Part shown: one piece after another, positions 1 to 12,120 of the stretch | Numbering within the stretch: position 1 is the stretch's first letter | Layout: each line of letters starts with the position of its first letter | Source of the DNA: Cyanobacteria bacterium P01_B01_bin.77 | GTDB taxonomy: Bacteria; Cyanobacteriota; Cyanobacteriia; Phormidesmidales; Phormidesmidaceae | Direction of reading: 5' to 3' | Length of the DNA stretch: 12,120 bases | Assembly: GCA_039028535.1 (NCBI GenBank) | Contig: JBCCHX010000116.1 | Span: 1 to 12,120 of the forward strand | The notes under the pieces: generated by a model | What the model saw: the letters and a program-made list of their open reading frames with translations, nothing else | What the model was told of the DNA's origin: nothing | Databases searched by the model: none | Program-made: the position numbers and the translations under genes

Positions 1-45
1 ATGCTTATAGTTTTCTTGAGGCAATTAATGGTTTAGGCAAGAACC

Positions 46-1938
46 TTGAAGACGAAGATTTATTCTAATGATATCAATCAAATGATAAACTTCAAAGCAC
101 TAGAAATAAGATCTAATAACAACTATTCTTTCGTTGGCATAGAAAAAAAGCAAGGTAAAACTTATTTTTTTATACCTAAGGGTTTTTCATTTATAGATTA
201 TCAATTTCTGAGTAACTATGATGAAAAACGAGATCTATTTTTCAATTTTTATAAAATAATCAAAGAATTTAAATATATTTGTGAGGAGAAAGGATACCTA
301 GAGAAAATTGCTAAAGATCGAGATGGAACTATTATTAAAAACCTTGGTTCTAAAATAGAAATCAATGTAGAGGGCAATGAAAATATATTTTATTCGAAAC
401 TCGATCTAATTGGGGATTTTTTAGATGCTTATGATGAGCTAAGAATATTAGCACTAAAATATAGATTAGGAAAAAAGCAAAAATTTGATGTCGGTCAAAT
501 TCACAAATACTTACACCAAGCCATATATCTACCTAACAACGCTGCCTATGTTGATGAGATGTTAATCCCGAGACAAGCAATACAATTTGAAGCTACTGAT
601 ATCGTTTCAATGTATTGCTATATCTTTGTAGAAATAAAACAGCAACTAAGGGAAAGTGTTGCTTTAGAAATACAATCATTGTCAGAAAAATTTAGACAAA
701 AATATCTACGAAGTCAGGACAGCATCTTTATTGAAAGCACTTATGATGAAGTCTTAAAAAGCCTTAAAGAGTCATTAGAAATAATAGATAAAAATACGTC
801 TATAAAAGATAATGATTATTGGAAATACTATGAGGCAATAGAGCTTTTCCTATATGGAGATTTGACAGAATTCGAAGATGGACAGATTTGGGGAATTAGT
901 AATTTCCACAGCGTCTGGGAATCAGTATGTTTAACTTACTTGGTTAAAAGTCATAACGCTCAATCACTATTATTTGTTGACACTCGATATATTAAATCTC
1001 AAGTGCTGATAGATGCTGGAATTTCTGATAAAGCCTTGAATGCTAATAAAGCTATATTTAAGGTTAATTCCTCTTCTTTGATTCCTGATGCAGTCTTATT
1101 AATTTCAATCGATAAACAGCTTGAAGAATGTAACTCTGATCAGCTTTATTTTATATCTAGTAAAGATTGGAATGACTATGGATATAAAACGTTCAGCTCT
1201 GGCTTTAGAATTGGATACTCAGGTCAGACAGGAGGTGAGCATACTTTTGAAAGGCTAAAACTATTTTATCAGTATGAATATGGAACTCTTACAATAAACA
1301 AACCACTAAGCAACGAGTTTCATTCTTTTTGGGAAATAGAATCAGATGATATTATAGACTCTAAATATTTACACAAGATGTACTTTTTCAATCACTTATT
1401 CTACTTGGCTCTTAGAAAGGGAATAACTGTTTGGAATGAATTTCTGAATGATATTCTTCAACCATTAAGTGTAAGCTTCAATTTGCGACATAACTCATCA
1501 AAAGGAAATGTAATTACACACTCTCTCCTTAGAGAGTATTGTGTAGTAGTTCGTGGAGAATCTAATTCGCGTCCAAAGTCAGAGTTGCTCAAGGATAACT
1601 TTGAGCATTTCATGGAAAAAGCAAAAGACATATATAAAGGTTTTTTTGAGGTAATTGATGTCAAGTATCTAACTGAGGAATGGTTCCTTGATAAAAAGAA
1701 TATTGAGGATATCAAAAATCGTAGTGTACGTAAGCAGTTTGTATATGAGTACTTACTACAAAAGTATTTAGAGAGTGATAGAGATAAATCTAATAGAGTG
1801 ATCCAAAGCAGTTTCTGGCTACCTAAAACTCCAGTTGCTGGCAATAGCTTTTCAGAGCCAGGTGCAGAATTTATGAATGGATGTATCCATCTGAGGAATA
1901 TTGATTTTATGAAAATAGCTCAGGCTTACTTAGAATAG
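46..1938 (+). CDS. Putative PD-(D/E)xK restriction-endonuclease-like protein (McrC/LlaJI-type subunit suspected; family assignment tentative)
   Basis: Uninterrupted 630-codon ORF with TTG at 46; the first in-frame ATG is at 82. Nuclease-like motifs are LIPD348AVLL (D at nt 1087-1089) and FFE535-V-I-D538-V-K540-Y (nt 1648-1668), followed by RKQFVYEY. This resembles the PD...(D/E)xK-Y...Q..Y pattern of McrC-type nucleases. D528 (AKDIY) is an alternative first acidic residue much closer to D538. The ORF is far more AT-rich than the rest of the window. No homology search was possible. Confidence 0.5.
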   Translation: MKTKIYSNDINQMINFKALEIRSNNNYSFVGIEKKQGKTYFFIPKGFSFIDYQFLSNYDEKRDLFFNFYKIIKEFKYICEEKGYLEKIAKDRDGTIIKNLGSKIEINVEGNENIFYSKLDLIGDFLDAYDELRILALKYRLGKKQKFDVGQIHKYLHQAIYLPNNAAYVDEMLIPRQAIQFEATDIVSMYCYIFVEIKQQLRESVALEIQSLSEKFRQKYLRSQDSIFIESTYDEVLKSLKESLEIIDKNTSIKDNDYWKYYEAIELFLYGDLTEFEDGQIWGISNFHSVWESVCLTYLVKSHNAQSLLFVDTRYIKSQVLIDAGISDKALNANKAIFKVNSSSLIPDAVLLISIDKQLEECNSDQLYFISSKDWNDYGYKTFSSGFRIGYSGQTGGEHTFERLKLFYQYEYGTLTINKPLSNEFHSFWEIESDDIIDSKYLHKMYFFNHLFYLALRKGITVWNEFLNDILQPLSVSFNLRHNSSKGNVITHSLLREYCVVVRGESNSRPKSELLKDNFEHFMEKAKDIYKGFFEVIDVKYLTEEWFLDKKNIEDIKNRSVRKQFVYEYLLQKYLESDRDKSNRVIQSSFWLPKTPVAGNSFSEPGAEFMNGCIHLRNIDFMKIAQAYLE

Positions 1939-2063
1939 TGGCTTCTGTAAGCTAGAGCCTTATTACATGCCCTGTATTTATATGTCTATTTAGCTTGGAA
2001 CGTATTGCATAAGCCATACTATTGAGCAATGGCCCTACAGGCTATTGAAAGAATATCTAAACT

Positions 2064-2092
2064 AGCCCTTGTGATTGCACAAGGGCTTTTTA
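2064..2092 (+). terminator. Rho-independent terminator downstream of the AT-rich ORF
   Basis: Perfect 10-bp stem AGCCCTTGTG (2064-2073) / CACAAGGGCT (2078-2087) with loop ATTG, followed by TTTT at 2088-2091. On the opposite strand no comparable T-run follows the stem, so it is oriented for the + strand. Confidence 0.75.
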
Positions 2093-2180
2093 TAAGGCTT
2101 AAAAATCATCAAGACGCCTTGCTGAATCTGGGTTAGGCAGGTGATAACAGGGGGAGATGTTCTTTCATGCTCCCTAAACC

Positions 2181-2606
2181 ATGTCCGATCCTTTAACTGC
2201 AGGTACGATCGCAACCCTGATATTCACAACCGCTGTCGGTAAATTGACCGAAGCGTTGACAGAGGATGCACGAAAGCAGCTAACTCAGAAATTACAGTCT
2301 TTGAAAGAGCTGATCGGCTCCAAGTTTCAAGGCAAGGCTAAAGCTGCATTGGCCAGGGCTGACCGGGGAGATGAAACGGATAAGGATACAGTCACCAAAT
2401 ATTTGGGTATGGCAATGGCTGAAGATCCTGCCTTTGCCCAACAGGTGAGAGCCTTAGCCAACGATATTGAGCAGGTTATCAAGATCGACCAAGTCCAGGG
2501 GCAAAATGTACAGAACGTGTTTGGTGGTGAAGCCAATCAGGTAAACAACCCTCAAGGCCCGGTCATCATGGGCGGTAGTGGCAACACAATTAACATCAAT
2601 ACCTGA
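2181..2606 (+). CDS. Small helical protein with a hydrophobic N-terminal helix and a duplicated G/N/Q-rich C-terminal motif (candidate NLR-associated effector/adaptor)
   Basis: 141-aa ORF starting at ATG 2181. The N-terminus DPLTAGTIATLIFTTAVGKL is a roughly 17-residue apolar stretch. Residues about 20-100 are charged and amphipathic (helix-like). The C-terminal 40 residues are Q/N/G-rich, with two aligned copies NVFGGEANQVN (2514-2546) and VIMGGSGNTIN (2562-2594). Composition matches the downstream NB-ARC gene. It ends at TGA 2604-2606, in frame with the next ORF. Confidence 0.6.
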   Translation: MSDPLTAGTIATLIFTTAVGKLTEALTEDARKQLTQKLQSLKELIGSKFQGKAKAALARADRGDETDKDTVTKYLGMAMAEDPAFAQQVRALANDIEQVIKIDQVQGQNVQNVFGGEANQVNNPQGPVIMGGSGNTININT

Positions 2607-2720
2607 CCAGAGTCGTCGAGTACAGGCTCGACAAGGTCAACCCTGCCCTACAGCAATCCATATCCCAAAACGCTGAATCCAGGGGCACCGTTTCAGGCAC
2701 CACCTCTGCCTCGGCACTAT

Positions 2721-5700
2721 GTGCAGCGGCCTGAGCATTTCGAGGCAGTTAAGGCCAGGCTACTGGATGAGAGCACACCTGGCACCTTAGTGATCAGTGC
2801 TATCTATGGCATGGGGGGTATTGGCAAATCGGTTCTGGCTGCAGCTCTGGTCCAGAATGACGAGATTCAACAACGTTTCCCGGATGGGGTACTGTGGGTG
2901 ACCCTGGGTCAGCAGCCAGACATGCTCTCGATGGTGAACCTGTGGATTCGAGAGTTGGGAGACTATGACTATAATCCCACTACTCTACAGGCGGCATCAT
3001 TACACCTGCGAACGTTGCTAGCCGATAGGAAAGCACTACTGGTTATTGATGATGTGTGGCATCCAGAACATGTAGAGCCCTTTCGCATCGCAGGGGCTGG
3101 GTGCCGTGTGCTGGTGACGACTCGGCAAACCAAGATTGTTGGAGCAACCCGCTACGACCTAGATTTGATGACTCAGCAGCAGTCATTGGAGCTTCTCACC
3201 CGATGCTTACCAACTCCATTATCTGAGGCAGAAAAATCATCTGCTGAGACCTTCGCTAAAGAAGTAGGCTATTTGCCCCTGGCTTTAGAATTAGCTGCGG
3301 CCCAGATTGAGGATGGAGTGACCTGGGACGAGCTGCTAGAGGCCTTTCAATCCGAAATGGCGGATCCCGAAGCGCTGGATATTGATAGTGATGTGGCGTC
3401 CTTAAGCGATGAAACCATTCGGAAACGTCGCAGTTTAGTAGCTTCTTTCAAACTCACACTTAAGCTACTTTCCCCGAAACAATTGGAGCAATTTGCCTGG
3501 TTCGGCATTGTTCCTGAGGATGTCTCTCTAACTCAACAGATGGCGGCCACCTTATGGGGAGTGAAGCCCATAAAGGCAGGCAAGTTGCTGCGAGGGTTCA
3601 AAAATCGGGCGCTGCTGTTACCCCAGGCTCAACGAACTGGTGAGAAACCGACCTATCGCATTCATGACTTGGTGCATGATTTTGCTAAAAATTTGCTAAC
3701 GAGTGAGCAGTATTTAGGGGATTTGTCAGGATTAGGCCTCCCTGTTGAAACAGCCCACTCTCAATTTCTTGAGCGATATCAGGATCAAACAAAAGATGGC
3801 CTATGGCATACCGTTCCAGCAGATGGGTACATCCACAGTCACTTAGTTTGGCATTTTGAGCAATCTGGTCAGCCAGGGTTGATACATCAACTGCTAAAGG
3901 AATCAACATCAGACGGACGAAATGGTTGGTATGAAATTTGCGAACAGTTGGGACAGACAGCCAATTTCGTCACCGATACTGCTCGGGCATGGCAAGCCGC
4001 TGGGAGACTCTATGAACAGAATGTGACTGAGTCGATTGCACTGCAGTGTAGATATGCTCTGATTACAACATCTCTCAATAGCCTGGTTCAAAATCTTCCT
4101 CCTACATTAACTGCAGCACTTGTACAAAAGGGATTATGGCAACCAGCTCAAGGACTAGCCTATGTACGGCAAAGTCCGTATCAGTTTATTAGAGCTGAGG
4201 GTCTTAAAACATTAGTGCCTTATTTACCAGGGGCGTTAATGAAAGAGGCATTAGTAATAGCGCGTTCGATTGAAGGTGAGACTTATCGAGCCTATGCTCT
4301 GTGTGGGGTTGCCGAATATGTGCCCGAGATATTGAAGGAAGCATTAGTGATGGCACGCTCGATTGAAGATGAGACTTATCGGGCTAGAGTTCTGAGTTTA
4401 TTAGCTCCCTATCTACCGGAAGTGTTAGAGGAGGCGTTGTTATTAACGCACTCAATTAAAGATGAGATGGATCGGGCTAGTGTTCTAAGTAGCTTAATCC
4501 CTCATTTACCAGGATCATTGATGCCGGACGCATTGGCAATAGTATCTTCCATTCAGCATGAGTTGAGTCGGGCTAATGCGCTAAGTTGGGTTGCCCCATA
4601 TTTATCAGAATTTTTGATAAGGGATGCATTATCGATAGTTCGCTCGATTCAGCATAAGTCTGAACAGGCTTATGCTCTGAGTTTATTAGCTCCATATTTG
4701 CCAGAGATAGCTAGCGAAGCCTTGAGTATGACACCCTTAATCCAACCTGGATATCTACAGAGTGTTGCTCTAAGTTCATTAGCTCCATATTTGCCAGATT
4801 CACTGACAAAAGAAGCATTAGCAGTAGCGCGCTCGATTCAGCATGAGCGTCCTCGGATCGAAGCATTGCGTTCATTAGCTCCCTATTTGCCGGGCGTGTT
4901 GGAAGAAGCATTGGCAATAGCGCGCTCGATTCCAGATGAGCATTCTCGAGCGGATGCTCTAATGAAATTTGTTCCAGATGTGCCAGAGGTATTGGAGGAA
5001 GTGTTATCAGTAGCGTGCTTGATTGAAGAGGAATCTGAACGGGCCAATATCCTAATTGAAGTAGCTCCATATTTGCCACAAGTGGTGAGAGAGGCGTGGA
5101 TGGTAGCTTGCTCGATTCAGAATGCGCCTGAACGAATCGAAGCCTTGGAAAAATTAGCTGAATATGTGCCAGAACCATTGATGAAAGAGATCTTAGTATT
5201 AGCCAGGTCGATTCAGGATAAGCTTTTCCAAGCTGGTGTATTGATTGAGCTAGTAGAGTATTTGCCGGAAGTAATAAGTGAGGCATTCACAGTAGCACGC
5301 TCAATTCAGGATAATTATTCACGTGCTAAAGCTCTAAGTTGGGTAGCGCAGTATGTGCCAGAAGGGATACATGAAGCCTTGGCAGCAACGCGCTTAATCC
5401 AAAGTGAAAAGTTACGTAATCGTGCTTTAAGCGAGTTAGTGATGTACTTACCAGAAGTAGTAGGTGAGGCCTTAGCGATAGCGCGCTCGATTCAGGACAG
5501 ACTTCATAGGGAAAGCGCTATGAGTTGGTTAATCAAGTACATACCAGCCAAGAGTAGTGAAGCGTTGGAAATAGCGCGTTCGATTCAGGATGAATATTAT
5601 CGGGCCAAGGCCTTAAGTTGGGTAGCCGAGTACATGCCAGAGGTAAGGACAGAGGCTTTGGAAGTAGCCCGCTCGATTCAGAAGAAGTATTTTCGAGCCA

Positions 5701-6296
5701 ATGTTCTGAATAGCATGGCTAAATACATGCCAGAAGTAAGAAGTGAAGCATTGGTGGCAGTACGCGCTATTGAATATAAGAGTCTCCGCATCAAGGCCCT
5801 GAGTGCATTAGCCGAGTATATGCCTGAATTAACAAGTGAGGCCCTGGAGGCAGTATTTTCCATGCAGAGTGGGTATGACCAGGCTGAGGCAATAGTTGAT
5901 TTAGCTCCATATTTGCCGGAATCATTGCTCCCTAAGGCTATAGAGATAACTCGTTCAATTCAGGGTGAATGTTACCAGGCTGAGGCAATAAGAGGGTTAG
6001 CTCCATATTTGCCGGAATTATTGCTACCCAAAATCATAGAAATGGCTCATTCGATTCAGGATGAGTACTATCGGGCCAAAGCTCTGAGTGGATTGGTGCA
6101 CATGCTCAAAACAATTGAAACAGATTTTGATGCTTGGCAAAACCTTGTTCACACCTTGGCGTATCAAGATCGCCAATTCTTCCTCACCAATATTCCCAAA
6201 CTCGCCCCAGCAATCATTTCCCTATCCGGCGGAGGCACAAAGGCTTTAGAATTAGTCGTTGAGGCAATGCAAGACGTTTGTCATCAATGGCCATGA
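2721..6296 (+). CDS. NB-ARC (APAF-1/CED-4/R-protein type) STAND NTPase with a C-terminal array of 21 HEAT/ARM-like helical repeats (bacterial NLR-like protein)
   Basis: NB-ARC motifs present: Walker A GMGGIGKS (nt 2808-2831), Walker B LLVIDDVW (DD at 3048-3053), RVLVTTR, GYLPLALE (GLPL motif, about 3267-3290) and RIHDLVHD (MHD-type, from 3660). A helical linker region follows (YIHSHLVWHFEQSG...), then 21 repeats of consensus ALxxARSIQDExxRAxALSxLAPYLPExLxE, and a unique C-terminal cap ending in QWP. The first canonical start is GTG 2721, only 29 residues before the P-loop. The frame is open upstream back to TGA 2604-2606, so the true N-terminus is uncertain. Confidence 0.9.
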   Translation: MQRPEHFEAVKARLLDESTPGTLVISAIYGMGGIGKSVLAAALVQNDEIQQRFPDGVLWVTLGQQPDMLSMVNLWIRELGDYDYNPTTLQAASLHLRTLLADRKALLVIDDVWHPEHVEPFRIAGAGCRVLVTTRQTKIVGATRYDLDLMTQQQSLELLTRCLPTPLSEAEKSSAETFAKEVGYLPLALELAAAQIEDGVTWDELLEAFQSEMADPEALDIDSDVASLSDETIRKRRSLVASFKLTLKLLSPKQLEQFAWFGIVPEDVSLTQQMAATLWGVKPIKAGKLLRGFKNRALLLPQAQRTGEKPTYRIHDLVHDFAKNLLTSEQYLGDLSGLGLPVETAHSQFLERYQDQTKDGLWHTVPADGYIHSHLVWHFEQSGQPGLIHQLLKESTSDGRNGWYEICEQLGQTANFVTDTARAWQAAGRLYEQNVTESIALQCRYALITTSLNSLVQNLPPTLTAALVQKGLWQPAQGLAYVRQSPYQFIRAEGLKTLVPYLPGALMKEALVIARSIEGETYRAYALCGVAEYVPEILKEALVMARSIEDETYRARVLSLLAPYLPEVLEEALLLTHSIKDEMDRASVLSSLIPHLPGSLMPDALAIVSSIQHELSRANALSWVAPYLSEFLIRDALSIVRSIQHKSEQAYALSLLAPYLPEIASEALSMTPLIQPGYLQSVALSSLAPYLPDSLTKEALAVARSIQHERPRIEALRSLAPYLPGVLEEALAIARSIPDEHSRADALMKFVPDVPEVLEEVLSVACLIEEESERANILIEVAPYLPQVVREAWMVACSIQNAPERIEALEKLAEYVPEPLMKEILVLARSIQDKLFQAGVLIELVEYLPEVISEAFTVARSIQDNYSRAKALSWVAQYVPEGIHEALAATRLIQSEKLRNRALSELVMYLPEVVGEALAIARSIQDRLHRESAMSWLIKYIPAKSSEALEIARSIQDEYYRAKALSWVAEYMPEVRTEALEVARSIQKKYFRANVLNSMAKYMPEVRSEALVAVRAIEYKSLRIKALSALAEYMPELTSEALEAVFSMQSGYDQAEAIVDLAPYLPESLLPKAIEITRSIQGECYQAEAIRGLAPYLPELLLPKIIEMAHSIQDEYYRAKALSGLVHMLKTIETDFDAWQNLVHTLAYQDRQFFLTNIPKLAPAIISLSGGGTKALELVVEAMQDVCHQWP
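4158..6110 (+). repeat. In-frame tandem coding repeats, period 93 or 96 bp, about 21 units (the sensor-repeat array of the NLR)
   Basis: Recurrent DNA blocks include GCGCGCTCGATTCAG (for example near 4828, 4918, 5478 and, with substitutions, 5571 and 5658) and TTAGCTCCATATTTGCC(A/G)GA. The adjacent units at about 5879 and 5976 share CAGGCTGAGGCAATA...TTAGCTCCATATTTGCCGGAA. The units translate to 31-32-aa repeats. Confidence 0.9.
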
Positions 6297-6503
6297 GACA
6301 AGTTTCTACATTGAGAGCATAGCATTCTTGCCACTATCGATTAAATGTCAATTGCTTTGGTTAGCACACTTAAACATAATGAGTCATGCTTGAACTACAA
6401 GCACTGTGGCTGTCAGCAAACGGATAAATGACTGTGTCAGCAGCATGGCCCCATTCAGGGAGTAAGGCTCAACTATAATCCAGACTAAGGATATATTGAG
6501 CCA

Positions 6504-7913
6504 ATGGTTACTACTCTTGCCCAAATCGACGTATGGCGGCAAACATCCAGAGAAAATTCAAAGCTGGAATTCAAGGAAGCAAAGAGAAGCTTTGACAAAA
6601 ATAAGCTCTACCGTTATTGCGTAGCTATTGCCAACGAAGGCGGTGGACACCTTTTACTAGGCATTACAGATTCCCGTCCCCGCACTGTCGTTGGCAGTGC
6701 GGCATTTCCTGACACTGATAGCATTACCGAAAAGCTATTTACAGTTTTGCGCTTTCGAGTGGATGTGGAAGTTGTCAATCACCCCGATGGCAGAGTTGTA
6801 GTTTTCCATATCCCATCTCGCCCCACAGGTACTGCATATAGTTACGACGGAGCCTACCTCATGCGCTCTGGTGAAAACCTGGTACCTATGACCGAGGACC
6901 AGCTCCGCAGAATCTTTGCTGAGGGGCAACCCGACTGGCTTGGTGGGATATCAAGAGCTAATTGCACAGATGAAGACATCGTGCGTCTACTAGATACCCA
7001 AAGCTACTACGATCTTCAAGATCGCACCTATCCGAGTACTCGTACAGAAGTTTTACGCAAGCTAGAGCTAGAGCACCTGATAATCGCCACCACTGGTGGT
7101 TGGAACATAACCCGTATGGGAGCGTTGCTCTTTGCCAAACGCATTGAGGATTTTTCAGATCTGCAACCTAAAGCACCACGTTTCATCGTCTACGAAAACA
7201 ATAACAAGCTCAACACTCGCATGGACATCTTTGGAGGGAAAGGCTATGCCGTTGGGTTTACGGGCTTAGTAGATTTCATCATGGCCCAGGCTCCTCAAAG
7301 TGAAGTCCTCAGCGGAGCACTACGGGAATCAGTCAAGATGTTTCCTGAGGAAGCAGTACGTGAATTAGTAGCAAATGCCCTCATCCATCAAGATTTTGCC
7401 CAGGACGGTCCCTCAGTCAGGATTGAACTCTATTCAGATCGGCTAGAAATTAGTAACCTGGGTCTTCCGCCCATTGATGTGGAACGATTCATCGATGAGG
7501 ACAAGTCCCGTAATGAGCGCCTGGCCGATCTGATGCGTCGTCTCAGAATTTGTGAGCGTAAAGGCAGTGGCTTCGACCGAGTGGTTAATGCGGCTGAAGA
7601 CTATCAGTTACCGGCTCCGGATATCCGTATCGGCTCATTACATACCTCCGTCGTGTTATTTGCCCATAAGGAATTCAAAGAGATGGACCGTGACGAGCGT
7701 ATTCGGGCCACTTATCAGCACTGCTGCCTGAGGTATGTAATGAATGAAAAAATGACCAATAAGTCCCTCAGAAAACGTTTTCAGCTACCCGACAAGAAAA
7801 CGGAACCCGTATCCCGAGCAATCCGTGAAGCCCTCGACTCACAGCTGATCAAACCGGCTGATCCATCAGTGACATCTACTCGCTATCGCAGCTATATCCC
7901 CCAATGGGCATGA
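6504..7913 (+). CDS. AlbA_2 (Schlafen-like, 'divergent AAA') + HATPase_c_4 + C-terminal winged-helix protein; putative nucleic-acid-binding regulator / ATP-binding protein
   Basis: 469-aa ORF with AAGGA 13 nt upstream of ATG 6504. The N-terminus LEFKEA...YCVAIANEGGGHLLLGITD...VVG matches the AlbA_2 signature as I recall it. The central ELVANALIHQDF...IELYSDRLEISNLG...RNERLADLMRRLRICERKGSGFDRV matches the HATPase_c_4 (RecG-like C-terminal) pattern. The C-terminal MTNKSLRKRF...VSRAIREALDSQLIK...YIPQWA looks like a wHTH. Confidence 0.8.
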   Translation: MVTTLAQIDVWRQTSRENSKLEFKEAKRSFDKNKLYRYCVAIANEGGGHLLLGITDSRPRTVVGSAAFPDTDSITEKLFTVLRFRVDVEVVNHPDGRVVVFHIPSRPTGTAYSYDGAYLMRSGENLVPMTEDQLRRIFAEGQPDWLGGISRANCTDEDIVRLLDTQSYYDLQDRTYPSTRTEVLRKLELEHLIIATTGGWNITRMGALLFAKRIEDFSDLQPKAPRFIVYENNNKLNTRMDIFGGKGYAVGFTGLVDFIMAQAPQSEVLSGALRESVKMFPEEAVRELVANALIHQDFAQDGPSVRIELYSDRLEISNLGLPPIDVERFIDEDKSRNERLADLMRRLRICERKGSGFDRVVNAAEDYQLPAPDIRIGSLHTSVVLFAHKEFKEMDRDERIRATYQHCCLRYVMNEKMTNKSLRKRFQLPDKKTEPVSRAIREALDSQLIKPADPSVTSTRYRSYIPQWA

Positions 7914-8100
7914 TGTCTCTTTAGATTTAGGCCATATTTTGAGAGCTATTGTCTCCGGAATCACTGGCATATAAAGGTTTTCTTCTTTAGACGCTAATTC
8001 CTATCGATTGAGTTCTTCTTTAGATTCAGGCCGCTTCTAGAGACCCCATTTCCCTGAAACTATTGATATACAAAGGTTTTCTTCTTTAGACGCTAATTCC
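7914..8100. repeat. Diverged tandem duplication (units about 88 and 99 bp) carrying four copies of (T)TCTTTAGA
   Basis: An exact 29-nt repeat AAAGGTTTTCTTCTTTAGACGCTAATTCC occurs at 7973-8001 and 8072-8100. Each unit also starts with CTTTAGATT(T/C)AGGCC (about 7918 and about 8018). The interiors align at roughly two-thirds identity by eye. Confidence 0.7.
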
Positions 8101-8618
8101 CATTCCATTTGCGCCTTTTCACGATAGAGACGGATACTTTCTGATTCGTCAGTTCAACCAGTAGCAGGTTTCAAAACGCCGCAACCACTCCAGAAAGAAA
8201 GGCGCGAATGCTTAGTAGGGGATTGATTTGGATGGTTACGCAGTGCGTAGAGACTGTAATCGGTAGAGTTGCGATCTCATAGTCAACTGCAGCAGCAGTT
8301 TCTTCAGCTGATCGACTGGCACCCTATATCTACTGACCACTGCATCTACTGGCCACTGCCCTATCTGGGGCTGCTCCTTTCATAGCCGATACAGTGCCAG
8401 GGGTAATATGCGACCCTTACTTCTCATCTATTAGGGTCAAATCGAAAGAAACGCCAGCAGTTGGGGTCGAGTAGAGCAAAGCTATCGATTGGCTAAGAGT
8501 GGTTGAAATTCAAATGCTCAAAATATCATTCGAGGCTTTAGGGTCAAATCCTTCAAGATCAGTGGCTTTCACTTTTGCTGCCATGTCAACGGTGTTTCCA
8601 TGACCAAGTGTAGGTCTG

Positions 8619-8750
8619 AAACCTATATGGTGAAGGACTTCTGGCGATGTGTAGGACTTGAAAAATAGTGTATAGGACTATGTGTAGGGCTAAAACCTAT
8701 ATAGTGAAGGACTTTTAGAGATGTGAAGGACTTTTCTTGTAGACTAGGAT
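8619..8750. repeat. Iteron-like cluster of TG(T/A)(G/A)(A/T)AGGACT motifs, including a 41-nt direct repeat
   Basis: AAACCTATATGGTGAAGGACTTCTGGCGATGTGTAGGACTT (8619-8659) is repeated as AAACCTATATAGTGAAGGACTTTTAGAGATGTGAAGGACTT (8693-8733). Further TAGGACT / TAGGGCT / AGACTAGGA copies lie between and after them, giving 6-7 copies of the AGGACT core spaced 13-21 nt apart. Confidence 0.6.
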
Positions 8751-8863
8751 GGCGATAAAAATCAAAAAAAGAGCAATGCTGAATGGTTGCAGTTTGTCGC
8801 CTCCTATAAAAAATTAACCCCTGAAAGCGCTGACAGGAAAAGCTTTCAATCATATAAGCTTAC

Positions 8864-8908
8864 GCTTTGGGGTAGTAGGGGTCGTGGGTTCAAATCCCGC
8901 CGCTCCGA
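8864..8908 (+). tRNA. 3' fragment of tRNA-Pro(GGG), anticodon loop to discriminator; not a complete gene; probable att-site remnant
   Basis: Anticodon loop TTGGGGT (8867-8873; U33, GGG anticodon, G37). Variable loop GGGTC. T-arm GTGGG-TTCAAAT-CCCGC (8884-8900). Acceptor 3' strand CGCTCCG (8901-8907), implying the C1-G72 pair typical of bacterial tRNA-Pro. Discriminator A at 8908. No CGGAGCG 5' acceptor strand or D-arm exists upstream, and anticodon-stem pairing breaks down 5' of about 8864. Confidence 0.75.
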
Positions 8909-8917
8909 TTTAATTGG

Positions 8918-8940
8918 AACCCGCTCATTGAGCGGGTTTT
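8918..8940 (+). terminator. Rho-independent terminator after the tRNA-Pro fragment
   Basis: 9-bp stem AACCCGCTC (8918-8926) / GAGCGGGTT (8930-8938), loop ATT, running into TTTT (8937-8940). Confidence 0.7.
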
Positions 8941-8995
8941 GTCATATTTATCAAGCCTTTTGAGCCTTGCCTTATGGGGTGGGTTCATCAAAATA

Positions 8996-9044
8996 TTGGG
9001 TCACTTTTGGTCAGTTTGGGTAGCATTTGGGTATGAGTTGGGTA
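8996..9044 (+). promoter_or_regulatory. Helically phased heptamer repeats upstream of the integrase start (candidate arm-type/operator sites)
   Basis: TTGGGTA occurs at 9016-9022, 9027-9033 and 9038-9044, an exact 11-bp period. It is preceded by TTGGGTC (8996-9002) and TTTGGTC (9006-9012) at about 10-bp spacing. The array ends 6 nt before ATG 9051. Confidence 0.5.
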
Positions 9045-9050
9045 TGAAAT

Positions 9051-9374
9051 ATGCCACAAACAACCCGAAAAAAATCGCCCAAAGGCACCGTCTCGGTTGA
9101 GGAATATCAGAGTCGATTGCGGCTCAGGTAGCGGCACCTGGGTAAGCGATACGCCTTATCCATAGGGCTTCCAGACTCTAAGGTCAACCGCCAGGTAGCA
9201 CAGCAAAAGGCGACGATCATTGAGCTGGATATTGCGTCGGGCAACTTTGACCTGACCATGAAAAAGTACAAGCCTCATACCCAAAATAGCGAAGGCCTTG
9301 CTGTGGTGGGCCTTTTCGAGCTTTTTATGGAGTACAAGGCGAAGCGGTTATTGCCCAGAAGTTTGGATAAGTAG
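9051..9374 (+). pseudogene. Tyrosine recombinase (phage-type integrase) N-terminal arm-binding region; in-frame TAG and truncated by IS insertion
   Basis: Translation is MPQTTRKKSPKGTVSVEEYQSRLRLR*RHLGKRYALSIGLPDSKVNRQVAQQKATIIELDIASGNFDLTMKKYKPH...LPRSLDK. TAG 9129-9131 sits where integrases of this type have Trp (LRLRW). The pattern matches the N-terminal (DUF3596-like) domain of integrases as I recall it. The reading frame runs into the IS inverted repeat at 9367, and no catalytic domain follows anywhere in the window. Confidence 0.7.
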
Positions 9375-10393
9375 GGTTTGCTGTTGAAGTCCAGCCTTGA
9401 TACTCAGCAAGGGTTTCATACTATTGAGATAGGCTTAAGTGCACTGAAAAGTAGCTAAAATGCTCAAAACCCTTGCACCTATTGCGGGTCATGCACCGAC
9501 ACTCTTCCCCTAGCCAGCTATCGTTCCAAGACTTTTATTTGCCGTGCCGAAACCTAGGTCACATTGACCAGTTAATCGAAGCAGGCGCAACGCTTGCAGC
9601 GCTGAATTCACAGGAGTATAAGACTCTGTTGGTAATTCATGAGGTGTATCGCCAACAACAGCATATGTATCAACATAAGCAGCGACGGATTGATGACCGC
9701 CTTGTGAGTCTTTCACAGCCCCATGTGCGCCCCATTGTTCGCGGTAAAGCTGGGACTCCAGTGGAATTTGGAGCCAAATTCGCCATTAGTTGTGTGGCCG
9801 GGTATGTGTTCCTCGACCATCTCAGTTGGGATAACTTCAATGAATCTGAGGACTTGATACCTCAGATAGAACGGTTTCGAACCCGCACCGGCCACTATCC
9901 TGCCTCCGTGCATGCCGACCAGATTTATCGGACACGCGAGAACTTGAGATGGTGCAAACGGCATAGCATCCGTCTGAGTGGTCCGCCCTTAGGCCGACCG
10001 TCGCTCGATGAAACCCAACAAGCCCTCCTTCGACAACGAGCCCGAGACGATGAGAGCGTTCGTGTTGCCGTCGAAGATAAGTTTGGTCGGGCCAAACGAC
10101 GATTTGGCCTCGGACGGGTGATGGCCAAACTTGCCCAAACCGTCGAAACCATGATTGCCATCACCTGTTTAGTGATCAACTTGGAGAAACGGCTACGCCG
10201 TTTTATTGGCTTGGTGTTGATGGTATTGATTCGGTTACTACGGAGCTATCGGGCAACTATACGTCCCTTTGTGGCAAGAGTAAGCGATAACTGGTTTAAA
10301 AACGTCGACTATCAGCAAGGCTATACTGACCACGCCTGCGCTGCCGGATAACCCCTGAGATTTTTACTGAGTTTTTCAGCAAGCCCTACTTAT
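9367..10393 (+). mobile_element. IS5-family insertion sequence, internally deleted (non-autonomous) derivative, 1027 bp
   Basis: Terminal inverted repeats are ATAAGTAGGGTTTGCTG (9367-9383) and CAGCAAGCCCTACTTAT (10377-10393), matching at 16 of 17 positions. They enclose a transposase ORF that lacks its middle part. No clear target-site duplication is visible, and the two flanks are unrelated (integrase on one side, IS1 fragment on the other). Confidence 0.7.
9491..10351 (+). CDS. IS5-family DDE transposase, internally deleted and probably inactive
   Basis: The likely native start is ATG 9491 (MHRHSSPSQLSFQDFYLP, the usual N-terminus of this transposase type); the ORF track opens at TTG 9473. 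After FYLP the sequence jumps to the C-terminal two-thirds: SQPHVRPIVRGKAGTPVEFGAK...NESEDL...HADQIYRTRENLRWCKRHSIRLSGPPLGRP...RVAVEDKFGRAKRRFGLGRVMAKL...NLEK. The DUF772-like region and the first catalytic Asp region appear to be missing. The product is 286 aa, against roughly 450-500 aa expected for full-length relatives (from memory). Confidence 0.65.
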   Translation: MHRHSSPSQLSFQDFYLPCRNLGHIDQLIEAGATLAALNSQEYKTLLVIHEVYRQQQHMYQHKQRRIDDRLVSLSQPHVRPIVRGKAGTPVEFGAKFAISCVAGYVFLDHLSWDNFNESEDLIPQIERFRTRTGHYPASVHADQIYRTRENLRWCKRHSIRLSGPPLGRPSLDETQQALLRQRARDDESVRVAVEDKFGRAKRRFGLGRVMAKLAQTVETMIAITCLVINLEKRLRRFIGLVLMVLIRLLRSYRATIRPFVARVSDNWFKNVDYQQGYTDHACAAG

Positions 10394-10564
10394 ATGACGA
10401 GAGTAGAAGGCGAGAACACACGGTTACGGCATTACCTAGCTCGTTTGCATCGCAAGACGTTGTGTTATTCGAAGTCGCTCGAGATATTGAAGCATGCCTT
10501 GCGCTTGTTGATTCACTATCTCAAGTTTGGGGAGGTGCCGCTGCCGCCTAGATTCATCCCTTGA
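10394..10564 (+). pseudogene. IS1-family transposase (InsB-like) C-terminal fragment
   Basis: Translation is (MTR)VEGENTRLRHYLARLHRKTLCYSKSLEILKHALRLLIHYLKFGEVPLPPRFIP*. This matches the E. coli IS1 InsB C-terminus pattern [27 protein letters not shown]. Only about 55 residues are present, and the fragment starts directly at the right end of the IS5-like element. Confidence 0.65.
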
Positions 10565-10668
10565 TTCAGCAACGCTAACAGGTTCATGTGACTTTTTAAC
10601 ACAGCATGGAGAAGCTCTGATCAAGCAATGGTAATTTCAGCTATGGAAGACGGGGTGTAATTAGCACT

Positions 10669-12120
10669 ATGACGAGTACAATCCAAACTTCACCAAAGTT
10701 AGCCCACTGCTCTGTAGAGCAGTGGAAAAGGTTGCTACAGTCTATAGAAAGTACCCTGCTGGTAATGCCAACAGGGAGTGGTAAAACCTGGACAGCACGG
10801 CAGTCTTTGAAGCAGTGGGCCGAGCAAGGATATTTGGGAGTTTATCTTTCTCCCTTAAAGGCGTTGGCTCAGGAGCAGGTTAATGTCTTAAGACGAGATT
10901 TTCCTCATCTGAAGGTTGGGCTCTTTACTGGAGAAGTAACTGAGAACCCAAGAGATGTTCAAATTCTGGTGGCAACCCATGAGAAGTTTGATGTTTATTT
11001 AAAGCGCCCTAAGCTGTATCTCGATTGGCTGGCACGGATTGGAGTAGTGGTGGTGGATGAGATTCATCTGCTAGCCGATCCACAGCGGGGCGGACGCTTG
11101 GAGTCCCTGCTTGTGCGGCTGCAAGAGGTGAATCCTTTTGTGCAAGTTTTAGGTCTCTCGGCCACACTTACGAATGCAGATGAGCTATCTAGTTGGTTAA
11201 AGGGAAGAGTATTACGGGGTGGAACTCGTCCTGTTTCTTTAGAAACGGAGTTTCTTCGATATAAAACTGAGGAACAAAAAATAGATTGTTTACTTTCTCG
11301 GTTGGCTTGCGGGCGTGAAGAAGGTGGTCAAACGCTGATCTTTGTTGCCACACGCCGTAGGGCAGAAACCTTAGAGACCTTCCTTAGCCAACAAGGATAT
11401 AGGGTTAAGCATCATCATTCAGGTCTGTGGCCCCAAGAACGATTAGAGGTTGAAGGGGCATTTCGAGCTGGACAATTAGAAGTCTTGGTGGCAACTCCCA
11501 CCCTAGAGATGGGGGTCAACCTTCCGGCACGTCGGGTGATTCTTTATGACACGTATCAGTTTAATGGAGAAGGGTTTGAACCGCTCTCCGTCCAATCATT
11601 TTTACAGCGTATTGGTCGAGCGGGGCGACCAGGACTTGATACTAAGGGAGAGGCGTTTGTATTGTTACCGGCCTGGGCGGATGATGGTCCTTATCAGCGA
11701 GGAATTCCAGAAAAGGTTTTTTCTCGTCTTGGTCGCTCCCAGATATTAAGTCAGTTCTTTTTAGATTTAATTGAAGCAGGATTGGCCCAGAGCACTGAGG
11801 ATTTGAAGTGGATTTACCAACGGACACTCCATGCTCACCAACAGTCTGAAGTAGATCTAGAGGGGACCTTAGCACTGCTGCTAGATGAGGGATTCATTGC
11901 TAAGAAAGAAGATGGTCTGCGGGTGACCTATTTGGGCCGGATTACGGCTCGATTATCTTTGAGCCCAATGGATCTGGTGCTAAGTCGTAAGCTGATTGAC
12001 CTGGATGCGAAAACGCCCTATGACCTGATATTGGTTGTATCGCTGTGGTCTAGTCTATCGCCTCGCTTATGGTGCGCGTTAGAAGATATTGAGCTGATGC
12101 AGGAAGCTTTAGACGGGATG
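10669..12120 (+). CDS. Superfamily-2 DExH helicase, Ski2/Hel308-like (COG1204-type); 3'-partial, continues beyond the window
   Basis: I translated 484 codons from ATG 10669 to the window end with no stop codon. This ORF is not in the supplied track, presumably because it has no stop in the window. Helicase motifs present: I MPTGSGKT (10765-10788), Ia LSPLKALA, II VVVDEIH (DEIH at 11056-11067), III LSATLTN, IV LIFVATRR, V VATPTLEMGVNLPA, and VI QRIGRAGRPG (11605-11634). A TGA at 10618-10620 closes the frame upstream. Confidence 0.85.
   Translation, partial: MTSTIQTSPKLAHCSVEQWKRLLQSIESTLLVMPTGSGKTWTARQSLKQWAEQGYLGVYLSPLKALAQEQVNVLRRDFPHLKVGLFTGEVTENPRDVQILVATHEKFDVYLKRPKLYLDWLARIGVVVVDEIHLLADPQRGGRLESLLVRLQEVNPFVQVLGLSATLTNADELSSWLKGRVLRGGTRPVSLETEFLRYKTEEQKIDCLLSRLACGREEGGQTLIFVATRRRAETLETFLSQQGYRVKHHHSGLWPQERLEVEGAFRAGQLEVLVATPTLEMGVNLPARRVILYDTYQFNGEGFEPLSVQSFLQRIGRAGRPGLDTKGEAFVLLPAWADDGPYQRGIPEKVFSRLGRSQILSQFFLDLIEAGLAQSTEDLKWIYQRTLHAHQQSEVDLEGTLALLLDEGFIAKKEDGLRVTYLGRITARLSLSPMDLVLSRKLIDLDAKTPYDLILVVSLWSSLSPRLWCALEDIELMQEALDGM

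Follow-up and report, generated by a model that had tools for sequence, protein, structure and literature searches.

A cyanobacterial NLR-type conflict locus that is probably expressed as one translational unit through programmed stop-codon readthrough

Bell-type proteins have been described as 120-140 aa long, with an acidic position 2-3, an N-terminal helix that is apolar, a helical bundle and, at the C-terminus, a G/N/Q/V/I motif (Dyrka et al. 2020, bioRxiv 10.1101/2020.01.06.895854). Besides the Bell/BASS-NLR pairs, our comparison set included E. coli Bab/Agp (bioRxiv 10.1101/2024.11.07.622273) and fungal HET-S/NWD2. The Avs/bNACHT group of STAND/NLR defence proteins combines an N-terminal signalling or effector module, a STAND NTPase and a repeat sensor. 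Viral readthrough signals include those of phage Qbeta A1 (UGA) and MuLV gag-pol (UAG, an 8-nt spacer and a pseudoknot), and the 'type II' signals of alphaviruses and plant viruses consist of UGA-C followed by a 3' stem-loop.

In the present study, we analysed a 12,120-nt stretch of DNA from Cyanobacteria bacterium P01_B01_bin.77, referred to as the window. Comparison with related loci suggested that positions 2181-6296 probably make up a single translational unit in a cyanobacterial conflict system of the NLR type, with expression via programmed stop-codon readthrough. In the window, ORF-A and ORF-B lie in the same frame, apart only by TGA 2604-2606 and 38 open codons, and this single TGA is followed by 1229 open codons. 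The features are as follows:

2064..2095, plus strand: terminator-like hairpin with a T-run, the end of the upstream unit (terminator scan; upstream alignment of 11 loci)
2108..2166, plus strand: conserved block, a putative 5' leader or promoter, ATCAAG..CTTGCTGAATCTGGG..ATAACAGGG..AGAT.TTCTTTC (41 invariant columns in 11 loci)
2181..6296, plus strand: whole putative translational unit (frame continuity; predicted readthrough product 141 + 1 + 1229 = 1371 aa)
2181..2606, plus strand: ORF-A, the short product (ATG start, 141 aa; homologues and AlphaFold2 model)
2493..2603, plus strand: amyloid-signalling-like motif (near-invariant columns; same motif in sister NLRs and a TIR fusion)
2604..2640, plus strand: candidate recoding cassette of stop, spacer and hairpin (pairing, covariation, covariance model, conservation)
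2607..2720, plus strand: 38-codon Pro/Ser-rich linker, annotated as intergenic (open frame; purifying selection at the protein level)
2721..6296, plus strand: ORF-B, the NB-ARC repeat protein (GTG start, 1191 aa)
2721..3710, plus strand: NB-ARC NTPase module with winged helix (Pfam match; P-loop GMGGIGKS at 2808-2831)
4203..6110, plus strand: about 20-21 tandem 31-aa helix-hairpin repeats (aa 495-1130; consensus RAxALSxLAPYLPExLxxEALxxARSIQDE)

The hairpin at 2064..2095, which kept its position and sequence in related loci, marked the 5' boundary of the cassette. The leader block was common to loci of three kinds, those with a Bell-like N-module, those with only the motif at the N-terminus and those with a CHAT partner. 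The sequence-only reading had described a 'two-part' system of two compositionally matched ORFs. Both ORFs were found as claimed, and their GC contents matched (44-53%, compared with 27-35% in the upstream ORF). The shared frame had been missed, and the system would consist of two parts only if translation ended at the TGA and restarted at GTG 2721.

In ORF-A, Asp3 preceded an apolar N-terminal helix at aa 5-20; the helical bundle covered aa 7-106 and the G/N/Q motif aa 105-141, in agreement with the three-part layout previously proposed. In the AlphaFold2 model, the bundle had a pLDDT of 70-88 and the tail (aa 106-141) was disordered. The protein belonged to a conserved family with 31 database homologues, nearly all of 139-145 aa. 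Conservation peaked in the motif, in which G107, Q108, N109, Q111, N112, F114, G115, G116, Q120, N122, G132 and I137 were nearly invariant. Read by eye, the motif consisted of two pseudo-repeats, VFGGEANQVNN and IMGGSGNTINI, on either side of a Pro/Gly loop. ORF-A resembled the small partner of Bell/BASS-NLR pairs in these descriptive features: a length of ~140 aa, an apolar N-terminal helix, an acidic position 2-3, a helical bundle and a two-pseudo-repeat, G/N/Q/V/I-rich C-terminal motif. No match to HeLo, MLKL, Bell or Bab was obtained by Pfam, PDB sequence search or Foldseek; hhalign gave only 79.6%, which does not establish homology to Bell or HeLo.

ORF-B matched Pfam NB-ARC PF00931 over aa 5-213 (E 3.7e-26), as had been anticipated, with weak winged-helix matches at aa 261-322. 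The P-loop occupied aa 30-37, and the 29 residues said to precede it were correct if translation begins at GTG 2721. The claimed 21 repeats also held, with a period of 31 aa and about 20-21 copies. AlphaFold2 confidently folded aa 490-870 into an alpha-solenoid built of helix pairs (pLDDT 89.7); this solenoid resembled TPR/HEAT solenoids in a generic way only and is presumed to be the sensor. The 31-aa repeat matched no named family in Pfam, and no Avs or NLR model of PADLOC matched.

The junction between the two ORFs carried a candidate recoding signal. TGA 2604-2606 was followed by C at +4 (2607) and, after an 8-nt spacer (2607-2614), by an inner hairpin with stems GTCGAG (2615-2620) and CTCGAC (2627-2632) around a loop at 2621-2626; TGACC (2604-2608) and GGTCA (2635-2639) could form an outer stem. 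A 5-6 bp hairpin beginning 8 nt after the stop was common to about 40 related cyanobacterial loci. The stop was TGA in 32/34 loci and TAG in 2/34, with C at +4 in 33/34, and the same hairpin also followed TAG (L025, L027 and the L001 mini-ORF) and TAA (L045). Compensatory changes occurred at three inner-stem pairs (CG/UA/UG, CG/GC/UA/UG and GC/AU), and the covariation score was matched by 0/500 shuffles. Paired cells made up 86% of the hairpin alignment versus at most 44% in slid controls, and RNAalifold independently recovered the same stem. Identity across loci was 70% over the 42 nt from the stop versus 34-40% in the flanks, and a covariance model gave 43 matches in 408 kb on both strands, all at these junctions. 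G-U pairs were frequent in both stems (21/35 at one outer-stem pair), which suggests that the element acts as sense-strand RNA. The loop sequence varied among subfamilies, the window hairpin was short (-14.8 kcal/mol, z = -2.1), and no SECIS or other match was found in Rfam at E up to 1. Since no U-run follows the stem, the hairpin is not an intrinsic terminator.

It has been reported that readthrough is commonest at UGA, that +4C increases readthrough in yeast, and that bacteria have UGA-C at the prfB recoding site (PMC5289835). The arrangement at the junction was similar to viral programmed readthrough in its candidate leaky stop, mostly UGA with +4 C, in the structured RNA ~8 nt downstream and in the conserved in-frame extension. 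A fixed ratio between two products, a plentiful short one and a scarce long one that share an N-terminal module, would be a further likeness. Unlike the viral cases, this was a family of cellular bacterial genes on chromosomes and plasmids, known here from sequence comparison; the hairpin was short and simple, with no pseudoknot or long stem; the competitor would be bacterial RF2 rather than eRF1; and the cassette was modular, with several N-modules and several downstream partners. Sec and Pyl apart, we know of no cellular gene of bacteria in which a hairpin stimulates readthrough.

The linker was then considered at the codon level. Between the window and L023, 11 synonymous and 4 non-synonymous codon differences were counted, and three of the four non-synonymous ones fell in the hairpin loop; 3' of the hairpin, the ratio was 11 to 1. 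Linker changes were mostly synonymous among the closest relatives of the window. The 36 distinct intervals from the stop to the NTPase motif had 9 different lengths, every one a multiple of three, and stops interrupted 0/36 of them in frame 0, 30/36 in frame +1 and 32/36 in frame +2. Judged from these comparisons, the linker evolves like coding sequence. No ATG occurred in any of the 36 linkers, 18 of which also lacked GTG and TTG up to and including the conserved N-terminal motif of the NTPase, and L027 had no start codon anywhere 5' of the P-loop. In roughly half of the loci, the window with its GTG 2721 among them, GTG or TTG lay near the motif, so that independent initiation is possible there; GTG 2721 encodes the Val of the conserved Y-V-x-R-P motif and is not a conserved start codon. 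Gene callers and RefSeq placed the NLR start 7 codons 5' of the P-loop or even 3' of it. The sequence-only reading had treated the NLR as an independent effector-less gene. Its position in frame behind one stop, the lack of a conserved start codon and the coding-like evolution of the linker do not support this. The N-terminal domain that the receptor appears to lack would most likely be supplied by readthrough of the ORF-A stop.

The conserved neighbourhood that had been predicted was observed across genomes, in that every ORF-A homologue had a co-directional STAND NTPase behind it. In about 40 loci from at least five cyanobacterial orders, the stop of the ORF-A homologue was followed 45-69 codons on by a STAND P-loop in the same frame, and none of the related loci had a P-loop in any other frame. 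These loci share ancestry, and their counts are not numbers of independent events. The stop kept its position although ORF-A identity dropped to 33-45%, and about 30 loci had intact downstream ORFs of 400-1229 codons. Several loci had truncated NLRs, indicating that such genes also decay. An in-frame TAG was seen within the NB-ARC domain of L050, and transposases and recombinases lay close by in several loci. The same MAG contained a paralogue with the identical in-frame layout.

The junction was also modular. The same cassette occurred after a different N-module of 146 aa from a second family of small helical proteins (L047, L049), after a 37-aa motif-only mini-ORF (L001 4786-4898) and 5' of a CHAT domain (L003). 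Direct fusions had neither stop nor hairpin (P0185, P0183/P0186/P0190, P0208, the CHAT fusion in L007 and the TIR fusion P0028). P0185 was the closest relative of the window NLR, and the G/N/Q motif was found at the N-terminus of the sister NLR P0185/L050 and in the L001 mini-ORF. In Calothrix NIES-2098, a homologue of the 146-aa module formed a canonical pair: the two genes overlapped by 4 nt, and the NLR repeated the motif at its N-terminus. A word-seeded search of 5.8 billion proteins returned none that crossed the junction with a sense codon in place of the stop. In other loci, the N-module of ORF-A was joined directly to TIR or CHAT domains. Because of these fusions, the module may have an assembly or adaptor role rather than that of a killer; its presence on both TIR and CHAT effectors is as expected of a homotypic adaptor and follows the logic of effector-associated domains (Kaur et al. 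2020/2021, PMC7159879, PMC8195603). Stop codons and readthrough are not mentioned in these papers. The locus shared the domain order of the Avs/bNACHT proteins, except that its N-module meets the NTPase only across a stop codon.

Other explanations of the junction were weighed against readthrough. Two separate genes, with the NLR starting at GTG 2721 (GTG, TTG or a non-canonical codon in relatives) and the hairpin acting on mRNA stability, processing or attenuation to set the ORF-A:NLR ratio in an operon, would agree with the RefSeq and gene-caller annotation and with the GTG or TTG codons found in the window and in roughly half of the loci, and hairpins with such a role in differential expression are common between cistrons. 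We regard this arrangement as unlikely: the candidate starts shift in position and are usually merely the Val codon of an FVGR or YVxRP motif; half of the linkers offer no start before the motif and none offers ATG; two genes require no frame relation, yet frame 0 was open in 36/36 intervals compared with 6/36 and 4/36 for the other frames; the 11 to 1 synonymous excess lies 5' of GTG 2721; the hairpin is no intrinsic terminator; and an NLR started at GTG would be without the motif that sister NLRs bear at their own N-terminus. If ribosomes terminated and, held by the hairpin, re-initiated at the stop or right beside it, a separate linker-NLR protein without the N-module would result. Such re-initiation would account equally for the adjacency, the open frame, the coding-type selection on the linker and the missing starts. 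We nevertheless consider it highly improbable, as we know of no bacterial mechanism by which translation restarts at CUA, CUG or CCA if the initiator tRNA does not pair, the product would again miss the motif of the sister NLRs, and a UGA with C after it and a hairpin at a spacing of 8 nt is how readthrough signals are classically built.

Very little weight was given to three further possibilities. The NLR part could be a pseudogene left by a nonsense mutation in a Bell-motif-NLR fusion, and the fast turnover of NLR genes in these lineages (Pereira and Lupas preprint), the truncated relatives and the TAG in L050 fit such decay. The chance of this appears slim given the constant stop position in more than 40 divergent loci, the intact downstream ORFs in about 30, the strong selection on stop context and hairpin, and the failure of the protein search to find a sense-codon junction. 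It is similarly doubtful in the extreme that a SECIS-like hairpin makes the UGA code for selenocysteine or that a dedicated suppressor tRNA decodes it; UGA predominates and the distance to the downstream hairpin, about 11 nt, resembles that in bacterial SECIS, but the same hairpin accompanies TAG and TAA, its loop differs across subfamilies, Rfam gave no SECIS match, and to our knowledge the Sec-decoding trait is not established in cyanobacteria. The 42 nt could instead act in DNA as an attC-like recombination or cassette-exchange site that shuffles N-modules between NLR genes, in line with the joining of different N-modules to different partners, the conservation far above the flanks and the nearby transposases and recombinases. 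However, the frequent G-U pairs form only in sense-strand RNA, no integrase was consistently linked, and frame conservation, missing starts and the synonymous bias of the linker would be left unexplained, making this role a very remote prospect as the explanation. Such a DNA-exchange role and readthrough are not mutually exclusive.

Programmed readthrough is thus the reading we favour, and its comparative support consists of the conserved frame, the covarying hairpin, the absent starts, the selection on the linker, the direct fusions and the cassette with different N-modules. Under readthrough, most ribosomes would stop at UGA 2604-2606 and release the 141-aa Bell-like helical domain with its two-pseudo-repeat G/N/Q motif. 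A minority would pass the UGA, favoured by the weak UGA-C context and the hairpin 8 nt 3', with a near-cognate tRNA, probably tRNA-Trp, decoding it; we infer the event itself, its rate and the inserted amino acid from the sequence comparisons. These ribosomes would traverse the 38-codon linker into the NB-ARC and ~20 repeats, producing a rare fusion of ~1371 aa with the same N-module. A single motif copy would then supply both partners of a Bell/BASS-NLR amyloid-signalling pair, with the readthrough rate setting their ratio. By analogy with such pairs, a ligand on the repeats would cause the long form to oligomerise and cluster its N-terminal motifs, which would serve as a template on which the abundant short form polymerises. 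Cell death or abortive infection might follow via the helical domain of the short form, or via TIR/CHAT effectors that bear the same module elsewhere. Amyloid templating, membrane attack and a role in defence are proposed here by analogy.

The kinship with Bell/BASS-NLR pairs that the sequence-only reading had suggested was retained in part. The descriptive features of ORF-A, the collinear NB-ARC repeat protein directly downstream, the motif in sister NLRs, the confinement to filamentous or multicellular cyanobacteria, and the sister loci holding canonical pairs (Calothrix, L051) and motif-NLR fusions (P0185) all agreed with it. A second motif copy at the N-terminus of the NLR, the feature that defines a BASS pair, did not appear in the window. 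In contrast to those pairs, the NLR encodes no motif copy of its own and would obtain one by readthrough of the effector gene, the frames are continuous and split only by a conserved stop and hairpin, and the NLR has no conserved start codon. We found no prior description in the literature of a readthrough-based version. If this interpretation is true, one message would give rise to many small death-domain-like proteins and a few copies fused to a receptor, and the locus would represent a one-gene version of the Bell/BASS-NLR amyloid-signalling pair.

The sequence-only reading had described a small ORF followed by an NB-ARC protein with a large repeat region, and both ORFs were found in the window, a 12.1-kb contig of the MAG 'Cyanobacteria bacterium P01_B01_bin.77'. 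ORF-A (AAF572_28285) occupied 2181..2606 (141 aa), and ORF-B occupied 2721..6296 with a GTG start (1191 aa). Residues 5-213 of ORF-B matched NB-ARC (Pfam PF00931, E 3.7e-26), which placed the protein among the NB-ARC/STAND NTPases. The P-loop (Walker A) GMGGIGKS was located at aa 30-37, so that only 29 residues separated it from the GTG, as had been described. Weak winged-helix matches were observed at aa 261-322 (Pfam), and regions of ORF-B matched the NCBIfam AfsR and FxSxx NTPase models with E values of 1e-20 to 1e-26, far under the whole-protein cut-offs. The repeat region consisted of about 20 tandem copies of 31 aa and was modelled by AlphaFold2 as a confident alpha-solenoid (pLDDT 89.7), whose likeness to TPR/HEAT was generic only; no named repeat family matched these repeats. 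In PADLOC, neither ORF-A nor the NLR (ORF-B) matched a family at E up to 0.01, including Avs, bNACHT and other anti-phage STAND systems.

Bell proteins have been reported as small alpha-helical proteins of 120-140 aa whose N-terminal helix is hydrophobic and whose residue 2 or 3 is acidic, and the BASS motif as a C-terminal segment of about 25 aa that is rich in G, N, Q, V and I and sometimes forms two pseudo-repeats around a Pro-rich loop (Dyrka 2020, bioRxiv 10.1101/2020.01.06.895854). ORF-A showed the size, helix and acidic residue of the former, beginning with MSDPLTAGTIATLIFTTAVG and carrying Asp3, and its sequence ended in a G/N/Q/V/I motif like that of the latter. The motif spanned residues 105-141, QGQNVQNVFGGEANQVNN-PQGP-VIMGGSGNTININT, and was the best-conserved block of the family to which ORF-A belonged (139-145 aa). 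In the AlphaFold2 model, six helices over aa 7-106 formed a helical bundle and the G/N/Q tail was disordered, in agreement with the helical body and tail noted from the sequence. hhalign linked the ORF-A family to a second family of N-modules (the small helical proteins that precede the NLRs), one that includes a canonical Calothrix pair, over 84 columns (probability 79.6%, E 1.5e-5); any homology of the N-domain to the Bell domain itself is putative.

The fungal HeLo-type likeness that had also been raised was not borne out. No family was found for ORF-A in Pfam, NCBIfam, PADLOC or PHROGs, and neither Pfam, the PDB search nor Foldseek gave a HeLo, MLKL, Bell or Bab match. The Pfam scan of the N-domain returned no family up to its cut-off (Rx_N, E 0.66, was sub-cut-off), and the PDB profile search returned nothing for this domain, its sole matches arising through TIR columns that the TIR fusion protein P0028 had contributed. 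Foldseek of the ORF-A model, whose pLDDT was only a moderate 69, placed FAT-type and generic four-helix bundles on top of the PDB matches at E 0.5 or worse; HeLo, MLKL and Bab were absent among the best 50. A pore-forming N-domain of the HeLo, HELL, MLKL-4HB or Rx_N type was supported neither by profile (Pfam, PDB) nor by fold (Foldseek).

Translation of 2001-2900 revealed that ORF-A and ORF-B lay in one frame, separated only by TGA 2604-2606 and an open, Pro/Ser-rich stretch of 38 codons. Taken alone, the shared frame of the window could be chance, which by our own estimate was very improbable; related loci were therefore fetched for comparison. The ORF-A alignment was used to scan collections of genomes and metagenomes, which yielded 46 loci belonging to Leptolyngbyaceae, Nostoc, Anabaena, Hassallia, Plectonema, Kastovskya, Aerosakkonema, Coleofasciculaceae, Chroococcales and others. 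Nearly all of them had an ORF-A homologue ended by a stop, past which the same frame stayed open over hundreds of codons and ran into a STAND P-loop. Every locus that reached the P-loop had it in frame, 45-69 codons past the stop, and never in either other frame.

We defined the interval from the stop to the conserved NTPase N-terminal motif ([FW][VQ]GR or [YF][VI]xRP), which gave 36 distinct intervals. These had nine lengths of 19-37 codons, every one a multiple of three. None of the 36 contained a stop in frame 0, compared with 30/36 in frame +1 and 32/36 in frame +2. ATG was absent from all 36 intervals, and in half of them (18/36) ATG, GTG and TTG were all absent at or before the NTPase motif. 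Where candidate NLR starts were present, they mostly coincided with the Val codon of this motif, such as GTG 2721 within YVQRP of the window, and locus L027 had no candidate start codon anywhere before the P-loop. For a paralogue within the same MAG, gene callers put the NLR start 7 codons ahead of the P-loop, and the GenBank annotation of plasmid pHT582-1 puts it after the P-loop. Two loci from Nostoc or Chroococcales (L011 and L015) carried, about 50 codons past the stop, a 7-aa insertion MSTTGYA directly before the P-loop (QVAMSTTGYAYAAIAGMGG), which was absent from close relatives of both.

The linker was compared between the window and its two closest relatives, L022 and L023 (ORF-A identity 85% and 82%). 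Over the 38 codons, the window and L023 differed by 11 synonymous and 4 non-synonymous changes; the hairpin loop described below held 3/4 of the latter, and 3' of the hairpin the synonymous to non-synonymous ratio was 11 to 1. These substitutions indicate that the linker evolves like coding sequence. The junction showed both a downstream ORF in the same frame and coding-type selection across it, as expected of readthrough.

The stop was embedded in a conserved RNA element, of which the window contained two paired segments:

2615-2632: inner hairpin, stem GTCGAG (2615-2620), loop (2621-2626) and stem CTCGAC (2627-2632), beginning exactly 8 nt past the stop
2604-2639: outer stem, TGACC (2604-2608) with GGTCA (2635-2639), in which the stop itself is paired to the downstream segment

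In viral readthrough signals, the classic layout is a structured element 8 nt downstream of the stop. The junction consensus was T-TGA-CTA-CAG-TCG-CCY-GAA-CGG-GAA-CGG-GCA-AAG-TTA-AAT, in which third codon positions were as conserved as first and second ones. Across 34 loci, identity was 70% in the 42 nt from the stop versus 34-40% in the flanks. The stop was TGA in 32/34 loci and TAG in 2/34, a TAA variant occurred in L045, and the +4 base was C in 33/34. The sole +4 exception among the scored loci was a paralogue in the same MAG (L053, 953-960), where TGA was followed by A (TGA ACA GAG TCG). UGA has been reported as the leakiest stop; in yeast a +4C makes readthrough more frequent, and in bacteria the prfB recoding site is UGA-C (PMC5289835).

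In a 35-sequence alignment, 86% of the cells were paired, versus at most 44% with slid partners. Three inner-stem pairs covaried, alternating between CG, UA, GC and UG, with a covariation score reached by 0/500 shuffles, and RNAalifold recovered the inner stem independently. G-U pairs were common in the stems, which points to RNA structure on the sense strand. An intrinsic terminator was rejected because no U-run followed the hairpin. A covariance model built from the alignment gave 43 matches in 408 kb on both strands, all at these junctions. The element had both features of a readthrough signal, a leaky stop context and a conserved RNA structure that lies close on its 3' side at a constant spacing.

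The cassette (stop, 8-nt spacer and hairpin) was found between different modules. Its downstream partners were NB-ARC-TPR in most loci, NB-ARC with 31-aa repeats as in the window, and CHAT in L003. An extra covariance-model match in L001 (4786-4898) was a 37-aa mini-ORF consisting of the G/N/Q motif only, which ended in TAG followed by the hairpin and lay in frame with a second NB-ARC-TPR gene (4974-6671), 4 kb downstream of a full Bell-like-motif-TGA-NLR unit with a near-identical NLR. The blastn search of plasmids with the element yielded six records, including Acaryochloris marina MBIC11017 pREB4 and pREB5 and Nostoc sp. C057. In two of those examined, a different 146-aa N-module preceded the same TGA, hairpin and in-frame NB-ARC. 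This module shared 39% identity with the Calothrix NIES-2098 protein of a canonical Dyrka-type pair, whose genes overlap by 4 nt and whose motif, ENWQGINIKGG.N.I.NP, stands at the effector C-terminus and the NLR N-terminus alike.

Stop-less direct fusions also occurred, joining the motif to NLRs (P0185, P0183, P0186, P0190 and P0208) or the N-module to CHAT (L007) and TIR (P0028, P0034 and P0058), and the hairpin-encoded peptide was absent from all of them. The profile used for the exhaustive HMM search (322 positions) was built from the ORF-A alignment and still contained the P0028 TIR domain, and its approximately 30,000 matches were therefore TIR proteins; the sole informative ones were P0034 and P0058, further fusions of the N-module to TIR. 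No protein spanning a sense-codon version of the junction was found with a profile in which W took the place of the stop; direct motif-NLR fusions were returned instead. Where the hairpin occurred, the stop was essentially always there as well. The fusions of the N-module to TIR and CHAT suggest that it may serve as an assembly module rather than a killer.

P0185 was the closest relative of the NLR of the window and had the same 5' leader. In L050, the locus of this direct motif-NLR relative, an in-frame TAG (then C) lay within the NB-ARC domain at 749-751, in place of the Met codon of GQQPDMLSMVNLW, and the frame ran 875 codons past it; a pseudogene, an assembly error or a second leaky stop could each lie behind this. 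In L040 (1158-1290), the TAA of a hairpin-less ORF-A relative was followed by a 40-aa ORF that repeated the C-terminal motif of the effector (GFQTQ..G.NVF.GENYV) and then ended in a stop, which may be a remnant of a canonical two-motif pair.

The remaining features of the window were as follows:

46-1938, + strand: 630-aa ORF of very low GC (27-35%, versus 45-53% for the rest of the window)
2064-2166, upstream of the ORF-A ATG: terminator-like hairpin and leader of about 60 nt, ATCAAG..CTTGCTGAATCTGGG..ATAACAGGG..AGAT.TTCTT
6504-7913, + strand: 469-aa protein with Schlafen AlbA_2 and HATPase_c_4 domains
9473-10351, + strand: IS-type DDE transposase (DDE_Tnp_1_2, E 6e-31)

The 630-aa ORF matched nothing in Pfam, PADLOC or PHROGs and only sub-threshold in NCBIfam (E 0.0047, 17 bits against a cut-off of 180), and it looks like foreign DNA adjoining the NLR unit. 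The terminator-like hairpin and leader were conserved in 11 loci with differing N-termini and partners, and could serve these loci as a common promoter, operator or leader RNA. The 469-aa protein matched PHROG 12156 ('DNA helicase', E 3.6e-37) and, weakly, Argonaute-associated PNTD proteins in PADLOC; it may be another defence-island gene. Long ORFs were missing from the stretches around the transposase (7900-9470 and 10350-12120), which may be decayed sequence.

On the sequence comparisons, programmed stop-codon readthrough would be the simplest account of the ORF-A/NLR junction. The short product would be the Bell-like domain with its motif, and the rare long product would be the same N-module fused to the NLR, with Trp the residue expected at the stop (X in the predicted junction ...NININT-X-PESSSTGSTR). 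One motif copy would thereby supply both partners of a Bell/BASS-NLR amyloid-signalling pair, at a high executioner-to-sensor ratio set by readthrough. Such pairs are defined by a second motif copy at the NLR N-terminus, but in the window no copy was present in the NLR ORF (from GTG 2721) or in the 38-codon linker; the motif would therefore reach the NLR through readthrough only. N-terminal motif-NLR genes were present in related loci, namely P0185 (L050), the L001 mini-ORF and the Calothrix pair. The observations of the sequence-only reading stand, with the ORFs, NB-ARC domain and repeats all confirmed. Its assignment to the Bell/BASS family is reasonable, since readthrough would recreate both partners from one motif, but its description of a two-part system with an effector-less NLR is not supported, given the single frame, the lack of a conserved NLR start and the coding-like linker.

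Each of five rival accounts covers some of the data. Four of them, namely independent initiation of the NLR (with a hairpin that affects mRNA stability), a pseudogene, selenocysteine insertion and a DNA recombination site, fail on at least one of five observations: the frame conservation, absent starts, synonymous bias, TAG/TAA variants or G-U pairs. Selenocysteine, the pseudogene and an attC-like DNA site were rejected. Selenocysteine insertion (SECIS) strictly requires UGA and a SelB-binding hairpin directly behind it, but the same hairpin occurred with TAG and TAA; moreover, its loop was not conserved, and Rfam gave no match around the junction. Re-initiation at the codon next to the stop accounts for all five observations, but its product would be without the motif that sister NLRs carry, and we know of no bacterial translation restart at CUA, CUG or CCA.

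Beyond constitutive readthrough, the stop-hairpin cassette might be a regulated input to immunity, with termination efficiency itself sensed by the immune system, which we consider unlikely. The sensor NLR would then be made only when ribosomes ignore UGA, UAG or UAA, so that anything which makes termination less faithful during infection would push up the amount of Bell-motif-NLR fusion, arming or triggering the system. Candidate triggers would be phage-encoded suppressor tRNAs, stop-codon-recoding phages, RF2 interference and general translation stress.

To our knowledge, no hairpin-assisted stop-codon readthrough signals are known outside phages, viruses, eukaryotes and the special Sec and Pyl systems. 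Our literature search, which covered bacterial NLR and STAND genes as well as cyanobacteria, turned up no relevant report of readthrough or in-frame stops. Stop codons and readthrough are not mentioned in Dyrka 2020, Kaur 2020 and 2021 (PMC7159879, PMC8195603) or a 2026 STAND survey, and a preprint by Pereira and Lupas treats in-frame stops only as beta-propeller disruptions. We rate the locus as a putative NLR amyloid-signalling system whose expression mechanism would be new for bacteria. The cassette is present in cultured strains (Acaryochloris marina MBIC11017 pREB4/pREB5, with AM1_RS33645/AM1_RS33650 and the predicted junction ...ITINKTI-X-LESPDQDR, and Nostoc sp. C057, with FD724_RS33560/33555) and is directly testable there, and the covariance model can be used for re-annotating cyanobacterial genomes, where RefSeq lists such NLRs as two pieces, a hypothetical protein plus a truncated NB-ARC or TPR protein. 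If readthrough occurs, the cassette would give cellular bacterial genes a readthrough signal that is conserved, modular and assisted by a hairpin, and it would explain why many cyanobacterial NLRs appear effector-less and start-less in annotation. The sensor-to-executioner ratio of an amyloid/death-fold pair would then be set from one mRNA, with one motif and two products.

What the first reader, a model, noticed from the sequence alone, without database searches (positions are those of the whole stretch)
2604..2723. The small ORF and the NLR form one reading frame interrupted by a single TGA
Seen directly in the sequence. Coordinates 2181 and 2721 are both in phase 0. The only stop between them is TGA at 2604-2606, and the 38 codons 2607-2720 are all sense codons with no ATG, GTG or TTG. 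These codons translate to PESSSTGSTRSTLPYSNPYPKTLNPGAPFQAPPLPRHY, which flows into VQRPEHFEAVKARLL. That is the kind of proline-rich linker and pre-P-loop segment usually found inside NB-ARC proteins, so conserved-looking coding sequence extends upstream of the annotated GTG start. The stop is UGA followed by C, generally regarded as a weak termination context. A 6-bp hairpin GTCGAG-N6-CTCGAC (2615-2632) begins 8 nt after the stop. No Shine-Dalgarno-like sequence precedes GTG 2721. There are three readings. (a) A leaky stop sets a ratio between abundant free small protein and a rare 1371-residue effector-NLR fusion. (b) It is a recent nonsense mutation or gene fission of an all-in-one NLR. (c) It is a sequencing or assembly error.
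Basis: seen in the sequence. Interest (0 to 1): 0.8.

Follow-up and report, generated by a model that had tools for sequence, protein, structure and literature searches.

The report
Conserved leaky stop joins effector to NLR
The stop codon between a small death-effector-like gene and a large immune-sensor (NLR) gene is a conserved signal found across filamentous cyanobacteria. It most likely lets a few ribosomes read through, so one gene would give both the free effector and an effector-sensor fusion; this appears to be undescribed.

Summary
The 38 codons between contain no stop and no start.

It is not a mutation or an error. In about 30 distinct loci from at least four cyanobacterial orders, including Anabaena PCC 7120 plasmid gamma, the homologous small ORF ends in TGA (TAG once). 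A C always follows, and the same frame continues into an NB-ARC (once a CHAT) domain.

- **Frames:** frame 0 is open in 28/28 loci and both other frames are closed in 28/28. Spacer length varies but always by whole codons.
- **RNA structure:** a hairpin starts exactly 8 nt after the stop, with 18 stem variants and compensatory changes. Synonymous change collapses across it.
- **Coding constraint:** the codons after it, upstream of any start codon, are under purifying selection (dN/dS 0.06).
- **Start codon:** GTG 2721 is ATC, ATT or GTA in relatives.
- **Natural control:** relatives with the classic two-gene amyloid-signalling layout have an out-of-frame NLR with its own ATG and its own motif copy.

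Best reading: programmed UGA readthrough gives abundant Bell-like effector plus rare effector-NLR fusion. This is inferred and has not been shown experimentally.

The parts
2064..2095 (+). Intrinsic terminator (10-bp stem plus T-tract) that ends the upstream low-GC gene. It marks the small ORF as the start of a new transcription unit.
2181..2495 (+). Small ORF, residues 1-105: a helical domain. It has MSDP, then a hydrophobic N-terminal helix, with an acidic residue at position 3 and five predicted helices. This fits the published description of the Bell domain.
   Evidence: description of Bell
2496..2603 (+). Small ORF, residues 106-141: a G/N/Q-rich C-terminal motif, QGQNVQNVFGGEANQVNNPQGPVIMGGSGNTININT. 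It is predicted to be disordered. The same motif sits at the N-terminus of a separate NLR in L023.
   Evidence: BASS composition
2604..2607 (+). UGA stop plus C at +4. Relatives have TGA, or TAG in L026, and the following base is always C.
2601..2651 (+). The whole conserved RNA element around and after the stop. It is the hit of covariance model R1, which was built without the window clade.
   Evidence: 23.7 bits, E=4.7e-5
2615..2632 (+). Inner hairpin GUCGAG-UACAGG-CUCGAC. It starts 8 nt after the stop.
   Evidence: 18 stem haplotypes; compensatory changes in 4 of 6 pairs
2604..2639 (+). Outer helix. UGACC (2604-2608, including the stop codon) pairs with GGUCA (2635-2639) and encloses the hairpin.
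   Evidence: 96% of cells paired; the C-G / U-A pair covaries
2623..2645 (+). Candidate pseudoknot stem. The hairpin loop CAGG (2623-2626) pairs with CCUG (2642-2645). The Nostoc-type loci have GGGA with UCCC at the same alignment columns.
   Evidence: 88-93% paired; changes on both sides at 3 of 4 pairs, mostly one split between clades, so this stays a candidate
2607..2720 (+). 38 sense codons with no canonical start. Codons 1-13 overlap the RNA element, where synonymous change is suppressed. Codons 14-38 are a Pro-rich linker under purifying selection.
2721..2723 (+). GTG, the annotated NLR start. It is a Val codon in the conserved [HN][YF][VI]xRP motif. Relatives have ATC, ATT or GTA here, and no Shine-Dalgarno sequence precedes it.
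2733..3359 (+). NB-ARC domain. The P-loop GMGGIGKS lies at 2808-2831.
   Evidence: PF00931, E=3.9e-26
4236..6140 (+). Sensor region: 20 tandem helical repeats of 31-32 residues. The ORF ends at TGA 6294-6296, which is followed by G.

Best explanation
Coordinates 2181-6296 form one translation unit with a programmed, conserved leaky stop.

Most ribosomes terminate at UGA 2604. They release a 141-aa protein made of a Bell-like helical domain and a C-terminal G/N/Q-rich, amyloid-type signalling motif.

A minority decode UGA-C, probably as Trp through near-cognate tRNA-Trp. They are helped by the weak UGA-C context and by an RNA hairpin, or possible pseudoknot, placed 8 nt downstream, where it would meet the mRNA entry channel. 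These ribosomes make a 1371-aa protein in which the same domain and motif are fused through a Pro-rich linker to the NB-ARC and repeat sensor.

The fusion gives the NLR the N-terminal motif that two-gene relatives encode separately. When the NLR oligomerises on activation, its motifs would nucleate the fold that converts and recruits the abundant free short protein, the presumed membrane-targeting executioner. One ORF would therefore supply sensor and effector with identical motifs in a fixed, low sensor-to-effector ratio.

Shown here:
- conservation of the stop, its context and its frame;
- covariation in the RNA structure;
- coding constraint with no start codon upstream of it;
- how the architecture compares with relatives.

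Inferred:
- that readthrough occurs, how efficient it is, and which amino acid is inserted;
- that the motif forms amyloid;
- the cell-death or defence output.
For: 1. **Stand-alone family with a conserved end.** The small ORF belongs to a family of mostly stand-alone proteins of about 130-160 aa. Close homologues (44-89% identity) all end at the same place. The HMM search finds 384 cluster representatives.
2. **Conserved stop and frame.** In 20/21 genome loci, and in further metagenome and plasmid loci, the stop is TGA (TAG in L026) followed by C. The same frame runs on into an NB-ARC P-loop.
3. **Frame statistics.** Between the stop and the P-loop, frame 0 is open in 28/28 loci and frames +1 and +2 are closed in 28/28. 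The distance takes about 10 different lengths (45-69 codons), always whole codons.
4. **No conserved start.** Seven of the 20 NB-ARC loci tabulated have no in-frame ATG/GTG/TTG upstream of the NB-ARC domain. GTG 2721 is ATC, ATT or GTA elsewhere. PGAP had to use an ATT start in PCC 7120.
5. **Selection.** Spacer codons have dN/dS 0.056 in the window clade, against 0.08 for NB-ARC. Codons 1-13 after the stop have dS 0.06-0.12 against 0.4-2 in the flanks, with dN/dS of about 0.8 or higher, which indicates a constraint on the RNA.
6. **RNA structure.** 90% of cells are paired, against 12-41% for slid controls. Four of six hairpin pairs show compensatory changes. RNAalifold finds the hairpin on its own. 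There are 18 stem haplotypes at a fixed 8-nt spacing. The covariance model gives E=4.7e-5 in the window and no significant hit in the control loci.
7. **Natural controls.** L037/L038, from the same N-domain family, have the NLR in the +1 frame with its own ATG and its own motif copy. The NLR in L023 begins with its own ATG and motif. The true fusion in L036 has GGC in place of the stop and has lost the hairpin.
8. **Known leaky contexts.** C at +4 and UGA-CUA are known leaky contexts, and 3' structures stimulate readthrough (PMC7026636).
9. **TGA is an ordinary stop here.** It ends the NLR and the next gene in this window.
Against: - No protein, ribosome-profiling or reporter evidence exists. 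The efficiency of readthrough is unknown.
- Stimulation of near-cognate readthrough by a 3' hairpin is established for eukaryotic and viral systems, not for bacterial ribosomes. In bacteria, hairpins just after stop codons have instead been proposed to insulate termination and control re-initiation (PMC7518266).
- The window and 13 of 20 tabulated loci do have some in-frame GTG or TTG before the NB-ARC domain that could serve as a private start.
- The outer helix sequesters the stop codon itself. It must be melted when the ribosome arrives, so its role is unexplained.
- Homology of the small domain to Bell was not tested directly. Pfam, PDB sequence and Foldseek searches found nothing significant.
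- The amyloid nature of the motif is assumed from its composition and architecture.
- Some relatives fuse the same module to TIR, CHAT or GUN4-like domains. The module may therefore be an adaptor rather than the executioner.
Confidence: 0.72

Rival explanations
1. These are two separately translated proteins. The small protein terminates at UGA. The NLR starts by itself at GTG 2721, or at non-canonical codons in other loci. The hairpin is a termination, insulation or re-initiation structure (RTS) or another operon-level regulator.
For: Gene callers and PGAP annotate two genes. Stable structures just after stop codons are common in bacteria and affect re-initiation (PMC7518266). GTG 2721 lies only 4 codons before the Pfam NB-ARC start. 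13 of 20 tabulated loci have some in-frame GTG or TTG.
Against: This does not explain the universal in-frame arrangement across about 10 spacer lengths. It does not explain purifying selection on codons upstream of every candidate start, or the loci with no usable start. GTG 2721 is not conserved. It also fails to explain why these NLRs lack the motif that out-of-frame two-gene relatives carry.
Confidence: 0.15
2. The conserved RNA element has a different primary role, such as an RNase processing site, a binding site for a protein or small RNA, or a structure that senses temperature or stress. The downstream frame would then be translated by some route other than readthrough.
For: The outer helix pairs the stop codon itself. 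The conserved single-stranded A-rich segment and the possible pseudoknot go beyond what a simple readthrough stimulator needs. There is no Rfam match to guide the assignment.
Against: The element is tied to the stop. It has a fixed 8-nt spacing and an invariant +4 C, and it is lost where the stop is replaced by a sense codon (L036). It is absent from two-gene, orphan and fused relatives.
Confidence: 0.07
3. The stop is decoded efficiently by a dedicated factor, either selenocysteine through a SECIS-like hairpin or a suppressor tRNA. The locus would then be, in effect, an all-in-one NLR.
For: UGA followed by a nearby hairpin is the bacterial SECIS layout (established knowledge). tRNA-Trp variants that read UGA exist in some bacteria (PMC13092985).
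Against: L026 has UAG at the same site. The site lies in a disordered linker rather than in a redox centre. No Rfam SECIS match was found. Hairpin loops differ between clades. TGA ends ordinary genes in the same window. Cyanobacteria are not mentioned in the tRNA survey. Hundreds of stand-alone small proteins have a conserved end.
Confidence: 0.05
4. This is a recent nonsense mutation, a decaying pseudogene, or a sequencing or assembly error.
For: A single in-frame TGA in a metagenome-assembled genome is the usual signature of either. Real one-off stops do occur in relatives: L023 has TAG inside NB-ARC, and L009 has TAA inside the TPR region.
Against: The independent assembly is identical. The stop is conserved in about 30 loci across orders. 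Purifying selection acts on both sides (dN/dS 0.04-0.12 in the window clade). The one-off stops in relatives lack the C+4 and hairpin signature.
Confidence: 0.01

Closest known systems
Bell/BASS-NLR amyloid signalling gene pairs of filamentous bacteria (Dyrka et al. 2020, bioRxiv 10.1101/2020.01.06.895854), and the fungal HET-S/NWD2 paradigm
   Same: A small helical-bundle protein of about 140 aa, with a hydrophobic N-terminal helix, an acidic residue at position 2-3 and a C-terminal G/N/Q-rich motif, is encoded immediately upstream of and collinear with an NB-ARC NLR. It occurs in multicellular cyanobacteria. Members of the same protein family (L037/L038) form textbook pairs, with the motif repeated at the NLR N-terminus.
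   Different: Here the NLR has no motif and no start codon of its own. It is in frame behind a conserved UGA-C and hairpin, so the motif would reach the NLR only by readthrough. The published screen looked for matching motifs in two separate proteins. The paper mentions neither stop codons nor readthrough, so the screen would probably have missed this class.
Programmed stop-codon readthrough signals with a 3' structure: MuLV gag-pol pseudoknot, alphavirus nsP3/nsP4 UGA-C, the extended stem-loops of Firth et al. 2011, the UGA-CUA context, and in bacteria the phage Qbeta A1 protein
   Same: The stop is leaky (UGA), C is at +4 (UGA CUA in most loci), the spacer is about 8 nt, and a stable covarying stem-loop or possible pseudoknot follows. 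Synonymous-site conservation covers the signal. Two products share an N-terminus in a set ratio (for the literature; for the data).
   Different: The host is a bacterial chromosome or plasmid gene family, not a virus or a eukaryote. Termination is by RF2, not eRF1. An additional helix pairs the stop codon itself. No experimental readthrough has been measured.
All-in-one NLRs with an N-terminal Bell-like domain
   Same: The readthrough product would have exactly this architecture. True uninterrupted examples exist in the same family: P0154, P0178 and L036/P0033.
   Different: The stop is conserved, and most product would be the free short protein.
Bacterial SECIS-directed UGA recoding
   Same: UGA is followed at about 10 nt by a hairpin inside the coding frame.
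   Different: One locus has a UAG variant. The site is in a linker. There is no Rfam hit, and the loop sequence is not conserved between clades.
Ribosome termination structures (RTS) downstream of bacterial stop codons (PMC7518266)
   Same: A stable hairpin lies immediately 3' of a stop codon in an operon-like context.
   Different: RTS are generic folding biases. They are not sequence families with covariation, a fixed spacing and an in-frame coding continuation.

Membership tests
Programmed stop-codon readthrough (recoding) site | In-frame stop with a long ORF continuing in the same frame, conserved in orthologues as a stop | tested here: met
   About 30 loci have TGA, or TAG once. Frame 0 is open in 28/28 and the other frames are closed in 28/28.
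Programmed stop-codon readthrough (recoding) site | Leaky stop context (UGA, C at +4) | tested here: met
   C at +4 is invariant. Most loci have UGA CUA. For context, see PMC7026636.
Programmed stop-codon readthrough (recoding) site | Conserved 3' RNA structure at about 8 nt, supported by covariation | tested here: met
Programmed stop-codon readthrough (recoding) site | Protein-coding constraint downstream of the stop without an intervening start; synonymous-site suppression over the signal | tested here: met
   dN/dS is 0.056 for the spacer and dS is 0.06 over the hairpin. There is no conserved start.
Programmed stop-codon readthrough (recoding) site | A readthrough polypeptide is detected and its level depends on the signal | not testable with these tools
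   Needs Western blot, mass spectrometry, ribosome profiling or a reporter assay.
Bell/BASS-NLR amyloid signalling | Short helical-bundle effector of about 120-140 aa with a hydrophobic N-terminal helix and an acidic residue at position 2-3 | tested here: met
   141 aa, MSDP followed by LTAGTIATLIFTTAV. The AF2 model has five helices over residues 7-108.
Bell/BASS-NLR amyloid signalling | Sequence homology to the Bell domain profile | not tested
   No Bell profile or reference sequence was on hand. Pfam, NCBIfam, PADLOC, PDB and Foldseek gave nothing significant.
Bell/BASS-NLR amyloid signalling | The same ~25-aa G/N/Q-rich motif at the effector C-terminus and at the N-terminus of the adjacent, separately encoded NLR | tested here: not met
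   The window NLR has no motif and no start of its own. The feature is met in the family relatives L037/L038 and in the NLR of L023.
Bell/BASS-NLR amyloid signalling | The motif forms amyloid or prion-like fibrils and templates its partner | not testable with these tools
   Only composition and predicted disorder are available.
All-in-one Bell-NLR | A single uninterrupted ORF | tested here: not met
   The stop is conserved. True fusions (L036, P0154, P0178) lack both the stop and the hairpin.
Selenoprotein gene (bacterial SECIS) | UGA-specific recoding directed by a SelB-binding hairpin | tested here: not met
   L026 uses UAG. No Rfam SECIS hit was found. Loops vary between clades. The Sec machinery in these genomes was not examined.
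NB-ARC STAND NTPase (NLR) | NB-ARC domain with a P-loop, followed by repeats | tested here: met
   PF00931 with E=3.9e-26, GMGGIGKS at 2808-2831, and 20 repeats of 31-32 aa.

The most novel reading that the evidence does not exclude
The leaky stop may be more than a fixed ratio-setter. It could be the regulated step of the immune pathway. Because UGA-C termination depends on RF2 and on the stability of the RNA fold, the amount of effector-NLR fusion would report the state of the translation apparatus. Examples are phage takeover, RF2 depletion, or stress or temperature acting on the hairpin or pseudoknot.

A single ORF would then encode a self-templating, prion-like pair of sensor and effector, and the nucleator would be produced conditionally.
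Probability: 0.2. Interest if true: 0.93.

Novelty: new variant of a known kind. Interest (0 to 1): 0.85.

Why it matters
- **A rare kind of recoding.** To my knowledge, conserved programmed stop-codon readthrough with a dedicated, covarying 3' RNA structure has hardly been reported for cellular bacterial genes. This would be a family-wide case spanning several cyanobacterial orders.
- **A third layout for NLR amyloid signalling.** It would add a third architecture to the known two-gene and all-in-one layouts. In it, one ORF makes both the effector and the effector-tagged sensor. That removes the need for two motif copies to co-evolve, and it fixes a low sensor-to-effector ratio.
- **An annotation problem.** These NLRs are currently given arbitrary internal starts, such as ATT in PCC 7120, or are fused by gene callers that use code 4 (P0045).
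- **Directly testable.** The same cassette sits on plasmid gamma of the genetically tractable model Anabaena sp. PCC 7120.

Tried and rejected
- **Small-protein searches.** Pfam, NCBIfam, PADLOC and PHROGs found nothing significant for the small protein. The AlphaFold2 model (pLDDT 71) searched with Foldseek against PDB, and an HMM against PDB sequences, gave only generic four-helix bundles with E>0.2. Bell homology therefore could not be confirmed by fold.
- **Rfam.** Region 2000-3200 gave no family.
- **Viral contigs.** The Nostoc-type element pattern gave 0 hits.
- **tRNAs.** There are none in the window, so no local suppressor tRNA.
- **Internal signals.** No promoter or terminator lies between the small ORF and the P-loop. 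An internal terminator or attenuator is rejected because the hairpin has no U-tract.
- **Upstream ORF.** The idea that ORF 46-1938 is the repeat end of another NLR was rejected, because there is no similarity.
- **Deletion between motif copies.** I considered that the window NLR lost its motif through a deletion between two motif copies. This was rejected because the stop sits at the canonical end of the small protein and the arrangement is ancestral to many clades.
- **Literature.** Nine searches for readthrough combined with NLR, NB-ARC, Bell, BASS or cyanobacteria found no description of this arrangement. Dyrka 2020 and Kaur 2020 do not mention readthrough.
Full report
**1. Observation**

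- ATG 2181 opens a 141-codon ORF that ends at TGA 2604-2606.
- The same frame then runs through 38 sense codons to GTG 2721 and on to TGA 6294-6296.
- None of the 38 codons is ATG, GTG or TTG.
- The stop is followed by C.
- GTCGAG-N6-CTCGAC lies at 2615-2632, 8 nt after the stop.

The contig comes from the MAG 'Cyanobacteria bacterium P01_B01_bin.77'. An independent Logan assembly of run SRR22824298 shows the identical stop.

**2. The small protein**

A search with the small ORF plus the linker returned about 30 homologues at 44-89% identity. Nearly all are 139-145 aa and end at the same place. A profile search of 1.84 billion representatives found 384 clusters, overwhelmingly of 130-160 aa.

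These proteins share several features.
- The start is M-x-[DE]-P followed by a hydrophobic helix.
- AlphaFold2 predicts five helices over residues 7-108, with pLDDT 70-89.
- The C-terminal 30-40 residues are disordered and rich in G, N and Q.

These are the descriptive hallmarks that Dyrka et al. give for the Bell domain and its BASS motifs. Direct homology to Bell could not be tested, because Pfam, PDB and Foldseek gave nothing significant.

**3. The stop is conserved, not accidental**

Loci were fetched from one-genome-per-species contigs, from metagenomes, by exact protein look-up, and from PLSDB.

In 20 of 21 genome loci, and in the additional loci, the small ORF ends in TGA followed by C. 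L026 has TAG followed by C. The same frame continues into GxGGxGK[ST] of an NB-ARC domain. In L004 it continues into a CHAT protease domain.

The taxa include Nostoc, Anabaena, Hassallia, Spirirestis, Plectonema, Kastovskya (Coleofasciculales), Aerosakkonema (Aerosakkonematales), Leptolyngbyaceae MAGs and a Chroococcales MAG.

- Between the stop and the P-loop, frame 0 has no stop in 28/28 loci. Frames +1 and +2 have stops in 28/28.
- The distance takes about ten different values (45-69 codons), always whole codons.
- One apparent 'W' fusion (P0045) is really a TGA that a gene caller translated with another genetic code.

**4. No private start for the NLR**

The candidate in-frame GTG and TTG codons differ from locus to locus, and none is an ATG. 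Seven of the 20 NB-ARC loci tabulated have no candidate upstream of the NB-ARC domain.

GTG 2721 is GTG only in the two closest relatives. At the homologous position, other loci have ATC, ATT or GTA. In Anabaena PCC 7120 plasmid gamma, PGAP starts the NLR at an ATT codon 22 codons after the TGA.

**5. Selection**

Nei-Gojobori estimates were made within four clades. The table gives the window-clade values.

| Region | Window-clade values |
|---|---|
| Spacer after the RNA element | dN/dS 0.056 (27 synonymous, 6 nonsynonymous) |
| NB-ARC domain | dN/dS 0.08 |
| First 13 codons after the stop | dS 0.06 |

- For window codons 14-38, all upstream of GTG 2721, window versus L024 shows 8 synonymous and 1 nonsynonymous change. 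Window versus L025 shows 10 and 1. This stretch is therefore translated in frame 0, although no start codon lies between it and the stop.
- Across the four clades, dS over the first 13 codons after the stop falls to 0.06-0.12, against 0.4-2.0 in the flanks, while dN/dS is about 0.8 or higher. That pattern indicates an overlapping RNA-level constraint.

**6. The RNA element**

In a gap-free alignment of 26 distinct contexts, two helices are seen.
- The hairpin occupies positions +12 to +17 and +24 to +29.
- An outer helix pairs the stop codon (UGAC[C/U]) with [G/A]GU[C/U]A.

Together they are paired in 90% of cells, against 12-41% when the partners are slid. Four of six hairpin pairs show compensatory double changes.

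Further support:
- RNAalifold predicts the hairpin unaided.
- Eighteen different 5-bp stem haplotypes keep the pairing at the fixed 8-nt spacing.
- The hairpin loop can pair with a segment about 10 nt downstream (window CAGG with CCUG; Nostoc type GGGA with UCCC). This pairing covaries between clades. I treat this pseudoknot as a candidate only, because most of the signal comes from one split between clades.
- A covariance model built from 19 elements outside the window's clade hits the window once, at 2601-2651 (23.7 bits, E=4.7e-5; next best E=2.1). It also hits the held-out loci at their stops. It finds nothing significant in the control loci.
- Rfam has no matching family.

**7. Natural controls within the same protein family**

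- **L037/L038** are classic two-gene BASS pairs. The NLR is in the +1 frame and has its own ATG. Its N-terminus repeats the effector's motif (KGFQVEVKGGTAYIGDIEIHQ against KGWQAKVEGGTAYIGDITIHQ).
- **L023** has an NLR that begins with its own ATG and a copy of the window-type motif. It then continues LNLGAPFQAPPLPRHYVDRPEH, which is homologous to window 2673-2740.
- **L036** (a complete genome) is a true fusion, with GGC in place of the stop and no hairpin.
- **L039** ends in TAA with nothing downstream.
- **One-off in-frame stops** inside relatives' NLRs (L023 TAG, L009 TAA) have no C+4 and no hairpin.

The NLRs that sit in frame behind UGA-C and the hairpin are therefore the ones that lack a motif and a start of their own.

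**8. Mechanism**

The simplest account is programmed readthrough. UGA with C at +4, and specifically UGA-CUA, is a known leaky context. Structures placed 3' of the stop stimulate readthrough in viral and eukaryotic systems (PMC7026636). From general knowledge, UGA-C is also the weakest termination signal in E. coli, and near-cognate tRNA-Trp inserts Trp at UGA.

The short product would be abundant and the fusion rare. By analogy with HET-S/NWD2 and BASS pairs, the fusion's motif would nucleate conversion of the free short protein once the NLR oligomerises.

These last steps are inference. Relatives in which the module is fused to TIR, CHAT or GUN4-like domains leave open that it acts as a homotypic adaptor rather than as the executioner.

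**9. Rivals**

- **Independent initiation plus an insulating hairpin** (RTS; PMC7518266) is the main rival. It fails to explain the frame, the coding constraint upstream of any start, and the missing motif.
- **Selenocysteine** is unlikely, given the UAG variant, the linker position and the absence of a SECIS match.
- **Pseudogene or sequencing error** is excluded.

**10. Novelty**

Nine full-text searches found no description of readthrough in bacterial NLR, Bell or BASS systems. The two most relevant surveys do not mention it.

The components are known: readthrough signals, and Bell/BASS-NLR signalling. What appears to be new is their combination, as a conserved single-ORF way to make both the sensor and the effector.

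Noticed in passing
window 1-1938: A 630-aa ORF (46-1938) lies in a segment with GC 0.29-0.33, against 0.43-0.53 for the rest of the window. It has no hit in Pfam, NCBIfam, PADLOC or PHROGs and no similarity to the NLR. It ends at a strong intrinsic terminator (2064-2087). It looks like foreign DNA next to the NLR.
   Followed up: partly
window 4236-6140: The NLR sensor region is 20 tandem copies of a 31-32-residue helical repeat (EAL.iARSIqDe..Ra.AL..LAPYLPE). No Pfam repeat model matches it. Most relatives in other clades use TPR repeats instead.
   Followed up: partly
window 6504-7913: The gene after the NLR encodes a protein with Schlafen AlbA_2 and HATPase_c_4 domains. It has weak PADLOC hits to Argonaute-associated SIR2-PNTD proteins and matches PHROG 12156 ('DNA helicase'). 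This suggests a defence-island setting.
   Followed up: partly
window 9473-10351: A fragment of an IS5-family DDE transposase. It matches only the C-terminal half of the NCBIfam model.
   Followed up: no
L042 (NC_003267.1, Anabaena/Nostoc sp. PCC 7120 plasmid gamma) 4998-9860: The model strain carries the same cassette, but with the other motif type (..GYQTKVETEKGTTNIGGHHTHNYHT TGA CTA CAG CCG CCCGTTGGAGAACGGG..). RefSeq annotates the NLR as starting at an ATT codon 22 codons after the stop.
   Followed up: yes
L023 749-751; L009 7807-7809 (= L028 5307-5309); L005 after 6715: Relatives' NLRs contain one-off in-frame stops or frameshifts: TAG inside NB-ARC, TAA inside the TPR region, and a frameshifted NB-ARC. 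None has the C+4 and hairpin signature. They are probably pseudogenes or assembly errors, and they are a useful contrast to the conserved stop.
   Followed up: partly
L002, L004, L005 (one Leptolyngbyaceae MAG, CBDHHL01): One genome carries at least three paralogous cassettes with near-identical motifs. Two lie in front of NB-ARC proteins and one in front of a CHAT protease. This suggests a shared signalling network or exchange of modules.
   Followed up: no
L011-L021, L030-L032, L040 (last codons of the small ORF): In the Nostoc-type clade the small protein ends in a Pro-rich tail (..PPD, ..SPD, ..PPNS) just before the UGA. C-terminal prolines are known to slow termination in E. coli. The window clade lacks this tail (..ININT).
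   Followed up: no
P0047, P0109, P0129 (family members): The same N-terminal module is fused, without a stop, to a C-terminal region whose sequence looks GUN4-like to the eye (no domain search was run on it). P0129 has a sequence resembling the post-stop peptide (..PPHELKSSGGVPTKKSTP..) at the junction.
   Followed up: no

What the first reader, a model, noticed from the sequence alone, without database searches (positions are those of the whole stretch)
2484..2603. Duplicated G/N/Q-rich beta-strand-like motif (16-residue offset) at the C-terminus of the small ORF: candidate amyloid/prion-like signalling element
The last 40 residues, IDQVQGQNVQNVFGGEANQVNNPQGPVIMGGSGNTININT, are almost free of charge. 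They contain two aligned copies of h-h-h-G-G-x-x-N-x-h-N: NVFGGEANQVN and VIMGGSGNTIN. This differs sharply from the charged helical body. Short G/N/Q-rich segments with alternating hydrophobic residues and a GG turn are what the bacterial amyloid signalling sequences (BASS) and the two-repeat HET-s prion-forming domain look like. In canonical pairs, however, one copy sits on the effector C-terminus and one on the NLR N-terminus. Here both copies lie upstream of the TGA, directly abutting the NLR linker if read through. That arrangement could be a fused or rearranged version of the canonical two-gene design.
Basis: partly seen in the sequence, partly recalled or inferred. Interest (0 to 1): 0.65.

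Follow-up and report, generated by a model that had tools for sequence, protein, structure and literature searches.

The report
Amyloid-tailed effector read through into NLR
The G/N/Q-rich tail is a conserved amyloid-type signalling motif on a small Bell-domain cell-death protein of a cyanobacterial NLR immune system. One stop codon set in a conserved RNA structure separates it from the in-frame NLR gene, so some ribosomes probably read through to make an effector-motif-receptor fusion, an arrangement I could not find described.

Summary
Window 2484-2603 encodes the last 40 residues of a 141-aa ORF. Two of 40 are charged and 21 are G/N/Q, with two GG-centred pseudo-repeats 16 residues apart.

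The repeat alone is weak (p about 0.04), but the motif is nearly invariant across homologues down to 36% identity. The N-terminal 100 residues are a Bell domain: homologues of that domain carry published BASS9 and BASS8 tails. The tail matches no BASS1-5 or BASS7-9 profile, apart from a faint BASS2 likeness, so it is a new BASS-like family.

The larger result lies at the junction. In 38 loci, including Nostoc PCC 7120 and Acaryochloris marina plasmids:
- The motif-bearing ORF ends in one stop codon (TGA 32, TAG 5, TAA 1), and the next base is C in 37 of 38.
- A covarying hairpin starts 8 nt downstream. A second helix pairs the stop codon itself. A loop-to-downstream pairing is a pseudoknot candidate.
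- An NLR or CHAT ORF follows in the same frame, usually with no canonical start before its conserved N-terminal motif.

The best reading is programmed stop-codon readthrough. It would make abundant free effector and rare effector-motif-NLR fusion from one message. Readthrough and amyloid formation are both inferred, not shown.

The parts
2181..2606 (+). Small ORF of 141 aa (ATG to TGA): a Bell-domain effector with a C-terminal amyloid-signalling-like tail.
   Evidence: ORF list. Thirty stand-alone homologues of 92-162 aa, most about 140-145 aa. Profile search found 363 hits, mostly 130-160 aa.
2181..2483 (+). Bell-like helical domain, residues 1-101. It has a hydrophobic N-terminal helix with Asp at position 3 and five predicted helices.
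   Evidence: AlphaFold with 125 sequences: pLDDT 82.8, helices at 7-16, 28-48, 52-61, 65-81 and 83-105. Relatives carry published BASS9, BASS8 and BASS4 tails. No significant PDB fold match.
2484..2603 (+). G/N/Q-rich tail, residues 102-141: the finding itself. A conserved amyloid-signalling-like motif with consensus G[QR]N[VI]Q[NA][VI][FYS]GG..Q.N..P.[AG]P[VT][IF][QMT]GG.G[NH].I.[IF].
   Evidence: Absent from Dyrka 2020 Table S2. Faint BASS2 likeness only.
2514..2546 (+). Pseudo-repeat 1, NVFGGEANQVN (residues 112-122).
   Evidence: Best 11-mer pair in the tail. F114, G115, G116, Q120 and N122 are invariant in A2.
2562..2594 (+). Pseudo-repeat 2, VIMGGSGNTIN (residues 128-138).
   Evidence: G131 is invariant and G132 is at least 90% conserved.
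2604..2607 (+). Conserved in-frame stop codon TGA plus the +4 base C: the proposed recoding site.
   Evidence: In 38 loci the stop is TGA 32, TAG 5, TAA 1, and +4 is C in 37 of 38.
2603..2640 (+). Helix P1. The 5' strand 2603-2608 (cUGACC, containing the stop codon) pairs with the 3' strand 2635-2640 (GGUCAa).
   Evidence: RNAalifold predicts it independently. 89.8% of cells are paired in 38 loci. Pair 11-41 switches between UA and CG. In the TAG loci L004b and L007b the partner strand reads GCUA instead of GUYA.
2615..2632 (+). Hairpin P2: GUCGAG (2615-2620), loop, CUCGAC (2627-2632). It starts 8 nt after the stop codon.
   Evidence: Four of six pairs show compensatory changes. One pair occurs as CG 22, GC 9, UA 3, UG 3 and AU 1. 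The window fold has z = -2.75.
2623..2645 (+). Candidate pseudoknot helix P3: P2 loop CAGG (2623-2626) with CCUG (2642-2645).
   Evidence: 85% of cells paired, against 17-54% for slid controls. Three of four pairs covary. Found by eye after the fact and only 4 bp long, so it is tentative.
2607..2720 (+). Thirty-eight in-frame codons with no stop and no ATG, GTG or TTG: PESSSTGSTRSTLPYSNPYPKTLNPGAPFQAPPLPRHY. This would be the linker of the read-through product.
   Evidence: Substitutions against L011 and L012 fall mostly on third codon positions: [1,2,9], [3,2,11], [2,0,5].
2721..6296 (+). NLR ORF as listed from the first canonical start (GTG). It has an NB-ARC domain, a winged helix and about 20 tandem 31-residue repeats (nt about 4244-6068). 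The read-through product 2181-6296 would be 1371 aa.
   Evidence: Pfam NB-ARC E = 3.7e-26, starting at residue 5 of the ORF. 93-nt repeat families. Repeat spacing of 31-32 residues.
2064..2087 (+). Terminator-like hairpin upstream of the small ORF. None lies between the small ORF and the NLR, so both probably share one transcript.

Best explanation
**What it is.** Window 2181-6296 is one expression unit of a cyanobacterial amyloid-signalling NLR system. The 141-aa ORF encodes a Bell-domain effector, presumed to be membrane-targeting and to execute cell death. Its last 35 or so residues are an amyloid signalling motif of a family not yet catalogued, built of two strand-GG-strand pseudo-repeats.

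**How the two products arise.** The ORF ends at a weak stop (UGA-C). The stop sits in helix P1 and is followed 8 nt later by a covarying hairpin, possibly a pseudoknot. Most ribosomes terminate and release free Bell-motif protein. A minority decode the stop with a near-cognate tRNA, probably Trp at UGA, and continue in frame. They pass through a Pro-rich linker into the NB-ARC/31-aa-repeat receptor and make a Bell-motif-NLR fusion of about 1371 aa.

**How signalling would work.** When the receptor senses its ligand and oligomerises, its N-terminal motifs cluster and nucleate the amyloid fold. That fold templates the excess free Bell-motif protein and activates the Bell domain. In this way one message would set a fixed effector-to-sensor ratio and give the sensor a motif identical to the effector's.

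**Shown here:**
- the motif, its conservation and the Bell homology;
- the NB-ARC neighbour;
- the conserved stop, frame and RNA structure;
- the lack of start codons and the coding signature of the linker.

**Inferred:**
- read-through itself and its efficiency;
- amyloid formation and templating;
- cell death and a defence role.
For: **Motif and effector.**
- The tail is nearly invariant across homologues.
- The N-terminal domain is homologous to Bell proteins carrying published BASS9, BASS8 and BASS4 tails. Positive controls scored 45.6 and 48.9 bits. Twenty-nine of 180 collected relatives hit BASS9. The published sequences are from Dyrka 2020 Table S2.
- It fits the Bell description in that paper: 120-140 aa, a hydrophobic N-terminal helix, an acidic residue at position 2-3 and a five-helix bundle.
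- The same motif stands alone in front of a second NLR in L004 and L007.

**Recoding.**
- All 38 loci have a single stop followed in the same frame by an open NLR or CHAT ORF.
- Identity of the small ORF to the window ranges from 36% to 89%. The downstream domains differ: NB-ARC with several repeat types, NACHT+HEAT, and CHAT.
- The +4 base is C in 37 of 38 loci.
- The first canonical start lies beyond the conserved FVGR / Y[VI]xRP motif in most loci. It lies beyond the Walker A motif in L001 and L016.
- Annotators of ten plasmid loci (nine RefSeq, one GenBank) used ATT, CTG, ATC or ATA as the NLR start in five.
- The linker shows a third-codon-position excess of substitutions, 23/29/61.
- RNA structure: 87.8% of cells are paired against at most 45% for slid controls. 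The covariation score is 0.393 against 0.192, reached by 0 of 500 shuffles. RNAalifold predicts P1 and P2 on its own.
- The covariance model finds non-training copies at 32-62 bits.
- A genuine fusion (P0034 / L038) lacks both the stop and the hairpin.
- No close homologue is a fusion that retains the element. The one apparent fusion, P0046, is a TGA that a gene caller read as Trp.
- TGA is an ordinary stop for two other genes in the window.
- No terminator lies between the two ORFs.
- In E. coli, TGA is the leakiest stop and is read mostly as Trp (PMC11126739).
Against: - There is no experimental or proteomic evidence of a read-through product.
- Structure-stimulated read-through is not an established mechanism in bacterial cellular genes. 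The review table in PMC7026636 lists only B. subtilis SacB under bacteria.
- One locus, L048, has TGA GTG: +4 is G and a canonical start follows the stop directly. An NLR without the motif may therefore be viable, or coupling may be an alternative mechanism.
- P1 cannot exist while the stop is in the A site, so its role in read-through is unclear.
- P3 is only 4 bp and was found after the fact.
- The covariation comes from a limited number of clade-level events.
- The tail does not match published BASS1, 3, 4, 5, 7, 8 or 9.
- AlphaFold gives the tail no structure.
- The Bell domain has no significant match among solved structures.
- PADLOC does not recognise the system.
Confidence: 0.6

Rival explanations
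1. Translational coupling without read-through. The stop always terminates. The RNA structure sequesters the region just after the stop, so the NLR is translated only by ribosomes that have finished the small ORF and re-initiate nearby. The NLR then has no N-terminal motif and would talk to the Bell-motif protein in some other way.
For: - L048 has a canonical GTG directly after the TGA, with the hairpin retained.
- P1 pairs the stop and the following codon with downstream sequence. This resembles classical structure-dependent coupling.
- The post-stop codon is CTG, a weak start, in a minority of loci.
Against: - The post-stop codon is CTA or CCA in about half of the loci, and these cannot initiate.
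- No conserved start codon or Shine-Dalgarno sequence lies anywhere before the FVGR / Walker A motifs.
- Coupling needs neither strict frame conservation nor an open 25-40-codon linker, yet 38 of 38 loci have both.
- The +4 C in 37 of 38 loci fits weak termination, not re-initiation.
Confidence: 0.15
2. The tail is not an amyloid-forming signalling motif. It is a conserved flexible or beta-rich adaptor or linker between the Bell domain and the receptor. It would work by ordinary homotypic binding, or only as a spacer in the fusion.
For: - AlphaFold gives pLDDT below 40 for residues 106-141.
- There is no convincing match to published BASS profiles.
- In true fusions such as P0038, P0068, P0086, P0096 and P0178 the motif is internal, between the Bell domain and another domain.
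- The internal repeat is only marginally significant.
Against: - Linkers are not conserved residue by residue, and here about 10 positions are invariant.
- The composition, rich in G/N/Q/V/I and poor in K/L, matches that reported for BASS.
- In other loci, established BASS7- and BASS9-type tails occupy exactly this position in front of the same stop/hairpin junction.
- Motif-only ORFs precede NLR paralogues.
- The same tail sits on an alpha/beta-hydrolase and on a Bell protein in Acaryochloris. This portability is typical of amyloid signalling motifs.
Confidence: 0.15
3. The stop is bypassed by another recoding route: selenocysteine insertion at UGA with a SECIS-like hairpin, ribosome hopping over the structured 40 nt as in T4 gene 60, or RNA editing of the stop codon.
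For: - The hairpin begins 11 nt from the U of UGA, a spacing I recall for the E. coli fdhF SECIS (from memory).
- A take-off codon matches a codon just 3' of P1 in about half of the loci, for example ACC...ACC in the window.
- All three stop codons could become UGG by A-to-I editing (reasoning only).
Against: - TAG (5 loci) and TAA (1 locus) rule out selenocysteine.
- Take-off and landing codons do not match in about half of the loci.
- The segment that hopping would skip is always open and a multiple of three in length.
- The P2 loops carry no conserved UACG-type TadA motif, and the stop lies in a stem, not a loop.
- Rfam finds no known family at the site.
Confidence: 0.05
4. The arrangement is a decaying relic. 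A once-fused Bell-NLR gene acquired a nonsense mutation, so the NLR part is a pseudogene, or the NLR starts at GTG 2721 and the shared frame is an accident.
For: - True fusions exist in the wider family: P0034, P0142 and P0152.
- In the window, GTG 2721 lies just before the NB-ARC domain.
Against: - The stop sits at the same position in 38 loci from several cyanobacterial orders, always with the RNA structure.
- The downstream ORFs stay open for up to 1260 codons.
- The linker evolves under purifying selection in frame.
- In L001 and L016 no canonical start precedes the Walker A motif.
Confidence: 0.03

Closest known systems
Bell-domain / BASS / NLR amyloid signalling gene pairs of filamentous bacteria (Dyrka et al. 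2020, bioRxiv 10.1101/2020.01.06.895854)
   Same: - A small Bell-domain protein of about 140 aa with a short G/N/Q-rich C-terminal motif.
- A collinear NB-ARC or NACHT NLR immediately downstream.
- The same motif on other effectors, such as an alpha/beta-hydrolase.
- Pseudo-repeats on the Bell side.
- A cyanobacterial host.
   Different: - The motif is not among BASS1-10 or the unclassified pairs of their Table S2.
- The NLR has no motif or start codon of its own. It is joined to the motif-bearing ORF by an in-frame stop plus an RNA structure.
- Their screen required a motif at an annotated NLR N-terminus, so loci of this kind would be missed. The PCC 7120 locus, for example, is absent from their table.
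Fungal HET-s / NWD2 (HRAM) system
   Same: - An effector with a membrane-targeting helical domain and a C-terminal prion-forming region built of two pseudo-repeats separated by a G/P-containing loop.
- An adjacent NLR that nucleates the fold.
   Different: - The repeats here are 16-19 residues apart, not 21.
- There is no sequence similarity.
- Both the NLR-side copies (L004b, L007b) and the read-through product carry two repeats. NWD2 carries one.
- The recoding junction has no fungal counterpart that I know of.
E. coli Bab/Agp (BASS11) abortive-infection system (bioRxiv 10.1101/2024.11.07.622273)
   Same: Adjacent genes share an amyloid motif, and a Bell-type cell-death domain is activated by amyloid templating during phage defence. 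This is the functional precedent for the proposed mechanism.
   Different: - It has two separately initiated proteins and the partner is not an NLR.
- The motif family is different.
- My model found no solved Bell/Bab or HeLo structure, only generic helical bundles at E >= 0.89.
Viral programmed stop-codon read-through with a 3' structure (MuLV gag-pol pseudoknot; alphavirus-type UGA-C plus stem-loop; Firth et al. 2011, cited in PMC5009743)
   Same: - An in-frame ORF2 without a start codon.
- A leaky stop context with C at +4.
- A stem-loop or pseudoknot beginning about 8 nt after the stop (the viral spacing is from memory).
- A fixed low ratio of long to short product. PMC7026636 lists about 5% for MuLV.
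   Different: - Those systems use eukaryotic ribosomes and eRF1. This is a bacterial chromosomal or plasmid gene.
- A further helix (P1) pairs the stop codon itself.
- Efficiency has not been measured.
Coliphage Q-beta A1 and B. subtilis SacB read-through (table in PMC7026636)
   Same: Bacterial ribosomes read through a stop to give a C-terminally extended protein. For Q-beta this is a UGA read by tRNA-Trp (from memory).
   Different: As far as I know neither has a conserved downstream RNA structure. The extension here is a whole 1200-aa receptor. The element recurs in dozens of paralogous and orthologous immune loci.
'All-in-one' Bell-NLR fusions
   Same: The same domain order, Bell then motif then NB-ARC then repeats, as the proposed read-through product. 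Examples are P0034, P0142 and P0152.
   Different: The fusions have no stop and no hairpin, so they make only the long form.

Membership tests
Bell domain (Dyrka et al. 2020) | Homology to the N-terminal domain of proteins that carry BASS motifs. | tested here: met
   A profile of the family retrieves 363 proteins. Of 180 collected, 29 carry BASS9 tails at up to 49 bits and 1-2 carry BASS8 tails. Loci L032 and L034-36 carry BASS4 tails, and L029 and L031 carry BASS9 tails.
Bell domain (Dyrka et al. 2020) | A protein of about 120-140 aa with a hydrophobic N-terminal helix, an acidic residue at position 2-3 and a five-helix bundle. | tested here: met
   141 aa, beginning MSDPLTAGTIATLIFTTAVG with D3. 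AlphaFold predicts five helices at pLDDT 82.8.
Bell domain (Dyrka et al. 2020) | Fold similarity to a solved Bell/Bab or HeLo-type structure. | tested here: inconclusive
   Foldseek against the PDB returned only generic helical bundles, best E 0.89 and 2.2. No sequence hit in the PDB.
BASS (bacterial amyloid signalling sequence) | A short conserved motif at the C-terminus of the effector, rich in G/N/Q/V/I and poor in K/P/L. | tested here: met
   The tail does contain 2 Pro, in the inter-repeat loop.
BASS (bacterial amyloid signalling sequence) | The same motif at the N-terminus of a neighbouring NLR. | tested here: inconclusive
   In the window the NLR has a motif only if the TGA is read through. 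In L004 and L007 a motif-only ORF of 38-42 aa precedes a second NLR within about 4 kb of the Bell gene, but an in-frame TAG and the hairpin again separate it from the NB-ARC.
BASS (bacterial amyloid signalling sequence) | A match to one of the published families BASS1-10. | tested here: not met
   Substring searches of Table S2 were negative. My HMMs built from Table S2 sequences gave BASS2 at 8.2 bits (6 of 1800 shuffles as good) and the others below chance, while controls scored 45-49 bits. BASS6 and BASS10 were not tested, and the HMMs are my own reconstructions.
BASS (bacterial amyloid signalling sequence) | Forms amyloid fibrils, behaves as a prion-forming domain, and cross-seeds between the NLR side and the effector side. 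| not testable with these tools
   No amyloid predictor or multimer modelling was available. The monomer model is disordered.
HET-s-type two-repeat prion-forming domain | Two pseudo-repeats separated by a short G/P-rich loop. | tested here: inconclusive
The pattern is conserved with an offset of 16-19 residues. Repeat length and sequence differ from the 21-residue HRAM repeat.
Programmed stop-codon read-through | ORF2 in the same frame, open, without its own start, and under coding selection right after the stop. | tested here: met
   38 of 38 loci are in frame and open. Substitutions in the linker beyond the RNA structure fall 23/29/61 by codon position.
Programmed stop-codon read-through | A conserved stop with a weak context and a conserved RNA structure a few nucleotides downstream. 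| tested here: met
   TGA 32, TAG 5, TAA 1, with +4 C in 37 of 38. P2 starts 8 nt after the stop. The stop and the hairpin are absent together in fusion L038.
Programmed stop-codon read-through | A read-through protein is actually produced. | not testable with these tools
Bacterial selenocysteine recoding (SECIS) | An obligatory UGA. | tested here: not met
   Six of 38 loci use TAG or TAA. No Rfam SECIS hit.
NLR / STAND NTPase (NB-ARC) | An NB-ARC domain with a Walker A motif, followed by a repeat domain. | tested here: met
   Pfam NB-ARC E = 3.7e-26, with GMGGIGKS. About 20 tandem 31-residue repeats. The repeats match no Pfam family.

The most novel reading that the evidence does not exclude
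The stop-plus-RNA-structure junction may be more than a fixed-ratio device. It could be a conditional switch built into an immune receptor gene. The full-length sensor, or a self-activating effector-NLR fusion, would be made only when termination is compromised. Triggers could be phage-encoded suppressor tRNAs, phage interference with release factors, or stress-induced read-through. Stop-codon suppression would then itself be the danger signal that arms or fires the amyloid cell-death pathway. Even without that, it would be the first family of structure-stimulated programmed read-through signals in bacterial cellular genes, recurring across many cyanobacterial NLR loci.
Probability: 0.15. Interest if true: 0.95.

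Novelty: new variant of a known kind. Interest (0 to 1): 0.82.

Why it matters
- **Coverage of amyloid signalling.** Bacterial amyloid signalling has been catalogued only where both partners are annotated with the motif. This class is invisible to that approach. It has a stop codon between motif and receptor and occurs in Nostoc, Acaryochloris, Leptolyngbyaceae and Coleofasciculaceae. Amyloid-signalling NLR systems are therefore probably more common than reported.
- **A new motif family.** The tail in this window matches none of the published families that I could test.
- **A possible bacterial read-through signal.** If read-through is confirmed, it would be a rare bacterial case of programmed stop-codon read-through stimulated by an RNA structure. 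Such signals have so far been described mainly in eukaryotic viruses.
- **Stoichiometry.** One message making many effectors and few sensors with an identical templating motif would explain how these systems set their ratio.
- **Annotation.** NLR starts at ATT, CTG, ATC or ATA in the annotated plasmid records are probably artefacts of this junction.
- **Testability.** The element is present in the genetically tractable Nostoc sp. PCC 7120 (plasmid gamma), so the idea can be tested directly.

Tried and rejected
- **Library searches.** Pfam, NCBIfam and PADLOC gave nothing for the small ORF. There was only a sub-threshold Rx_N hit at E 0.66.
- **Rfam.** Nothing was found at the junction.
- **PDB.** Sequence and fold searches of the Bell model returned only generic helical bundles.
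- **Tail-only protein search.** A 43-aa query of the tail returned a single fragment and was uninformative.
- **First locus scan.** The search for related loci with alignment A1 failed for lack of a conserved stretch, and worked after I removed truncated rows.
- **Diversity-generating retroelement target** (an Asn-rich variable region plus a hairpin). Rejected: there is no template-like repeat of the tail in the window, and the tail is conserved rather than hypervariable.
- **Selenocysteine.** Rejected because of the TAG and TAA variants.
- **Alternative genetic code.** Rejected because TGA ends two other genes in the window and all three stop codons occur at the junction.
- **An apparent fusion with Trp at the junction (P0046).** This is a gene-caller artefact. 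The DNA has TGA.
- **Ribosome hopping.** Take-off and landing codons match in only about half of the loci.
- **TadA-type editing.** No conserved UACG loop is present.
- **Upstream ORF1 as part of the system.** It is unrelated to the upstream gene in L001.
- **BASS7 likeness of repeat 2**, which I suspected by eye. The HMM does not support it.
Full report
**1. The observation.**
- The tail has 2 of 40 charged and 21 of 40 G/N/Q residues. The body has 28 of 101 charged residues.
They are the best ungapped 11-mer pair in the tail, scoring 26 on BLOSUM62 with 4 identities at an offset of 16.
- 122 of 3000 composition-preserving shuffles do as well, so within one sequence the duplication is only marginal.
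- The NB-ARC ORF (2721-6296) is in the same frame as the small ORF. The 38 codons between them contain no stop and no ATG, GTG or TTG.

**2. Conservation.**
- A search of 5.8 billion proteins found 30 homologues, all cyanobacterial where named. All are stand-alone proteins of 92-162 aa, most about 140-145 aa.
- The tail is the best conserved part. Q108, N109, Q111, N112, F114, G115, G116, Q120, N122 and G131 are invariant or nearly so.
- Across 180 collected relatives, 38 carry a looser form of the first half of the motif (N[VIL]Q[NA][VI][FYS][GDR]G). Read by eye from those 38, the fuller consensus is G[QR]N[VI]Q[NA][VI][FYS]GG..Q.N..P.[AG]P[VT][IF][QMT]GG.G[NH].I.[IF].

**3. What the small protein is.** No Pfam, NCBIfam or PADLOC family matches it.
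- A profile search of 1.84 billion representative proteins gave 363 hits, mostly 130-160 aa.
- I compared tails with the sequences in Table S2 of Dyrka et al. 2020. Loci recovered through homology of the N-terminal domain carry BASS4 tails (48.9 bits) or BASS9 tails (45.6 bits).
- Of the 180 collected proteins, 29 hit BASS9 and 1-2 hit BASS8. Those motifs were defined on Bell-domain proteins, so the N-terminal domain is a Bell domain.
- It also fits the published description: D at position 3, a hydrophobic first helix and five helices.
- Fold searches against the PDB were uninformative.

**4. What the tail is.**
- It is absent from Table S2 by substring search.
- My HMMs rebuilt from that table give only a faint BASS2 signal: 8.2 bits for the window (6 of 1800 shuffles as good) and 12.9 bits for L010 (0 of 1800). 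The shared pattern is N-x-h-x-GG ... GPV[ILV]QG.
- BASS1, 3, 4, 5, 7, 8 and 9 give nothing. BASS6 and BASS10 were not tested.
- I therefore call it a new BASS-like family.

Three observations support a signalling role rather than a linker role.
- In L004 and L007 a 38-42 aa ORF consisting of the motif alone sits in front of a second NLR. An example is MSNPQNEQNVFGGESNQVNNPTAPVILGQDNTVNISY.
- In Acaryochloris 'Moss Beach' one tail (..ISGGEV[YF]QGENITINKTT) is found on both an alpha/beta-hydrolase and a Bell protein.
- In other loci, BASS7-type (Nostoc UHCC 0870) and BASS9-like (PCC 7120, L026) tails occupy the same position.

Amyloid formation itself could not be tested. AlphaFold leaves the tail disordered in the monomer.

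**5. The junction.** This is the main new result. I fetched loci around homologues and around blastn hits of the junction in plasmids of cultured strains. I found the same anatomy in 38 distinct loci.
- The motif-bearing ORF ends in a single stop: TGA 32, TAG 5, TAA 1.
- The next base is C in 37 of 38.
- The following ORF is in the same frame and open for 154-1260 codons.
- The downstream protein varies: NB-ARC with 31-aa repeats or with TPR, NACHT with HEAT repeats, or a CHAT protease.
- The first canonical start usually lies after the conserved FVGR / Y[VI]xRP motif that opens the NB-ARC domain. In L001 and L016 it lies after the Walker A motif.
- The annotation of ten plasmid loci (nine RefSeq, one GenBank) gives NLR starts at ATT, CTG, ATC, ATA and ATT in five.
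- Beyond the structured region, the linker changes mostly at third codon positions: 23/29/61 overall, and [1,2,9], [3,2,11] and [2,0,5] for the window's closest relatives. It is therefore translated in this frame.

**6. RNA structure.** RNAalifold on an unguided MAFFT alignment predicts two helices.
- P1 pairs the stop codon region with a strand about 30 nt downstream. In the window this is 2603-2608 with 2635-2640.
- P2 is a hairpin that begins 8 nt after the stop. In the window this is 2615-2620 with 2627-2632.
- P2 has compensatory changes at four of six pairs. One pair occurs as CG, GC, UA, UG and AU.
- In P1 the partner of the stop changes from GUYA to GCUA in the TAG loci L004b and L007b.
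- I also noticed that the P2 loop can pair with the sequence just 3' of P1 (window 2623-2626 with 2642-2645). Three of four pairs covary, and 85% of cells are paired against 17-54% for slid controls. This would make an H-type pseudoknot once the ribosome has opened P1. It is short and was found after the fact, so I treat it as a candidate.
- For all three helices in 38 loci, 87.8% of cells are paired against at most 45% for slid controls. The covariation score is 0.393 against 0.192, reached by 0 of 500 shuffles.
- A covariance model built from 24 loci found 14 further copies it was not trained on, at 32-62 bits.
- Rfam has no family at the site.
- A genuine Bell-NLR fusion (P0034, GCA_011009555.1) lacks both the stop and the hairpin.
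- The one apparent fusion that retains the element (P0046) is a TGA that a gene caller translated as Trp.

**7. Interpretation.** The simplest mechanism that fits all loci is programmed stop-codon read-through. A weak stop is followed at the right distance by a stable structure. This geometry is well known from viral read-through signals (MuLV gag-pol, alphavirus-type UGA-C; general knowledge and PMC7026636).
- In E. coli, TGA is the leakiest stop and is read mainly as Trp (PMC11126739).
- From memory, UGA-C is the weakest E. coli termination signal (Poole et al. 1995). I did not verify this here.
- Read-through would yield abundant free Bell-motif effector and a small amount of Bell-motif-NLR fusion. 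The NLR would thus acquire the templating motif it otherwise lacks.

The rest of the mechanism is taken by analogy from the HET-s/NWD2, BASS and Bab/Agp systems and is inferred:
- receptor oligomerisation;
- amyloid nucleation;
- templating of the free effector;
- membrane attack.

**8. Points against, and open questions.**
- L048 has TGA followed directly by GTG. That suggests termination-reinitiation can replace read-through, or that the NLR can act without the motif.
- P1 cannot coexist with a ribosome at the stop, so its role is unclear.
- Nothing here measures read-through.
- Bacterial precedents for structure-stimulated read-through are essentially lacking.
- Six literature searches found no report of read-through or in-frame stops in bacterial NLR or BASS systems. 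The library is incomplete, so prior description cannot be excluded.

**9. Verdict.** The tail is best read as a new amyloid-signalling-type motif on a Bell effector. The 'read-through' remark turns out to be the key feature: a conserved recoding junction shared by many cyanobacterial NLR loci, including one in the model strain Nostoc sp. PCC 7120, where it can be tested directly.

Noticed in passing
window 46-1938 (+), and GC profile of 1-2000: A 630-aa ORF (TTG start) matches no Pfam, NCBIfam or PADLOC family. It lies in a region of 30-33% GC, against 45-50% for the rest of the window, so it is possibly foreign DNA. It is followed by a terminator-like hairpin at 2064-2087. It is unrelated to the gene upstream of the homologous system in L001.
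   Followed up: partly
window 6504-7913 (+): A 469-aa protein with Schlafen AlbA_2 (E 1.7e-14) and HATPase_c_4 (E 1.1e-20) domains sits directly after the NLR. It has weak PADLOC hits to Argonaute-associated PNTD proteins (E 1.6e-7). It may be another defence-island gene.
   Followed up: partly
window 9473-10351 (+) and 10394-10564: A DDE transposase ORF (DDE_Tnp_1_2, E 6e-31) and a short ORF after it. Transposases and recombinases also flank the related loci L004, L042, L044 and L048.
   Followed up: no
window 7918-8103 and 8602-8733: Two pairs of tandem direct repeats lie in the non-coding stretch after the Schlafen-like gene: 87 nt at 76% identity and 58 nt at 84% identity. A weak tmRNA-like Rfam hit at 8883-8900 (E 0.055) is probably chance.
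   Followed up: no
window 4244-6068 (+): The NLR C-terminus consists of about 20 tandem 31-residue (93-nt) helical repeats of the form ..EAL.IARSIQDE..RA.ALS.LAPYLPE... They match no Pfam repeat family. Other NLRs behind the same junction carry TPR or HEAT repeats.
   Followed up: partly
L039 (NC_003267.1, Nostoc sp. PCC 7120 plasmid gamma), 3998-4478: The model strain carries the element. A Bell protein with a BASS9-like tail is followed by TGA-C and the hairpin, then an in-frame NB-ARC gene that RefSeq starts at an ATT codon. This pair is not in the published BASS table.
   Followed up: yes
L041 (NZ_CP071721.1, Acaryochloris sp. 'Moss Beach' pMB04), 2589-3633 and 6086-6602: Two units lie side by side. 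One has an alpha/beta-hydrolase effector and the other a Bell effector. They share the same C-terminal tail, and each is followed by the stop/hairpin junction and an NB-ARC/TPR gene. As far as I know, Acaryochloris is unicellular, whereas BASS systems were reported as a trait of multicellular bacteria.
   Followed up: partly
L048 (NZ_CP064925.1, Acaryochloris marina S15), 2994-3000: This is the only locus of 38 with G at +4. The stop is followed directly by GTG (TGA GTG), a possible switch from read-through to stop-start coupling. The hairpin is retained.
   Followed up: partly
L038 (GCA_011009555.1), 1001-5537: A 1512-aa protein in which an AAA-type ATPase, a Bell domain without its initiator Met, the motif and an NB-ARC receptor are fused in one ORF. 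It has no stop and no hairpin at the junction.
   Followed up: partly
L009 5439-6038; L022 5397-8522: The same junction links Bell-motif ORFs to a CHAT protease domain (E 4.9e-11) and to a NACHT+HEAT-repeat protein. The element is therefore not tied to NB-ARC receptors.
   Followed up: partly
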